A DNA stretch of 64,000 bases, taken from positions 3,488,001-3,552,000 of the forward strand of contig OZ243916.1 in the NCBI GenBank assembly GCA_965213675.1, written 5' to 3'. Position 1 is the stretch's first letter; each line of letters opens with the position of its first letter. A program made the position numbers and the translations under genes. Below are positions 1-64,000 of the stretch, piece after piece. Below the pieces are notes generated by a model. That model was given only the letters and a program-made list of their open reading frames with translations, was not told the DNA's origin and ran no database searches. This DNA comes from an uncultured Candidatus Binatia bacterium (GTDB lineage Bacteria > Desulfobacterota > Binatia > UBA9968 > JAJDTQ01).

Positions 1-1099
1 GGACAAGGACGGCAAGAACACCTACGCCGTGGTTCAGGCCGAGGACGAGATCGCCGCCACCAACATGGTGGCCGGGGCCGGCTGGATGGGCGCACGGGCC
101 ATGACCTCCACCTCGGGGCCGGGCGTCTCGCTCATGAACGAGACCCTCGGCCTGCAGTATTTCGCCGAGATTCCCGGCGTCTACTTCATCATTCAGCGCG
201 GCGGCCCCTCCACCGGGCTGCCCACGCGCACCCAGCAGGCCGACATCCAGTTGATGCACGTGGCCTCCCACGGCGACACGCGCCACATCATCCTCATACC
301 CCACGACATGAAGTCCAGCTTCGACCTGGCGCGCAAGAGCTTCGACGTGGCTGAACGCTTCCAGACCCCGGTGTTCGTCATGATGGATCTGGATCTGGGC
401 ATGAACCTCTGGGGTTCGGATCCGCTGGAGCTGGTGCAGGAGCCCTTCGACCGCGGCAAGGTCCTCAGCCAGGAGGACCTTGAGCAGCAGGGGAGCTTCG
501 CGCGCTACCTGGACGTGGACGGCGACGGAATTCCGCAACGGACGATTCCGGGCAACCGCCATCCCAAGGCCCCGTACTTCGCCCGGGGCTCGGGTCATGA
601 CTCCCACGCGCGCTACTCGGAGGACGAGAAGGACTACAAGGACACGCTGGACCGGCTGCGGCAGAAGTACGAGACCGCGCGCGCCTACGTCCCCAAGCCG
701 TGGGTGGAGTGCGACGCGGATACCAGCACCGGGGTAATTTGCTTCGGGTCGAGCGCCGAGGCCGTGCGCGAGGCGCGTGACCGCTTGCGGGCCTCCGGCG
801 TGGACACCAATTACCTGCTGCTGCGGGCGTTGCCCCTGACCGAGGAAGTACGGGAGTTCGTGGATGCCCACGAGGTGATCTATCTCATGGAGCAGAACCG
901 CGACGGGCAGATGGCCGCCATTTTCAGGGAGGAATATCCGGGGCTCGCCACCCGGATCGTCAGCGTTCTCATCTACGACGGGCTCCCGGCCACCGCGGGC
1001 GAGATCGTCCGGCAGATCGAGCAACATCGTGAAGAGATCAGCGAAACAATCGAACCGAAGGTAGACGAAACATGGCAAAAACAAATCGCGTCGATCTGA
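1..1099 (+). CDS. 2-oxoacid:ferredoxin oxidoreductase alpha subunit (5'-truncated by window edge)
   Basis: QAEDEIAA, TSTSGPG and QRGGPSTGLPT motifs; frame is open to the window start; overlaps the beta subunit. Confidence 0.92.
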   Translation, partial: DKDGKNTYAVVQAEDEIAATNMVAGAGWMGARAMTSTSGPGVSLMNETLGLQYFAEIPGVYFIIQRGGPSTGLPTRTQQADIQLMHVASHGDTRHIILIPHDMKSSFDLARKSFDVAERFQTPVFVMMDLDLGMNLWGSDPLELVQEPFDRGKVLSQEDLEQQGSFARYLDVDGDGIPQRTIPGNRHPKAPYFARGSGHDSHARYSEDEKDYKDTLDRLRQKYETARAYVPKPWVECDADTSTGVICFGSSAEAVREARDRLRASGVDTNYLLLRALPLTEEVREFVDAHEVIYLMEQNRDGQMAAIFREEYPGLATRIVSVLIYDGLPATAGEIVRQIEQHREEISETIEPKVDETWQKQIASI

Positions 1100-2094
1100 C
1101 CGAGCGGGACTACAAGGGGGCGGAATCCACCATGTGCCGCGGCTGCGGCCATGACGCCATTTCCGCGTCCATCATGCGCGCATTCTTCGCCAGCAGCGTG
1201 GACCCGCGCAACGTCATCAAGATGAGCGGCATCGGCTGCTCGTCCAAGACGCCCAACTACTTCATGAACCAGGCCTTCGGCATCAACGCGGTGCACGGCC
1301 GCATGGCCTCGGTGGCCACCGGAGCCAACGTCGGCAACCACACCATGATTCCGCTGGGGATCTCCGGCGACGGCGACACTTCCGCCATCGGGCTCGGCAA
1401 CTTCTGCCACATGATGCGCCGCAACGTAAACATCACCTACGTCATCGAGAACAACGGCGTGTACGGACTGACCAAGGGCCAGTTCTCCGCCACCGCGGAC
1501 GAGGGCACGGTGATGAAGGGCGGCAAGATCAACGACATGCCCGCCATCGACCTGTGCGAGCTGGCCATCACCCTGGGCGCCACCTACGTGGCCCGGAGCT
1601 TTTCCGGCGACCGCAAGCAACTCGCGCCGCTGATCCAGGGCGCGGTCGCGCACAAGGGCAGCGCCATCCTCGACGTGCTCAGCCCCTGCGTCACCTTCAA
1701 CGACCATTCCGGCTCCACCAAGAGCCTCAAGTACATCCGCGACCACCTCGACCCGCTTCACGACATCGACTTCATCCCGCCCTATGAGAACATCGAGGTG
1801 GACTACCAGGAAGGGACCGACCAGGAAGTCACCATGCACGACGGGTCGCGCATCACGCTTCACAAGCTCGGTCGCGACTACGACCCCACCAACCGGATGC
1901 AGGCGGCCAACGCGCTGCACGCCGCGGTGGCCGAGCACAAGTTCCTCACCGGGCTCATCTACCTCAACGAGGAGCGCGCCGAGTTCGTCGACGACCTCAA
2001 TCTATCCGACACGCCGCTGGCCTACCTGACCCAGGAGCAGGTGCAGCCGCCGGCGAGCCGGCTCGACGAGATCAACGCGCAGTTGAGGAAATAG
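1072..2094 (+). CDS. 2-oxoacid:ferredoxin oxidoreductase beta subunit
   Basis: CRGCGH, SGIGCSS, HGR and the TPP-binding GDGD...NNGVYGLTKGQ motifs. Confidence 0.93.
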   Translation: MAKTNRVDLTERDYKGAESTMCRGCGHDAISASIMRAFFASSVDPRNVIKMSGIGCSSKTPNYFMNQAFGINAVHGRMASVATGANVGNHTMIPLGISGDGDTSAIGLGNFCHMMRRNVNITYVIENNGVYGLTKGQFSATADEGTVMKGGKINDMPAIDLCELAITLGATYVARSFSGDRKQLAPLIQGAVAHKGSAILDVLSPCVTFNDHSGSTKSLKYIRDHLDPLHDIDFIPPYENIEVDYQEGTDQEVTMHDGSRITLHKLGRDYDPTNRMQAANALHAAVAEHKFLTGLIYLNEERAEFVDDLNLSDTPLAYLTQEQVQPPASRLDEINAQLRK

Positions 2095-2117
2095 CAACGC
2101 CACGGGCGCCCAAACCC

Positions 2118-2825
2118 ATGCCTGCCCGTGAAGCGCTGATCGTCCACACCTCGGACCTGCATCTGGGGGCCGACAGCATCCTGACCGACGAAGACTCGGC
2201 CAACGTGCCGGTGCTGCGGCAGGTGCTCTCCACCGCCAGGACGCACCAAGCCGACCTTCTGATTCTCGCCGGGGACACCTTCGATCACAATCGCCAGAAG
2301 GCCCCGGTCATCGAGGAAGTGGCGGAGGTCATGGCCGAATCCGGCCTGCCCATCGTCATCCTGCCCGGCAACCACGACCCCCTGACTCCAGACTCGGTCT
2401 ACCGCAGGAGCGAGTTCAACCACTCCGGCAACGTGCACGTGCTCGGCCTCACCGCCGAACGGAGCGACTTTCCCCACCTCGACCTCGAAGTGTGGGGCCG
2501 CCCCCATGTGGACTACCTCGACATGGCGCCGCTGCCCGAGCCGCCCGAGCGCCGCAGCCGCTGGCAGTTGGCCGTGGCCCACGGCCACTATGTGGAGGAC
2601 AAGCCCGATTCGGACATCCTCCTGGGCTCCTGGCTCATCCGCCAGGAAAACCTCACCACCAGCCGCGCCGACTACGTCGCCCTCGGCCACTGGAACCGCG
2701 CCGTCGCCGTCGGCGACCAGCAAATCCCCGCCTACTACTCCGGCTCCCCCACCTACGCCGGCACAATCAACGCCATCCGCCTCCAGAGCGACGGCCGGGT
2801 GGTGGTGACGCAGATTCCGGTGTGA
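2118..2825 (+). CDS. Metallophosphoesterase, SbcD/Mre11-like nuclease domain
   Basis: HTSDLHLG, AGDTFD, PGNHD and ALGHW motifs. Confidence 0.85.
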   Translation: MPAREALIVHTSDLHLGADSILTDEDSANVPVLRQVLSTARTHQADLLILAGDTFDHNRQKAPVIEEVAEVMAESGLPIVILPGNHDPLTPDSVYRRSEFNHSGNVHVLGLTAERSDFPHLDLEVWGRPHVDYLDMAPLPEPPERRSRWQLAVAHGHYVEDKPDSDILLGSWLIRQENLTTSRADYVALGHWNRAVAVGDQQIPAYYSGSPTYAGTINAIRLQSDGRVVVTQIPV

Positions 2826-3001
2826 CGCCCGGTGCGACGGGCGGCCCTTGAACGACGGCGTACGCTACACGTTTGGCGAACCCACAACCGGTTGTTGAGG
2901 GAAAGTACTGGCGGACGATAGGCCCATCCACATTCTCGGAGTATTCCACGGTGCGCTGGAGATGGATCGGTACCTTCCGTGAGTTCACGATGGAACGGAC
3001 C

Positions 3002-3997
3002 TCAGTGGCGATGCTGGCGCTTTTTCTGGAGCCCGCCGTGCCCCATGCGCAGGATGTCCTCGCGGGTGACACGGGTTCCGGCCAGAAGCTTGGGCAGCAT
3101 GAAGTCGAAGGCCGTGACCGGGTCGTGGAGGACGCAGCCGGAGAGGCCCAGGACCGGGATTTCTCCCAGGTAGCTCATCAGGAACATGGAGCCCGGCAGC
3201 ACGGGGAACCCGTGTGAGATGACGTCGGCGCCGCTCCGGCGGATGCCCTCGGGGGTGAGGTCGTCGGGGTCCACGGACATGCCGCCGCTCACCAGGATCA
3301 CGTCGGCGCCGTTGGCGGCGAAGTCCTTGATATGGCCGGCGATGACGTCAGGGTCGTCGGGCGCCAGGGTGGCGGGTTCCAGGGTCGAGCCCATGCCTTC
3401 CACCTTTTCCCGCACCGCCGGCTCGAAGCCGTCCTTGATGCGGCCGGTGAAGACCTCGCTCCCGGTCACCAGTAAATTGACTTTCTTCGCCGGAACGGTG
3501 GCCACCGAGACGATGGAGCGGTTCCGGCACAACGTCTCGGCCCGCGCCACCAGGTCTTCCTTCACCAGGATCGGGATGGTACGGGTCCCGCCCACCACGG
3601 TGCCTTCCCGGACGAACTCGCCGGAGGAGAGGGTGGCCAGAATGAGGTCGCCCAACTCGTTGAAACGGAACAGCAACTCCTCGTCCACCTCCAGAATGCC
3701 GTCGTGGGCCGCCACCAGATTCACCCGGCCTTCGCTCGGGTCGGTCAGTGTGAGACCGTCCCCGGCCGCGGCTTTCGCCAGCCGTTTGGCCGCGTCCTCC
3801 TCGTGCAACTCGTCCGGCGCCAAGTCCATGATGTAGATGTGCGCCTTGCCCACGTCCAGCAACCGCGGCACGTCCTCCTCGGCGATGAGATGCCCGCGCC
3901 TGAACCGCGGCCCCTTGTGACCGCCCGGAATGATCTCGGTGATGTCGTGGGCCAGTCTCAGGCCCACCGCCTCTTCAACTGGAATGACCTTTAGCAT
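3002..3997 (-). CDS. Molybdopterin-binding protein (MoeA/MogA-like)
   Basis: LAHDITEIIPG, TGSEV, SGGMSVDPDDLTP and PVLPG motifs; purine-rich SD upstream of ATG 3997. Confidence 0.85.
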   Translation of the reverse strand: MLKVIPVEEAVGLRLAHDITEIIPGGHKGPRFRRGHLIAEEDVPRLLDVGKAHIYIMDLAPDELHEEDAAKRLAKAAAGDGLTLTDPSEGRVNLVAAHDGILEVDEELLFRFNELGDLILATLSSGEFVREGTVVGGTRTIPILVKEDLVARAETLCRNRSIVSVATVPAKKVNLLVTGSEVFTGRIKDGFEPAVREKVEGMGSTLEPATLAPDDPDVIAGHIKDFAANGADVILVSGGMSVDPDDLTPEGIRRSGADVISHGFPVLPGSMFLMSYLGEIPVLGLSGCVLHDPVTAFDFMLPKLLAGTRVTREDILRMGHGGLQKKRQHRH

Positions 3998-4139
3998 TCG
4001 ATGCCTCTCCCTCAACTGCCTCTTCCGCCAACAATCCTTCGTTGATACGAAAACCTGGCTCTGTAATTCAGGATGTTACAAACCTGCATCTCCGGTCGCC
4101 ATTCCATTGCCATATCAATGACGGATTTGGAGCGCGCTG

Positions 4140-5225
4140 CTAATCCCGAATATCCTGCGTGAACCACTCCCTGGGAATCTCCCTGCCGGCGCCCAACTCC
4201 CGTGCCTTGCGCACCACGTAGCCGGCCACGGAAGCGAACTGCAAGCCCTGGGTGCCATCGTTCAGAAAGAACGTCACGTCCGATTCGCTGGTGCGGCCCG
4301 GGACCGTCCCAGCCATGAGATCCGTCAACAGCGGGTGTTTGCCCGAGAACAGGTCCACGCCGGGGTTCACGATGCGCGTGGTCTCGTCGTCGGTGCCGGC
4401 CACGTAGGAGGCGTATCCGGCAATGCGCTGCATGCCTTCGTCCAACGTGTGGATGGTGCCGCGGCCGAGCTTCACGGTCACGTCGCAGCGGTCCAGGATG
4501 CCGGGATCCCATTCGTTGCTGCGGACGCAGGTGACGAAGGCGCCGTCCTCCACCCAGCCCGGATTCTCCACCACCACCCGCACCGAGTCGGTGCAGGTGG
4601 CCACCATGTCCGACCCCCGCACCACCTCCTCCACGTTGTCCCGCGCCGTCACTGGCACCCCCAGCATTTCGCTCATCCTCTTCGCATAGCTCTCGCGGTT
4701 GGCCGGTGTCGGGCTGTAGACCTTGACCTCGGAGAGCTTGCGCACTTCGGCAAACGCCCGCAGGTAGGTCTCGGCCATCCCGCCCGAGCCCAGCATCCCC
4801 ACCACCGAGGCGTCCTCCCGCGCCAGGTAGCGGGCCGCCAGACCGGCGCAGGCGCCTACGCGCATGTGCTGGATGATGCCGTCATTGATGATGGCCAGGG
4901 GCTCGGCGCTGCGCGCGGAAAAGACCATCACCAGGCCACAATAGGTGCCGGGCTCCATGCAGTACTTCTCCACCGTGCCCCCCTCGGGCCACTCCAGCAT
5001 GTCCGACTTCATGCGGATGGCGAACACGCCGAAGGAGCGCGACGCCCCTTCCATGGTGCCCCAACGGTACATGCGCTCAGGCTCTTCCTGGGGCACATAG
5101 AGATCAATGCGCGGACGGTAAACGGCCCGCTGCGCCAGCAGATCGCGGTAGCCGGTTTCCAGGGCGTCGATGCAGCCCTTCATGTCGAGGATTTCGTCAA
5201 CGGTTTCGTTGTTGATGAGCAGCAT
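4140..5225 (-). CDS. Ornithine cyclodeaminase/mu-crystallin family protein
   Basis: MRVGA, GSGGMA Rossmann loop, VYSPT, GLQFA; SD AAGGA upstream of 5225. Confidence 0.85.
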   Translation of the reverse strand: MLLINNETVDEILDMKGCIDALETGYRDLLAQRAVYRPRIDLYVPQEEPERMYRWGTMEGASRSFGVFAIRMKSDMLEWPEGGTVEKYCMEPGTYCGLVMVFSARSAEPLAIINDGIIQHMRVGACAGLAARYLAREDASVVGMLGSGGMAETYLRAFAEVRKLSEVKVYSPTPANRESYAKRMSEMLGVPVTARDNVEEVVRGSDMVATCTDSVRVVVENPGWVEDGAFVTCVRSNEWDPGILDRCDVTVKLGRGTIHTLDEGMQRIAGYASYVAGTDDETTRIVNPGVDLFSGKHPLLTDLMAGTVPGRTSESDVTFFLNDGTQGLQFASVAGYVVRKARELGAGREIPREWFTQDIRD

Positions 5226-5360
5226 GGCGATGTCCTTGTGATTCGCGCGCTCGTCCACGGGACACGCGCGCCGTGGATTGGCGTCTACACGGGCGTGCCT
5301 GGCGTCTTCCTCGCGTGGCGTCCAGCACCGCGGGCCATCGTGCCGCGCAACCGCGGCCCG

Positions 5361-6374
5361 TCAACCCCCCAGTGTAATCATCTCTATCTTGTCGTGTGTT
5401 CCGGGGTCGTATCCGTCGGGCGACTGGATCGCGTTGAGCCGTTCGGCCGAGAACCGGTCGGTGCGGCCGGACCAGACAGCCGCCATCCAGTCGCGGAGTT
5501 CCTCGTCGCCAGCCCCGCTCCGGAGCCGCGCCTTGAGGTCGTGACCGGTGCGGGAAAAGAGGCAGGTAACGAGACGGCCGTCCGCGGTGAGGCGCCCTCG
5601 GCTGCAAGTGCCGCAGAACGGTTCGGTCACCGACGCGACGATACCCACGGTGCCCGCGCCGTCGCGGAAGGCGTAGTCCACCGCCGGCGCGTTGCCTTCG
5701 GCCCGGCCGGCGGGCTCCAGCGGATAGCGCGCGCCGATGCGCTCCAGGATCTCGGCCTTCGGCACGGTCCGCTCCAGCCGCCAGGCGTTGGCTGTGCCTA
5801 CGTCCATGTACTCGATGAAGCGCATGACGAAGCCATGCTCCCGCCCGAACTCCACCAGCGGGAGAATGTCCTCCTCGTTGACCCCGCGCTCGATGACCGC
5901 GTTGATCTTGATGGGGGTCAGCCCGGTGTCCCGGGCCGCGAACAGCCCCTTCAGAACCTCATCCAGGTCGCCCCGCTTGGTGACGCGCCGAAACCGCTCC
6001 GGGTCCAGGCTGTCTATGCTCACGTTGATGCGCCGCAGCCCGGCCGCCCGCAACGCCGCGGCCATGCCGCGCAGGCGCGACCCATTGGTGGTGAGGGCAA
6101 TGTCCTCAATGCCCGCGATCCCCGAGATCTGCCGCACCAAGTCCGGCAGGTCCCGCCGCACCAGCGGCTCGCCCCCGGTCAGGCGGATCTTGCGCACCCC
6201 CAAGGGCACCGCCAGCCGCACCACCCGGCAGATCTCCTCGTAGGTAAGGATCTCCCGCTTGTCGATCCAGTCGTAGTGGTCGAACGGCATGCAGTAGGTG
6301 CAACGGAAGTTGCACCGATCCGTCACCGAGATCCGCAAGTCCCGCAAGGGACGATGAAATTGGTCCGTCAACAC
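5361..6374 (-). CDS. moaA: GTP 3',8-cyclase (radical SAM)
   Basis: LRISVTDRCNFRCTYCMP, RLTGGEPL, FCGTCSRGRLTADG, C-terminal GG. Confidence 0.96.
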   Translation of the reverse strand: MLTDQFHRPLRDLRISVTDRCNFRCTYCMPFDHYDWIDKREILTYEEICRVVRLAVPLGVRKIRLTGGEPLVRRDLPDLVRQISGIAGIEDIALTTNGSRLRGMAAALRAAGLRRINVSIDSLDPERFRRVTKRGDLDEVLKGLFAARDTGLTPIKINAVIERGVNEEDILPLVEFGREHGFVMRFIEYMDVGTANAWRLERTVPKAEILERIGARYPLEPAGRAEGNAPAVDYAFRDGAGTVGIVASVTEPFCGTCSRGRLTADGRLVTCLFSRTGHDLKARLRSGAGDEELRDWMAAVWSGRTDRFSAERLNAIQSPDGYDPGTHDKIEMITLGG

Positions 6375-6792
6375 GACAAGTCAATATGGAACCGGGGATG
6401 CGTCAAGTCAAGGAAACCCGCTCCCGGCGCGAACGGGTGCGTGCGCCGGATTTGGCCCCAATGATAGACCGAAGTCATTTCAGCGCTGCGACGAACTCGG
6501 CGTGTCCGCTGGCGTCCAGGCCCTTCTGCAACTCAGCCATGACGGTCATCATGTCGCCGGCCACCCGTTTCGCGGGCTTGCTTGTTCGACATGGTTGCTT
6601 CCACGCACAGCACTCCCGGCAAGGATAGACGCAAACGAAATGCCAGTCGAGAGCCGCAGGACGCCGTTCGTCTGCCAGGAATCACCGGCTATTTCGCGAA
6701 TCGGCAGGGATGGTCCTGGACCATGGGCGACGCTCATTGCGCGACGCTCTCTCAGCCAGTATGGTTGACCCCAATGCTGCATAAGCTGGGAA

Positions 6793-6850
6793 CTGGCGCC
6801 GTAGGAATTCACGATAGCGGATTTGCAGCCGTAAATTCCTACGGCGCCAG
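6793..6850. repeat. Perfect 17-bp inverted repeat
   Basis: ctggcgccgtaggaatt (6793-6809) and aattcctacggcgccag (6834-6850). Confidence 0.85.
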
Positions 6851-7023
6851 CTGCTGGGAGAGGACCGGAAGAGAAGCGGGATGGGGTCAGTAGGGGAAGC
6901 ACAGGGGGTGCCCCGGATCGCTCTTTACCAACGTTTCCTGCAACGTCGGAGTCGAGTCTGGCCGCCAGTGGCGCGCGCAGTGTCGACGGTCGCCGTTTCG
7001 TTACTTCCTGAAAGGAGTCATTC

Positions 7024-7743
7024 ATGGCCAATACGTGGGACGATATTCTGACCGAACGCGACAAGGAAGTGTTCGCGCTGTCGGGCTATGGCGCCAAGGC
7101 GGGTTTCGGCTCGCGTCCGGCGGTGCTGGTGATCGACGTGAACTACAACTTCGTGGGTGACCGGCGGGAGCCCATCGTGGAGTCGGTCAAGCGTTTTCGC
7201 AACAGTTGCGGCGAGGAGGGTTGGGTCGGCGTGGACCACATCGCCATGCTGCTGGAGGAAGCGAGGAAGAAGCACTTGCCGATCTTCTTCACCACGGGCC
7301 ATGGCGAGGAGGACTCCGTGGCTTTCGGCCGCTGGCACGGCAAGAACTCGCGTGGCACCGAGGACTTCGACGATCTGGCCAAGAAGGGTAATGACATCGT
7401 CAAGGAGATCGCGCCCGTGAAGGGCGAGGTGGTGGTGCGCAAGCAGAAGCCCAGTGCCTTTTTCGGCACCCCGCTCATGAGCATGCTGAATGAAGTGCAC
7501 GCCGACACCGTGCTGGTGACCGGGACCACCACGAGCGGCTGCGTGCGCGCGTCGGTCATCGACGCGTTTTCGTTCAACTACAACGTCGCGGTGGTGGAGG
7601 AATGCACCTTCGACCGGGGTCAGGCGTCGCACAAGGTCAATCTCTTCGACATGCACATGAAGTACGCCGACGTCGTCTCGCTGGAGGCGACGGTCGACTA
7701 CGTCCGGGGCCTGCCCGACAATCTGTACGCGCCGGCTCTTTAG
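7024..7743 (+). CDS. Isochorismatase-family cysteine hydrolase
   Basis: PAVLVID, KQKPSAFFGT, GTTTSGCVRASVIDA; SD AAAGGAG. Confidence 0.9.
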   Translation: MANTWDDILTERDKEVFALSGYGAKAGFGSRPAVLVIDVNYNFVGDRREPIVESVKRFRNSCGEEGWVGVDHIAMLLEEARKKHLPIFFTTGHGEEDSVAFGRWHGKNSRGTEDFDDLAKKGNDIVKEIAPVKGEVVVRKQKPSAFFGTPLMSMLNEVHADTVLVTGTTTSGCVRASVIDAFSFNYNVAVVEECTFDRGQASHKVNLFDMHMKYADVVSLEATVDYVRGLPDNLYAPAL

Positions 7744-7749
7744 GAGCCT

Positions 7750-7788
7750 GTCCGTGCAGGGGCGACCATCGCTCGCCCCTGCACGGAC
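7750..7788 (+). terminator. 16-bp perfect hairpin (terminator-like or REP-like)
   Basis: gtccgtgcaggggcga-ccatcgc-tcgcccctgcacggac directly after the stop codon; no strong U-tract. Confidence 0.55.
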
Positions 7789-7814
7789 CATTCTTCGCGC
7801 GGGACAGCCGTTTC

Positions 7815-8732
7815 ATGAGCGAGATCGCACGATACATTGACGGGTTCGGCGGCTACCTGCGGGACCAGGCGCGGTTCTCTCCGCATTCGGTGAAGGGCTA
7901 TCTCACCGATGTGGAGGGTTTTCGGCAGTACCTGGAAGAGAACGGCATGGATGTCGCCAGCGACGGCGACACCGCCTTGCGCTCGGTGAACGCCCGCTGG
8001 ATCCGGGGCTACCTCAAGACTCTGTACGACACCCGCAAGAAGAGCACCATCGGACGCAAGCTTGCGGCGCTGAAGGGGTTTTTTCGCTATCTCCTGCGCG
8101 AGGGCGTCATCCACCGGGACCCGCTGGTGGGGTTCTCCAACCCCAAGCAGGAAGCGCCGCTGGTGACGTTTCTGTCCGTGGACGAGGCGTTCCGGGTGCT
8201 GGGCTGTTTGCCCGACGAGGGCATCCTCCCGGCCCGTGACCGCGCCGTCATGGAGGTGCTGTACTCGTCCGGCGTCCGGGTGAGCGAGTTGGTGGGGATC
8301 GACTGGCGCGACGTGGACTTCACCCTCGGCGTGCTCAAGGTTTTCGGCAAGGGGTCCAAGGAGCGCATCGTGCCGGTGGGGGAGGTGGCGCTCAAGGCCC
8401 TGCGCGACTACGCGGAACACCAGCGGGCGCGCTGGGAGCGCACCGCGCGCGGCGAGGAGCCGGTCTTTCTGAACCGGCTCGGCAACCGGATCACCACCCG
8501 GAGCGTCGCCCGCATCGTGGAGAAGTACCTGCGGCTGGCCGGAATCCCCGTGCGCATGGGGCCCCACGGCCTGCGCCACACCTTCGCCACGCACCTCTTG
8601 AACGCCGGCGCCGACCTGCGCTCGATCCAGGAACTGCTGGGCCACGTGAGCCTGTCCACCACGCAACGCTACACCCACGTCAACCTCGACCAGCTCACCG
8701 CGGTCTACGACCGCGCACATCCCAGGGCGTGA
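7815..8732 (+). CDS. xerC: Tyrosine recombinase XerC
   Basis: GVRVSEL, GKGSKER, HGLRHTFATHLL, LLGHVSLSTTQRY; located upstream of hslVU. Confidence 0.9.
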   Translation: MSEIARYIDGFGGYLRDQARFSPHSVKGYLTDVEGFRQYLEENGMDVASDGDTALRSVNARWIRGYLKTLYDTRKKSTIGRKLAALKGFFRYLLREGVIHRDPLVGFSNPKQEAPLVTFLSVDEAFRVLGCLPDEGILPARDRAVMEVLYSSGVRVSELVGIDWRDVDFTLGVLKVFGKGSKERIVPVGEVALKALRDYAEHQRARWERTARGEEPVFLNRLGNRITTRSVARIVEKYLRLAGIPVRMGPHGLRHTFATHLLNAGADLRSIQELLGHVSLSTTQRYTHVNLDQLTAVYDRAHPRA

Positions 8733-8990
8733 CCGGCGGCTCGTGTACGCTCGCGACGAACCGTGACGGCCTGCGCCGCCTCTTTGTGGATCGTCGGCTC
8801 CACCCCGGATCGCCGGACCGACACCGCCGCGTGTGCGACCCGTTTGCGAAGTGGCGGGTCAGGCGGGCGCGGCGTCGCGTGCGCGGCGGTCCCAGGGCCT
8901 GCGAAGTCGGCGGATTCGTGTTAGACTCGGGGTTCTTGAGTGCGCAAGTTGCCGTGTCTGCCAGCAAATCGGGCACGGACCCTCGCGAGA

Positions 8991-9163
8991 GTTTCCATCA
9001 AAGGTTCCCATCGAAGGCTTCCATCGAAGAGAGTTCCCATCGAATCTTTCGAGTGTCCATCGAGAGTCCAGCGAAATTTCCGAGTGTCCATCGAAGACTC
9101 CTGTTGTGAAAGTGCTCGATTGACGATCTTCATTGACGATCATTGAACGATTCATTGAACGAT
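8991..9163 (+). repeat. Degenerate tandem repeats upstream of hslV
   Basis: About 7 copies of a ccatcgaa core (first three at 13-bp period), then 4 copies of (c/g)attga(a)cgat running into the hslV ATG. Confidence 0.75.
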
Positions 9164-9692
9164 GTTTCACGGAACTACCATTCTCGCCGTGCGCCACCAG
9201 GGCAGGATCGTGGTCGCGGGCGACGGTCAGGTGAGCCTCGGCGATACGGCGCTGAAGCACACCGCGCGCAAGGTCCGGAAGCTCTACGGCGACCGGATCA
9301 TCGCCGGGTTCGCCGGCGCCACCGCGGACGCGTTCACCCTGTTCGAGAAGTTCGAGGGAAAGCTCGAGCAGCATGGCGGCGTGTTCCGGCGCGCGGCCGT
9401 GGAACTGGCCAAGGAGTGGCGCACGGATCGAATGTTGCGCCGGCTGGAAGCGCTGATGATCGTGGCGGACGTCGAGGCCTCGCTCCTGGTGTCGGGCAAC
9501 GGCGATGTGCTGGAGCCCGACGACGGAGTGATCGCCGTCGGCTCGGGCGGGAACTACGCGCTGGCGGCCGCGCGTGCACTCGTGCAACACAGCGCTCTGG
9601 ATGCCCGTTCCATCGCCGAGGAGGCCATGAAGGTGGCCGCGACCATTTGCATCTATACCAACGGCAACCTGACCCTTGAGGAATTACCCTGA
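9162..9692 (+). CDS. hslV: ATP-dependent protease subunit HslV
   Basis: [36 protein letters not shown]. Confidence 0.97.
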
Positions 9693-9831
9693 GCCAGCGC
9701 CGCGTCCGTTGGTTTCCTGTAATGACTTGCAGGGGCCACCGGCAGTCGCTGTGACAGCTTTCACGCGGGGAAGACCCCGGGGTCAAGTCCGGGGTGACGG
9801 AACGCCGCCCACGGCAGACCGCATTGGCAGA

Positions 9832-9887
9832 TGATCGCAGGACAGTGACGGCAGGACAATGATCGCAGACGGATGACCGCAGAAATT
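9832..9887 (+). repeat. 4 x 14-bp degenerate tandem repeat
   Basis: tgatcgcaggacag / tgacggcaggacaa / tgatcgcagacgga / tgaccgcagaaatt. Confidence 0.7.
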
Positions 9888-9966
9888 TGCGGGACACGAC
9901 CTCAGGCCCCTCGGGGACACCGCCGCGGCGTGGTCCGGGTGGTCGGTTTTCTCCAAGACGGATCCC

Positions 9967-11385
9967 ATGAAAGATGAAAGTCGACAGTTGAGTGCGCGTG
10001 CGTCCGACGGCCAGACGCTGACCCCGGTCATGACGCCGCGCGAGATCGTCTCGGAGCTGGACCGCTACATCGTTGGCCAGCGCGACGCCAAGCGCGCCGT
10101 GGCCGTGGCCGTGCGCAACCGCTGGCGGCGGCAACTGGTGCCCGCGGAGTTGCGTGACGAGATCGCTCCCAAGAACATCATCATGATCGGCCCCACGGGG
10201 GTGGGCAAGACCGAGATCTCCCGCAGGCTGGCCAAGCTGGCGCAGGCGCCGTTCATCAAGGTGGAAGCGTCGAAGTTCACCGAGGTGGGTTACGTCGGCC
10301 GCGACGTGGAGTCCATCATCCGCGACCTCATGGACCTGTCCGTCAAGATGGTGCGGGAAGAGGAACAGGAAAAGGTCCAGGTCAAGGCGCGGGACCTGGC
10401 GGAGGAAAGGGTCCTGGACCTGTTGCTGCCGGAGCCGCAGGCGCCGGAAAACGGGAATGGCGCGGAAGGCGAGAAGAGCGGCGAGAGCCCGGTGGAGCGC
10501 CCGTCACCCGCCACCCGCGAGAAGCTCCGGCGCATGCTCCGGGCCGGGAAGCTGGATGACCGCTCCGTCGACCTCGAACTGACGCAGCACATGACGCCGA
10601 TGATCGAAGTGCTGACGCCGCAGGGCATGGAGGAGATGGAGTCGAACATCAAGGAGATGTTCTCCAACCTCCTGCCCAAGCAGACCAAACGCAAGACGGT
10701 GAAGATCCCCGAAGCCATGAAGCTCCTGACCCAGGAGGAGGCGGCCGGGCTCGTGGACATGGAGACCGTGGTGGGCGAGGCCACGCGCCGGGTGGAGCAG
10801 TCGGGCATCGTGTTCATCGACGAGATCGACAAGATCGCCGGCCGCGAAACCGTGCACGGTCCCGACGTGTCCCGGGAAGGGGTGCAGCGCGACCTCCTGC
10901 CCATCGTGGAGGGGTCGACGGTCAGCTCGAAGTACGGGCTGGTGCGCACCGACCACATCCTGTTCATCGCCTCCGGCGCCTTCCACAACTCCAAGCCGTC
11001 GGACCTGATCCCGGAGTTTCAGGGGCGGTTTCCCATCCGCGTGGAGTTGAGCTCCCTCGACAAGAACGACTTCGTGCGCATTCTGACCGAGCCCAAGAAC
11101 GCGCTCATCCGGCAGTACATGGCGCTCCTGGAGACCGAGAGGATCCGCCTGCACTTTCAGGACGACGCCATCGAGGAGATCGCGCGGATCAGCGCCGAAG
11201 CCAACGAGAAGATGGAGAACATCGGCGCGCGCCGGCTGCACACCATCCTGGAGAAGCTGCTGGACGAGATCTCGTTTACGGCGCCGGAGATGCCGGGTCG
11301 TGAAGTGAGCATCGACGCCGCCTACGTCGGCGAGCGTTTGAACGCGATTCTGAAGGACCAGGATCTGTCCCGGTACATTCTTTAG
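9967..11385 (+). CDS. hslU: ATP-dependent protease ATPase subunit HslU (true start may be 10030)
   Basis: [31 protein letters not shown]-terminal SRYIL. Confidence 0.97.
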
Positions 11386-11541
11386 GGTAAGTGGATGGTG
11401 TCCTTCGAATTCGCGCCGCTGACAATCCGCTACGCTCGGGACAAGAGTCTTGTTCCTTCCGTTCGTCGCGAGCCCTTGGACAAGTCCCGGACGGGACTTC
11501 GCGGAGCGAATCCGACGGCCACCATTACCGGAGTCGCGTAA

Positions 11542-12426
11542 GTGGAAGACTTCATCGGCAAGGCGGAAGTGTTGCTGGAAGCGCTCCCCTTCATCAAGCG
11601 CTTCCATGGCAAGACGTTCGTGGTCAAGTACGGCGGCTCGGCCATGGTGGACGAGGCGCTCAAGCAGAGCTTCGCCCAGGATGTCGTGTTGCTCAAGTAC
11701 GTCGGCATCAACGTGGTGGTGGTGCACGGCGGCGGTCCCCAGATCAACGAAACGCTGGGGAAGATGGGCATCGAGAGCCGTTACGTGCGCGGCATGCGCG
11801 TCACCGACGCGGAGAGCATCGACATCATCGAGATGGTGTTGGTGGGCAAGGTCAACAAGGAGATCGTCGCGCTCATCAACCAGCACGGCGGCGCCGCGGT
11901 GGGGCTCAGTGGCAAGGACGGCCAGCTCATACTCGCGCGCAAGATGAACGTGACCGTGCCCGGCGACGGCGAGAATACCGAGATCATCGATATCGGCATG
12001 GTGGGAGAGATCGTGCGGGTAGACCCCACGGTCATCCGCTCTCTGGAGGGCAACCGTTTCATTCCGGTCATTGCCCCCGTGGGCGTGGGCGAGACGGGAG
12101 AGACCTACAATATCAACGCGGACCTGGTAGCCGGGCGCGTGGCCGCGGCCGTGGGCGCCGAGAAGCTCATCCTCCTCACCGATGTGGAGGGCGTGCGTGA
12201 CCGCGAGGGGAGCCTGATCAGCACCCTCACCATCGCCGAGTCTACGGACCTTATCCGAAAGGACGTGGTCTCGTCCGGCATGATTCCCAAGGTCGAGTGC
12301 TGCGTGGAAGCTCTCGACGGCGGCGTGGTCAAGACCCATATCATCGACGGCCGGGACCGCCATGCCGTCCTGTTGGAGATCTTCACCGAGCAGGGCGTCG
12401 GCACGGAGGTGATTCGGGGCAGTTAG
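11542..12426 (+). CDS. argB: Acetylglutamate kinase
   Basis: [26 protein letters not shown]. Confidence 0.96.
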
Positions 12427-12443
12427 GGTTGCGGAACGCAACA

Positions 12444-12608
12444 CTAGTGTGGTGTCTGGTTAATTCGCGTCATAATGTGCGGAGGATTTTTTGTTGTCGG
12501 CAAGGCGCGATGACGAGCAGTGGCGTGTACCACGCGAGGAAGAGCAACGCAGCCGACGGCGAAAAAGACCCGCAGATTATGACGCGAATTAACCAGACAC
12601 CACACTAG
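12444..12608. mobile_element. MITE-like palindromic element, copy 1 (165 bp including CTAG flanks)
   Basis: 33-bp perfect terminal inverted repeat ctagtgtggtgtctggttaattcgcgtcataat; near-identical copies at 38144 and 41832. Confidence 0.85.
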
Positions 12609-12652
12609 GAGCTCAGGCACCATGGTTGTCGCCCTCCGTGCCCGATGGATGC

Positions 12653-13846
12653 ATGATGTCGAATCAGGAAATGCAACAACTGACCGAAGCGCACGTGATG
12701 AACACCTACGCGCGCTTCCCCGTGGCGCTGGTGCGGGGCGAAGGCGTGCGCGTGTGGGACGCCGACGGCAAGGCCTATCTGGACTTCGTCGCGGGCATCG
12801 CCGTGAACAGCCTGGGACACTGCCACCCGGCGGTGGCCAAGGCCGTGTCCGAACAGGTGCGCAGCCTGATCCACGTATCGAACCTCTACCATATCGAACC
12901 CCAGGCACGGCTGGCCCAAGCGCTGTGCGAGCACTCCTTCGCCGACCGGGTGTTCTTCTGCAACAGCGGCGCCGAGGCCAACGAGGCCGCCATCAAGCTG
13001 GCGCGGCGTTACGGCGCGGAACGCGGCCAGGGCCGAAACGAGGTCCTCACCGCCCTCAACTCCTTTCACGGGCGTACCCTCGCCACCCTGACGGCCACCG
13101 GCCAGGAGAAGATCCGTCTGGGCTACGATCCGCTCCCGCCGGGGTTCCGCTACGTTCCTTTCAACGACCTGGATGCGGTGGAGGACGCGGTGGACGAACG
13201 CACCGCGGCGATCCTGGTGGAGCCCATCCAGGGTGAGGGCGGCGTAGTGGTGCCGGATGCATCCTACATGCGCGGGCTGCGGCAACTCTGCGACGACAAG
13301 GAATTGCTCTTGATGTTCGACGAGGTGCAGGTGGGCATGGGGCGCACCGGCCGGCTCTTTGGCTATGAGCACTTCGGCGTCGAGCCCGACGTCATGACCT
13401 TGGCCAAAGCCCTGGGCGGCGGCCTTCCCCTGGGCGCCATGCTGGCGCGGGAGGATGTGGCCAGGAGCTTTCCGCCCGGATCCCACGCCTCCACCTTCGG
13501 CGGCAACCCCGTGGTGTGCTCCGCCGGGTTGGCGGTTATGAGGACCCTCGTGGAAGAGGGCGTGGTGGAGCACGGCGCGGCCATGGGCGACCTGCTGCGC
13601 AAGGGGCTGGAGGCGCTGGCGCAGCGTTTCGGCTTCATCCGCGAGGTGCGCGGCAAGGGCTTGCTGCTGGGCATGGAAATGGACCGCGAGTGCGGCCCCC
13701 TGGTCCAGGAATGCATGAAGGAAGGGCTGTTGGTGGTGCTCGCGGGTCCCAACGTGCTGCGCATGGTGCCGCCGCTCACCGTGTCGGAGACGGACGTGGA
13801 GGAGGCGCTGGGCATTCTGGAGCGGGTGCTGGAGCGTGTCGGGTAG
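12653..13846 (+). CDS. argD: Acetylornithine aminotransferase
   Basis: NSGAEANE, FHGRT, EPIQGEGG, DEVQ, TLAKALGGG; within the arg operon. Confidence 0.94.
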   Translation: MMSNQEMQQLTEAHVMNTYARFPVALVRGEGVRVWDADGKAYLDFVAGIAVNSLGHCHPAVAKAVSEQVRSLIHVSNLYHIEPQARLAQALCEHSFADRVFFCNSGAEANEAAIKLARRYGAERGQGRNEVLTALNSFHGRTLATLTATGQEKIRLGYDPLPPGFRYVPFNDLDAVEDAVDERTAAILVEPIQGEGGVVVPDASYMRGLRQLCDDKELLLMFDEVQVGMGRTGRLFGYEHFGVEPDVMTLAKALGGGLPLGAMLAREDVARSFPPGSHASTFGGNPVVCSAGLAVMRTLVEEGVVEHGAAMGDLLRKGLEALAQRFGFIREVRGKGLLLGMEMDRECGPLVQECMKEGLLVVLAGPNVLRMVPPLTVSETDVEEALGILERVLERVG

Positions 13847-13886
13847 CGCGTCGGGTTTTTTCGAATCGTAGCGGGGCGGGACCAGG

Positions 13887-14795
13887 ATGAAACGCGACGT
13901 ACGGACATTGCGGGACCTCACGCGCGCAGACATGGAGGAAGTGCTCTCCCTGGGCGCGACTCTCAAGCGGGAACGCGCGGAGGGACGGTTGCGCCCGCTT
14001 CTGGCCGGGAAGAAGCTCGCCCTGCTGTTCCAGAAGCCCAGCCTGCGCACCCGCGCCACCTTCGACCTCGGCATGACCGAACTGGGCGGTAGCGCGCTCT
14101 TCCTCGGGCCGGACGAGGTGCAGCTCGGTTCCCGGGAAACACCGGCCGACTGCGTGCGCGTGCTGGACCGTCTGGTGGACATCATCGCCGCGCGCACCTT
14201 TGCCCACGAGATCGTGGAGGAACTGGCCCGTCACGGCGCCGTGCCGGTGATCAACGCGCTTTCCGACCTGTATCACCCGTGCCAGGTGCTGGCCGACCTC
14301 CTGACCCTGCGCGAGCGCAAGGGCAGCATCGAGGGCCGCCGCGTGGTGTTCGTGGGCGACGGCAACAACGTGGCGCATTCCTGGCTTCTGGCGGCGGAGA
14401 AACTGCCGTTCCGCTTCACCCTGGCGTGCCCCGAGGGGTTCGAGCCCGACCGGGAGATCCTCGATTCGGCGGTGGCCGCGGGCGCGGATGCGCATGTCAC
14501 CCACGATGCGGCCGCGGCGGTGGAGGGCGCCGACGCCATCTACACCGACGTGTGGGCGAGCATGGGGCAGGAGGCGGAGGCCGGCGACCGCCGGCGGGCG
14601 TTCGCCCCCTTCCAGGTCAATGGGGAACTGGTGGCGCGGGCCAGGGACGACGTGGCGGTCATGCACTGCCTCCCGGCCCACCGCGGCGAGGAAATCACCG
14701 GCGAGGTCCTCGAAGGTCCGCGCTCGGTGGTGTTCGATCAGGCGGAGAATCGTCTTCACGCGCAGAAGGCGTTGATGGTGTGGTGTCTGGCGTAG
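13887..14795 (+). CDS. argF: Ornithine carbamoyltransferase
   Basis: [31 protein letters not shown]. Confidence 0.95.
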
Positions 14796-14859
14796 CAGTG
14801 CGCGGCGCGCGGGAAGCGCGCCAGGAACTTGGGCCGCCCTGCAACTCGAAGAGGGATTC

Positions 14860-16059
<1,200 letters not shown>

Positions 16060-16067
16060 GCGAGGGC

Positions 16068-17441
16068 ATGGCGCAGAAGAAACAGCTCTGGGGCGGCCGC
16101 TTCGCCGGCTCCACCGCGGACTCCGTGGTGGCCTTCACCGCGTCCGTGGACGTGGACCGGCGCCTGTACCGGCATGACATCGCCGGCAGCATCGCCCATG
16201 CCCGCATGCTGGGCAAGCAGGGCATCATTCGCGCAGGCGACGCGCGCAAGATCGTCGCGGGACTGCGCGCCGTCGAGAAGGAGATCGCCAAGGGCGCGTT
16301 CCCCTTCAGCCTCGCCGACGAAGACATTCACATGAACATCGAGCGGCGGCTCACCGAGAAGATCGGCGCCGTCGGCGAGAAGCTCCACACCGCCCGGAGC
16401 CGCAACGACCAGGTGAACCTGGACACGCGGCTCTATCTGCGGGAGGCGCTCGACGGCATCCTGAAGGGCCTGGAGGCGTTGCAGCAGGCGCTGGCCCGCG
16501 CCGCGCGGCGCAACGAGACCGTCGTGATGCCCGGCTACACGCACCTGCAGCGCGCCCAGCCAGTGCTCTTCGCGCACCACCTGCTGGCCTACGTGGAGAT
16601 GTTCGAGCGTGACAAGGGGCGCTACCGTCACTGCCGGGAAGAAACCGATGTCATGCCCTTGGGCTCCGGCGCGCTGGCGGGCACCACCTTTCCCATCGAC
16701 CGGGCTTACGTGGCCAAACTCCTGGGCTTCCCGCGCCTCACCCGGAACAGCATCGATGCGGTGAGCGACCGGGACTTCGTGCTGGAGTTCCTGTCCGCGT
16801 CCGCCATCCTCTTCGTGCACCTGAGCCGCATGGCGGACGAGTTGATCCTTTGGTCCAGCGAGGAGTTCGGCTTCATCGAGCTGCCGGACGCCTACTGCAC
16901 CGGCAGTTCCATGATGCCGCAGAAGAAGAACCCCGACGTGGCCGAACTGATCCGCGGCAAGACGGGCCGGGTCTACGGCCACCTGAACGCGCTCCTGACC
17001 ATCATGAAGGGGCTGCCGCTGGCCTACAACCGCGACCTTCAGGAGGACAAGGAGCCGCTGTTCGACACGGTGGACACGGTGACGGCGTGCCTGGCCATGG
17101 CCCGTGATCTGTTCCATGGGCTCACGGTGCGCGGCGAGCGCATGGCCGCGGCCGCGGAGCAGGGCTTCATGAACGCCACCGATCTGGCCGACTACCTCGT
17201 GGGCCGGGGCCTCAGCTTCCGCGCCGCCCACGACGTGGTGGGCCGCGCCGTGCGCCACTGCATCGACGCCGGGTGCAAACTGGAGGAATTGTCGCTTGAG
17301 GATCTCCAGGGCCATTGCCCGGAAATCGGCGTGGACGTCTACAAGGTCCTGACACTGCGCGCCGGCGTTGAACGCCGCCGCGCCCCCGGCGGCACCGCGC
17401 CCGTGAACGTGCGCCGCCAACTGAAGAAGCTGGGGGTATGA
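16068..17441 (+). CDS. argH: Argininosuccinate lyase
   Basis: LWGGRF, HTARSRNDQV, GSSMMPQKKNPD; start trimmed from the longer track ORF. Confidence 0.96.
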   Translation: MAQKKQLWGGRFAGSTADSVVAFTASVDVDRRLYRHDIAGSIAHARMLGKQGIIRAGDARKIVAGLRAVEKEIAKGAFPFSLADEDIHMNIERRLTEKIGAVGEKLHTARSRNDQVNLDTRLYLREALDGILKGLEALQQALARAARRNETVVMPGYTHLQRAQPVLFAHHLLAYVEMFERDKGRYRHCREETDVMPLGSGALAGTTFPIDRAYVAKLLGFPRLTRNSIDAVSDRDFVLEFLSASAILFVHLSRMADELILWSSEEFGFIELPDAYCTGSSMMPQKKNPDVAELIRGKTGRVYGHLNALLTIMKGLPLAYNRDLQEDKEPLFDTVDTVTACLAMARDLFHGLTVRGERMAAAAEQGFMNATDLADYLVGRGLSFRAAHDVVGRAVRHCIDAGCKLEELSLEDLQGHCPEIGVDVYKVLTLRAGVERRRAPGGTAPVNVRRQLKKLGV

Positions 17442-17944
17442 TGGCAACCGTTTCGACACGGAGGCTACACTCTGCAGGGCGAACGGATGTTCGGCGGGCG
17501 CGCGGTGCGGTAGCCGGTCTTGTGTGCCTGCTCCTTGTGCTGGTCGCGGGCTGTGGCCGCATGGGGCCGCCGCGGGCGGCGGACCTGGTGGAGCCGGTGG
17601 CCATCAGCGATCTGACCCTGGTGCTCGCGGACCGCAGCGTCCGCCTGGGCTGGTCGCATCCCCGGATCGCCCTCGACGGCCGGCCCCTCACGGACCTTTC
17701 CGGGTTCGTGGTGTACCGCAAGAACACGCCGGCGAATTGCCCGGACTGCAACCCGGCCTACGGCGAGCGGGCGGTGATCCACGTGGAGGACGAGGGGCGC
17801 TTCTTCAAGCGGTCGGAATACACGTTTACGGACACGGAGCTTCAAGCCGGCCGGGTCTACCGGTATCGGGTCCGCGTCCGGTTGTCGGACGGCTCCCTCA
17901 GTCAGCCGTCCAACGAGGTCAGCATCGAATGGCAACGGCAGTAG
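17438..17944 (+). CDS. Putative lipoprotein with FN3-like domain
   Basis: Hydrophobic stretch plus lipobox VAGC-GRMGPP; CPDC; YTFTDTEL...YRYRV FN3-like pattern. Confidence 0.7.
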   Translation: MMATVSTRRLHSAGRTDVRRARGAVAGLVCLLLVLVAGCGRMGPPRAADLVEPVAISDLTLVLADRSVRLGWSHPRIALDGRPLTDLSGFVVYRKNTPANCPDCNPAYGERAVIHVEDEGRFFKRSEYTFTDTELQAGRVYRYRVRVRLSDGSLSQPSNEVSIEWQRQ

Positions 17945-19194
17945 AACGTTTCACCCACAGGAACGACGAGATGGTTTGCGAGGACGTCCCGATCCGGGAC
18001 GTGGTGGAGGCGGTGGGGACGCCGGTGTACGTATACAGCCTGGCGCGGTTGCGCGACGCCTTCCGCGCCTTCGACCAGGCCTTCGCGGACACGCGCCATC
18101 TGGTGTGCTTCTCGGTCAAGGCCAACTCCAACCTCGCGGTGCTGCGCGCCTTCGTGAACGAGGGCTCGGGGTTCGACATCGTGTCGGGCGGCGAGCTGTT
18201 CCGCGCGCTCAAGGCCGGCGCCGACCCGCGCAAGGTGGTCTTCTCCGGCGTGGGCAAGACCCGCGACGAGATGGCGTACGCGCTGCGTTCCGGCATCCTC
18301 ATGTTCAACGTCGAGTCGGAGCAGGAGCTGGAGGCGCTGAACGAGGTGGCGGGCGGCATGGGCGTGACCGCGCCGGTAAGCTTTCGCATCAATCCCGACG
18401 TGGACCCGCAGACCCATCCGTACATCTCCACGGGCATGAAGAAGAGCAAGTTCGGCATCGCCATGGACCCGGCGGCCGCGGCCTACCGCCGCGCCATCGC
18501 GCTGCCTCACATCGATGTGGTGGGCGTGGACTGCCACATCGGCTCCCAGCTCACGTCCACCGCGCCGTTCTCGGACGCCGCCGCGCGTGTGCGCGCGTTC
18601 GTCGAGGCGCTGCGGCGCGACGGGGCGAACATCCGCTACGTGGACCTGGGCGGGGGGCTCGGCATCCGCTACGACGACGAGGAGCCGCCCGATCCCCGCG
18701 ATTACGCCAGGGCGCTGACGGGCGGGCTCGGCGATCAGGACGTGACACTGGTGCTGGAGCCCGGCCGGTCCATGGTGGGCAACGCCGGCATTCTGGTCAC
18801 CCGCGTGCTTTACCTCAAGCGGGGCGAGGCCAAGAACTTCGTGGTGGTGGACGGCGCCATGAACGACCTCATCCGCCCGTCGCTCTACGGCGCCTTCCAG
18901 GGCGTGCGGCCGGTGGTGCGGCGAGAGGCCGCGCTCATGACCGCCGACGTGGTCGGACCCATCTGCGAAAGCGGCGACTTCCTGGCCCAGGACCGCGAGA
19001 TCGAGACGCCGGCGCCGGGGGACCTGCTGGCGGTGATGAGCGCCGGCGCCTACGGCTTCACCATGGCGTCCAACTACAATACGCGCCCGCGCGCCGCCGA
19101 GGTGCTGGTGGACGGCAAGGACTTCGCCGTGGTGCGGGAACGCGAAACCCTGGAAAGCCTCGTGGCCGGGGAGACGATCCCGGCGCTGCTGTAA
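17929..19194 (+). CDS. lysA: Diaminopimelate decarboxylase
   Basis: SVKANSN, HIGSQ, DLGGG, EPGR, GPICESGD, MASNYN. Confidence 0.96.
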   Translation: MATAVERFTHRNDEMVCEDVPIRDVVEAVGTPVYVYSLARLRDAFRAFDQAFADTRHLVCFSVKANSNLAVLRAFVNEGSGFDIVSGGELFRALKAGADPRKVVFSGVGKTRDEMAYALRSGILMFNVESEQELEALNEVAGGMGVTAPVSFRINPDVDPQTHPYISTGMKKSKFGIAMDPAAAAYRRAIALPHIDVVGVDCHIGSQLTSTAPFSDAAARVRAFVEALRRDGANIRYVDLGGGLGIRYDDEEPPDPRDYARALTGGLGDQDVTLVLEPGRSMVGNAGILVTRVLYLKRGEAKNFVVVDGAMNDLIRPSLYGAFQGVRPVVRREAALMTADVVGPICESGDFLAQDREIETPAPGDLLAVMSAGAYGFTMASNYNTRPRAAEVLVDGKDFAVVRERETLESLVAGETIPALL

Positions 19195-19348
19195 TGGGGT
19201 GCGCCAAGGATGGGTGCGCCAAACGCGCTCATGGGACCGCGGGGACAGGCTTGGGGTCGCCGGGCGTCCTTCGTGTTGAAGCCTGTCCCGAGCGCGGCGC
19301 AGCGGTGTCGAGGGGACGCCAGCTTTCCGCCGATGCTACGGGGGAGTC

Positions 19349-20170
19349 ATGACCGAACTCACGTTCACCAAGATGCACGGCTGCGGCAACGACTTCGTGG
19401 TGCTGGACTGCATGGAGCGGTCGCCCTCGGACTTGGCGGCAATCGCAAGGAACCTGTGTCACCGCCGATTCGGCGTGGGCGCGGACCAGTTGCTCACCGT
19501 GCGCCCGTCGGAATCGGCGGACTTTCGCATGGAGATCTACAATGCCGACGGCGGCGAGGTGGAGATGTGCGGCAACGGCATCCGTTGCTTCGCCAAGTAC
19601 GTCTACGAGCACGGCCTGACCGGGAAGCGGGAACTCGAGGTGGATACCCTCGCCGGCATCATTCGTCCGCGTCTCAAGGGCGACCGCGTCGAAGTGGACA
19701 TGGGCCGGCCCGTGCTCGAAGGCCGCGACATCCCGGTGGACGCCGGCGGCCGCATCGTGAACCGGCCGCTCACCGTGGACGGTCAGGAATATGCGGTCAC
19801 CTGCGTGTCCATGGGCAATCCCCACTGCGTAGTCTACGTCGGCGACGTGGAGCCGCTGGACCTGCCCCGCCTGGGACCCCTTTTCGAGCACCACGCCTTC
19901 TTCCCCAACCGCGTGAACACCGAGTTCGTCCAGGTGCTGGCGTCCGACGAGGTGCGCATGCGCGTGTGGGAGCGCGGCGCCGGCGAGACCTGGGCCTGCG
20001 GCACCGGCGCCTGCGCGGCGGGCGTGGCCGGCGCATTGACCGGCAGAACCGGGAAGAAGATTACGGTTCACCTCATCGGCGGCGACCTGGAGATCCACTG
20101 GGCCGGCGACGATCGGGTCTACATGACTGGCCCCGCACAGGAGGTCTTTCAAGGGAGCATCCGCGTGTGA
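19349..20170 (+). CDS. dapF: Diaminopimelate epimerase
   Basis: KMHGCGNDF, MCGNGIRC, MGNPH, ERGAGETWACGTG. Confidence 0.96.
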   Translation: MTELTFTKMHGCGNDFVVLDCMERSPSDLAAIARNLCHRRFGVGADQLLTVRPSESADFRMEIYNADGGEVEMCGNGIRCFAKYVYEHGLTGKRELEVDTLAGIIRPRLKGDRVEVDMGRPVLEGRDIPVDAGGRIVNRPLTVDGQEYAVTCVSMGNPHCVVYVGDVEPLDLPRLGPLFEHHAFFPNRVNTEFVQVLASDEVRMRVWERGAGETWACGTGACAAGVAGALTGRTGKKITVHLIGGDLEIHWAGDDRVYMTGPAQEVFQGSIRV

Positions 20171-20306
20171 CCGTGAGCCTGAAGTGTGCCCGCGCGGCCC
20201 GAAGGAAGTGGCGCCAACGCCCCGAGTCGTCATTCCCGCCGAACAGGCCGTGTCGACGCATGATCCGAGAAAGAGGCGTCGAGCAAAGAAAAAGAGGGAC
20301 AACCCG

Positions 20307-21185
20307 ATGTTTACCGGATCGATGACGGCCATGGTGACTCCGTTCAGGGACGGCGGCGTGGACTACGCCGCGCTTGAGGCGCTTGTGGAGTTCCAGATCG
20401 AACAGGGCTCCCACGGGCTGGTGCCATGCGGCTCCACCGGGGAGTCGGCCACCCTGGACCACGACGAGCACCATGCGGTCATCAAGGCCGTGGTGCGCGC
20501 GGCGCGGCAACGGGTCCCGGTCATCGCGGGCACGGGCTCCAATTCCACCCAGGAAGCCATGGAACTCACCCGTGCGGCGGAGCAGTCGGGCGCGGACGGC
20601 GCGCTGCTCATCTCGCCCTACTACAACAAGCCCACCCAGGAGGGGATTTATCACCACTACCGCGCCGTGGCCGGGCACGTGGGCATCCCCCTCATCGTCT
20701 ACAACATCCCCGGCCGGACCGCCTCGAAGATGGAGCCCGAGACCCTGGCGCGGCTGGCGGAGATCGGCAACGTCGTGGGCGTGAAGGAGGCCACCGGGTC
20801 GGTGGACCAGGCCATGGACGTCATCCGGCTGTGCGGCGACTCCCTGGCGGTCTACTCCGGCGAGGATTCGCTGGTGTATTCGCTCATGACCTTGGGCGGC
20901 AAGGGCGTCATCACCACCACTGGCAACGTCGCGCCCCGGGCCATGGCCGACCTCACGGAAGCGTGCCTGCGGGAAGACTGGGCCACCGGCCGCCGGATCC
21001 AGTTCGAACTGATGCCGTTGATCCGGTGTCTTTTCAGCGAGACCAATCCCATCCCTGTCAAGGCGGCGTTGGCCGCCATGGGCAAGTGCGGCCCGGAGAT
21101 CCGCCTGCCGCTGACTCCCATGACCGAGCCGAACCTCAAGCGGCTGAAGGGCGCCATGACCGATCAGGGCTTGATTCCGTCATGA
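20307..21185 (+). CDS. dapA: 4-hydroxy-tetrahydrodipicolinate synthase
   Basis: GSTGES, PYYNKP, YNIPGRT, KEATG, ETNPIPVK. Confidence 0.96.
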   Translation: MFTGSMTAMVTPFRDGGVDYAALEALVEFQIEQGSHGLVPCGSTGESATLDHDEHHAVIKAVVRAARQRVPVIAGTGSNSTQEAMELTRAAEQSGADGALLISPYYNKPTQEGIYHHYRAVAGHVGIPLIVYNIPGRTASKMEPETLARLAEIGNVVGVKEATGSVDQAMDVIRLCGDSLAVYSGEDSLVYSLMTLGGKGVITTTGNVAPRAMADLTEACLREDWATGRRIQFELMPLIRCLFSETNPIPVKAALAAMGKCGPEIRLPLTPMTEPNLKRLKGAMTDQGLIPS

Positions 21186-21210
21186 CCTGGACGCCTGCAC
21201 CGGTAGTCTC

Positions 21211-22032
21211 ATGAGAAATTCCCTGGGCCTGATCGTTTGCGGGGTGGGCGGAAGGATGGGCGGCGCCATCGTGCGCCTGATCCGGGAAACCCCGGGTGTC
21301 GTCCTGGCCGGGGCCACGGACCGCCCCGGCAGCCCGCGGCTCGGGCAGGACGCCGGCGCGGTGGCGGGGGCCGGGCATGTGGGCGTCGCCATTGGCGGGG
21401 GTCTCGACCCAGCGGCCGCGCAAGGTGCCGTTATCGTGGACTTTACGACCCCCGAGGCTTCCGTGGACCACATGAAGGCGGCGGCCAGGACCGCCACTCC
21501 CATCGTCATCGGCACGACGGGCTTCAACGCCCGGCAACTCCGGCAGATACGCACCTTGGCGGCCCGGACTCCCACCGTGCTCGCGCCCAACATGAGCCTC
21601 GGGGTGAACCTCCTGCTGGACCTGGTGGGCCGGGTTGCCCGCAGCCTTGGTGACGCCTACGACGTGGAGATCGTGGAGGCGCACCACCGGTTCAAGAAAG
21701 ACGCCCCCAGCGGCACGGCGCTGGCACTGGCCCGGGCCGCGGGCGACGCCTTGGGGCGCAAGCTGGAACGGGTGGGTGTGGAGGGCCGCAGCGGGATTGG
21801 CGAGCGAAAGAAGGCCGACATCGGTCTTCTTTCCGTGCGCGCCGGCGATATCGCAGGCGAGCACACGGTGATGTTCGGCGGCATCGGAGAAAGGATCGAG
21901 CTGGTCCACCGAGCCCACAGCCGGGACGCTTTCGGCCGCGGCGCCATTCGAGCGGCGCAGTGGCTGGCGGGCAAGGAGAACGGCCTTCACGGAATGCAGG
22001 ACGTGTTGGGACTCGCGGAGGGGCGGGGCTGA
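21211..22032 (+). CDS. dapB: 4-hydroxy-tetrahydrodipicolinate reductase
   Basis: GRMG, VIGTTG, APNMSLG, EAHHRFKKDAPSGTA. Confidence 0.96.
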   Translation: MRNSLGLIVCGVGGRMGGAIVRLIRETPGVVLAGATDRPGSPRLGQDAGAVAGAGHVGVAIGGGLDPAAAQGAVIVDFTTPEASVDHMKAAARTATPIVIGTTGFNARQLRQIRTLAARTPTVLAPNMSLGVNLLLDLVGRVARSLGDAYDVEIVEAHHRFKKDAPSGTALALARAAGDALGRKLERVGVEGRSGIGERKKADIGLLSVRAGDIAGEHTVMFGGIGERIELVHRAHSRDAFGRGAIRAAQWLAGKENGLHGMQDVLGLAEGRG

Positions 22033-22203
22033 CCCTGGCTTGGACGACCTCGGGTCCATCTCACGGTCCCCGATTCCACCGAAGCTTGCGGGCGGCGTGC
22101 CGTAACGGCGGCAGTTCCCCTTCGCGGCGCAGGCGGAAGCGTTCGGCGCTCGTCTTCGGTTGACATACGGAGCCCCATATATTAATCGTTCTTCCCATTC
22201 TAA

Positions 22204-22554
22204 GTGGCTTCAGAACATCCAAAATCCGACCTTGAGTCGACGGAAGCGGAAGTGGAACGGCTTGCCGAGCGCATTGGCCGGTTGATTCGATCCGTCGATC
22301 CGGAGAAGCGGGAGGATCTGAAGGAACTGGCCTTCTCGCTGGTGCGTGAGGAGTTGATCCGGGGCGAGGAGCCGCAACGGGAAGCGATTGGGTCCACCCC
22401 GGCGCCGATGAATCCCCTGGGCGCGGGGGTGCTGTTTTTCGTACTGGGGGCGGGACTTTCCTTCGTGTTCGGTCCGGTGGGTTTGGCGTTGATGGCGGGC
22501 GGCCTGTTCTTCATGGTCTGGGGGGCCGCCATTAGCTGGTTCAAAAGGAAGTAG
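22204..22554 (+). CDS. Hypothetical membrane protein
   Basis: N-terminal helical region plus two C-terminal hydrophobic segments; directly upstream of the Rieske gene. Confidence 0.65.
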   Translation: MASEHPKSDLESTEAEVERLAERIGRLIRSVDPEKREDLKELAFSLVREELIRGEEPQREAIGSTPAPMNPLGAGVLFFVLGAGLSFVFGPVGLALMAGGLFFMVWGAAISWFKRK

Positions 22555-22561
22555 GGGCGCG

Positions 22562-23086
22562 ATGGCTACGAGCGAGAAACGGAAAGTTGAGCGAGGCATC
22601 TGGAGCCGACGGGACTTCTTCGGCCGCCTCGGCTGGCTGGGGTTCGGGGTGTTCTCCTTGGTGTCCCTTCTCGGTTTTGTGCGTTCCGCGTTTCCGCGGG
22701 TGCTTTTCAAGCCTCCGTCGACGTTCAAGGCCGGTTTCCCAACCGACTACGCCATCGGCGAGGTGAGCGAGAAGTTCAAAAAGGAGTTCCGCGTGTGGAT
22801 CGTGCGCGAGGACGTGGGTTTCTACGCGGTCTCCTCCGAGTGTACCCATCTGGGATGCACCCCGCGCTGGCTCTCCGCGGAAAGCAAATTCAAGTGTCCC
22901 TGCCATGGAAGCGGCTTCTTCAAGACGGGGTTGAACTTCGAGGGGCCGGCGCCGAGGCCGCTGGACCGCTTCGAGATCGCCGTGGCGGAAGACGGACAAC
23001 TGGTGGTGGACAAAGCGAAGAAGTTCCGCATGGCGCCGGGCGGCGAGCCCGATGAACAGCATCCCGACAGTATTCTCAAGGTCTGA
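22562..23086 (+). CDS. Rieske iron-sulfur protein of a Rieske/cytochrome b complex
   Basis: Tat-like SRRDFF plus TM helix; CTHLGC and CPCHGS boxes; GPAPRPL. Confidence 0.93.
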   Translation: MATSEKRKVERGIWSRRDFFGRLGWLGFGVFSLVSLLGFVRSAFPRVLFKPPSTFKAGFPTDYAIGEVSEKFKKEFRVWIVREDVGFYAVSSECTHLGCTPRWLSAESKFKCPCHGSGFFKTGLNFEGPAPRPLDRFEIAVAEDGQLVVDKAKKFRMAPGGEPDEQHPDSILKV

Positions 23087-23094
23087 GACGGATC

Positions 23095-23865
23095 ATGATC
23101 AACCTGGAACAGCTCAAGAAGGACATTGTGGAGAGCCAGGTCTGGAAGTCGATCTTCCGGCATGGCTACGAGGACACGCCGCGGAACCGTGTGCTCATGG
23201 TGACGGGCAACGTGTGGATGCACCTGCATCCCGCCAAGGTGCGCAAGCACGCCGTGCGCATGCGGTTTACCTGGTGCATGGGGGGACTCACGTTTCTGAT
23301 GTTCCTGCTCACGGTGGTGACCGGCATCTACCTGATGTTCTACTACCGGCCGGTGCCGCAGTATGCGTACGCGGACATGAAGTACCTGGAGTTCGACATG
23401 CCCTTCGGCATGCTCATGCGCAACATGCACCGGTGGGCAGCCCACGCCATGGTCATCTTCGTGTGGCTGCACATGTTCCGGGTCTTCCTCACCGGTTCCT
23501 ACAAGCCGCCCCGCGAGTTCAACTGGATCGTCGGGGTGCTGCTGCTGGTGCTCACCCTGCTTTTGAGCTTCACCGGTTACCTCCTTCCGTGGGACCAACT
23601 CGCCATCTGGGCCGTCACCGTGGGCGCGAACATGGCCCGGGCCACGCCGTTGCTGGGGCATGAGGGCCCCTTCGCCGAGTTCGTCGGGGCCAACCCGATC
23701 TACGACGCGAGGGCGTTTCTGTTCGGCGGCGGCGACATCGGTCCGCATACGTTGCTGCGGTTCTATATCCTTCACTGCATCTTCATCCCGCTGGTGGCCA
23801 GCCTGCTCATGGCCGTGCACTTCTGGCGCATCCGCCGGGACGGTTTCTCCGGCCCTCCACTCTGA
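23095..23865 (+). CDS. Cytochrome b, N-terminal (b6-like) subunit
   Basis: WCMGG, RNMHRWAAH, WLHMFRVF, SFTGYLLPWDQ, RFYILH. Confidence 0.93.
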   Translation: MINLEQLKKDIVESQVWKSIFRHGYEDTPRNRVLMVTGNVWMHLHPAKVRKHAVRMRFTWCMGGLTFLMFLLTVVTGIYLMFYYRPVPQYAYADMKYLEFDMPFGMLMRNMHRWAAHAMVIFVWLHMFRVFLTGSYKPPREFNWIVGVLLLVLTLLLSFTGYLLPWDQLAIWAVTVGANMARATPLLGHEGPFAEFVGANPIYDARAFLFGGGDIGPHTLLRFYILHCIFIPLVASLLMAVHFWRIRRDGFSGPPL

Positions 23866-23915
23866 TCGCCTGTCCGTCGGCACGGTTTTATCGCTAAGGG
23901 AAAGGGTGCCATCGT

Positions 23916-24686
23916 ATGGCTGAGGCCGAGGAAAGAAGCCGGATCATCGTCGTAGACGACAAGATTCACACGTGGCCGCATCTGGTGCGCGGCGAGTTTC
24001 TGGTCACCATCTTCGTGATAGTGGGCATGACGCTTTGGTCGCTTCTGGTGGACGCGCCTTTGGAGGAGCCCGCCAATCCGGCCCGCACCCCCAATCCCTC
24101 CAAGGCGCCGTGGTACTTCCTCGGATTGCAGGAGATGCTGGTGTACTTCGATCCCTGGTACGCCGGCGTGGTGCTGCCCACCTTCATCATCATCGGCTTG
24201 ACGGTGATTCCGTTCATCGACATCAACGCCAGGGGCAACGGCTACTACACGTTCAGGGAACGCAAGTGGGAGATCCTGACGTTCTTTCTCGGCTTCCACG
24301 TCCTGTGGGTGGTCACGATCATTATCGGGACGTTCTTCCGCGGGCCGGGCTGGAACCTGTTCTGGCCTTGGGAACGCTGGGACCCTCACAAGGTGGTCGC
24401 CCTCACCAACGTGGATCTGCCCTATCTGGTGGGTCTGCGGGATTACTGGGTCCAGGCGGGCTTCGGCCTGTGCCTGGTGCTGATCTACTTCGTGGTTTCG
24501 ACGTGGCTGTTCTACAAGTGGGTGGTGTGGATCAAGGGCAAGGAGTTCATGATCCGGTGGGGCGCGGTGCGCTTTGCCATCACGTCCTTCCTGTTCGTCA
24601 CCATGATGGCGCTGCCGGTGAAGATGTTCCTGCGACTGGTGTTCAATATCAAGTACGTCATGGTCACCCCCTGGCTCAATATCTGA
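23916..24686 (+). CDS. Cytochrome b C-terminal / subunit IV-like protein
   Basis: APLEEPANP.RTPNPSKAPWYFLGLQE (PEWY-equivalent); multiple TM helices. Confidence 0.88.
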   Translation: MAEAEERSRIIVVDDKIHTWPHLVRGEFLVTIFVIVGMTLWSLLVDAPLEEPANPARTPNPSKAPWYFLGLQEMLVYFDPWYAGVVLPTFIIIGLTVIPFIDINARGNGYYTFRERKWEILTFFLGFHVLWVVTIIIGTFFRGPGWNLFWPWERWDPHKVVALTNVDLPYLVGLRDYWVQAGFGLCLVLIYFVVSTWLFYKWVVWIKGKEFMIRWGAVRFAITSFLFVTMMALPVKMFLRLVFNIKYVMVTPWLNI

Positions 24687-24853
24687 TGTTCTACGTAGCA
24701 AAGCTTGTTCAGGCCGTGGGCCTGGCCGCCGTGGGTTTCACGTTGTTCGTGGGCATCTTCCACGGCATTGCCATGGCCGAAGAGATCGTCATGACCCTCG
24801 TCGGCGTGACGGTGTTCTGGCTGGGGCGCGTGCTGGAGAGCAAGGCAGCTTGA
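24686..24853 (+). CDS. Small two-TM membrane protein (55 aa)
   Basis: TGATG stop/start overlap; MFYVAKLVQAVGLAAVGFTLFVG...LGRVLESKAA. Confidence 0.7.
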   Translation: MFYVAKLVQAVGLAAVGFTLFVGIFHGIAMAEEIVMTLVGVTVFWLGRVLESKAA

Positions 24854-24899
24854 CGCCAAGATGCGGATAGATTCTTCTGCGTGCTGTAAGGGAGCATGA

Positions 24900-27632
24900 A
24901 TGGCGGTTCGCGGTGTAGATCCGAATGAGGAGAAGAAGTCCTACGGGACGGTCTTTTTCGTAGGCTCCATCCTGCTGGTGGTAGTGTCCCTGTGGGCGAT
25001 TTTCGACGACAACATCACCAGGCGGGTGTGGAAGATTCATCAAACGGAGTTCATCCGCACGGACTACGAGCGCGCCGCCGCGGCGTTGGTCAAGGAGCAG
25101 GAGCGCCTGAACGCGGATCCAAAGTACGCGGATCTCCTGAAGCAACGCGCCGCTGCCGTGGAGAGCCTCGAGAGCGGGGAGCAGGGCGCGCGCCTCGCGG
25201 AGTTGAAGAAACGGCAGCAGCAGGTCGAGGTCGAGTACTTTGACGCGGATCAGGAGGTCAAGTTCGTCAAGAGCGAGTTGGACGAGGCTTGGTACGAGTT
25301 CGACCACGCGATCCAGTTGGGACAGGACGCGGGTCCTTACCGCAGGCGTATCCAGGAGCTGCAAGCCCAGCAGCGAGCCCTCGAACCGGCCCTGGTGTCT
25401 GCGCGCAAGGAGCGCGCCGGCGTCAAGGCAGAGATCAAGGAGGTCGAGAGCAGCGTCCAGAAGATCGACGATCAGTTCTACGCCATGGAGGGCGACAAGC
25501 GGAAATGGCAGCGCCAGATGGACAACGCCACGGTCACCGTCGGCCCGGAGGGCTTTCCGCAGTTCACTCTCTACAAGGTCCCCAATATTCAACAAGTGGT
25601 GCTCAAGGACTTCGACCGCAACAACTTCGACCAGCACGTGGACCGGGTGGACCGGTGCCAGTCGTGCCACATCGGCATCAACCGGAGCGGCTTCGACGAC
25701 TTGCCGCAACCCCTCACCACCCATCCGAAACGCACGGTGTTTCTCAGCGATACCGCGCATCCGCCGCGATTCTTCGGCTGCACCGCGTGCCACGACGGAC
25801 AGGGTGAGGCCGTCAACTCACTGGCCCAGGCCCACGGCAACGTGAAGTTCTGGGAGCATCCGCTGCACGAGGGCCATGAAGTGCAGGCCAGTTGCGTCAC
25901 TTGTCACATCAACGTCTCGGGCCTCGAAGGCGCCGGGGTGGTGGCGCGGGGGCAGCAGATCTTCGAGCAGGTGGGTTGCACCGGGTGCCACCTGGTGGAA
26001 GGCTACGCCGATATCCCCAAGGTCGGACCGAGTCTGCGCAAGGTCCAGGCCAAGCTCGATCCGGCATGGATGGTGAAGTGGATCGAGAACCCGCGGGAAT
26101 TCCGGCCCAACACCCGCATGCCGCACTTCTACTTCAAGGAAGACGAGGCGCTGGCCGCGGCGTCGTACCTGTGGACCGTGTCGAAGAAGGAAGCCGACGC
26201 ATGGCTCAAGGCCAGTCCCGCACCGGAGGGATACCAGCCCGGTGACGCCGCCATGGTGGAGAAAGGCCGCGAACTGGCTCGCTCGGTGGGGTGTCTCGGC
26301 TGTCACGGGTTCGCCGAGGATGAGTTCACCACCCGCGTCGGGGGCAAGGATCTGGTGCCGAACCTCAAGGACATCGCCGCCAAGGCGAACCCGCGCTGGA
26401 CCTACAACTGGCTGCTGAATCCCGAGAGCTACAATCCCGATACCCGCATGCCGAGTCTGCGCCTGTCCGACGACGAGGCGCTGGCGCTCACCACCTACCT
26501 CATGACGCTGGGCGAGAAGCCCGAACCGGACGCCGCCGTGGTCGCACGGCTTGAGAACCCCGCCAACATCGCCAAGGGCGAGAAGCTGGTGCGGAAATAT
26601 GGCTGTGCCGGCTGCCACGACATTCCGGGCATGGAGAACGAGTCCCGCATCGGCGTCGAGCTGACCACATTCGGCTCCAAGCCACTGGAAGAGTTGTTCT
26701 TCGGCAACGACACCCGCATCAAGCATACCTGGAAGGATTGGACCGACAACAAGATCCGCAGCCCGCGCGTGTACGCGACGGAGCGGGTCGAGCAGTTGAT
26801 GCCCCATTTCGATCTGGCCAAGGAAGACATCGAGGCGGTGAGGGTGTTGCTGCGGGGTTTCATCGAGCGCAAGGTGCCCGAGTCCTTCAAGGCCGACCAC
26901 TCCGAGCGGGCGCAGCAGATTCTCGCGGGTCGGCGCAAGGTACAGGAATACAACTGCATCGGTTGTCACGAGATCGACGGCATGGGCGGATACGTGCGCA
27001 AGTACTACGAGCAGAGCCCCACCCTGGCGCCGCCGGTGCTCAACGGCGAGGGCGAGAAGGTCCAGGCCAACTGGCTGTTCGGCTTCCTGCAGAACCCCGA
27101 GAACGCCATCCGGCCGTGGCTCCAGATCCGCATGCCGACCTTCGGTTTCGACGATCCCCATGCAGGCACGTTCGTGAACTACTTCGCCGGCCTGTCCGAG
27201 GTTGAGATTCCCTATGTCCACTTCGACGTGGCGCAGGTGCCCGAAGGCTTTCTTGAAGCCGGACGAATGCTCTATTCCGACGATTATTTCGAATGCGGCA
27301 CCTGCCACCAGCAAGGGGACAAGAAGCCGGAAGGGCCGGTGGAGGACTGGGCGCCCGACCTCAACCTGGCTAACCAGCGGCTGAACCCGGCATGGATCGA
27401 GGAGTGGATCCTTGACCCGCAGAAGCTCCAGCCGGGCACCAAGATGCCGGCGTTCTACCCGGGAGGCCCCGAGGACATCCTGGGCGGAGACGAGGGGAAG
27501 CAGATCGAGGCGCTGACCGATTACATCATGACGCTGGGCGCGCCGTCTGCCACGGCGGACAAGGCCGAAGCCGCGCGCGCCGCGGAACCATCGGAACAGC
27601 CTCCCTCTGAGGGTCAGACCAATCAGGGCTGA
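24900..27632 (+). CDS. Membrane-anchored octaheme cytochrome c with coiled-coil stalk
   Basis: N-terminal TM helix, long heptad-rich region, and eight CxxCH motifs (CQSCH, CTACH, CVTCH, CTGCH, CLGCH, CAGCH, CIGCH, CGTCH). Confidence 0.92.
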   Translation: MAVRGVDPNEEKKSYGTVFFVGSILLVVVSLWAIFDDNITRRVWKIHQTEFIRTDYERAAAALVKEQERLNADPKYADLLKQRAAAVESLESGEQGARLAELKKRQQQVEVEYFDADQEVKFVKSELDEAWYEFDHAIQLGQDAGPYRRRIQELQAQQRALEPALVSARKERAGVKAEIKEVESSVQKIDDQFYAMEGDKRKWQRQMDNATVTVGPEGFPQFTLYKVPNIQQVVLKDFDRNNFDQHVDRVDRCQSCHIGINRSGFDDLPQPLTTHPKRTVFLSDTAHPPRFFGCTACHDGQGEAVNSLAQAHGNVKFWEHPLHEGHEVQASCVTCHINVSGLEGAGVVARGQQIFEQVGCTGCHLVEGYADIPKVGPSLRKVQAKLDPAWMVKWIENPREFRPNTRMPHFYFKEDEALAAASYLWTVSKKEADAWLKASPAPEGYQPGDAAMVEKGRELARSVGCLGCHGFAEDEFTTRVGGKDLVPNLKDIAAKANPRWTYNWLLNPESYNPDTRMPSLRLSDDEALALTTYLMTLGEKPEPDAAVVARLENPANIAKGEKLVRKYGCAGCHDIPGMENESRIGVELTTFGSKPLEELFFGNDTRIKHTWKDWTDNKIRSPRVYATERVEQLMPHFDLAKEDIEAVRVLLRGFIERKVPESFKADHSERAQQILAGRRKVQEYNCIGCHEIDGMGGYVRKYYEQSPTLAPPVLNGEGEKVQANWLFGFLQNPENAIRPWLQIRMPTFGFDDPHAGTFVNYFAGLSEVEIPYVHFDVAQVPEGFLEAGRMLYSDDYFECGTCHQQGDKKPEGPVEDWAPDLNLANQRLNPAWIEEWILDPQKLQPGTKMPAFYPGGPEDILGGDEGKQIEALTDYIMTLGAPSATADKAEAARAAEPSEQPPSEGQTNQG

Positions 27633-27653
27633 TTTGGACAGTAGACAAGGGCC

Positions 27654-28385
27654 ATGATCGCACAAGGAGATAATATAATGGATCGCGGTTTCTCATTGCT
27701 CGTCGCGCTGATGTTCGCCATGACCGCAGCGCTGACACTCGGACTCAGTCCCACGGCCAACGCCGCCGGCGGCGCCATTTCCGGATCGGTTGCCTTCAAG
27801 GGCGAAGCCCCCGCGCCGAAGAAGCTGAAGATCACCAAGGACAAGAAGGCTTGCGACAAGCGGCCCAAGTTCGACTCGTCGCTGGTGGTGAAGGACGGCA
27901 AACTGGCAAACGTGATCGTCTATATCGCCGAGGTCAAGGGCGGCAAGGCCCTGGAGAAGAAAGCGGCGACCCTGGACCAGAACGGCTGCGAGTATCAACC
28001 GCATGTTCTCGCCGTGGCCGCGGGCGCCGATCTCACCATCCTCAACCCGGACAAGGTGCTGCACAACATCCACACCTACAGCAAGACCAACAAGCCGATG
28101 AACCGGGCGCAGCCCAAGTTCAAGAAGAAGCTCAAGGTGAAGTTCGACAAGCCGGAGATTATGGAAGTCAAGTGTGACGTCCACGGCTGGATGGCCGGCT
28201 GGATCTTCGTTGCCGGCAACCCCTACTACAGCATCACGGGCGACGACGGCGCGTTCAGCCTCACCGACGTGCCCGCCGGCAAGTACCAGGTACAGATCTG
28301 GCACGAAAAGCTCGGCACGCAGACCAAGGAAGTCGAGGTCAAGGACGGCGAGACCGCCAATCTCGACGTCGAGTTCGCGGGCTGA
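27654..28385 (+). CDS. Exported cupredoxin-like / carboxypeptidase-regulatory-like domain protein
   Basis: Signal peptide; DQNGCEYQPHV, LHNIH, KCDVHGWM, WHEKLG. Confidence 0.8.
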   Translation: MIAQGDNIMDRGFSLLVALMFAMTAALTLGLSPTANAAGGAISGSVAFKGEAPAPKKLKITKDKKACDKRPKFDSSLVVKDGKLANVIVYIAEVKGGKALEKKAATLDQNGCEYQPHVLAVAAGADLTILNPDKVLHNIHTYSKTNKPMNRAQPKFKKKLKVKFDKPEIMEVKCDVHGWMAGWIFVAGNPYYSITGDDGAFSLTDVPAGKYQVQIWHEKLGTQTKEVEVKDGETANLDVEFAG

Positions 28386-28406
28386 TCTCTGGAGCCGTTT
28401 GAAGTC

Positions 28407-28447
28407 AGAACGCCATGCCGACGTTGTCGCCGGCATGGCGTTCTTGT
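28407..28447 (+). terminator. Rho-independent terminator candidate
   Basis: agaacgccatgccg...cggcatggcgttct stem followed by a T-rich tail, after the cytochrome cluster. Confidence 0.65.
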
Positions 28448-28525
28448 TTCGGAAACGTCATCCCCGCACCTGCCTCCACCCTCCACCCATCCCGTACCCT
28501 CTTCGTCATTTCGGCACCCCCTCCG

Positions 28526-28574
28526 TCATTCCCGCGAAAGCTTGCCCTCGACCCCGATCGGGGGCGGGAATCCA
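28526..28574 (+). repeat. REP-like palindromic repeat (gtcattcccgcgaaagcgggaatcc family)
   Basis: gtcattcccgcgaaagc...gcgggaatcca; relatives at 34329 and 36847. Confidence 0.7.
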
Positions 28575-28596
28575 GGGGCCGGGAGAAGGAGAGTGG

Positions 28597-29280
28597 CTAC
28601 ATCCCCACCCGGCTCTTGAAGAAGTTCCAGGCGCGTTCCATGTCCGGCGGCGGCAGGGCCTCCTTCTGCCGGGAGCCGGCGGCTTCCCGGGGGAGGAGTT
28701 GCGGCGTGCCTATCTGCATGGCGCCATAGAGCACCTGCGCCGCTTCCTCCAGGTAGATGGCCATCATCACCGCTTCCGGCATGGTCCTCCCCACGGTGGC
28801 CTGGCCGTTCCCCTGCAACAACACGGCGGCCGCATCGCCCAGCGCCGCCGCCGCGCCTTCGCCCAGCTCCCGGGTGGAGATGAGGTCGATGGTCCTGAAC
28901 ACCGGCACGCCGCCGCTGAAGAAGCTGCCGTGGTTGTGCACCGCCTCCAGGGGGGTGTCCGTTACCGAGAACATGTTGGCGGTTCTTGCGTGGATCCGGG
29001 TGATGGCGTTGACATCGGGTCGGGCGTTGAAGATGGCCGTGTGAAGCGCGGTCTCGAAGGATGGCGGCGCCGGCGCCTCCAGCACCTTACCCTGGAGATT
29101 GACCACCACCAGTTGTCCGGGCTCCACCAGTTCCAGGGCGACCCGCGGCGTGATCACGAACAGGTCCGAGTGCGGAATCCGCGCGCTCACGTGTCCGAAT
29201 CCCTGCACCAGGCCCTCACGGCTCAGGATCCTGGCGGCCGCGATGATGTCCTCGTTGAGCTGTTCGATTCCATCCGGCAT
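28597..29280 (-). CDS. Class II aldolase/adducin family protein
   Basis: GFGHVSAR, ETALHTAIFNARPDVNAI, LLQGNG. Confidence 0.88.
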   Translation of the reverse strand: MPDGIEQLNEDIIAAARILSREGLVQGFGHVSARIPHSDLFVITPRVALELVEPGQLVVVNLQGKVLEAPAPPSFETALHTAIFNARPDVNAITRIHARTANMFSVTDTPLEAVHNHGSFFSGGVPVFRTIDLISTRELGEGAAAALGDAAAVLLQGNGQATVGRTMPEAVMMAIYLEEAAQVLYGAMQIGTPQLLPREAAGSRQKEALPPPDMERAWNFFKSRVGM

Positions 29281-29296
29281 GTTGCTTCCTTTCGAT

Positions 29297-30391
29297 TATT
29301 GAGAGCCGTAAAATATAGTGACATCGGATCAGAACGAGTGTATAGTAGTTGGCATGGGAAATCCACTTGGAGTTCGGCGGGACTTTGAAGCGTTGGAGCG
29401 GCGGCGAATGGCGGCGGGGAGGCTGTTGAAGCGAGGGCTGTCGGAGGCGGAGGTGGCGCGTCGGGTGGGAGTGCACCGCCAGTCGGTGAATCGATGGGCG
29501 CGGCAGTTGGCCGAGAGCGGCAGAGCAGGGCTCAAGCAAGCGGGGCGTGCGGGACGCAAGCCGCGACTGAGCCCGGCGGATGTGAAAAAGATCGAGGGCG
29601 GTTTGAAACGGGGACCGGAAGCCCTGGGGTACGACACGAGGCTGTGGACGGCCCAGCGAGTGGCCCACTTGATAAGGGAGAGATGTGGGGTCAGCTACCA
29701 TCCTGGACATGTTTGGCGGATTCTCCGGCAGTTGGGGTGGAGTTGCCAGCGGCCGACAGGACGTGCGTTGGAACGGGATGAGGAGGCGATCCGGCAGTGG
29801 AAGAAGAAGCGCTGGCCAGCGGTTAAAAAAAAGCCCGAAACGAGGGGCGGACCATAGTGTTTGTGGACGAGAGCGGGCTGAGCGAACGGCCGAATCGGTA
29901 TTCGTACCTGGTCGCCGCGAGGACAGCCACCGGTGCTGCAATATCACTTCAACTGGAAGAGTCTGTCGGCCATCGCTGGAGTCACGTGGTGGCGTTTCTA
30001 CTTTCGACTGTATCCGGGAGCCATCAAGAGTCCCCAGATCATCGAATTCCTGAAGCACTTGAGGCGGCAGGTTCCCGGGCCGTTGCTGGTGGTCTGGGAC
30101 GGCCTGCCCAGCCACCGGAGCCGGTTGGTTCGGGAGTTTGTTGCCGACACCGAGGGCGCGTTGGTCCTGGAACGGTTGCCGGCCTACGCCCCGGAACTGA
30201 ATCCCGTCGAATACCTCTGGGGATACTGGAAGCATCATAAACTGCCCAACTTCTGTCCCAAGGACTTCGGTCAACTCAGCCACCATGCTCGTCGTGCCCT
30301 TCGCCGAATGCAACGCCCGCCTCCACTCGTTACCGCATTCTGGAAGCAGGCCGACCTGTTCTAATGTCACTATACTATACGAGTCTCAATA
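29297..30391 (+). mobile_element. IS630-family insertion sequence
   Basis: TA flanks (29297-29298, 30390-30391); 26-bp terminal inverted repeats matching at 22/26; HTH ORF plus DDE ORF. Confidence 0.92.
29354..30364 (+). pseudogene. IS630 transposase with A8 slippery site and an extra frameshift
   Basis: HTH ORF ends 29857; -1 shift at A8 (29825-29832) gives IVFVDESG; extra base near 29899 is needed to reach IRTWSPRG...VWDGLPSH...LPAYAPELNPVE. Confidence 0.8.
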
Positions 30392-30419
30392 GGCCGTGGC
30401 CGGCGTCGACCATTGCGCG

Positions 30420-32373
30420 TCAGCCACGCAGCCGGAAGTCAAACTCGGGTTTTCCGTCGATGGCCATCAGCAGGGGTGGAAGGAACAGCAGATCGAGGAC
30501 CAGCGCGAAGCCGAGGGTGAGCGCAACCAGGAGGCCGAGCATCCAACTGATGGCGAATCCGGACGTGGCGAACACCAGGAAACCCAGCACCAGCATCATG
30601 GGCGTGGTGAAGCACGCACCACCTACGGAATTGAAGGCGTAGCGCACCGCCTCGGGCGAGGGAAGGTCCTCGCGACGGGCCTTCAGATACTTGGCCATGA
30701 TGTGAATCGTATCGTCGACGACCGTGCCGAAGGCGATGGCGGTGACGAGAGATCCGGCCGGCCCCACCTCGCTGTATAGATAGCCCCACAAGCCGAAGGC
30801 CATGGCCGATGGGATGAGGTTGGGTACGAGGCTGATGAGCCCGAAGCGCACGCTTCTGAAAATCGCCATCAGGATCAGCGAAATGACGATCATGCCGGTG
30901 ACCGTCCCCCACAACATGCTCAGAGTGTTCCGTATGGCCAGATGGGCGAAGACGAGGCTGTACCCCGATGCCTCGCTCGCCAGGTCGGGCGCGTTGGCGC
31001 GGAGCCAATCCTGACCGCGCATTTCGAGCGCGCGCAGTTCGTCGGATTTCAGTCTGCGCAGCGTGACGGTCATGCGCGGCGCGGACTTGGCGACGTTGAT
31101 GCGGTTGTTGAGGTCCATGCCGAAGGGAACCGAAAGCTCGTAGAGCAGCAGATACTGCGCGGCAAGCCGGGAGTCTTCGGGCAGCCGGTAGAAGGCCGGG
31201 TCGTCGCCGTGCATGTTCTTGTTGAGGCGCTTCATGATGTCCGAGAACACCTGGACATGCGCGGTTTCCGGCTGGGCGCGGTACCATTCGGCGAAAGTGT
31301 CGACCTTGCGCAGATAGGCGGGATCGGTGATGCCGCCGCCACGTCCGGCGTTCAGGCTGTACTCCAGCGTTTCCACGCCTGTGACGTTCTCGATGACGAA
31401 GTCGGTATCGCGCCGGAACTCGTAACGCTTGTCCAAATGAGTGGTCCAGTTGTCCGTCAGCTCGACGCGGGGCACGCCAGCCACCAGGGCGACGGCCACT
31501 GCGGCCACGGACCAGAGCAGGGGCGTGCGGCGCGCCACCACGAAAGCGCCGAGGCGATGGAAGAAAGCGGAGCCCCCGCGCGTGCCCCACGCGCGCGCAG
31601 CGGCAGTACCGACAGCAACGCCGGCAGAAGCGTCATGGAATACACGTAGGCCACCAGCATGCCGACGGCCAGGATGATGAGGAAGGCGGGCGCGAGAATC
31701 CCCATATCGTCCTGGGCCGCCTCGGTCAGGACCTGGTTCACGAAGACATTGCCGGTAACGTGATAGGCGATATCCGGATGGGTTGCCCGGGTCTTGTCCA
31801 GGAGGCCGCGGAGATAGTGGTAAGTCTGGATCTCAGCGGCGTCCGAATGCTCGGGCAGGGTGAAGCTGATCACCAGTCCGGCAACGCGCCCGCCGTGGGA
31901 GACGAGGCGGCCCGCGATGCTGGGCTCGGCCAACGCAATCTTCCTGATCCGCGCGAGGTCTTCATCGCTGAGCGATTCGGCGCCGTCCACGAGCCGCTCG
32001 ACGTTCAGGTCGTCGTCGACGGACTCGCTGTGGTTGTAGTTGGTGAGGGAGTCCACCCGGCTGGACCAGGGCACCTGCCACGCGGCCTCGGTCAGCTCCT
32101 CGATGGCGCCGAGGGCCTACCGGGTGAAGACCGAGCCCCCCGTGGGCGCCACCGCGATCACCGCCGCATTGGTCGCCGTATAGGTATCCTCCGGGCGTCG
32201 TACGCAACCAGTTGAGGGTTGTCCCCGTCCAGCATGTCGCGCCAGTCGTTGGAGATGTTGATGAACTGGAGGCCGGCCGTCAGAATCAGCATGACTGCGG
32301 CGGACGACGCGAAGACCAGCCATCGGCGGCGCAACGTGAACTCGATGTAGCGATTCAGAAAGGCCGAGTGCAT
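30420..32373 (-). pseudogene. MMPL/RND-family transporter, degraded
   Basis: Fragments in several frames (RVDSLTN, SMTLLPALL, FGTVVDDTIH); in-frame TAG at 32117-32119; frameshifts near 32195 and 31570; apparent loss of most of the first TM bundle. Confidence 0.82.
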
Positions 32374-32581
32374 GCTGGTCCATTCAATAGTTGGAAGGCA
32401 TGGCCCCGGTCCAATGGAAGCGGGCACTGGACGGGAAGGGCACAGACCGTTCCTGGCCCCACAACGACAAATGCGTTAGGGGATTCAACACATGACGCAC
32501 GATAAGGATGCCGGCCATGAATTCCAGCCGGGCCTCGAATGCATCAAACCGTGAATTCCGGGAAAGGTCGGAGGTGAGCCA

Positions 32582-34267
32582 GTGAGGGTCGATCAAGAGA
32601 GCCGCAGAATGTCGGGTGGCTACGCCGTGGCGTGGTCCTTGCGCAACGAGGGCGTGCGCCACGCCTTCTCCGTGCCGGGCGAGAGCTATATCGCCCTGCT
32701 GGACGGACTCCGGGACATCCCGGAGATCATGCTGATCACCAACCGCCACGAGGGCAGCGCCTGCCTCATGGCCGAGGCCTACGGCAAGAGTACCCGTACG
32801 CCGGGCGTGTGCATCGTCACCCGCGGCCCCGGCGCCACCAACGCCAGCATCGGGGTGCACCTCGCCCGTTACGACTCCACGCCGCTGGTCCTGCTCATCG
32901 GCCAGGTGGCGCGGGCGCACCGGGGCAAGGAGGCCGGTCAGGAACTCGACTACACGCACTTCTTCGGCAGCATCGCCAAGTGGGTCATCGAGATCAATGA
33001 CCCGCGGGAAGTGCCGCGCATCATGGCCCGGGCGTTCCACGTGGCGCGGTCGGGCCGCCCGGGGCCGGTGGTGGTCTCGCTCCCCAGGGACATGCTGGAG
33101 GAGGAGGCGGACATCACTATGGTGGAGTCCTACCCCGCGGTGCGTCCCAGCCCCGATCCGGAGCTGGTCCGGGAAATGGTGGAACGGGTCAACCGGGCCG
33201 GGCGGCCGGTGCTGCTGGCAGGGTCCGGCGCCCAGTACGCGCGCGCCCGGGACGAACTGGTGGCCTTCGCCGAGAAGTTTCAGGTGCCGGTGCTGAGCGC
33301 TTTCAAGCGCCAGGACGCCTTTCCCAACACGCATCCCCACTATGCCGGCAACTTGGGAAGCCGCAAGAACCACTCGCGCCGGATCGTGGATGAAGACGCC
33401 GACCTGCTGGTCATCGTCGGCTGCCGGGTGAACCAGCAGGTGTCCGGCAACTACCGGTTGCCGCATCCGGGGCTCATGACCATCCAGATCGACGCCGACG
33501 CCGGCAACATCGGCCAGAACTTCATTCCGGACATGGCCGTGCTGGCGGACCCGCGCAAGGCCCTGTCGGCGGCGCTGGAGTGCGACGGCGCCGGTCCCGA
33601 TGAGGCGCGTGCCGCCTGGATCGCAGACTATCACGCTCAACAGCGGCGCTACGCCACCCCGCCCGAGCGCCCCACCGGCGCCGTCTCCATGGAACGGGTG
33701 ATGGCGGGCATCAAGGCCACCGTGCCGCCGGATACCATCCACACCCACGACGCCGGAAGCTTCGGCGGCTGGGTGCAGCGCTACATCGAGTTCGACCACG
33801 CCGATTCCTACATCGTCCCCAGCCTGGGCAGCATGGGTCCGGGCGTACCCGCCGCGGTGGCCGCCAGGCTGGCCCATCCCCACCGCACCGTCATCGCCCA
33901 CGTGGGCGACGGCGGCTTCCTCATGACCGGCCAGGAACTCGCCACCGCGCGCCAGTACGGCGTCAAGATCATCGTAATGGTGTACGCCAACGGCTCCTAC
34001 GGCACCATCCGCATGGACCAGGAGGCCCAGTACCCGGGCCGGAACTACGGCACCGATCTGGTCAACCCCGACTTCGCCGCCCTGGCCAACGGCTACGGCG
34101 TCCTGGGCCTCAAGGTCACCCGCGACGACGAGATCCTGCCCGCGCTCAAGCAGGCCCTTGCGGCCCCCGGCCCCGCCCTCATCGAGGTGCTGACGGATCT
34201 GGAGTACGTCTCCCCCACCACGACCCTGACCGAGGCCGCCGCCACGCGGAGCGTCGCGGCGACATGA
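32582..34267 (+). CDS. Thiamine-diphosphate-dependent enzyme (acetolactate synthase-like)
   Basis: VPGESY, RHEG, TRGPGATN, GDGGFLM...NGSYGTIR. Confidence 0.9.
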   Translation: MRVDQESRRMSGGYAVAWSLRNEGVRHAFSVPGESYIALLDGLRDIPEIMLITNRHEGSACLMAEAYGKSTRTPGVCIVTRGPGATNASIGVHLARYDSTPLVLLIGQVARAHRGKEAGQELDYTHFFGSIAKWVIEINDPREVPRIMARAFHVARSGRPGPVVVSLPRDMLEEEADITMVESYPAVRPSPDPELVREMVERVNRAGRPVLLAGSGAQYARARDELVAFAEKFQVPVLSAFKRQDAFPNTHPHYAGNLGSRKNHSRRIVDEDADLLVIVGCRVNQQVSGNYRLPHPGLMTIQIDADAGNIGQNFIPDMAVLADPRKALSAALECDGAGPDEARAAWIADYHAQQRRYATPPERPTGAVSMERVMAGIKATVPPDTIHTHDAGSFGGWVQRYIEFDHADSYIVPSLGSMGPGVPAAVAARLAHPHRTVIAHVGDGGFLMTGQELATARQYGVKIIVMVYANGSYGTIRMDQEAQYPGRNYGTDLVNPDFAALANGYGVLGLKVTRDDEILPALKQALAAPGPALIEVLTDLEYVSPTTTLTEAAATRSVAAT

Positions 34268-34328
34268 CGGCGCCGCCACTGCGAGTCAGGAGTCTGTCCG
34301 GGTAACCAACTCGTTGCGACATCCGAAC

Positions 34329-34354
34329 GTCATTCCCGCGGAAGCGGGAATTCA
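34329..34354 (+). repeat. REP-like palindromic repeat
   Basis: gtcattcccgcggaagcgggaattca. Confidence 0.7.
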
Positions 34355-34623
34355 GGGACGGGTGGCAAGCAGGCGGTCGAGTCCCAGATTGCGCAAGGCG
34401 CCGAGCACGGCAGCGAGTGGGGCTTGGAGCGGATGATGTCGAAGGCATCGTTGGGGTTCACCAAGGGTTGGGATCAAACTCGCTCAAACTTCAATTGAGT
34501 GAGGGATCGAAAGTTGTCATCCACAGCGGTAGGCTTGAAGCCGGCGAAGCCGATTGCCGTCCGATTTCATGACCGGTCGTGATTGCTGCGGACCTCTGAC
34601 ACAATCCGGGGGGGTGCGCCGAT

Positions 34624-35481
34624 ATGAGCAGTAGCCGCCATTCTGCCGGTGATCGGTTGGTTCACGCACTGTTCGCGTGCGTGCTGTTTCTCGCTGTCCT
34701 GGCCCTGTGGCGGCTCGCTCATGCGCAATCCTGCCTGGCTCTCGCATTCCCGGTAGTGGCTTTTCTCGTGGTTTTCTGGGGACTGTTGGAGTACAGGCGG
34801 GAACGGAAACGTTTCGCGGTCGACTACTACCTCGACCAGAGGTCGTCCCTGTGGCGCAGGCTCCAATCGTCGGGGCTGTCGGTGCTGATCAGTGTAGCGG
34901 CGGCATTGCCGTTGGCTGTGTTTCTGGTGGTCTTCGCGGCGATATCCCGACCCACCGATTGGCTCTTTTTCGGCGCTGCGACGGTGGCCGCGCCGTTCCT
35001 GTTCTACGCTCTGTCGACTTGGCCGGGACGTCACTTCAGGCAACGCGGGGACGAGGAAAATGGAGGAGTAGCGGTGGCGGACGTGCTGGCCGTGCGCATG
35101 GCTGGACGGTTGCTTTTGGCTGCGCTTTCAATCGCATATATCTACACGAGCTATTACCTTATCCTCGGGCCGGGCGAAGACATCTTCCCCGATTCGCTCG
35201 AACTGACCATTAAGGCGTTCTCGCGGAATGCGGGTTCAATGTGCTCCGTCGTGGATGGCACGCTGCGTTTGGCGACCCAAATCGACGGGCTGTCCTGGTA
35301 CTTCGTCACCACTGCGACGAGCACTGCGGAGAGGACGCCTTGGATTCACGACAGGATCCCGCTGCTCTTGTGGGTCGGCTTCTTTCTGAAAATGGCGATG
35401 GTGTTCGGTAGTTTCGTCCGCGGGCTCGAGGGATCTATTTTTCTGGCGTTGCGGCTGGGCCAACAGTTTAGGAGAGGATGA
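34624..35481 (+). CDS. Hypothetical multi-pass membrane protein
   Basis: 285-aa ORF with about 6 hydrophobic segments; ATGA overlap with the next ORF; codon usage visibly less GC3-biased than flanking genes. Confidence 0.7.
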   Translation: MSSSRHSAGDRLVHALFACVLFLAVLALWRLAHAQSCLALAFPVVAFLVVFWGLLEYRRERKRFAVDYYLDQRSSLWRRLQSSGLSVLISVAAALPLAVFLVVFAAISRPTDWLFFGAATVAAPFLFYALSTWPGRHFRQRGDEENGGVAVADVLAVRMAGRLLLAALSIAYIYTSYYLILGPGEDIFPDSLELTIKAFSRNAGSMCSVVDGTLRLATQIDGLSWYFVTTATSTAERTPWIHDRIPLLLWVGFFLKMAMVFGSFVRGLEGSIFLALRLGQQFRRG

Positions 35482-36593
35482 GAATGTCTATTCAGAAGGG
35501 TGGTGAGAGTCGGAACTCCTCCGAAGACAAGCACCGGCCAGCGAACACTCCAGATGTAGCGAAGGCTGCAACTTCGGGTCGGGCGGGCGCGATGACATGG
35601 GCCTACCGGACGATTCTCACCTTGCTATCGGCTACGCTCCTTTTTTCGATCCTGGCGATGGTGCTTCAGCCTCGACCGCAGAACCCTCCCCAACTCCCTG
35701 CGGACGTCAACTCTGACGAGGTGGCGTCTTTCAAGGGTGACCATTGGCTGAAGCAGCATGCGGACCGGCGGTGGATACAGGGTCGGGAACGCTTGAGCCG
35801 GGAACCGTGGCCCGAGACGAACCAAGCCATCGAGGAACGGATCGACATGGCCTTTGTTCCGGTTTACGAGTCTATTCCAGGGTTTCTGGACCGGCACTAC
35901 TCGTGGAGAGGACAATATGGGGAACTCGCCCAGAAGTTGCTCGGAACACTGGAAGAGGAGATCGAAGCACGGTTGTACGCAGGGTTTACGGAACGCCTCG
36001 TGACAGCTGAAAAAGCCGTCGTCGGGGTCATGAACAAGGAAATGCGTACAAAGATCGAGGATTGGATCCGCCGCGAGCCCGATACGGCCCCACCGGGATT
36101 GAAGTTGACTTACAAGCATATGTTGGAAATGAGAGTCGCGGACACGGTCGAGAGACTCTCGGTATCCGCCCTCCCTACAGCCGCCGGGGCAACTGTCGTG
36201 GGCACCGGCGGCGCCGTCGCAGGGGCGGTCGGAGCGAAGGTGGTCGCCAAGAACATGGCGTCTGCTACCTTGAAGACGTTGGGAAAGGTGGGCAGCGGAT
36301 ACTTTGCTAAAAGCGCCGGAGTGGCTACCGGTGCTGCCATGGGTTCGGTACTGGGACCCATCGGCACCGTGGTCGGCGGCGTATTCGGCGGCTTGGCGGC
36401 GTGGCTAGCCATCGACGTTGCTGTCGTGAACACTGCGGAGTATTTTACGCGGGAAGACCTCAAACGGCGGCTCATCGAACTGGTTGACGAGCACAAGAAA
36501 GGAGTGAAGTCGGATTTCTCGAAAGCCTTTGCCGAAAGGAAACTTGAAGCGCTGGGTCCGTTCACTCCCTCCGAACTGAGGAGCCGCCAGTGA
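35478..36593 (+). CDS. Hypothetical membrane-anchored helical protein with glycine-zipper region
   Basis: N-terminal TM; GAAMGSVLGPIGTVVGGVFGG GxxxG repeats. Confidence 0.7.
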   Translation: MRMSIQKGGESRNSSEDKHRPANTPDVAKAATSGRAGAMTWAYRTILTLLSATLLFSILAMVLQPRPQNPPQLPADVNSDEVASFKGDHWLKQHADRRWIQGRERLSREPWPETNQAIEERIDMAFVPVYESIPGFLDRHYSWRGQYGELAQKLLGTLEEEIEARLYAGFTERLVTAEKAVVGVMNKEMRTKIEDWIRREPDTAPPGLKLTYKHMLEMRVADTVERLSVSALPTAAGATVVGTGGAVAGAVGAKVVAKNMASATLKTLGKVGSGYFAKSAGVATGAAMGSVLGPIGTVVGGVFGGLAAWLAIDVAVVNTAEYFTREDLKRRLIELVDEHKKGVKSDFSKAFAERKLEALGPFTPSELRSRQ

Positions 36594-36846
36594 CGCGAAG
36601 CGGCTGGCTTCAGACGAAACAGGGCATCGAATGGGCCGCACCTACTCGCTCCAACGCGGTGTGGGAGACGGGCTGCACGGATGGTGCGCTGCGCGAGGAA
36701 GAGCAATTTCGCCGACGGATGCGATCATCACTCGGCGAAACCCAATTCCATCCAATCGTGTGTCGGCCACAAGCCGACATGGAAGACTGATGCGACAATA
36801 AACGCATATCCAGTGAAATCACCAAGTTACAATCGGACCCCACCCC

Positions 36847-36872
36847 TGGATTCCCGCTTTCGCGGGAACGAC
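36847..36872 (-). repeat. REP-like palindromic repeat (reverse orientation)
   Basis: Reverse complement reads gtcgttcccgcgaaagcgggaatcca. Confidence 0.7.
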
Positions 36873-37033
36873 GATTCGGGGGGTACGGGATATCATCCGA
36901 GGGGATGCAATTTTCACGCCTTCGCATGTCGGCTCGAAACCGACATGGACGACTCCCGCGAAACCGGCATCTTCAGGCGTCATCGCGGACTTGATCCGGG
37001 GTGACGCCTGGGTGGCGAGATGGACGCCTCGCC

Positions 37034-37945
37034 TCACTCCCGGTTCAGTTCCGCGACGTAGTCCCGCAGACCCGCCTCGAGCTTGTACTCCGGCGCGTAG
37101 CCCAGTTCGTTCCCTGCCCGGGTGATGTCCATCCGGGGCCGCGCCGGCGTGAGCGTGCCCCGGCTGAGGCGGATGTCCGGGAAGATCGCGTGGAGCGCGG
37201 CCTCCACGTCCTCCACGGTGGTAAGTGTGCCGCTGCCCAGGTTGTAGACGTCGTGGGAGAGCGGCGCGGCGTGCGCCGCTCGAGCGATGCCGTCGGCGAG
37301 GTCCTTCACGTAGACGAAGTCCACGGTCTCGTAGGCGTTCAGCACCGCCGCCTCCCCGGCCATGGCCGCCCAGACCGCCGCCTGCACCGCCACCCCCGGG
37401 CCTCCGGCCACCGCCCGGTATCCGTACACCCCGGCGAAACGCAACAGCACCAGCTCGAAGGCCCGCTTGGCGGCAAAGGTCCTGAGCACATGCTCGCACG
37501 CCACCTTCGAGGAGTTGTACACGCGGCCGCGGCCGTCCTGCGGCGAGTCTTCCCGCAGCAACTCTCCGGGGTCGGCGTCCTGATACACCGCCTGGGTGCT
37601 GGCATGCACCAGGCGGCGCACCCCGGCAAGCCGAACCGCTTCCGCCACGTTCAGGGTGGCCACCAGATTGACCTGGAACCCGGCGTAGAGGTTGGGGATA
37701 TTGGACTCCCCGACGGACGCCGCCAGGTGAATGACGCACTCGGGCTTGACCGTCAGAAAAGCGTCCACCAACGCCGCCAGATCGCAGATGTCGCCGCGGA
37801 TCAGCGGCAGATCCCTGCCGGTGACATGCCGGACATAGTCCGGCTTCGGCACCACGTCGAAAAACGTGACTTCATCGCCGCGCACGCTCAGGTCGGCGGC
37901 CACGTGGGAGCCGATCAGGCCGGCTCCGGTAATCAACACACGCAT
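37034..37945 (-). CDS. NAD-dependent epimerase/dehydratase (extended SDR)
   Basis: [21 protein letters not shown]; SD AAAGGAG. Confidence 0.9.
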
Positions 37946-38143
37946 GTTGTCTCCTTTTCGTGCGGGCTTTGCTTCACGGGTGTCTTGTACCCGCCTTTCT
38001 CCGTTGCGCCTCTCGATTCCATCCTTCCCCGCCGTGCGAAACTCCCGCGGCAGGAGCCCGTTCACGGGACACGACCGCAAGGCATGGGGACGAAACTACC
38101 AAAGGACGGGCGGTGGCGTCCATTTGCGCGCCGCTCGGCAGCG

Positions 38144-38307
38144 CTAGAGTGGTGTCAGTTAATTCGCGTCATAATGTGCGGAGGATATTTTGTTGTCGGC
38201 AAGGCGCGATGACGAGCAGTGGCGTGTACCACGCGAGGACGAGCAACGCAGCCGACGGCGAAAAAGACCCGCAGATTATGACGCGAATTATCCAGACACC
38301 ACACTAG
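38144..38307. mobile_element. MITE-like palindromic element, copy 2
   Basis: Near-identical to 12444-12608 with a few substitutions and a 1-bp deletion; CTAG at both ends. Confidence 0.85.
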
Positions 38308-38354
38308 GAAAGGCCTCGCTTCCCATGACGCGCGAACCCTGCTACCCGTGACGG

Positions 38355-39647
38355 GTGGTTACAGGCGGATCAGCGCGTCGCGCCGGTGTATCGAGACGGA
38401 TCTACTATGGCTGGTACATCGTCGCGGTGGGATTCATCGCCAACGTCGCCTCATCCTTCGCCCTCGCCAGCACCCTGAGCATCTTTCTCAAACCCATGAC
38501 CGCGGACCTGGGCGTGTCTCGCGGAGTATTCTCCCTGCTGCGATCAGGGGAGGGACTCATCGGCGCCTTCATGGCGCCCTTCGTCGGTGCGCTGGTGGAC
38601 CGCCACGGCAGCCGCTGGCTCATCACCTCGGGCGCGCTGGTAGCGGCGGCGGGCTACCTTGTCCTGAGCCAGGTGGATGTCTTCTGGCAGTTCCTGGCAG
38701 TGCGCTGGACCCTGGTCACCCTCGGGGACGGTCTCCTCGGCTACATGGTGGTCAACGTCATGGTCTCCCGCTGGTTCGTCCAGAAGCGTGGCCGCGCTCT
38801 TGCGTTCTCCAGCATGGGCATCGGCTTCGCCAAGATCATCATGCCGTTCCTTGTGGCGCCGCTCCTGATCTGGCTGGGCTGGCGGCACACCTGGGGGCTT
38901 TTCGGCATCCTGACGGTGGCGCTGCTGGTAGCGCCGGCGGTGATCTACATTCGGCGCTCGCCCGAGGACATGGGCCTCAATCCCGACGGCGCGCCAAACG
39001 TGACCACGGAGGAGGGGAAGGCGCAGGCCGCGGCGACGCAGCCCGCCAGCGAGGCCCGGGTGTGGAGCCGCCGGGCGGGTCTGCGCACACGGGCCTTCTG
39101 GCTGATCGTGGCGGTCTTCGGCGTGTCGTCGGTTGGCGTCACTGGTGTCAACCTGCACGTGTTCCCCTACGTCACCGACCTGGGCCACTCCCACGGGGTC
39201 GCGGCCGGCGTCATGAGCGTCATCGCCCTCACCCAGCTCGGCTCCCCCCTGGTATGGGGGCTGGTGGCCGAGCGCATGGACGTACGCTGGACCACGCTCT
39301 TCAAGTTCTTCATCCAGGCGGCAGGTCTCACGCTGGGCATCACCTCCGGATCGTTGACGCTCGTCTACGTCGGCTTCTTCTTTTACGGGGTGGGTCTCGG
39401 TGGTAACATGGTCCTGCCTGACATGATGTGGGCGCGTTTTTTCGGACGCGTGTCCATGGGGCGCATCCGCGGACTCGGGCTCTTGCTCATCCACGGATTC
39501 GCGGCCCTGGGACCGCCATTCTTCGGCTTTCTTTTCGACTGGATGGGCAGCTATACGGTTTCATTCGCGCTGTTCGCGGTGTCGCTGGTGTTCTCCGGGT
39601 TCCTGAGCCTGTTCATCATCGCCCCGCCGCCGGCGGATACCGCGTAA
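38355..39647 (+). CDS. MFS transporter
   Basis: YYGWYIV, GALVDRHGSR (motif A), SRWFVQKRGRA; about 12 TM helices. Confidence 0.92.
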   Translation: MVTGGSARRAGVSRRIYYGWYIVAVGFIANVASSFALASTLSIFLKPMTADLGVSRGVFSLLRSGEGLIGAFMAPFVGALVDRHGSRWLITSGALVAAAGYLVLSQVDVFWQFLAVRWTLVTLGDGLLGYMVVNVMVSRWFVQKRGRALAFSSMGIGFAKIIMPFLVAPLLIWLGWRHTWGLFGILTVALLVAPAVIYIRRSPEDMGLNPDGAPNVTTEEGKAQAAATQPASEARVWSRRAGLRTRAFWLIVAVFGVSSVGVTGVNLHVFPYVTDLGHSHGVAAGVMSVIALTQLGSPLVWGLVAERMDVRWTTLFKFFIQAAGLTLGITSGSLTLVYVGFFFYGVGLGGNMVLPDMMWARFFGRVSMGRIRGLGLLLIHGFAALGPPFFGFLFDWMGSYTVSFALFAVSLVFSGFLSLFIIAPPPADTA

Positions 39648-39815
39648 GCGGCCCGGCAACGGACACGCGCGGGCGCGGGTCCGACGCGACGAGGCTGTCC
39701 GAGCAGTCGCGACTGCATTGCGCGGCATGGAGTGGGTCCGCGCAGGTTTGACCGGTGGTCGCCGCTACACCCACAGGCTGCCAGCAAAGCCCCAACCACC
39801 CGCGGGAGCACGCTC

Positions 39816-40814
39816 ATGGTCATTGACGTTCACACCCACATCGTCCCCGAGAACTTCCCGGCGGTGGGCAACCGTCCCGCGGGCAACCACTGGCCGTTCA
39901 TGGACCACACAGGACCGGAAACGGCCAACGTGATGATTGCCGGACGGAACTTCCGCACCGTGCTGGATCGCTGCTGGTCGGCGCCGCGCCGCCTGCGGGA
40001 AATGGCCGCGCCCGATTACGCGGTGGACCGTCAGGTGCTGTCGCCCATGCCCGAGTTGCTCGCCTACCGCCTGGACCCGGAGGACGGGCGCGACCTGGCG
40101 CGCTACCTCAACGAGGTGTTGATGCGCATGGTGGACGCCGCGCCGGACCGCTTCTACGCGCTGGGGTCGGTGCCGCTCCAGGATGTGGCTCTGGCCGCCG
40201 CCGAGTTGGAGCGGGTCAAGTCCCTCGGCCTCCATGGCGTCGAGTTGCTCAGCAACGTCAACGGCAGAAGCCTGGGCGAACCCGAGTTTCTACCCTTCTT
40301 CAAGGCGGCCGAAGCGTTGGACGTGCCCATCTTCGTACACGCCCAGCACGTCACCTTCATGGACCGGGTGACCGGGCCGCGGTTCATCGAGAACATCGTG
40401 GCGTTCCCGCTGGAAGGCGCCCTGGGCATCGCCAGCATGGTCACCGGCGGCCTCATGGAAGCCTGTCCGCGGCTGCGGCTGTGCTTCAGCCACGGCGGCG
40501 GCACCTTCACCCAGCTCCTGCCGCGTCTGGAGAATGCGTGGCACAAGAACCCCAACTTCCACACGCTCATGCCCCGGAAGCCCTCCGAATACGCGCGCAT
40601 GTTCTTCTACGACGATATCTTCTTCGACAACCGCACGGTGCGCTACCTCATCGACACGGTGGGCGCGCGCCAGGTGGTCATCGGTTCCGACTACCCGTTT
40701 CAGTTCCGCGACCAGGCGCCAGACGATGAGTTCGACGAACTGCGGCTGACGGCGGAAGAGCGCGAGTGGGTCTCCTCGGCCAACTGCCTTCGGTTCCTGG
40801 GCTTGGCCGCGTGA
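39816..40814 (+). CDS. Amidohydrolase_2 family protein (ACMSD-like)
   Basis: IDVHTH, VPLQD, FVHA, SHGGG, GSDYPF. Confidence 0.88.
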   Translation: MVIDVHTHIVPENFPAVGNRPAGNHWPFMDHTGPETANVMIAGRNFRTVLDRCWSAPRRLREMAAPDYAVDRQVLSPMPELLAYRLDPEDGRDLARYLNEVLMRMVDAAPDRFYALGSVPLQDVALAAAELERVKSLGLHGVELLSNVNGRSLGEPEFLPFFKAAEALDVPIFVHAQHVTFMDRVTGPRFIENIVAFPLEGALGIASMVTGGLMEACPRLRLCFSHGGGTFTQLLPRLENAWHKNPNFHTLMPRKPSEYARMFFYDDIFFDNRTVRYLIDTVGARQVVIGSDYPFQFRDQAPDDEFDELRLTAEEREWVSSANCLRFLGLAA

Positions 40815-40976
40815 CCGTGGGGACCCAAGCTCGCGATACTCGGCGCGGAACGTTCGCAGGCGCTTCTTCCACGCCGCGCGATATTCCCGGCTTCTCCGGG
40901 TGAAGCGCCAAGCCCGCACACCGTCCCATCCGCCGCGCCATCGGTGCCCGCCGTGCCCCCTTCGTGAGTGCGTGTG

Positions 40977-41357
40977 CTATGCCAGCGCCACCACGTCGAC
41001 TTCCACCAGCGCCCCCTTTGGCAACCCCGCCACCGCTACGGTGGAGCGCGCCGGCTTGCGGGACCCCAGGCAGCTCTCGTAGATGGCGTTGACCGCGGCG
41101 AAATCCGCCATATCACTCAGGTAGATGGTGGTCTTCACGGCCTTGTCCCAGGAGGTCCCGGCCGCCTCAAGAACCGCGGTGACATTGGCCAGGACCTGGC
41201 GCGCCTGCTCTTCCACGCCCCCGGCCACGAGTTCGCCGGTTTCCGGCAACAGCGCGATCTGTCCCGACGCATACACGAAACCATTGGCCTTGACGGCCTG
41301 CTCGTAGGGCCCGATGGCGTCCGGGGCGTTATGGGTATGGATCACTTCGATGGACAT
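40977..41357 (-). CDS. RidA/YjgF family enamine deaminase
   Basis: APDAIGPYEQA, SGQI, KPARSTVAV, LPKGALVE. Confidence 0.93.
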   Translation of the reverse strand: MSIEVIHTHNAPDAIGPYEQAVKANGFVYASGQIALLPETGELVAGGVEEQARQVLANVTAVLEAAGTSWDKAVKTTIYLSDMADFAAVNAIYESCLGSRKPARSTVAVAGLPKGALVEVDVVALA

Positions 41358-41502
41358 GGGCGTCTCCTTGTTTGTCATTGTTGTTCTCCAGACTCTATGT
41401 GTTCCAAAACGGAAATGACCCCCGAAGAAAGAGGGAGTTTCACGGTCATCCTCAGCGCCCTCCGTTGATACGGCAAGCCACATCTGGTAAAGCGTCCAGC
41501 AT

Positions 41503-41712
41503 TTGCGAGTCCAGGGACGATTGCAAGGACACCGGAAGGACTTGAAGCCGATCCTTGACTTTTCCAACGCAGTTGCCGCATTCAGCGAAGATCAGGCTGA
41601 ACGGCTTGCCGAAGATGGCTATTCCGAGCCGCAGATTCTTGAAGTATACCCCAACCTCTCCCTCCAGGACGTAAGAGCCGCTCTTGTGCATGACCAATCC
41701 AAGGTAGCCTGA
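41503..41712 (+). pseudogene. DUF433-type antitoxin remnant
   Basis: GYSEPQILEVYPNLSLQDVRAAL matches the DUF433 C-terminus; the earlier part of the domain is missing; start uncertain. Confidence 0.6.
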
Positions 41713-41726
41713 CAGATGGGAGATAC

Positions 41727-42050
41727 GTGCGGTTCTTTGTTGACCAATGTGTTCCCGAGTCCGTCGCCCAGGTCTTGGAAGAATACCGCCATCCGGTACG
41801 GCGTCTACGCGACAACATCGCCCCCGATTCTCCAGTGTGGTGTCTGGTTAATTCGGGTCATAATCTGCGGAGGATTTTTTGTTGTCGGCAAGGCGCGATG
41901 ACGAGCAGTGGCGGGTACCACGCGAGGAAGAGCAACGCAGCCGACGGCGAAAAAGACCCGCAGATTATGACCCGAATTAACCAGACACCACACTAGATAC
42001 CCTGGTTGCTGCCGTAGCCGAAGCCAATGAAGCAATCCGAACCCACCAGC
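41727..42050 (+). pseudogene. DUF5615/PIN-like toxin interrupted by a MITE
   Basis: MRFFVDQCVPESV...APDSP | element | DTLVAAVAEANEAI rejoins in frame when the element is removed; 3' end uncertain. Confidence 0.7.
41832..41996. mobile_element. MITE-like palindromic element, copy 3
   Basis: Same element; left flank CCAG, right flank CTAG; paired substitutions in the two arms. Confidence 0.85.
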
Positions 42051-42139
42051 AGTGCACCTTGAACCGGTTACTGAAGATCTTCCCGATCCGCATTGCAAAC
42101 GCGGCGCGATGACGTTGGACTGGAGTCGGGTATCGAGCC

Positions 42140-42331
42140 ATGAAATTGATGACCGCCCACAAGATACTCATCGGGACGTCCATCGTCTTCTTCATCTATT
42201 TCAGCGGTTGGGAGTTGACGAACTTCTTCCGCGCTGGCGGGGGATGGGCGCTGGCCCGGAGCGTTCTGTATCTGGGAGTCGCTGGCGGTTTCGCCGTCTA
42301 CTTCAGGACCCTCAAGAACAAGGTGCTGTGA
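42140..42331 (+). CDS. Small two-TM membrane protein
   Basis: 63-aa ORF with two hydrophobic segments; abuts the HNH gene. Confidence 0.65.
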   Translation: MKLMTAHKILIGTSIVFFIYFSGWELTNFFRAGGGWALARSVLYLGVAGGFAVYFRTLKNKVL

Positions 42332-42332
42332 G

Positions 42333-42605
42333 ATGTCCAGCGACGCCGACGCTTTCCTGGTCCCGGTCACCGAGGATGAGATCCGGCGCGAGCGCCGAAA
42401 GGCGCGGGAACTGCGCAACACTCCTTGGTGGAAGAACCGCACCAGCCAAGGCGTGTGCGCCCACTGCGGTGGCCGCTTCCCGGCGCATGCGCTGACCATG
42501 GATCATCTCGTGCCCGTCATCCGAGGCGGCAAGACCACCAAGGGGAACGTCGTCCCCAGTTGCAAGCCCTGCAACACCGCTCGGAAGCACAGCCTGCCGT
42601 TCTGA
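42333..42605 (+). CDS. Small HNH endonuclease
   Basis: RERRKARELR..WWK, CAHC, TMDHLVPVIRGG, NVVPSCKPCN. Confidence 0.9.
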   Translation: MSSDADAFLVPVTEDEIRRERRKARELRNTPWWKNRTSQGVCAHCGGRFPAHALTMDHLVPVIRGGKTTKGNVVPSCKPCNTARKHSLPF

Positions 42606-42688
42606 GCCGTAAGGGCGCGGGCGGGGCGGGCCGGGAATCCCTGGTCCCGGTCCGGCAGCACAGGCCCCGCGGCGCGTTGGATGGACGG

Positions 42689-43114
42689 CTACTTCGGCGC
42701 GTAGTCGCTGCGCAGCCGCAACACCGTGGTGTCGCCGCCGAGGCCGTACTCATGAATGCTCGCAAAGATGTCGCGAACCCTCTCGCGCGCGAAGTACTTT
42801 CCCGCATCCGCCATGCTGTCGAATTCGAACTCGACCACACGTTGGGGCGAGGAACTGAAGTAGCTGTCGTAGGCGGTAATGCGCCGCACTTCAGCCGGCG
42901 CCCGGAGGTCTTCGGCGACGCTTGCCACCCAGGCGATATACCGGTCCTTTCCCCCCACGGGATAGCTCAATGTGAACACGTACTTGATCGATGGCCGGCT
43001 CTGCTGCGCTTCCTGCCCGTGGACCCGCGCTGTCTCCGGCAGCCACGGGTGCGCCAAAAGAGCCAGTGCGAGCACACCGGCCATGGCGCCGGCGAACCTG
43101 AGTGTGCGTTTCAT
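42689..43114 (-). CDS. Hypothetical exported protein, possible dimeric alpha/beta barrel
   Basis: Signal-peptide-like N-terminus; VVEFEFDSMADA pattern; SD AAAGGA. Confidence 0.65.
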   Translation of the reverse strand: MKRTLRFAGAMAGVLALALLAHPWLPETARVHGQEAQQSRPSIKYVFTLSYPVGGKDRYIAWVASVAEDLRAPAEVRRITAYDSYFSSSPQRVVEFEFDSMADAGKYFARERVRDIFASIHEYGLGGDTTVLRLRSDYAPK

Positions 43115-43325
43115 GATGCCTGTTCCTTTCTTTCGTGACGGTGGGTTTCGCCGTTCATCATTCGTTTCGGGATACCTGTCGGGTCTGCCGGGGTCAATGG
43201 TGGACCGGCCGCCGCCGGCCCTCCCGGACCGTGCGCCCCTGGTTATCAATGGAAGTGGCCTGAGACGCCGTGTCCTTCCGACCGGAGAACCTCCCGTATC
43301 CCGGACCTTCGGGGACGGGACGCCG

Positions 43326-44078
43326 TCACATCAGCGCCCGGGCCGACCGCACCATGATGTAGCATCCCAGCGACAACAGGGCGATGTAGAGCACCTGCCG
43401 GAATCGTTCCTCGGAGAGCCGCCGGCGGATGCGCCGGCCCGCGATCATGCCGGCGGCCGCGGGCAGCAGCGCCGCCCCCGACCACGCGGCGTAGGAGAGA
43501 TCGAGCAGGCCGGTGCCGCGGAGCGCCAGAGCCAGAGCCACGGTCGATAGCGTGAAGAAGATCCCCATGGCCTGCACCAGCATGTCGCGGGCCAGCCCGA
43601 TGGCTTGCAGGTACAGGACCCCAGGCACGACGAAGGAGCCGGTCATGCCGGTCACGACTCCGTTGACGGCGCCCAGCAGCGGCCCCGCCCATGTTTCCTG
43701 CCTGGGCGCGAGGGCGAACCGCGCGCCTGCCAGGTTCAGCCCCGCGTAGACCGCCAGCAAAAGCCCCAGCAGCGCGGACAGCCACGTCACGTCGATCCGC
43801 GACAGCGCCAGCGCGCCGATCCATACCGTGCCCGTCGCCGTGGCCAGGAAAGGCCAGATGCGCGACAGGATGGCGCGGCCGTTGCCGCCCACCGCCGCCT
43901 GCCAGACGTTGGTGACGAAGGACGGCGCCAGCAACAGCACCATGGCCGTTGTCAGATCGAAAGCCACGGTCAGCAGGCCAAGACTCACCGCGGGAAGACC
44001 GAACCCCACCAAGCCCTTGACGCCGCCCGCGATCAGAAACACGGCAAAGATGATGGCGGTGGTCAGAGGGTCGGACAT
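43326..44078 (-). CDS. TauE/SafE family sulfite exporter
   Basis: AGGVKGLVGFGLP, GVVTGMTGS, highly hydrophobic. Confidence 0.88.
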   Translation of the reverse strand: MSDPLTTAIIFAVFLIAGGVKGLVGFGLPAVSLGLLTVAFDLTTAMVLLLAPSFVTNVWQAAVGGNGRAILSRIWPFLATATGTVWIGALALSRIDVTWLSALLGLLLAVYAGLNLAGARFALAPRQETWAGPLLGAVNGVVTGMTGSFVVPGVLYLQAIGLARDMLVQAMGIFFTLSTVALALALRGTGLLDLSYAAWSGAALLPAAAGMIAGRRIRRRLSEERFRQVLYIALLSLGCYIMVRSARALM

Positions 44079-44623
44079 TCCGGCACCAAGCGGCACGGAT
44101 GGGAGCGGTGCGGCACGGAGCCGGTGATGGGGTCGATGATGTTGTTGTCGATGATGACCTGGCCGGAATGGCCCGTGTCCGCCTCCGGGCGCACGGAGCG
44201 CCCGCCCTCCACCGTGGCCACGGTCTCGCAGCAGGACTGGATCATGGCGCGATACGTGCGAATCTGGCGAGCATTCGGGGATGCTACCAAAACCGGCGCC
44301 AGGGTTCGACCGCCCGATGACGGTTCAGGCCGTTGGGACCGGCTCGCCCTCTCTCCAGGAGTCGGCAGTCGAACGCCATGCGGCGCCGGTCTTCGGACAA
44401 GGGAACAACACGCTCGACATCCAGATCAGCCTGCGCAACCGCTGTCGGACACCTCCGCATACAACATCCCGTTTCGGGGCCCAAGCCGATATTCCTCGAT
44501 CTTCTCTCCTTCCGTCGGTATCGAGAGAACGAACACTGCACGGGTCATCGTCAGTTTGTGCAGCTCTCAGGCATTGGAAACGCCACGGAAGCTTGGCAAT
44601 CTTCCCAAGGCCACGTAACTCCG

Positions 44624-44629
44624 TATAAT
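44624..44629 (+). promoter_or_regulatory. Putative -10 box for a leaderless higBA transcript
   Basis: Perfect TATAAT 7 nt upstream of the GTG at 44637; no SD sequence visible. Confidence 0.5.
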
Positions 44630-44636
44630 TGACGAT

Positions 44637-44957
44637 GTGCTGTTCATTGAGACATCGGCGTTTACCAAGCATCTGCCATCATACCTCGATGACGACAGCT
44701 ACGCGGCACTTCAGGCGCTGCTCAGCGTACACCCGGACGCCGGCGACATTATTCGCGGGACGGGATGCATCCGGAAAATCCGCTGAAGGTCGAAGGGTCG
44801 AGGCAAACGAGGCGGCACTCGGGTAATCTACTATTGGCGCGTCCGGGAAAACCACATCTACCTGCTCACATTGTACGGTAAGGGTGTCAAGGATGACCTG
44901 ACATCAGCCGAAGTGGCGGCTTGGCGCAAAGTCGTAGAGGAGATCGGCGATGGCTGA
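44637..44957 (+). pseudogene. HigB-2/RelE-family toxin with a nonsense mutation
   Basis: MLFIETSAFTK...GTGCIRKIR*RSKGRGKRGGTRVIYY; TGA at 44784-44786 where the family usually has Trp; absent from the ORF track. Confidence 0.85.
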
Positions 44958-45264
44958 ACGCAATATCGCCATGGAGGTCCTGAAAGGTCTGCACGAGGTT
45001 CGGGAACATCGGGCTGGCCGTCGGACGCTCCGAACCACCCGTGTGGAGGTGAAACCACTGCCTGCACTCACGCCTGAAATGATCAAAAGTGTTCGCGAGG
45101 ACCTTGACGTGTCGAGAGCCGTTTTCGCCCACCTGCTGCGTGTGCCGGTGCGAACCGTCGAAGGCTGGGAGCAGGGCAGGTCGAAACCACCCGACACCGC
45201 CGCAGCCCTCATGCTCATGGTCAGGAAGTACCCGGATACGTTCGACCGGCTGGCGTCGTTGTGA
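44950..45264 (+). CDS. HigA-2-like HTH (Xre) antitoxin
   Basis: IKSVREDLDVSRAVFAHLL.VPVRTVEGWEQGRSKP; overlaps the toxin stop codon. Confidence 0.88.
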   Translation: MAERNIAMEVLKGLHEVREHRAGRRTLRTTRVEVKPLPALTPEMIKSVREDLDVSRAVFAHLLRVPVRTVEGWEQGRSKPPDTAAALMLMVRKYPDTFDRLASL

Positions 45265-45297
45265 GGCAACCCGTCAATTAACCAATTCAGCGCGGCG

Positions 45298-45381
45298 ATG
45301 AAATCTTACCCCGTCCAGCTCGAAATCTCCGGCCCGTCGGCGATGTGGACGCGGCCGGATACCGGATCATCTCACTTGTAG
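45298..45381 (+). pseudogene. Truncated cas5-like N-terminal fragment
   Basis: MKSYPVQLEISGPSAMWTRPDTGSS resembles the Cas5 N-terminal motif (G..A.[FW]TRP); stops after 27 codons. Confidence 0.6.
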
Positions 45382-45450
45382 CCAGGACGGTGACAAGCTT
45401 GCTCAATAGGGTCGTTTCCCGAACTCGCAAAGTCGACCTCGAGTTCTCTG

Positions 45451-46155
45451 CTACCCTCCGAACGTCGACTGGTAGTCTTGCCACGCCTTGGGGCCGGCGC
45501 GGTCGAAGACCTTTTCGCGGAGCCCGCCGGCGTACTGGGCGGGGATGAAGTTGATCTTCTCGGTGAGGGAGGGTTTGAGGCGCACGCCTTGGGCGCGCAG
45601 TTCATCGGCCATGACGAGGTTGTCGAAGACCACGCGAATTTCGTCATGGTCGGTCCACATGGCCTTGTAGACGATGCGGCCTTCCTTGCTGACGATATAG
45701 ACCATGTTGGGAAGGACGCCGTAGAGCTGGTGCACGGTGCCTTGGAGGTCGTCGACGAGAAGCGGGTTCTCGATGCCGTCCTGGTCCCGGCAGTGGCGCG
45801 CGTATTCCAGCTTTTGTTCCATGTCCTTGTGGGGGCCGTAGTGCTCACCGGGATGGGGCTCGCGCACGTAGATGGTGAGAAACTCGAAACCCTTGTCGCG
45901 ATAGTTCCGGTACATTTCGTTGAGGGGCGAGACCTCGCCCACGAACGGCGGTCAGGTGATGCTGCCGAATTCCAGCAGCACGTGCTTGCGGCCCTTGAAC
46001 GCGGAGAGTTTGACCGGTTCTCCTTCCAGGGCGGGAAGGGTGAAGTCCGGAGCTACCTCCCCGGCCCGCAGGCGTGCGGCAAATTCGCCGGCCTTGGCGG
46101 CACTCTCCGACCGGTCGAAGGTTTCGTAGTTGTAGGCGCTGACGGGTTGACTCAT
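45451..46155 (-). CDS. Deiodinase-like thioredoxin-fold selenoprotein (UGA at 45954-45952)
   Basis: Two in-frame track ORFs join through TGA: APDFTL...FGSIT-U-PPF...IYVREPHP; SECIS-like hairpin follows; SD AAAGGAG. Confidence 0.9.
45916..45945 (-). promoter_or_regulatory. Bacterial SECIS element
   Basis: gggcgAGGUCUcgccc stem-loop begins 11 nt after the UGA; lower stem uucgu/acgaa. Confidence 0.82.
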
Positions 46156-46350
46156 TGTGGACTCCTTTGCCTTTGTGGGGGCCGCGGCGCGGCCCGTCCG
46201 AATTGCGCGATTCCAATACCGGCGGTGGGACCGGGAAAAGCGGCCCGCGTTTTCGAAAGACAGTTGCAGGCGCGCTTTATCGGTGCGGCGTCCCGTGCGA
46301 CGGGTTCGCCGCATGGTCTCGGGGTGGGGCGCTCTTCCGTGCTGCCGTGT

Positions 46351-47322
46351 TCACACACGCGCGTCTTCCGCGAGGACCTCCACCAGTTCCCGCATGTCGC
46401 CTGGCATGGGCGCCGTCCATGCCGTGGACTCGCCCGTTTCCGGATGGCGCAGGCCCAGCCGCTCCGCGTGCAGGGCTTGCCGTTGAAAGCCGCGCAGCAG
46501 GTTCGCGACGCGCGGCCCCTGGCCCTTCAGGGCGCCTTCGCTGCGCCCGCCGTAAACCGGGTCGCCCACCACCGGATGGCTGATGTGGGCCATGTGCACG
46601 CGGATCTGATGGGTGCGGCCGGATTCCAGGCGGACCTGCAGCAGCGTGTGACTCCGGTATACGGCCTTTACCGCGTAGTGGCTGATGGCCTCCTTGCCGC
46701 GCGGCTGCACCGACATGCGGGTGCGGTGAACCGGGTGCCGGCCGATGGGCGCCGTGACGGAGCCGCCGGTTCGGACGAGGCCGCGCACCAGCGCCAGGTA
46801 TTCGCGCTTGATGCGCCGCGCCTGCAACTCCCGCACCAGCCGCAGGCGCACGGCGTCGGTCTTGGCCACCACCAGGAGGCCCGAAGTGTCCTTGTCCAGC
46901 CGGTGCACGATGCCGGCCCGCGGCACGGCCTCGAGGGACGGGCAGTGGTGCATCACGGCGTTGAGCAGCGTGCCCTCGGGATTGCCCGCCCCCGGGTGGA
47001 CTACCATTCCGGGCGGCTTGTGGACCACCAGCAGGGCGTTGTCTTCGTGGACGATTTCAAGCGGGATGGGCTGCGCCTGCCAGGGAACCTCTGCGGGCTC
47101 CGGCATGTGCATCTCGATGCGGGCTCCGGCCACGACCTTGTCCGAACATCCGGGGATGCTGCCTTCGAGATGCACATGCCCGTCGCGCACGAGCCGCTGA
47201 AGGCGGGAGCGCGAGTGGTCCGGCAGGAGCGCCGCCAGCGCCGCGTCCAGACGTTTCCCGTGGAGCGTCCGGGGCACGATCAGGCGTATTGCGGGCGCGG
47301 GATCTTGAGGGATGGCTCCCAT
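46351..47322 (-). CDS. rluD: 23S rRNA pseudouridine synthase RluD
   Basis: S4 domain RLDAAL...SRSRLQ, KPPGMVVHP, GIVHRLDKDTSG, GRTHQIRVH. Confidence 0.92.
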   Translation of the reverse strand: MGAIPQDPAPAIRLIVPRTLHGKRLDAALAALLPDHSRSRLQRLVRDGHVHLEGSIPGCSDKVVAGARIEMHMPEPAEVPWQAQPIPLEIVHEDNALLVVHKPPGMVVHPGAGNPEGTLLNAVMHHCPSLEAVPRAGIVHRLDKDTSGLLVVAKTDAVRLRLVRELQARRIKREYLALVRGLVRTGGSVTAPIGRHPVHRTRMSVQPRGKEAISHYAVKAVYRSHTLLQVRLESGRTHQIRVHMAHISHPVVGDPVYGGRSEGALKGQGPRVANLLRGFQRQALHAERLGLRHPETGESTAWTAPMPGDMRELVEVLAEDARV

Positions 47323-47546
47323 GGAGATGAAGGGTAGTGGCGACGCGCCGGCTGATGCGTATCGGACCAGACCAAGCCAAACCTTGTTCCTTTCGTTTGC
47401 CGATTGCAACGGAAACCGCCTCTCCGGCGGTAAAATAAATGAGGCAATGGACCCTTGAAGAGACGGGGCCTGTCCGGTCGGGCACCCCTTGGAATCGCAC
47501 CGCAACCCACATTGACGGCCGTGCGGCCGGGCCGTAGACTCGGACG

Positions 47547-48908
47547 ATGGACCTGCGAACCTACCTCGACTCGGTCAAGCGCCTCGCACCGGAACGCCTG
47601 GCGGTGGTGACGGACAAGCACGACATCCACCTGGAAGTCTGCGCCATGATCGCGGACCTGGAGAAACGCAAGCGCGAGCCGCTGCTGCTTTTCTCCAACA
47701 TCGACAACCTGAGCGGCGAGCCGTCGGAGTTCCCGTTGCTGATGAATGCGTTCGCCTCGCGCGCGGCCTGCGCCGTGGCCCTGGGGCTGGCGCCGGCGCA
47801 GTCGGGCCGCGAATTGATGATGGAGTTCCAGGCGCGCGAGAACCGGCGCGAGAAGCCGGTGGTGGTGGACGCCGCGGAAGCCCCGGTCAAGCAGGTCAGG
47901 ATGGACCCCAACCTGCACTTCCTGCCGGTGCTGACGCACCACACCGCCGACCTGGGCCCCTACCTGACCATGACCTGGGCCGCCCGCGACCCGGACACGG
48001 GCATCTACAATTCGTCGTTCCACCGATGCTACGTGCGCGACCCCAACCACTTGGTGATGTTCTTCGAGCGCCGCCACCTGTGGGACTACTACGTGCGCGC
48101 GGAGGCCCGTGGCGAGGCGCTGCCGGTGGCCTGCGTCATCGGCCACCACCCGGCCTACTACCTCGGCAACTGCATCCTCAACGGCATCGCCGAGGACGAG
48201 TACGAGAGCATCGGCGGACTCATGGGCGAGCCCTTGCGACTGGTGCCTTCGGAGACTTTCGGCGACGCGCTGCTGGTGCCTGCGGACGCCGAGATGATCA
48301 TCGAGGGGCGCGTGCTGCCGCACCAGCGGGAAGTGGAGGGACCGTTCGGCGACTTCACCGGCCTGTACGGCGCCGCGGGGGCATCGCCGGTGGTGGAGGT
48401 CACCGCCATCACCCACCGCCAGGGCGCCATGTGCATGGACATCCTGGCGGGGCACCGCGATCACCGTCTGCTGGGAGCGGTGCCCAAGGAGGGCAGCATC
48501 TACCGCAACGTGCGCGCGGTGGTGCCCACCGTCCATTCCGTGTGCCTGCCCCTGAGCGGCGCCGGCCGGTTCCACTGCTACATCAGCATCGACAAGCGCT
48601 GCGAGGGCGAGGCCAAGCTCGCCGCCATGGCCGCGTTCACCGCCTCGGAACTCATCAAGCACGTGGTGGTGGTGGACGCCGACATCGACGTGTACGACGA
48701 AGAAGAGGTGCTGTGGGCGGTGGCCACCCGGGTGGACGCGGCCACGGACATCGCCATCATCGACCGCGTCAAGGGCAGCCGCCTGGACCCGGTGCATCCC
48801 GGCAAGGACTGGGGCTCCAAACTCATCATCGACGCCTGCCGCAACGAAGAAATCGCGTTCCCGGAACGCCTCGCCGCCGCCCCGTACCGGCCGAAGGGAC
48901 GGCGATAG
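47547..48908 (+). CDS. UbiD-family (prFMN-dependent) decarboxylase
   Basis: VPADAEMIIEG, EGPFGDFTG, VVVVDADIDV, VLWAVATR, SRLDP. Confidence 0.92.
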   Translation: MDLRTYLDSVKRLAPERLAVVTDKHDIHLEVCAMIADLEKRKREPLLLFSNIDNLSGEPSEFPLLMNAFASRAACAVALGLAPAQSGRELMMEFQARENRREKPVVVDAAEAPVKQVRMDPNLHFLPVLTHHTADLGPYLTMTWAARDPDTGIYNSSFHRCYVRDPNHLVMFFERRHLWDYYVRAEARGEALPVACVIGHHPAYYLGNCILNGIAEDEYESIGGLMGEPLRLVPSETFGDALLVPADAEMIIEGRVLPHQREVEGPFGDFTGLYGAAGASPVVEVTAITHRQGAMCMDILAGHRDHRLLGAVPKEGSIYRNVRAVVPTVHSVCLPLSGAGRFHCYISIDKRCEGEAKLAAMAAFTASELIKHVVVVDADIDVYDEEEVLWAVATRVDAATDIAIIDRVKGSRLDPVHPGKDWGSKLIIDACRNEEIAFPERLAAAPYRPKGRR

Positions 48909-48973
48909 CGAATGTTCGCTTTCGCGAATTCCTGCGGCGCAAGTTCGTCGATGGGTTTGGGAGATGCGCCGGG

Positions 48974-49357
48974 CTATAGAAATTTGACGAGGGCGACGAT
49001 CAGGCCGCCTTGGGCGATCAGCGCGCCGAACAGCCATTTCACAAGGTCGGCCTTCACCGCCTCGATGGTGGCGCTGTTTTCGTGCCGCAGGGTTTCAATG
49101 CCGGCCTTGGTCTCCTGCCGTAGGGTTTCAATGCTGGCCTCAACTCTGGCGATATCGGCCTTGGTTTCCTGCCGCAGTGCATCGATGCCGGCCTTGGTTT
49201 CCTGCCGCAGCGCTTCTACATCGGCTTTGGTGGCGAGGTTGGCGTTGAGGAGGGCGACATGCTCTTCGGCGAGCGTCTCGGCCTGCTTCTCGGTGAAGCC
49301 ATTCTCGGTCAGGCGCTTGACAAAGCGATGAGTGTCGAATGCGATGGCCTCGGCCAT
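48974..49357 (-). CDS. DUF1640/CCDC90-like coiled-coil protein
   Basis: FDTHRFVKRL..GFTEKQAE, LATKAD, 11-aa repeats, C-terminal TM KWLFG. Confidence 0.85.
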   Translation of the reverse strand: MAEAIAFDTHRFVKRLTENGFTEKQAETLAEEHVALLNANLATKADVEALRQETKAGIDALRQETKADIARVEASIETLRQETKAGIETLRHENSATIEAVKADLVKWLFGALIAQGGLIVALVKFL

Positions 49358-49446
49358 GGCACGATCATATCAACCCCACCGGGGCGGGACAAGGACACGG
49401 CGGGTAAGACTGCACAGCGCGGCGGCGGCTACCGGAACGACCGCGC

Positions 49447-50331
49447 TCACGGCGCGGGAACCCATCTGAGCCTCACAAACACGCGCCGCCCGACCTGGCC
49501 GTCCTCCATCGCGGTGTCGGCGACTTCGAAAAACCCCTTCTCCAGAGTCTCACGGTCAAGCTTGACGACGGTGCTGTAACAGCGGTCGTCTTCCATGGCG
49601 TCATCCTCCCACAGGACGACGACGAGGTCGTCGTCCGGGTAGACACGCAACGTGGCGGGTCTCCCGGGGCTTGACCGCATCCGCAGAAGGGACCTCAATC
49701 GACGCCATTCCTTCACCAGATCCTGCCCTTCGCGCAACATCCGAAATTCCGTCTCCGAAAGAGCTTCCCTGGATTCAAACCGTTTCACCGTACGCCTGTA
49801 GGGGAAACTCCGCGCATTGCTCTTGAGTTGTTCGGCTCCCGTTTTTCCGTGGAACACTTCAAGTGCCAACAACCCGGCATCAAGCTTTCCCATGAGCGCC
49901 ATCCACTGGGCATCGTCAAGGACGGTGCCTTGCGCTCGACGAGCTCGCCTCGCAGCGTCGTAAAAGGGCTTCCTGGCCGCCCGCAACTTCGTCAACATGT
50001 CCTCCTCCGCGAAGGAAAGCGGACGGGCGCGGCTCCTGGACTCCCGCTTGGCCAAGGTTCTGAGCTTGCCCAAGGCGCTGCTCATTTTACCATAGCCGAC
50101 GACCTTCTTGGTTTTCCTTTCAACGGCCTTGACCTGTTTCCGAATCGCCGGGTCCGCGCGCGTGACAACCACGTAGTACTCCGGCCCCGAGTGGGTGTCG
50201 CCACACCATGCCGGGCCTCGTTGGATATGGGCCGACAAAAGGTACGCGGGTTTTGCCGTCTGAGCCTGGACGTCCACGGCGCTCAGGCCCAGCAGTGTCA
50301 TCGCCATCACCCCGCAGATCCATGAACGCAT
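49447..50331 (-). CDS. Hypothetical exported protein
   Basis: Signal peptide ending VQA; GGAGG-like SD; 294-aa ORF. Confidence 0.65.
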   Translation of the reverse strand: MRSWICGVMAMTLLGLSAVDVQAQTAKPAYLLSAHIQRGPAWCGDTHSGPEYYVVVTRADPAIRKQVKAVERKTKKVVGYGKMSSALGKLRTLAKRESRSRARPLSFAEEDMLTKLRAARKPFYDAARRARRAQGTVLDDAQWMALMGKLDAGLLALEVFHGKTGAEQLKSNARSFPYRRTVKRFESREALSETEFRMLREGQDLVKEWRRLRSLLRMRSSPGRPATLRVYPDDDLVVVLWEDDAMEDDRCYSTVVKLDRETLEKGFFEVADTAMEDGQVGRRVFVRLRWVPAP

Positions 50332-51039
50332 CGCTGCCCTCCCACCATTGCAACCCGGAACGCACCGGCTCCGTCCGGATTCTCCGTCAAGACCGTACGG
50401 CGTGCAAAGAACCTCCGCCGCCGCACGTTCCGGTGAATCCCGCCACCGGACTCCCACGCCGACCCATCAGTGCTGCCTGTCCCGCCCTCGAAACCGGCTC
50501 ATGTTGACCAGGCGCAGCTCTTTCGTGAGCACGTCGCCTTCGTCAAAGCACTTTAACAAGGCGTGAATTCCGGGGCAAAACGCTTCGTGGTCGAGCGGGC
50601 CATGGCTTCCCATACCCCCGCGGCCGGAAACACACGGGCCGCAGACCCACCAAAAAACGATTCGCTTTTCACTGCTTCTCCGGCTAACTTCGAAAAGCTT
50701 CAGCCCCTCAGGGGGCTCAAGCGTATGATTGGGTAGCGTCGAGCGCCCGTGACGGCTACCGTCAACCGTTCGCGCCACGCCGCCACGCGCCAGCGCACGG
50801 TGTTGGCCATGTGTTGATCGGGTTTGAGGTGTTCCGCCCGGGTCTCCGGGCAGGTATTTTTTAGTGAGTACATTCAAGTAGTTGGAGACGAAGCGGCGCA
50901 GGATTCAAGCTACAGGGCCGCGTTTCGAACCCGCCCGTATGGCACCGCCTGGGGGAATGCAACGCAGCCGTCTTCGAAGATTGATTACCGCGGTGAACAT
51001 CATGGAAAATGTGGACAATCCGGAGCATCGGTCTGGGCG

Positions 51040-51514
51040 GATGACCGGCCAGGCAATGCGGGAGCCGCGTGTCCACGTGGCACAGACCGCGTGCGCCGGG
51101 AGCGATGCGGGTTGGCGCATCGTCTGGCGTGTCACGAACCTGACGGCCTCGGATTTGAGGTTGCTCGACGCGCGTTTCCCGCACGGGCAGTTCCGCGGCG
51201 GGCTTATGGAACTCGGCGGCATGCGGGTCGCGCCGTCGGAGAGTGCCGCCCTGGAGGCGGTGGTGGCTTGCCGAGGCAGGCGCGGCGACGTGGTGGAGAA
51301 TGCCTTTCTGATCGCCACCGTGGAATGGCGCGAGCACCGTTGGCGCGTCCTGGCGCGCTTCACCGTGCGCTTCGCCGCGGACGGGTCGCCCGCCGCCACC
51401 ACGGAACTCGTGACGGTTCAGCGGGTGGGTTTCTCGCGCCCCCAGGAGCCTGCGCCGCAGGCTCCCAGCGTCGAGCTTCAGTGTCCGAAGGTTGACGAAA
51501 CGCCAACGGGATGA
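51040..51514 (+). CDS. Hypothetical beta-rich protein (start uncertain)
   Basis: High-GC3 ORF; WRIVWRVTN, PHGQFR, VENAFLI. Confidence 0.6.
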
Positions 51515-51625
51515 CACTCATGGATCAGCGCCATGGGGCATTCCTTGAAAGGGACCGTGGCGAGACGGATCCGGCTACGGCATCGCGACAGGATCGAGGC
51601 GGTTCACCGCCTCTGAAGGGACAGC

Positions 51626-51841
51626 ATGACGGAACGGGAGAGCTATATCTTCAAGCGCATGGGCGGCTGATACCGCAATTGAGGCCTCGGCTTCGAAGAG
51701 ACCGCGGGTATGGTCTCCAACACGCTTGACATGGAACTCGACGACCTCGTCGCGACGCTGAAACGCGTCCGGGAAACTTCCGGCGCGGCCCCCGAATACC
51801 TGGAACTGCGCGCGCCGCTTCCGGACGACTGGCCCATCTGA
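51626..51841 (+). CDS. Candidate 71-aa selenoprotein with two in-frame UGA (U15, U19)
   Basis: SD AAGGGA; MTERESYIFKRMGG-U-YRN-U-GLGFEETAGMVSNTLDMELDDLVATLKRVRETSGAAPEYLELRAPLPDDWPI; host-like codon usage on both sides of the UGAs. Confidence 0.68.
51698..51717 (+). promoter_or_regulatory. SECIS-like hairpin
   Basis: gagaccg-cgggua-uggucuc; apical loop 22 nt from UGA2 and 34 nt from UGA1, with G in the second loop position. Confidence 0.55.
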
Positions 51842-51867
51842 AGGACCGCGCGAGGGCGGTGTCGTGC

Positions 51868-52638
51868 CTACGCCTGCCGTGCTTCGGCTGGCGCGGCTGT
51901 CCCCGCCCGCGGGTCCAGTGGCCGGACGCCCGGCCAGAAGTCCCGCCAGCCGGTCATGGCCTGGACGTGGCCGTCCCACTCCAGCGTAAACGCCGTGATA
52001 CCGAGTTTCACCGCGCGCCGTATCTTGTCGCGGACTTCCGGATCGGTCGCGGCCCGGCGCAGGGTGTCGATTTGCCGGGAGCCATGCCCCACGTCCTGAT
52101 CGGCGTGAATCCGGTACGTCTCCACCTGCCGTTCAGAGAATCCGTAGTGTCCCACCAACTCCTTGTAGACCCGCGCGGCCGCGCCGTCCGGGCCGCCGTG
52201 CTGGCTCTCCACAAAGGCCAGCATGGCCACGCCCTCCAGCGCGGACCTGCGCTGGCAGCAGCCGATGATCATCTCGATGGCCGCCAGCGTGCCGGGCGTG
52301 GGCTCCGCGTTGTCCGCTTCTTCGCGTGAGACCCCGGCTTCCTCCAGGAACTGGTACATGATGTCCACGTGGCTGCGCTCGCCGGACAGCTCCTCCATGA
52401 AGTTCTCCAGCACCACGTCCGCCAGCCCCTGCTCCCGGTTCGCCACCGCGTTCACCGCCATATAGCCGAAGTAGATGGGGTTGGTGCGTACCCGGAGGTA
52501 GTGCTGCACCTCGCCCAGGACGATCTGTTCGCGAGTCCAACGGTGGTCGACGATGCCCTTGAACCAGGGATGCTCCACCATGGGCACTTGGTTTGCGTAT
52601 TCCCACAACTCGTGGATGAACTGATCCGGCGACGCCAC
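51868..52638 (-). CDS. Heme-oxygenase-like diiron enzyme (PqqC/CADD/TenA-like)
   Basis: EHPWF, ENFMEE...H, AFVE, HADQDVGH metal-ligand pattern; SD GGAGGT. Confidence 0.85.
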   Translation of the reverse strand: MASPDQFIHELWEYANQVPMVEHPWFKGIVDHRWTREQIVLGEVQHYLRVRTNPIYFGYMAVNAVANREQGLADVVLENFMEELSGERSHVDIMYQFLEEAGVSREEADNAEPTPGTLAAIEMIIGCCQRRSALEGVAMLAFVESQHGGPDGAAARVYKELVGHYGFSERQVETYRIHADQDVGHGSRQIDTLRRAATDPEVRDKIRRAVKLGITAFTLEWDGHVQAMTGWRDFWPGVRPLDPRAGTAAPAEARQA

Positions 52639-52821
52639 GGCGATACCTCCTCGGCGGGATTGATCCGGCCCATGCAAACGAGCATACTCGTATCTGGCTG
52701 GCAATCCAATACGGATCCGCGCGGGCATGGGGCCAGGGAAGTCCTCGCGGCGTCATCGCGCTGGATTCATCACGTTATTTTTGACGCGGGACCACAGGAC
52801 CGGCGCCTTGGGAGTATCAGA

Positions 52822-53292
52822 ATGCCTTGGTGGGGATGGTTGAGTATCGGTATCGTTTTGATGGGCGTGGAGCTGACGGCCGTCGACGCCGCGTTCTATC
52901 TCATTTTCGTCGGCGCCGCTGCCGTCTGCGTCGGGATCATCGGTTTGGCAGGGGTTGACCTGTCCGTCTCGGGCCAACTGGCGTCGTTCGCGGTGCTGGC
53001 GGTGGTGTCCATGGTCCTGTTCCGCGGGAAGCTCTACGACCGGGTCCGCGGCGGACTGCCGGGTTTCGAGTACAAGGTGGCCGGCCGCATCGTGTCGGTT
53101 GGCGAAGACGTTCCCTTGGGCGGTGAGACACGGGTAAGCCTCCAGGGCACCCAATGGACCGCGGTGAACGTGGGGCCGGCGCCGATCACGGCGGGCGGCC
53201 GCGCGCGTGTGGTCGGCAGAGACAGCGTGAGCCTGTCCATCGAGGGACTGGCGGGCGGCGCTGCCGGCGAACCAGGAGAGGAAAAAAAGTAA
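52822..53292 (+). CDS. NfeD family protein
   Basis: WWGWLSIG..LMGVE, TM helices, OB-fold GTQWTA; adjacent to the SPFH gene. Confidence 0.88.
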   Translation: MPWWGWLSIGIVLMGVELTAVDAAFYLIFVGAAAVCVGIIGLAGVDLSVSGQLASFAVLAVVSMVLFRGKLYDRVRGGLPGFEYKVAGRIVSVGEDVPLGGETRVSLQGTQWTAVNVGPAPITAGGRARVVGRDSVSLSIEGLAGGAAGEPGEEKK

Positions 53293-54252
53293 ATGGATGC
53301 GAATCTGGGTTTCATGATCACGGCGGGCGTTCTCGCCCTCGTCGTGCTGATCGTGCTCGTCAAGACCGCTGTCGTCGTGCCGCAACAGAGCGCCTATGTC
53401 GTCGAGAATCTCGGCAAGTACTCGCGCACCCTTCAGCCGGGCTTCAACATCCTGGTGCCGTTTCTGGAGCGGGTCGCCTACCGCCACAGCCTCAAGGAGC
53501 ACGCCATGGATATCGAGGAGCAGGTCTGCATCACCTCGGACAACGTCCAGGTGGGGGTGGACGGCGTGCTCTACCTGCAGGTGGTGGATCCGGAACGAGC
53601 CTCCTACGGCATCGGCAACTACATCTTCGCCATTTCCCAGCTCGCCCAGACCACGCTCCGCAGCGAGATCGGCAAGATCGAGCTGGACAAGACCTTCGAG
53701 GAGCGGGGCCATATCAACCAGAGCGTGGTCGAAGAGCTGGACAAGGCCTCCGACCCGTGGGGCGTCAAGGTGCTCCGCTACGAGATCAAGAACATCAACC
53801 CGCCGACGGACGTGCTTTCCGCCATGGAGAAGCAGATGCGCGCGGAGCGGGAGAAGCGCGCCACCGTGCTGTCGTCGGAGGGCGAGCGGGATGCCAAGAT
53901 CAACGAGGCCGAAGGCGACAAGCAGCAGGTCATCAAGGCGTCGGAGGCCGCCAAGCAGCGGCAGATCAACGAGGCCGAAGGCGAGGCCGCGGCCATCCTG
54001 GCGGTGGCGGAAGCCACGGCCGGAGGATTGAAGAAGGTCGCCGAGGCCCTGGACTCCGAGGGCGGCGACAAGGCCATGCAACTCCGGGTTGCCGAGAACT
54101 ACCTGGAGCGCTTCGGCAACCTCGCCAAGGAAGGCAACACCCTCATCGTTCCCGCCAACCTCAGCGACATCACCTCCATGATCAGCGCCGCCACTACGGT
54201 CCTCGGCGCCACCTCGGGGCGGGGGAACCGGGAGCCGGAACAGAGCGCGTAG
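53293..54252 (+). CDS. SPFH/band-7 (QmcA/paraslipin-like) protein
   Basis: VVENLGKY, CITSDNV, LAQTTLRSEIG, MEKQMRAEREKRA. Confidence 0.94.
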   Translation: MDANLGFMITAGVLALVVLIVLVKTAVVVPQQSAYVVENLGKYSRTLQPGFNILVPFLERVAYRHSLKEHAMDIEEQVCITSDNVQVGVDGVLYLQVVDPERASYGIGNYIFAISQLAQTTLRSEIGKIELDKTFEERGHINQSVVEELDKASDPWGVKVLRYEIKNINPPTDVLSAMEKQMRAEREKRATVLSSEGERDAKINEAEGDKQQVIKASEAAKQRQINEAEGEAAAILAVAEATAGGLKKVAEALDSEGGDKAMQLRVAENYLERFGNLAKEGNTLIVPANLSDITSMISAATTVLGATSGRGNREPEQSA

Positions 54253-54330
54253 TGAAACCCGGCTTCTGAGCGCTGATGGATAAGCCGAGGGGATGAGTAT
54301 ATAGACGGCGGTGTACGGAGGATTCCGATC

Positions 54331-54510
54331 ATGGGGAAAAAGGAACCAGAGGCAGACCGTCCGAGAGTCTACTACACATCTCGGGGCGAGCGTTACGTCC
54401 AGGCTGACGAACTCCTGCGGAGTACACGCGGGCGGGACGCAGTCAAGAAGATGGCGGACTTCGCCAACAGGCAGCGTGAACGGAAGGCTTCGGAAAATAC
54501 CTCAGACTAG
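54331..54510 (+). CDS. Small hypothetical protein (59 aa)
   Basis: GGAGG SD; MGKKEPEADRPRVYYTSRGERYVQADELLRS...; below the ORF-track cutoff. Confidence 0.55.
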   Translation: MGKKEPEADRPRVYYTSRGERYVQADELLRSTRGRDAVKKMADFANRQRERKASENTSD

Positions 54511-54573
54511 CCTCGCGTACGCAATTGCGGGCGCGATCTAGCTCCTCCATCGAGCAAGCACCTTGGCCTTGGG

Positions 54574-55284
54574 TTGGCTGCTGATTCCCGACTCGGGGGT
54601 TATTGGTTCCTCACGCATTGCAACTGGACGCGTTTCAACGCAGCACGCGCGTCCGGTTATCATCTCTTCTTTCAGGCCGCGATCGCCGGTGCGGTCCTGG
54701 TTGTCGTTGCATACGTCATCGCTTCACTAGGATTCCATGTGTGTCCGTATGGCGGTGCATTGTGGCAGTCCTTCGTACCTTTTTCCTACTCTGGCACCGC
54801 TGTATTGAGTGCGATGTTGGGAGTCGCGTCGCCACTGATCTTGAATCGCTTCCATGGCAAAGGAACGGCCACCAGACAGGCGGCACGGGACAAGGGCGAC
54901 CTGATGGAACTACTTCTCGCGGAATCGACAGAACGGCAGTTATTTGTCGAGCTTTCACTGCGTACGGGGAAGTCCTACATAGGATTGGCCCTCAATAGCG
55001 GACTCCAGGCCCACGGGGAATCTGACATCGCCCTTATCCCGCTGGCCAGTGGATATCGAGAACCTGGCAGTCAAGAATTGAGAATCACGACCTACTATTC
55101 CGACATCATTGGGGAATGGCTTGATGAGCTGGACGAGTCTGGGGAATGGAACGAGAAGCCGGAAGTGTCGGAGGAGCGACTTGATGATTTGAACGATTTT
55201 CGGATCGTTGTCCCCATGTCGGAAATCGTGTCGGCGCGGTTGTTCGATCTCGATGTGTACGAACGTTTCCAAGAAGAGTCTTGA
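54574..55284 (+). CDS. Hypothetical membrane protein (possible frameshift near the N-terminus)
   Basis: TM segments followed by a soluble domain (LSLRTGKSYIG, SGYRE, FRIVVP); lower GC than flanks. Confidence 0.65.
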   Translation: MAADSRLGGYWFLTHCNWTRFNAARASGYHLFFQAAIAGAVLVVVAYVIASLGFHVCPYGGALWQSFVPFSYSGTAVLSAMLGVASPLILNRFHGKGTATRQAARDKGDLMELLLAESTERQLFVELSLRTGKSYIGLALNSGLQAHGESDIALIPLASGYREPGSQELRITTYYSDIIGEWLDELDESGEWNEKPEVSEERLDDLNDFRIVVPMSEIVSARLFDLDVYERFQEES

Positions 55285-55335
55285 CCGCGGAAGGAGCCGG
55301 TGTCCAACGCGCGAGCGTGAACGAATGGGGCCTCG

Positions 55336-55629
55336 ATGAAGGATTCAAAGGCTGTAGCATTGCTCGCCGGCTTGGTGCGTACTTTCAGGGCGGGAGACAT
55401 CGAAATGCGCTTCGACGAAAGGCAACGCGCGACCCTCGACCTGCTCTGCCGCAAGGGTTTCGTGGACCTCTCCAACGACGGTTTTCGCCTGACCGAAACC
55501 GGCGGGTCCTACACGGTGCGTTCGCAGGTGCCGCCCGTGACGCCCAAGGGAATTCTGTTTCTGGAGCGTCTCCCCATCGACGAATTCACCGACCGGCCGG
55601 GGCTGTTCCGGTTTCTCGGATGGCTGTGA
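55336..55629 (+). CDS. Hypothetical protein, possible winged helix
   Basis: LDLLCRKGFV and VTPKGILFLE patterns. Confidence 0.55.
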   Translation: MKDSKAVALLAGLVRTFRAGDIEMRFDERQRATLDLLCRKGFVDLSNDGFRLTETGGSYTVRSQVPPVTPKGILFLERLPIDEFTDRPGLFRFLGWL

Positions 55630-55660
55630 CGGCGTCGGCTCCGTTTGAAAGGAACACACC

Positions 55661-57025
55661 ATGGACGGGCTTGTAGACAGGATCGCGGCATTCGTCGTCG
55701 ACAGTGATTTCGACAACCTGCCGCCAGACGTCGTCGATGCGGCGAAGGCAGCGGTCCTCGACTGCGTCGGCGTTGCGCTGGCGGGCTCGGAGGAGGAGAG
55801 CGCGCGCATTTGCGGCACGCTGGCGCGGCAGGAATCCGGGGCCGCCGAGGCAACGGTCATCGGCCAGGGTTTCCAGACGTCGGCTTCCTGGGCGGCGCTG
55901 TGCAACGGCACCTCGGCGCACGCCCTGGACTTCGATCACAGCTATCTCATGGGTCAACCCACCGCCGGCCTGATTCCGGCCGTTCTTGCCATGGGCGAGA
56001 CAGTGGGGGCCAGCGGCCAGGATGTGCTGACCGCCTACGTGGCCGGTTTCGAGGTGGTGTCCCGGCTGGCCCGCTCCATGCCGCAACTGTCCACGCACGG
56101 TCACTGGCACGCCACCTCCAGTATCGGCACGGTGGGCGCTGCGGCGTGTTGCGCCCGGCTCGCGGGGCTCGACGCGGCCGCCGCGCGCAACGCCCTGGGC
56201 ATCGCCGCGTCCATGGCGTCGGGAATGGTGTGGAACTTCGCCACCATGACCAAACCGCTGCACTCGGGGCTGGCGGCTCAAAACGGAGTGATGGCGGCGC
56301 GGCTGGCGGCCCGAGGTTTCACCTCCAGCGCGGCGGCCCTGGAAGAGGGAAAAGGGATGCTCGACTGCTTCGCGCGCGGCCTGGAATGTGGCGTGACGCC
56401 GTTCGAGAGCCTCGGCCGCACGTTCGACCTCACGGACATCGGCATCAGCGTCAAGCCGTATCCCTGCGGCGGCCTGACCCACTCCGCGGTGGACGCCGTG
56501 CTGGAGTTGCGGCAGGCTGGCCTTCGGGCGGATGAGGTGGATTCCATGCGGGTGGGTGTGACGTCCCAGGTCCATGACCGGATCATGAACGCGCTGCCCG
56601 CCAACGGCATCGAGTCCAAGTTCAGCATGCCCTACATCCTGGCGCGGGCGCTCGTGGATGGGGCGCTGCTGCTGGACACGTTCACGGACGAGGCCGCGGC
56701 CGACCCCGCCATCCGGCGCATCGCGGGAAACATCGTCATGGAACTGGACGCCAGCCTCGTGGAGACCGCGGACGGCGCGCGTCCCGCCGCGGTGATGGTC
56801 CGTCTCAAGGATGGCGGCGAGTTGCACCGCCGTGTGGACCACTCGCGAGGAAGGCCCGAAAAGCCCCTGACCCAGGCGGAGTTGCGCGACAAGTTCGACA
56901 CCTGCGCCGCTCGCGTCCTGGACCCGGAGCGTAGCCGGCACATGGCCGACGTCATCGACGGCCTGGATCGTGTCGAGAGTATCCGCGAGCTATGTGAGTC
57001 GTTGGCAGGGTCGCCCAGCGAATGA
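55661..57025 (+). CDS. MmgE/PrpD family protein
   Basis: LDCVGVALAG, NGTSAHALDFD, GHWHAT, TKPLH, KPYPC, KFSMPY. Confidence 0.92.
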   Translation: MDGLVDRIAAFVVDSDFDNLPPDVVDAAKAAVLDCVGVALAGSEEESARICGTLARQESGAAEATVIGQGFQTSASWAALCNGTSAHALDFDHSYLMGQPTAGLIPAVLAMGETVGASGQDVLTAYVAGFEVVSRLARSMPQLSTHGHWHATSSIGTVGAAACCARLAGLDAAAARNALGIAASMASGMVWNFATMTKPLHSGLAAQNGVMAARLAARGFTSSAAALEEGKGMLDCFARGLECGVTPFESLGRTFDLTDIGISVKPYPCGGLTHSAVDAVLELRQAGLRADEVDSMRVGVTSQVHDRIMNALPANGIESKFSMPYILARALVDGALLLDTFTDEAAADPAIRRIAGNIVMELDASLVETADGARPAAVMVRLKDGGELHRRVDHSRGRPEKPLTQAELRDKFDTCAARVLDPERSRHMADVIDGLDRVESIRELCESLAGSPSE

Positions 57026-57066
57026 CCGAAAGCGCGGTCGCGTGACCACCGCTCCCGTTCCGCGCG

Positions 57067-58074
57067 TTACATCTTCTCCGCGTTACCCTCGTCCTCGAAC
57101 TCCGGCGCCCAGCCCTCGCCGAAAGCGTCGGCTTCCTCGAAACCTTCCGTGCGCCATTCGTCGATGAGTTGCTGAATGGGTATCTTGCGCCGCATGAGCC
57201 CCTTCATGAGGTTCTTGTACATGGGCGCCACGTGGGTCTGGGCGTTGATGGGGCACACCGTCAGGCACACCTTGCAGCCCTCGTACTGTTCGAAGTAGGG
57301 GCGGCACTGGGGCGTGTCCACATGCCACCGGAGGGTGCCGAAGATTTCCTGCTTCTGCGGAACGATGGCGTCGCCCGGGCAGAAGTTGGTGCATGCGTTG
57401 CAGCGCAGACAGAAGTCGTCGAAACCGAAGTTGGCCGGCTGTTTCTCGGGGACCAGCGGCATCTCCGTGGTCACCGCGCCCAGGCGCACGCTCGGGCCGA
57501 ACTTCTTCGTGATGAGGGAGCCGTGACGCCCCAGCTCGCCCAGGCCGGCCTTCCACGCCACCGGGATGAACAGGATGTCGCCCTCGTTGCGGTAGCCCAC
57601 CGCGTGGTAGCCGTAGGAGCGGATGTACTGCGCCAGTCGCACGGAAATGTCCGACAGGAGGTAGTAGACCTTGTGCACCTCCATCTGCGCCAGTGGACCC
57701 AGCCGCTTCATCTCCTCGAAGTCCATGTGGACAGCGAAGGAGATCGCCACCTTGTGCCCTTGCGGCGGCTTGGTGCCACGCACGTAGTCGAACTCGTCGA
57801 CGGGCGCCACGCCCACCAGGTCAGCGCCCATGTCCAGCGCCACCTTCTTGAGCGTCCGGGTGACCCCGGCCCAGTCGTTGGTCTCCAGCCGGTCGGGATT
57901 CACCGGGCCGTCGTGAAGGTTGCGGCGGTCGTGGTCCTCGCGCATGAACATGAAGCGGCGCGTCTGCGGATGGCGCCTGGCCTTGGTCACCTGGCCTGTT
58001 TTCTTGTCGTTGAAGGGCCACTGCTTGATGGGTTGCTCCCGGTTTTCCGTGAAGACAATGCCGCTGGGTTCCAT
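57067..58074 (-). CDS. Reductive-dehalogenase/QueG-like cobalamin 2x[4Fe-4S] protein
   Basis: GADLVGVA, AGLGELGRHGSLITKKFGPSVRL, FCLRCNACTNFCP, C...GCKVCLTVCP. Confidence 0.85.
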   Translation of the reverse strand: MEPSGIVFTENREQPIKQWPFNDKKTGQVTKARRHPQTRRFMFMREDHDRRNLHDGPVNPDRLETNDWAGVTRTLKKVALDMGADLVGVAPVDEFDYVRGTKPPQGHKVAISFAVHMDFEEMKRLGPLAQMEVHKVYYLLSDISVRLAQYIRSYGYHAVGYRNEGDILFIPVAWKAGLGELGRHGSLITKKFGPSVRLGAVTTEMPLVPEKQPANFGFDDFCLRCNACTNFCPGDAIVPQKQEIFGTLRWHVDTPQCRPYFEQYEGCKVCLTVCPINAQTHVAPMYKNLMKGLMRRKIPIQQLIDEWRTEGFEEADAFGEGWAPEFEDEGNAEKM

Positions 58075-58550
58075 GCTTGGCTCCTCTCCTGGGGCAGGTT
58101 TCGGCGAACCGAGCTGCGGGCCGCCTCCGATGCGCGCCCGGATCTTATCAGAATGGCTGCGCGGATGTCATGCTACACCAGAACCGGACGTTCATGGAAC
58201 CTGTCCCATGCAACGAACAGGGTGATCCCACGCTGACCGAGCCTCCGCGTCGAGCGCCGGACGGGGCTGGTTCTTGTCCTTGGGAAGCCGCGTTGCGCCG
58301 GAAGAACGCCGTCCGAACCTCCGATTTCGGTGCAAGACGGCAGCGTGGGCCAGTCCTGTGCGACGAATCCTCTTCGCCGTCCCCGCTTGCGACAGCCATT
58401 CCCGGAGAATCTCCAGCCCCTTCCCGGTACAAACGGTTTGGCTTCGTCGCGCCAACACCCGTGCTTGTGCTGCCCGCCCGCCTCCTTTACGGTTCGCAAT
58501 AACATTGAACCGGGTGCGCTCTGCGCCCAACTGCTCGCAGGAGAACCATC

Positions 58551-60242
58551 ATGCAAATGACCGCGGGACATGCCGTGGCGGAAGTGCTGGCCCAGCTCGG
58601 CGTGCGCAAGGTGATCGGCGTCGTGGGCTCGTGCATGCTCGAGATACTCGACGGCATGTACGGCCGGGACGACATCCAGTTCCTCTCCACGCGCCACGAG
58701 CAGGCCGCCGCCCTCATGGCTGACGGCTTCGCGCGCATCGCCGGCCGTCCCGGCGTGTGCATCGCCACCAATGGCCCCGGCGCCACCAACCTCTTGACCG
58801 GCGTGGCCAACGCCTTCCACGCCCAGAGCCCCGTGCTGGTCATCACCGGCGCGCCCATGATGAAGGACATGTTCCGGGACTCGGCCCAGGAGATCGACCA
58901 GCAGGCCATCTTCCGGCCGGTGGTCAAGTGGTCGGCGCAGGTGCGCAAGCCCGAGCAGGCCGCGGCCCTCACTTGGGAAGCCTGGCAGCGCACCCTGACG
59001 GGCGTCCCCGGCCCCGTGCACCTGGACCTGCCCCGGGACGTGTTGAACGAGAACGTCGAGATGCCGGACATGGGCGGGCTGTTCCGCGGCGCGGTGGCCG
59101 CTCCCGCGCCCGATGCGGAAGCGGTGGCCGCGGCCGTCCGCCTGCTCGGGAAGGCGCGCCGCCCTGTGCTGTTGGCTGGCGGCGGGGTGCTGTGGTCCGA
59201 GGCCAGCGATGATCTGGTGGCGTTGTCCAAGCGTCTCAACGCGCCCGTCCTTTCCTCCACCGGCCGGGACGATGTCGCACCGCATTCGTATCCCCTGTAC
59301 CTCGGCACCATCGGCCGGGGAGCGCTGCCCGAGGCCCAGGCATTCTTCAAGCAGGCAGACCTGGTGGTGGCCGTGGGCACGAGTCTGGGCCACCTGACCA
59401 CCTTTTGGCGCCCGGACTTCCTGGCCCCAGGCACCCGGTTGATCCACGTGGCCCAGGACCGCAACAACCTCGGCCGGGTCTACCCCGCCGAGGTCGGCAT
59501 CCAGGCCGACGCCCGGGCCGCCCTCCAGGCGTTCCTGGACGCGGTGGAAGGCGACAGCCCGAGCCGTGTGGGCTGGCTCCGGAAGGCCGCTGCCCTGCGC
59601 GTTGCCCAGGAACGGCACCGGCAGCAGGCGTCCCGCTGCGACAGCCGGCCCATCGACCCGCGCCGCGCCCACGCCGCCCTGCACAAGGTCTTGCCCAAGG
59701 ACGCCATCGTCGCCCTCGACGCCGGCGTCGGCCCCGGCTACGTCTACGAGTACCAGACCTTCGAGCAGCCCCGGAGCCTGCTGGCGCCCCAGGGTCTCGC
59801 CGCCATCGGCATCGGCTACCCTGTGGGTCTCGGCGCCAAGCTCGCCGCCCCCGACCGCCCGGTTGTCACCCTGAGCGGCGACGGCTCCTTCCTCTACAAC
59901 GGCGCCGAACTGGAAACCGCGGTGCGCGAGAACATCCCCACCACCTGCATCATCTTCAACAACTTCAACTACGGCTCCGAGCGCGCCTACCAGAAATTCT
60001 ATTACGACGAGCGCTACATCGGCGACGCCATCGGCAACCCACCCTTCGACGAATACGCGCGCCTGTTCGGCGCCGCCGGCCTGCGCGTCACCGAGCCCGG
60101 CGAGTTGGAGGACGCCTTCGCCGAGGCCCTGCGCTTGGGAAAGGCACAGCCGGTCCTGGTGGATGTGCTGTGCAGCGCGGACGTGTTCCCCGAACCCCGG
60201 CGGAAGGAGACGGTGAAGGCGGACCGGCTGCGGCAGGGGTAG
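58551..60242 (+). CDS. Thiamine-diphosphate-dependent enzyme (Xsc/ALS-like)
   Basis: RHEQAA, NGPGATN, GDGSF...NNFNYG. Confidence 0.9.
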   Translation: MQMTAGHAVAEVLAQLGVRKVIGVVGSCMLEILDGMYGRDDIQFLSTRHEQAAALMADGFARIAGRPGVCIATNGPGATNLLTGVANAFHAQSPVLVITGAPMMKDMFRDSAQEIDQQAIFRPVVKWSAQVRKPEQAAALTWEAWQRTLTGVPGPVHLDLPRDVLNENVEMPDMGGLFRGAVAAPAPDAEAVAAAVRLLGKARRPVLLAGGGVLWSEASDDLVALSKRLNAPVLSSTGRDDVAPHSYPLYLGTIGRGALPEAQAFFKQADLVVAVGTSLGHLTTFWRPDFLAPGTRLIHVAQDRNNLGRVYPAEVGIQADARAALQAFLDAVEGDSPSRVGWLRKAAALRVAQERHRQQASRCDSRPIDPRRAHAALHKVLPKDAIVALDAGVGPGYVYEYQTFEQPRSLLAPQGLAAIGIGYPVGLGAKLAAPDRPVVTLSGDGSFLYNGAELETAVRENIPTTCIIFNNFNYGSERAYQKFYYDERYIGDAIGNPPFDEYARLFGAAGLRVTEPGELEDAFAEALRLGKAQPVLVDVLCSADVFPEPRRKETVKADRLRQG

Positions 60243-60400
60243 AAGCCTGTCCGTGTCGTCGGGAACCGCTGCGAGGCCTGGACGCGGTTCCCGGAAAGAT
60301 CCTGATCCAGCGACCCCGGGCAACCGGTCGCCCATCGACTGGCTCAAGACAGGCCTCTCGAAGCGCGGTCGAAGGACGCAATCCGCGTGTTCGCTGGGCG

Positions 60401-61219
60401 TCAGTCGCTGATCTGGAACTGCAGCAGCGTGGCGGGTGTCTTGTAGTAGGCGGCGCGGGCATCCGCCTCCGAGGTGTACTGGCCGGGCGGCAACCGGCGC
60501 GCGCGAACCGTGACTGGAAGCGGTGTGACATCGAAAGGGTAGGGGTCCATCTGTACGGAGCCGTCCGGTTTGGGGGTGATGCGCAACTCGACGCCGCGGT
60601 TGGGTGCGTAGCCGGCCGGAATGGGCGCCAGGCGTTCCTCCTTGAAGCCGCTGTCGCCGTGGCCGTCGCAACAGAAGTACAGCGACAGCAGGTCGAAGAG
60701 CTGGAGCATGCGGTAGTTGATCCACAACTCTTTCTCGAAGGCCGGGTTCCCGGCGGTCAGGTTCGCCTTGTCCCGTTGCTGTTGCGCTTCGAGCTCGCCC
60801 AGCGCGGCCTGCACCGGGGCGCTCAGCTCGCGGACACGCGGCTGGGGGCTGGTGAGGACGTCGTAGCGGCCGCGCCACAGTCCGGTGCGATGCATGGAGA
60901 CCAGGATGCCGGCATAGAGGTCGTGGCCGCGAACCCATTCCACGTTTCGCCGGTACGCCATCAACTCGGTGGCCTCGAAATCCGGGATTCGCTCGCGGTG
61001 CCCGTACGGCCGGCCCTTGTCCGCGTTCATCCGCGGCATTCCTTCCCACTCGCGGTAGCCGCTGTCGTGATACGTGGTGGCGAAGACCATGGTGTCGTAG
61101 GGCCGCAGTCGCGCGAACCGGTCGTTGCCCCAATGGGCCGCGAACTGCGCCGACAACTCGGCGTGTTCTTCCTGCGTGCTGGCGTAGGTGGAACCGTCCG
61201 AGAGTTCACGTATGACCAT
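60401..61219 (-). CDS. DUF3891-like protein
   Basis: TQEEHAELSAQFAAHWGN, HDSGY, DLLSLYFC, DPYPF. Confidence 0.8.
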   Translation of the reverse strand: MVIRELSDGSTYASTQEEHAELSAQFAAHWGNDRFARLRPYDTMVFATTYHDSGYREWEGMPRMNADKGRPYGHRERIPDFEATELMAYRRNVEWVRGHDLYAGILVSMHRTGLWRGRYDVLTSPQPRVRELSAPVQAALGELEAQQQRDKANLTAGNPAFEKELWINYRMLQLFDLLSLYFCCDGHGDSGFKEERLAPIPAGYAPNRGVELRITPKPDGSVQMDPYPFDVTPLPVTVRARRLPPGQYTSEADARAAYYKTPATLLQFQISD

Positions 61220-61249
61220 GGCAAGTCCTCCTTCGACCCTTGATCACCA

Positions 61250-61361
61250 TGCGTCAGGCGACGTACGAGTTCTTCCATCGAGGCGCCGACTGTCGGGCCT
61301 CGCCCTTGAGTCAGGACTTGTCTCCGGGATCGATATCGCCGACGATGAGGCTTGTGCTCAT
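61250..61361 (-). pseudogene. Ribbon-helix-helix (FitA/Arc-like) antitoxin remnant
   Basis: MSTSLIVGDIDPGDKS*LKGEARQ then a frameshift into VGASMEELVRRL. Confidence 0.5.
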
Positions 61362-61571
61362 GTCGGCTTCTTCACAGGAATAAACAGTCGTCCAAGGGCC
61401 ATTTCAGCAGCAAAATATGCTATCAGAAGTCGCGCGTCAAAAAGGCGCGTCAAAGAGTTGACACATTGCGCCCGCTGTCCCGCCGATCCGGCGGATCGTT
61501 GGAGCGGGTGGCCGAAGCGGTTCCGTGGGGGCTAGGAAGGGCAAGCGCTCCGATCAAGGGAAGGGATTCCG

Positions 61572-62717
61572 ATGAGCGATCTGGCGACCATGAGGACCGA
61601 TGTGGTGGGGAGTCTGCTGCGGCCCGAGGGGCTCAAGGACGCGCGGCGGCGTTTTGAGGCGGGTGAGTTGGATGCGGACGGACTGCGGGCGGCCGAGGAC
61701 GCGGCCATTCGGGAGGCGGTGGCCTTGCAGGAGAGCCTGGGGCTGGGCGTGGTCACCGACGGGGAGTTCCGCAGGCTCAACTTCCAGGACAGCTTCGGCG
61801 CGTGCGTGGAGGGGTTCCGCTCCGGCTCGGCGCGCATGGAGATCCTGGAGCGGCAATCCCGCGGTGGGAAGGCGTTGCGGCGCTGGGACGTGCAGCGCGA
61901 CGTGAACCCCGAAGTGCCGGTGTGGCACCGGCTGCCGGCGGTGGAGCGACTGCGCCTGGCGCGGAACCTGCCGCTGGAGGAATACCGCTTTCTCGGCGCG
62001 GCCACGGGCACGCCGGCCAAGGTGGCGCTGGTGGGACCCGACCGCATCAGCCAGCGTTTCGACCATGAGAACTCGCGGGACGTCTACCCTACGGTGGAGG
62101 ATTTCCTGGATGATGTCGTGGCCATCGAGAAGGCCATGGTGGCGGGTCTGGTGGAGGCCGGCTGCGGCTACGTGCAGATCGATGCCCCCGGCTACACCGC
62201 CTACGTGGACGAGCCGTCCCTGGCGGCCATGCGCGAGCGCGGCGAAGACCCGGAAGCGAACCTGGAGCGCTCCATCGCCGCGGACAACCGCATCGTCGAA
62301 GCCTTCGGCGACGCCGTGTCCGGCATCCACCTGTGCCGCGGCAACCAGCGCAGCATGTGGCACCGCGAGGGGTCCTATGACGCCGTGGCCGAACGCTTGT
62401 TCTCCGGGCTGCGGCACCGCCGGTTGCTGCTGGAATACGACACCGAGCGCGCTGGCGGGTTCGAGCCGTTGCGGTTCGTCCCCAAGGAGACGGTGGTGGT
62501 GCTGGGTCTCGTGAGCACCAAGGTGCCGGACCTGGAGAGCGTGGACCGACTGGCTCGGCGCATCGATGACGCCGCCCGTTATCTGCCGCTGGAGCAGTTG
62601 GCCATCAGCCCCCAATGCGGCTTCTCCTCCGACGTGGTGGGCAATCTCGTCACGCCCGACGACCAGAAGCGCAAGCTCGAGCGGGTGGTGGAGACTGCGC
62701 GACAGGTGTGGGGATGA
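61572..62717 (+). CDS. Cobalamin-independent methionine synthase II family protein
   Basis: VGSLLRP, TDGEFRR, QIDAP, HLCRGN, LEYD, SPQCGF. Confidence 0.92.
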   Translation: MSDLATMRTDVVGSLLRPEGLKDARRRFEAGELDADGLRAAEDAAIREAVALQESLGLGVVTDGEFRRLNFQDSFGACVEGFRSGSARMEILERQSRGGKALRRWDVQRDVNPEVPVWHRLPAVERLRLARNLPLEEYRFLGAATGTPAKVALVGPDRISQRFDHENSRDVYPTVEDFLDDVVAIEKAMVAGLVEAGCGYVQIDAPGYTAYVDEPSLAAMRERGEDPEANLERSIAADNRIVEAFGDAVSGIHLCRGNQRSMWHREGSYDAVAERLFSGLRHRRLLLEYDTERAGGFEPLRFVPKETVVVLGLVSTKVPDLESVDRLARRIDDAARYLPLEQLAISPQCGFSSDVVGNLVTPDDQKRKLERVVETARQVWG

Positions 62718-62871
62718 CGGACTTTCCGGCTTTGCCGGCGGCCGCGTGACGCGGAAGCGTTCGTGCGCCGCCAGGCTTTCGAAGCGCAGTGAGGATTCAT
62801 CGGACCCATTCATCATCGACCTCATTCATGGGCGGAGGACAGCCCATGAAGACGCACGGAGACCCGAACCC

Positions 62872-63996
62872 ATGAAAATCAGCGCCATCAAGACCCGGAG
62901 GCTCGCGAACATCCCGCTGGACCTGCCTTTTCACGAACGCCGGACGGCATCCGTGGACCTGTTGTGGGTGGAGACCGACCAAGGGCTTGTGGGGACGGCC
63001 GAGATCGGCCACGGGCCGGGGGCTGCCATCCTGCGGTTCATCGAGGCGGACCTGACGCCCTTTCTCCTGGGTCGGGACCCGCTGGAAAACGAGCGCCTCA
63101 TGCACGAGATGCGCTGGCGTTTCAACCCGAGGGCTGAGCCCGGCGTGTGGAACCCGGCGGTGAGCGCGGTGGACGTGGCGTTGTGGGACATCAAGGGCAA
63201 GCTCTACGACAAGCCGGTGTGGCGCCTCCTCGGCGCCGCGCAGCCGTCGGTCCCATGCTACTTCACCTTCGGTCTCAGGAGCTACGGCCGGGATGCGCTG
63301 GTGGAAGCGGCGCGGCACTGGGTGGCGCGCGGCCACAAGCGTCTCAAGCTGATGGTCGGACGCCTCAATATGCGCGGCGAGATGGACATGCGCGGGGCCA
63401 GCGGGGCGCACCGGGAGGACGATCCGGCGGAGGACGAGCGCCGGGTGCGGGCGGTGCGGGAAGCGGTGGGGGACGAAGTGGAACTCATGGTGGACGCCGC
63501 CTGCCTGCTGCGCTACGACGCAGCGCTGCGCTGGTGCAAGCGGCTGGAGCCCTGCAACCTCATGTGGTTCGAGGAGCCCCTTCTGCGGAACGATCCGGAG
63601 CGGCTGGCGGCGCTGCGGCGCCATACTTCCATCCCCATCGCCGCCGGGCAATGGGAGGACTTCCACGGCCTGGCCGGCCTCGTGCGGGGCGATGCCGTGG
63701 ACTTTCTCAATATTCAGGTGGGCTCCGTGGGCGGATTCACCATGGGCATGAAAGCGGCGGCGCTGGCGCAGGCGTTCGACCTACCCATCGGCAACGGCGC
63801 CTACTACGACATGAACCTGCACGCCGCCGTCCCCAACGGCTGGCGCACCGAGTTCCACGTCAACGACTGGCACATGGCCAGGACCCTCTACCGGGACCCG
63901 CCCGAGCCCGAGGACGGTTGGGCGACCCTGCCGGAAACCCCCGGACACGGCATGATTCTCAACGACGACGCGGTGCGGGAATACGCGCGGGACTGA
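62872..63996 (+). CDS. Mandelate racemase/muconate lactonizing enzyme family protein
   Basis: SAVDVALWDIKGK, LMVDA, WFEEP, PIAAG, PGHG. Confidence 0.9.
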   Translation: MKISAIKTRRLANIPLDLPFHERRTASVDLLWVETDQGLVGTAEIGHGPGAAILRFIEADLTPFLLGRDPLENERLMHEMRWRFNPRAEPGVWNPAVSAVDVALWDIKGKLYDKPVWRLLGAAQPSVPCYFTFGLRSYGRDALVEAARHWVARGHKRLKLMVGRLNMRGEMDMRGASGAHREDDPAEDERRVRAVREAVGDEVELMVDAACLLRYDAALRWCKRLEPCNLMWFEEPLLRNDPERLAALRRHTSIPIAAGQWEDFHGLAGLVRGDAVDFLNIQVGSVGGFTMGMKAAALAQAFDLPIGNGAYYDMNLHAAVPNGWRTEFHVNDWHMARTLYRDPPEPEDGWATLPETPGHGMILNDDAVREYARD

Positions 63997-64000
63997 ATCC

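Follow-up and report, generated by a model that had tools for sequence, protein, structure and literature searches.

Within the window (the whole 64,000-nucleotide stretch of Candidatus Binatia DNA that was analysed), an Ig-like beta-sandwich gene (51041-51514, plus strand), a small gene on the same strand (51626-51841) and a convergent gene for a CADD-like oxygenase (HDO; 51868-52728, minus strand) lie next to one another. Based on sequence reading, family comparison and a structure model, the small gene was predicted to encode a protein of 71 residues with selenocysteine (Sec) at residues 15 and 19. Re-reading of the coordinates bore out the layout proposed in the initial annotation: an ATG (51626-51628) is preceded, with a spacer of 4 nt, by a Shine-Dalgarno-like AAGGGA (51616-51621), in-frame TGAs occupy codons 15 (UGA1, 51668-51670) and 19 (UGA2, 51680-51682), and the frame stays open past both until ...LPDDWPI and the terminal TGA at 51839-51841. 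As had also been pointed out, the ORF track misses the full gene, its list holding only a 43-aa ORF (51710-51841), and the ATG at 51710 is by position inside a hairpin (51698-51717). In public gene calls the protein mostly appears with 43 aa, or with 51 aa starting at L21, under the name 'hypothetical protein'. It was also noticed that ENA proteins P0017, P0027 and P0213 follow a different frame across both UGAs; we took them for frame-hopping gene calls and not for natural variants. Other ORFs over the region were rejected: 1) an ORF at 51511-51729, considered as a coupled gene with its ATG overlapping the stop of the upstream gene, was conserved in 2 of 41 close and 0 of 87 far loci, and 2) antisense ORFs were discarded because third-position variability tracks the plus-strand frame.

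The Ig-like gene was identified by tblastn, profile search, fold and complex prediction, and its product is the predicted partner of the selenoprotein. Its start is uncertain, with two candidate ATGs (51041 and 51056) lying between the opening of the ORF at 50882 and the point, about 51065, from which relatives show similarity; the profile search placed the gene at G000:C1:3539065-3539436, corresponding to 51065-51436 of the window. Neither Pfam nor NCBIfam gave a match for the Ig-like protein. The product of the convergent gene matched Haem_oxygenas_2 (E = 1.1e-16); the ATG at 52728 probably lies upstream of its true start.

Conservation and decoding of the two TGA codons

Comparison with 129 related loci, from Candidatus Binatia, Chloroflexota and other MAGs, revealed TGA at both positions in 127, the other two having TGC/TGA (L103) and TGT/TGT (L109); in a scan of 128 loci, 126 were TGA/TGA. 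Among the 95 unique sequences, codon 15 was TGA in 93, TGC in 1 and TGT in 1, and codon 19 was TGA in 94 and TGT in 1. The gene was found in 49 of 61 genomes of the same order, each copy containing exactly two in-frame TGAs, with 41-92% identity among the relatives, and 206 of the 238 pattern matches in one-genome-per-species contigs encoded a relative of the small protein. Judged from these sequences, the recurrence of the same frame with two in-frame TGAs is far beyond chance.

The only Cys-Cys member of the Sec-form subfamily is L109, which is NCBI protein P0007. A distant sister subfamily had Cys-Cys in the same columns at 80 of 80 metagenome loci, and 22 of the 23 fetched sister representatives spanning the N-terminus were Cys-Cys. 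Columns invariant across the two subfamilies were C15, C19, F23, T26, M29, R63, P67 and P71. At positions 15 and 19, then, homologs have either TGA or Cys and in no case Trp or Arg, in line with the di-Sec reading put forward earlier. Taken with the codon counts, this makes it highly probable that 51626-51841 is a genuine di-selenocysteine protein gene whose UGAs 15 and 19 are read as Sec.

Coding constraint upstream of M29, on which the earlier reading depended, was also found: dN/dS was 0.30 for codons 2-14, 0.30 for codons 16-18 and 0.29 for codons 33-71, and codons 2-14 had the same third-position periodicity as codons 33-71. These values bear on a very improbable alternative, namely that the UGAs are plain stops and only the 43-residue ORF from M29 (51710) is translated, the upstream part being leader RNA or an upstream ORF, or that the gene is a decaying pseudogene. 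Such an alternative would agree with the public 43-aa and 51-aa gene calls and with the unremarkable fold of the single RNA sequence described below; however, it does not account for the constraint and the codon-position pattern before and between the two TGAs, for the replacement of both stops by Cys codons only, or for residues 1-28, which are part of the modelled domain (pLDDT >90) and supply N-terminal residues to a predicted protein interface. Two TGAs in a pseudogene would, moreover, not persist in 127 of 129 loci across phyla.

The presence of Sec machinery in the genome was confirmed by matches to selA (593 bits), selB (379 bits), selD (377 bits) and tRNA-Sec (75 bits), all above the curated cut-offs, and the host selD itself contains one in-frame TGA. 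A further gene, at 45451-46155, had been cited as an independent sign of Sec decoding; on the minus strand it reads as a protein of thioredoxin fold whose FGSITUPPF motif, which we take to be deiodinase-like, contains a single in-frame TGA. Since selA was above the cut-off in 58 of the 61 relatives, its co-occurrence with the small gene does not discriminate. In G041 and G054 the small gene was present and selA was not found; both assemblies are fragmented, with completeness of 92% and 96%, respectively.

Reading of the UGAs as another amino acid (Trp, Gly or Cys by a near-cognate tRNA, or through a local change of code) would fit the database forms that have W at both positions, but these forms also read the terminal TGAs as W and are therefore products of gene calling with TGA taken as Trp. 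TGA is an ordinary stop in 34 of 95 family sequences and also ends the upstream gene, so the code is not reassigned. With natural replacements by Cys only, the Sec machinery present and hairpins accompanying the TGAs, we find this alternative hardly credible. Under the preferred di-Sec reading, present annotation overlooks a selenoprotein family, one that occurs in at least 206 species-level genomes, with hosts from poorly known soil, groundwater and sponge-associated lineages. Contigs of a relative of about 90% identity covered the gene in two RNA libraries of one study, which is a weak sign of transcription, as DNA may be present in such libraries.

RNA hairpins downstream of the TGA codons

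RNAalifold recovered two hairpins in the family. Hairpin 1 (51680-51695; UGAGGC, loop CUCG, GCUUCG) begins 9 nt beyond UGA1, and UGA2 forms part of the 5' side of its stem. Hairpin 2 (51698-51717; GAGACCR, loop CGGGNA, UGGUCUC), a SECIS-like apical hairpin also backed by pairing counts, has the form gagaccg/cgggua/uggucuc in the window, and its loop begins 34 nt downstream of UGA1 and 22 nt downstream of UGA2, exactly as first noted. The initial annotation had described one shared SECIS-like hairpin; the hairpin itself stands, whereas the count does not, there being two conserved hairpins with UGA2 held in the stem of the first.

Overall, 97.4% of 1,218 cells were base-paired (94.9% in hairpin 1 and 99.8% in hairpin 2), compared with 27-55% when the partners were slid. 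At least six of seven pairs of hairpin 1 were formed in 85 of 85 Sec forms and in 0 of 65 Cys forms; for hairpin 2 the figures were 85 of 85 and 11 of 65, respectively. The Cys forms are more GC-rich than the Sec forms, yet hairpin 1 is lost in them and hairpin 2 mostly so. Wobble positions were frozen in both stems. In hairpin 1, codon 20 was GGC in 80 and GGG in 1 of the 95 unique sequences, codon 22 was GGC in 81 with no other Gly codon, and F23 was TTC in 94; in hairpin 2, E25 was GAG in 95 of 95, T26 was ACC in 95 of 95 and V30 was GTC in 93 of 95, while the wobble of G28, situated in the loop, varied freely. L109, in which hairpin 1 is disrupted, stood alone in having GTT at V30. Synonymous divergence over codons 20-32 fell to 0.25, as against 0.63.

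When covariation was examined, as had been suggested for hairpin 51698-51717, pairing turned out to be conserved but covariation nearly absent: a single pair, in hairpin 1, was changed on both sides in 2 sequences, a result matched by 30 of 500 shuffles. The evidence for the hairpins is invariance, which overlaps strong protein conservation of the same codons, the residues being also in the predicted interface. The window sequence alone folded no better than its shuffles (z = -0.01; 85 of 200 shuffles at least equal), so that support for the hairpins comes from comparison and not from thermodynamics. Searched against Rfam with E values allowed up to 10, the segment 51500-51900 produced two chance matches only and no SECIS family.

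In bacterial SECIS elements, the loop lies 16-37 nt from the UGA. The hairpins described here resemble such elements in being stem-loops directly 3' of a UGA within the coding sequence, with an early G in the apical loop and a loop lying 34 and 22 nt from the two UGAs; they differ in that there are two UGAs and two tandem hairpins, UGA2 falling within the first stem. The host selD also has a hairpin 3' of its UGA, starting 25 nt after it, with stem and loop sequences different from those of the small gene. By analogy, SelB carrying Sec-tRNA(Sec) would dock on the invariant apical hairpin at 51698-51717, and since both UGAs lie inside the 16-37 nt range, this hairpin may be used twice as the ribosome moves on by four codons. 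Alternatively, UGA1 could be served by hairpin 1 and UGA2 by hairpin 2; because there are two hairpins and the stem of the first contains UGA2, a shared SECIS is only one of two readings. Two successive UGAs are expected to reduce the yield, which we counted against the di-Sec reading. With its two conserved hairpins, the gene is a natural test case for the way in which a brief stretch of mRNA would direct Sec insertion at two sites separated by four codons.

Fold, predicted partner and possible function of the small protein

The 71-residue protein models as a compact four-helix domain (pLDDT 93.3, pTM 0.78) with helices at residues 3-19, 23-33, 38-52 and 56-62. In the model, Sec15 and Sec19 sit where helix 1 ends, separated by a single turn and on the same face of the helix. 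Conservation spans the whole length, Tyr58 being nearly invariant and helix 38-52 the most variable part, and the protein is acidic, having 13 Asp/Glu and 8 Lys/Arg. That it was not recognised as a described selenoprotein family, as first noted, agreed with the searches made. Pfam gave no match for the window protein (E up to 0.1), P0007 (E up to 1) or 12 Cys forms (E up to 0.1), and NCBIfam release 20.0 gave no family for the window protein at E up to 1, only noise for two homologs (E >= 0.01) and only noise, far below the cut-offs, for the 12 Cys forms at E up to 0.1 (E >= 0.0012). A sequence profile search of solved structures returned nothing below E 0.15 for the small protein, and an ESM Atlas feature search with P0007 returned no usable match. 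The motif UxxxU does not occur in a 2026 review of selenoprotein families, and no paper was found on Binatia selenoproteins, UxxxU selenocysteine, a selenoprotein together with a heme oxygenase-like diiron protein, or selenoprotein CxxxC with SECIS. Judged by these profiles and this review, the small protein very likely represents an undescribed selenoprotein family.

Described double-Sec families (NF041115, TIGR02605, NF045694 and NF045648) are similar in having two UGAs a few codons apart in a short motif, Cys-Cys homologs, a proposed redox or metal role and, presumably, an RNA structure just downstream. Unlike these, the small protein, which was matched neither by their profiles nor by the other NCBIfam selenoprotein models, carries its UxxxU on one helix face and has Sec-Sec in 127 of 129 loci. 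We know of no such one-helix-face geometry in the families listed. Two Sec residues one helical turn apart, kept as Sec-Sec in nearly every member of the subfamily, are unusual.

Nearly all of the top structural matches were helix-turn-helix (HTH) domains (LuxR/GerE, NarL, sigma-70 region 4 and the MntR N-terminal domain), with Foldseek TM of 0.55-0.59, VIA-align Z up to 6.6, and GerE and Sigma70_r4 matches in the Atlas at TM 0.55-0.65. GerE-type regulators are similar in size to the small protein, and the tetra-helical HTH domains (GerE/LuxR C-terminal, sigma-70 region 4) share with it four helices of similar lengths and order in about 70 residues. The protein could be imagined as a stand-alone GerE-like redox- or metal-sensing regulator whose selenols switch DNA binding and control the neighbour genes. 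Such a regulator is improbable, however: the matches are at noise level (Foldseek E >= 0.68, and Z values for helical bundles carry little weight below about 13), the Pfam searches given above detected no HTH family, the protein has an acidic composition, the helix that would have to serve for recognition (38-52) is its most variable part, and its most conserved surface is predicted to bind protein, not DNA.

That surface came from complex prediction. The Ig-like gene was detected by tblastn in 126 of 129 loci and lay just upstream on the same strand in 78 of 79; its product has a CARDB/DUF1573-like fold (TM about 0.6) with N34, P48, H49, F91 and R108 invariant. Modelled with a natural Cys form from another phylum in place of the window's own protein, the complex of small and Ig-like proteins scored 0.88, the best of three controls scoring 0.01. 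Of 157 solved complexes, 116 attain this mark, as do 2 of 215 mismatched pairs; these counts apply here only roughly, since the alignments used for the prediction were our own. Contacts agreed by at least 94% between runs, and the pLDDT of the partner was at least 88. Both Sec-equivalent residues are included in the predicted interface, the second touching H49 of the invariant Pro48-His49. We therefore regard the small protein as fairly likely to be a physical partner of the Ig-like protein, in a predicted heterodimer. At the 80 Cys-form loci, the only part of those genomes covered, tblastn did not find the Ig-like gene.

The closest solved chains to the CADD-like oxygenase were CT610/CADD and a 4-aminobenzoate synthase (E about 8e-12), in keeping with a heme-oxygenase-like fold. 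All six aligned metal ligands (E81, H88, E142, H174, D178 and H181; numbering counted on the alignment), which we take to be the dimetal ligands of CADD, are identical in the neighbour. The neighbour differs from CADD/CT610 in having Phe (HPWFKG) at the position of the sacrificial Tyr27 and in scoring 59.1 bits on TIGR04305, below the cut-off of 200. Its gene was just downstream of the small gene on the opposite strand in 76 of 79 loci. The small and Ig-like genes occurred in the same 49 of 61 relatives, the Ig-like gene not being found in the same 12, and the HDO gene occurred in those 49 and, as a contig-end fragment, in one more; in G061 the small gene and the oxygenase gene are 5.7 kb apart. 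In the Cys subfamily, the small gene is followed by a same-strand gene in 74 of 80 loci; the beginning of another HDO-fold gene, a zinc-finger-bearing member of the TENA/PqqC family, overlaps it, and after this second gene comes a Ta0938/TRASH metal-binding gene. We lean towards the view that the small protein works with the CADD-like oxygenase, a link made by gene neighbourhood and co-occurrence only, among related and non-independent genomes. The selenoprotein and Ig-like neighbours kept beside the CADD-like gene are not described for CADD in the accessible text of its report (PMC9522330).

The same text reports that Tyr27 of CADD itself is the source of the 4-aminobenzoate it makes, and that the Y27F form is inactive and gives no product (PMC9522330). 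The neighbour has Phe there and retains the six metal ligands, the small protein has the nearly invariant Tyr58, and a small protein is paired with an HDO-fold enzyme in both subfamilies; all this would suit a small protein consumed in trans as substrate or donor for the CADD-like enzyme, or a RiPP-like precursor. We nevertheless think either one unlikely, for all 71 residues are conserved and modelled as a stable domain, unlike a leader-plus-core peptide, and two Sec residues would be costly on a stoichiometric substrate. The modified-peptide precursor entertained in the initial annotation loses ground for the same reason, the 71 residues modelling as a confident domain with a predicted protein partner.

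The best explanation as a whole, and a likely one, is a di-Sec protein predicted to pair with the Ig-like protein; it might serve as accessory to the oxygenase. In that role, the selenols of Sec15 and Sec19, possibly together with His49 of the Ig-like partner, may form a metal-binding or redox-active site, which would assist the CADD-like dimetal oxygenase, for example by metal delivery or holding or by electron transfer; we put forward such a two-selenol site only tentatively. The hypothesis of a small CxxxC/UxxxU accessory protein can be tested with the help of the natural Cys form, and it ties selenium to the heme-oxygenase-like dimetal enzymes, a rapidly expanding class about whose sources of electrons and metal little is known. 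A bolder and rather doubtful extension is that an interfacial Sec-Sec-His centre is the dedicated partner of a CADD-like oxygenase lacking the sacrificial tyrosine, feeding it electrons, metal or a reacting residue in trans and so turning a single-turnover, self-destroying type of enzyme into a catalytic two- or three-component system, with the Cys-Cys sisters playing the same role for TENA/PqqC-like enzymes in other microbes. If true, accessory proteins of this kind would form a class, widespread and unrecognised, that serves heme-oxygenase-like oxidases and includes a selenium version. CsoR-type Cu(I) sensors bind metal via Cys and His on helices of two subunits; as a lead only, the arrangement predicted here would be similar in having two chalcogen ligands at i and i+4 on a helix and a His across a subunit interface, except that the His would come from the Ig-like partner.

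Reading frame and the two in-frame TGAs

The small gene has a Shine-Dalgarno-like AAGGGA (bp 51616–51621, plus strand), an ATG at bp 51626 and in-frame TGAs at bp 51668 (codon 15, UGA1) and bp 51680 (codon 19, UGA2), and its frame stays open up to a terminal TGA (bp 51839–51841) after LPDDWPI. These positions, and that of a stem-loop at bp 51698–51717 whose loop starts 34 nt and 22 nt after the first and second UGA, respectively, agree with the initial annotation, as does the failure of the ORF track to include the full gene: the mechanical ORF list had only a 43-residue ORF from the ATG at bp 51710.

The read-through protein was searched in 61 genomes, the window's own and 60 relatives from three families of one order. 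A full-length match was present in 49, with identity among the relatives ranging from 92% down to 41%, and all 49 had exactly two in-frame TGAs; their translated loci shared the core R-G-U-x-x-N-U-G-x-G-F-E-E-T-T-G-M-V-S-N. A one-genome-per-species scan gave 238 pattern matches, 206 of them coding for a relative, and the best 80 of these 206 came from MAGs mainly labelled Candidatus Binatia, "Deltaproteobacteria" or Chloroflexota, with a few other labels. The motif scan picked up 128 of 129 loci, with TGA/TGA in 126, TGC/TGA in L103 and TGT/TGT in L109; the one locus missed (L043) likewise had TGA/TGA. The locus sets overlap and comprise 95 unique nucleotide sequences. The proteins of two MAG contigs, L103 and L126, were identical except at position 15 (TGC and TGA, respectively), so that either Sec and Cys were exchanged very recently or the two contigs differ by a base call.

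The dN/dS ratio was 0.30 for codons 2–14, 0.30 for codons 16–18 and 0.29 for codons 33–71, and codon positions 1, 2 and 3 had variabilities of 0.35, 0.24 and 0.55 upstream of the UGAs, compared with 0.40, 0.22 and 0.56 downstream. These matching values on both sides indicate that the N-terminus is translated in the read-through frame; conservation beginning only at M29, which would have spoken against this frame, was not observed, codons 2–14 being as constrained as those downstream. TGA is the terminal stop in 34 of the 95 family members and also ends the upstream gene, so it is still a stop here.

An exhaustive profile search through 1.84 billion representatives, with matches accepted at E up to 0.001, gave 127 proteins, mostly 43-residue stumps. 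Among the 23 fetched that spanned the N-terminus, 22 were remote homologs carrying Cys in each of the two columns (motif G-N-C-Y-x-x-C ... L-P-x-E-F-P) and one was in another frame. A metagenome scan with the Cys forms yielded 272 pattern matches, 122 coding for a relative, and all 80 loci kept from these relatives had TGC or TGT at both positions. The joint alignment of Sec and Cys forms had C15, C19, F23, T26, M29, R63, P67 and P71 as invariant columns. The expectation of TGA or Cys at positions 15 and 19 was borne out by the locus scans and the fetched homologs.

Database forms with Trp at both sites were set aside, as they also read terminal TGAs as Trp and thus reflect a TGA=Trp gene-calling code. 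FragGeneScan hops frames to avoid stops. Three ENA gene calls (P0017, P0027 and P0213) passed into a shifted frame, C-A-V-D-x-A-I-E, exactly over both UGAs and then returned to the main frame, which was likely caused by the gene caller hopping frames around stops; alternatively, they may be real indel variants.

RNA hairpins and selenocysteine machinery

Folded as a single sequence, the segment was unremarkable compared with shuffles (z = -0.01; 85 of 200 at least as stable). RNAalifold on the 95 sequences predicted two plus-strand hairpins, hairpin 1 (bp 51680–51695), with UGA2 in its 5′ strand, and hairpin 2 (bp 51698–51717). The initial annotation had proposed one shared SECIS-like hairpin; this is hairpin 2, which is indeed conserved, but it is accompanied by a second conserved one. 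Standard pairs filled 97.4% of 1218 cells, falling to 27–55% after sliding partners by 1–3 columns. Covariation was nearly absent: a single pair had both of its sides altered, in two sequences, and 30 of 500 shuffles did as well.

Synonymous divergence dropped from 0.63 to 0.25 in codons 20–32. Stem wobbles were frozen among the 95 sequences, with GGC in 80 (GGG in 1) at codon 20, GGC in 81 and no other Gly codon at codon 22, TTC in 94 at F23, GAG in 95 at E25, ACC in 95 at T26 and GTC in 93 at V30, and were free outside the stems at G28 (hairpin 2 loop), E24 (between the hairpins) and S31 (after them). At least 6 of 7 pairs were formed in 85/85 Sec forms for each hairpin, and in 0/65 (hairpin 1) and 11/65 (hairpin 2) of the Cys forms, despite the higher GC content of the latter. 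In L109, the sole Cys-Cys member of the Sec-form subfamily, hairpin 1 was disrupted and V30 had the only GTT. The synonymous drop, the frozen wobbles and the linkage of the hairpins to the TGAs are stronger evidence than covariation, RNA and protein constraints being not fully separable since the residues encoded by these codons are the most conserved ones.

The presence of the Sec machinery was confirmed: the genome has selA, selB, selD and two identical tRNA-Sec matches, all above curated cut-offs, and the three sel genes (L001, L002 and L010) adjoin each other at G000:C1:2713784–2718389. The selD gene itself carries one in-frame TGA (U31), with an 8-bp hairpin (z = -2.8) starting 25 nt later, compared with spacers in the small gene of 27 nt (UGA1 to hairpin 2), 15 nt (UGA2 to hairpin 2) and 9 nt (UGA1 to hairpin 1). 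It is possible that hairpin 2 serves both UGAs, being used twice, or that each UGA is served by its own hairpin. A second selenoprotein gene of the window, a thioredoxin-fold gene on the minus strand (bp 45451–46155), has one in-frame TGA in FGSITUPPF, in keeping with the earlier suggestion that it points to Sec decoding; its product looks like a deiodinase-like selenoprotein. Plus-strand translation of this region had no Pfam match.

No Pfam or NCBIfam model matched the Sec or Cys forms. The prokaryotic selenoprotein family table of a 2026 review (PMC13188914) includes UxxU and UxxxxU double-Sec families, and "UxxxU" had 0 occurrences in the accessible portion of that review, consistent with the earlier view that no described family is represented. 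A literature search, with the BSepDB supplement covered by terms and in part, found no paper. Comparison thus shows that the frame is translated, that Sec and Cys alternate at each UGA, that the hairpins are tied to the TGAs, that the Sec machinery is present and that three genes form a module. We filed the gene as a new family of selenoproteins, unusual in its layout of two UGAs and two hairpins and set in a new protein context.

Gene module and predicted complex

Of 79 loci with 4 kb flanks, 78 had an Ig-like gene (about bp 51041–51514 in the window, plus strand) upstream in the same orientation, and 76 had a heme-oxygenase-like (HDO) gene (within bp 51868–52728, minus strand) downstream in the opposite orientation; tblastn found the Ig-like gene at 126/129 loci. 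With the window as reference, 85 of the 87 loci beyond the genus-level group had the Ig-like gene (median identity 38%) and 77 had the oxygenase (median identity 71%). In the order's 61 genomes, the Ig-like gene occurred in exactly the 49 with the small gene (0/12 others) and the oxygenase in these same genomes, with G057 adding a fragment at the end of a contig; module-less genomes fell in 5 of 14 genera, several being 97–100% complete. As related genomes are not independent, this co-occurrence is taken as a pattern rather than a statistic. In G061, the genome carrying the Cys-Cys form, 5.7 kb of one contig separates the small gene from the oxygenase, which is still convergent. At L109, the Cys-form Chloroflexota locus, three genes in this intervening stretch (5303–6654, minus strand) were named by eye as FMN-dependent dehydrogenase-like, a DUF692/MbnB-like-looking gene and a small partner. 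Variable neighbours at 62 far loci included Amidohydro_2 (14), UbiD (12), a second HDO (12), LysE (11), GFO/IDH/MocA (10) and cupin (9).

The best matches of the oxygenase were CT610/CADD and further 4-aminobenzoate synthases (E about 1e-13 to 8e-12), and it scored 59 bits against TIGR04305, far under the 200-bit cut-off. It keeps all six aligned dimetal ligands of CADD, whereas CADD Tyr27 aligns to Phe; CADD consumes this tyrosine as its substrate, and the Y27F mutant has no activity (PMC9522330).

In the Cys subfamily, a same-strand gene followed the small gene at 74/80 loci, and tblastn found the Ig-like gene at 0/80. The stop of the small gene overlaps the beginning of an HDO-fold gene other than the oxygenase above, which belongs to the TENA/PqqC family, has a C2H2 zinc finger (closest solved chain 4lqx, 2e-89) and is directly followed by a Ta0938/TRASH-like Cys-rich metal-binding gene (Pfam Ta0938, 1.6e-28; L164 4626–4931 and other Cys-form loci). 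The small protein family is thus paired with HDO-fold enzymes in two different gene arrangements.

The small protein was modelled from the 95-sequence alignment (pLDDT 93.3, pTM 0.78) as four helices (residues 3–19, 23–33, 38–52 and 56–62), with U15 and U19 separated by one turn where helix 1 ends. Its nearest structural matches were helix-turn-helix DNA-binding domains, but these did not rise above noise (Foldseek E 0.68 or higher, Z no higher than 6.6, Atlas TM 0.55–0.65). The protein is acidic with a variable third helix, and a DNA-binding role is ranked low. The Ig-like beta-sandwich protein (about 125–137 residues) matched no Pfam family; N34, P48, H49, F91 and R108 are invariant and Cys79 nearly so. 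A complex was predicted for the natural standard-code pair of L109, its Ig-like protein and the Cys-Cys form P0007. The score was 0.88 (best of 3 controls, 0.01), a mark reached by 116/157 solved complexes and 2/215 mismatched pairs, counts that hold only roughly because our own alignments were used; at least 94% of contacts agreed among runs, with partner pLDDT at least 88. The prediction supports binding between the two proteins. The predicted interface is made of invariant residues of both, including P0007 residues 17 and 21, the two Sec positions, and residues 20–21 contact the Ig-like protein at P48, H49 and residue 50. The predicted four-helix fold and heterodimer would thus place both Sec residues in the interface, the second beside the invariant histidine.

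On the favoured reading, the two selenols, perhaps together with this histidine, would make up a centre that binds metal or is redox-active and that serves the dimetal oxygenase; of these roles, metal handling is the one suggested by the zinc-finger and TRASH genes next to the Cys forms. The lack of CADD's tyrosine in the oxygenase leaves some room for the less likely alternative that the small protein acts as a substrate in trans. Farther along the window, a Band 7/SPFH gene (bp 53293–54252, Pfam matches) is preceded on the same strand by an ORF (bp 52369–53292) that by eye looks like an NfeD-like membrane protein; this pair (bp 52369–54252) appears to be unrelated to the module.
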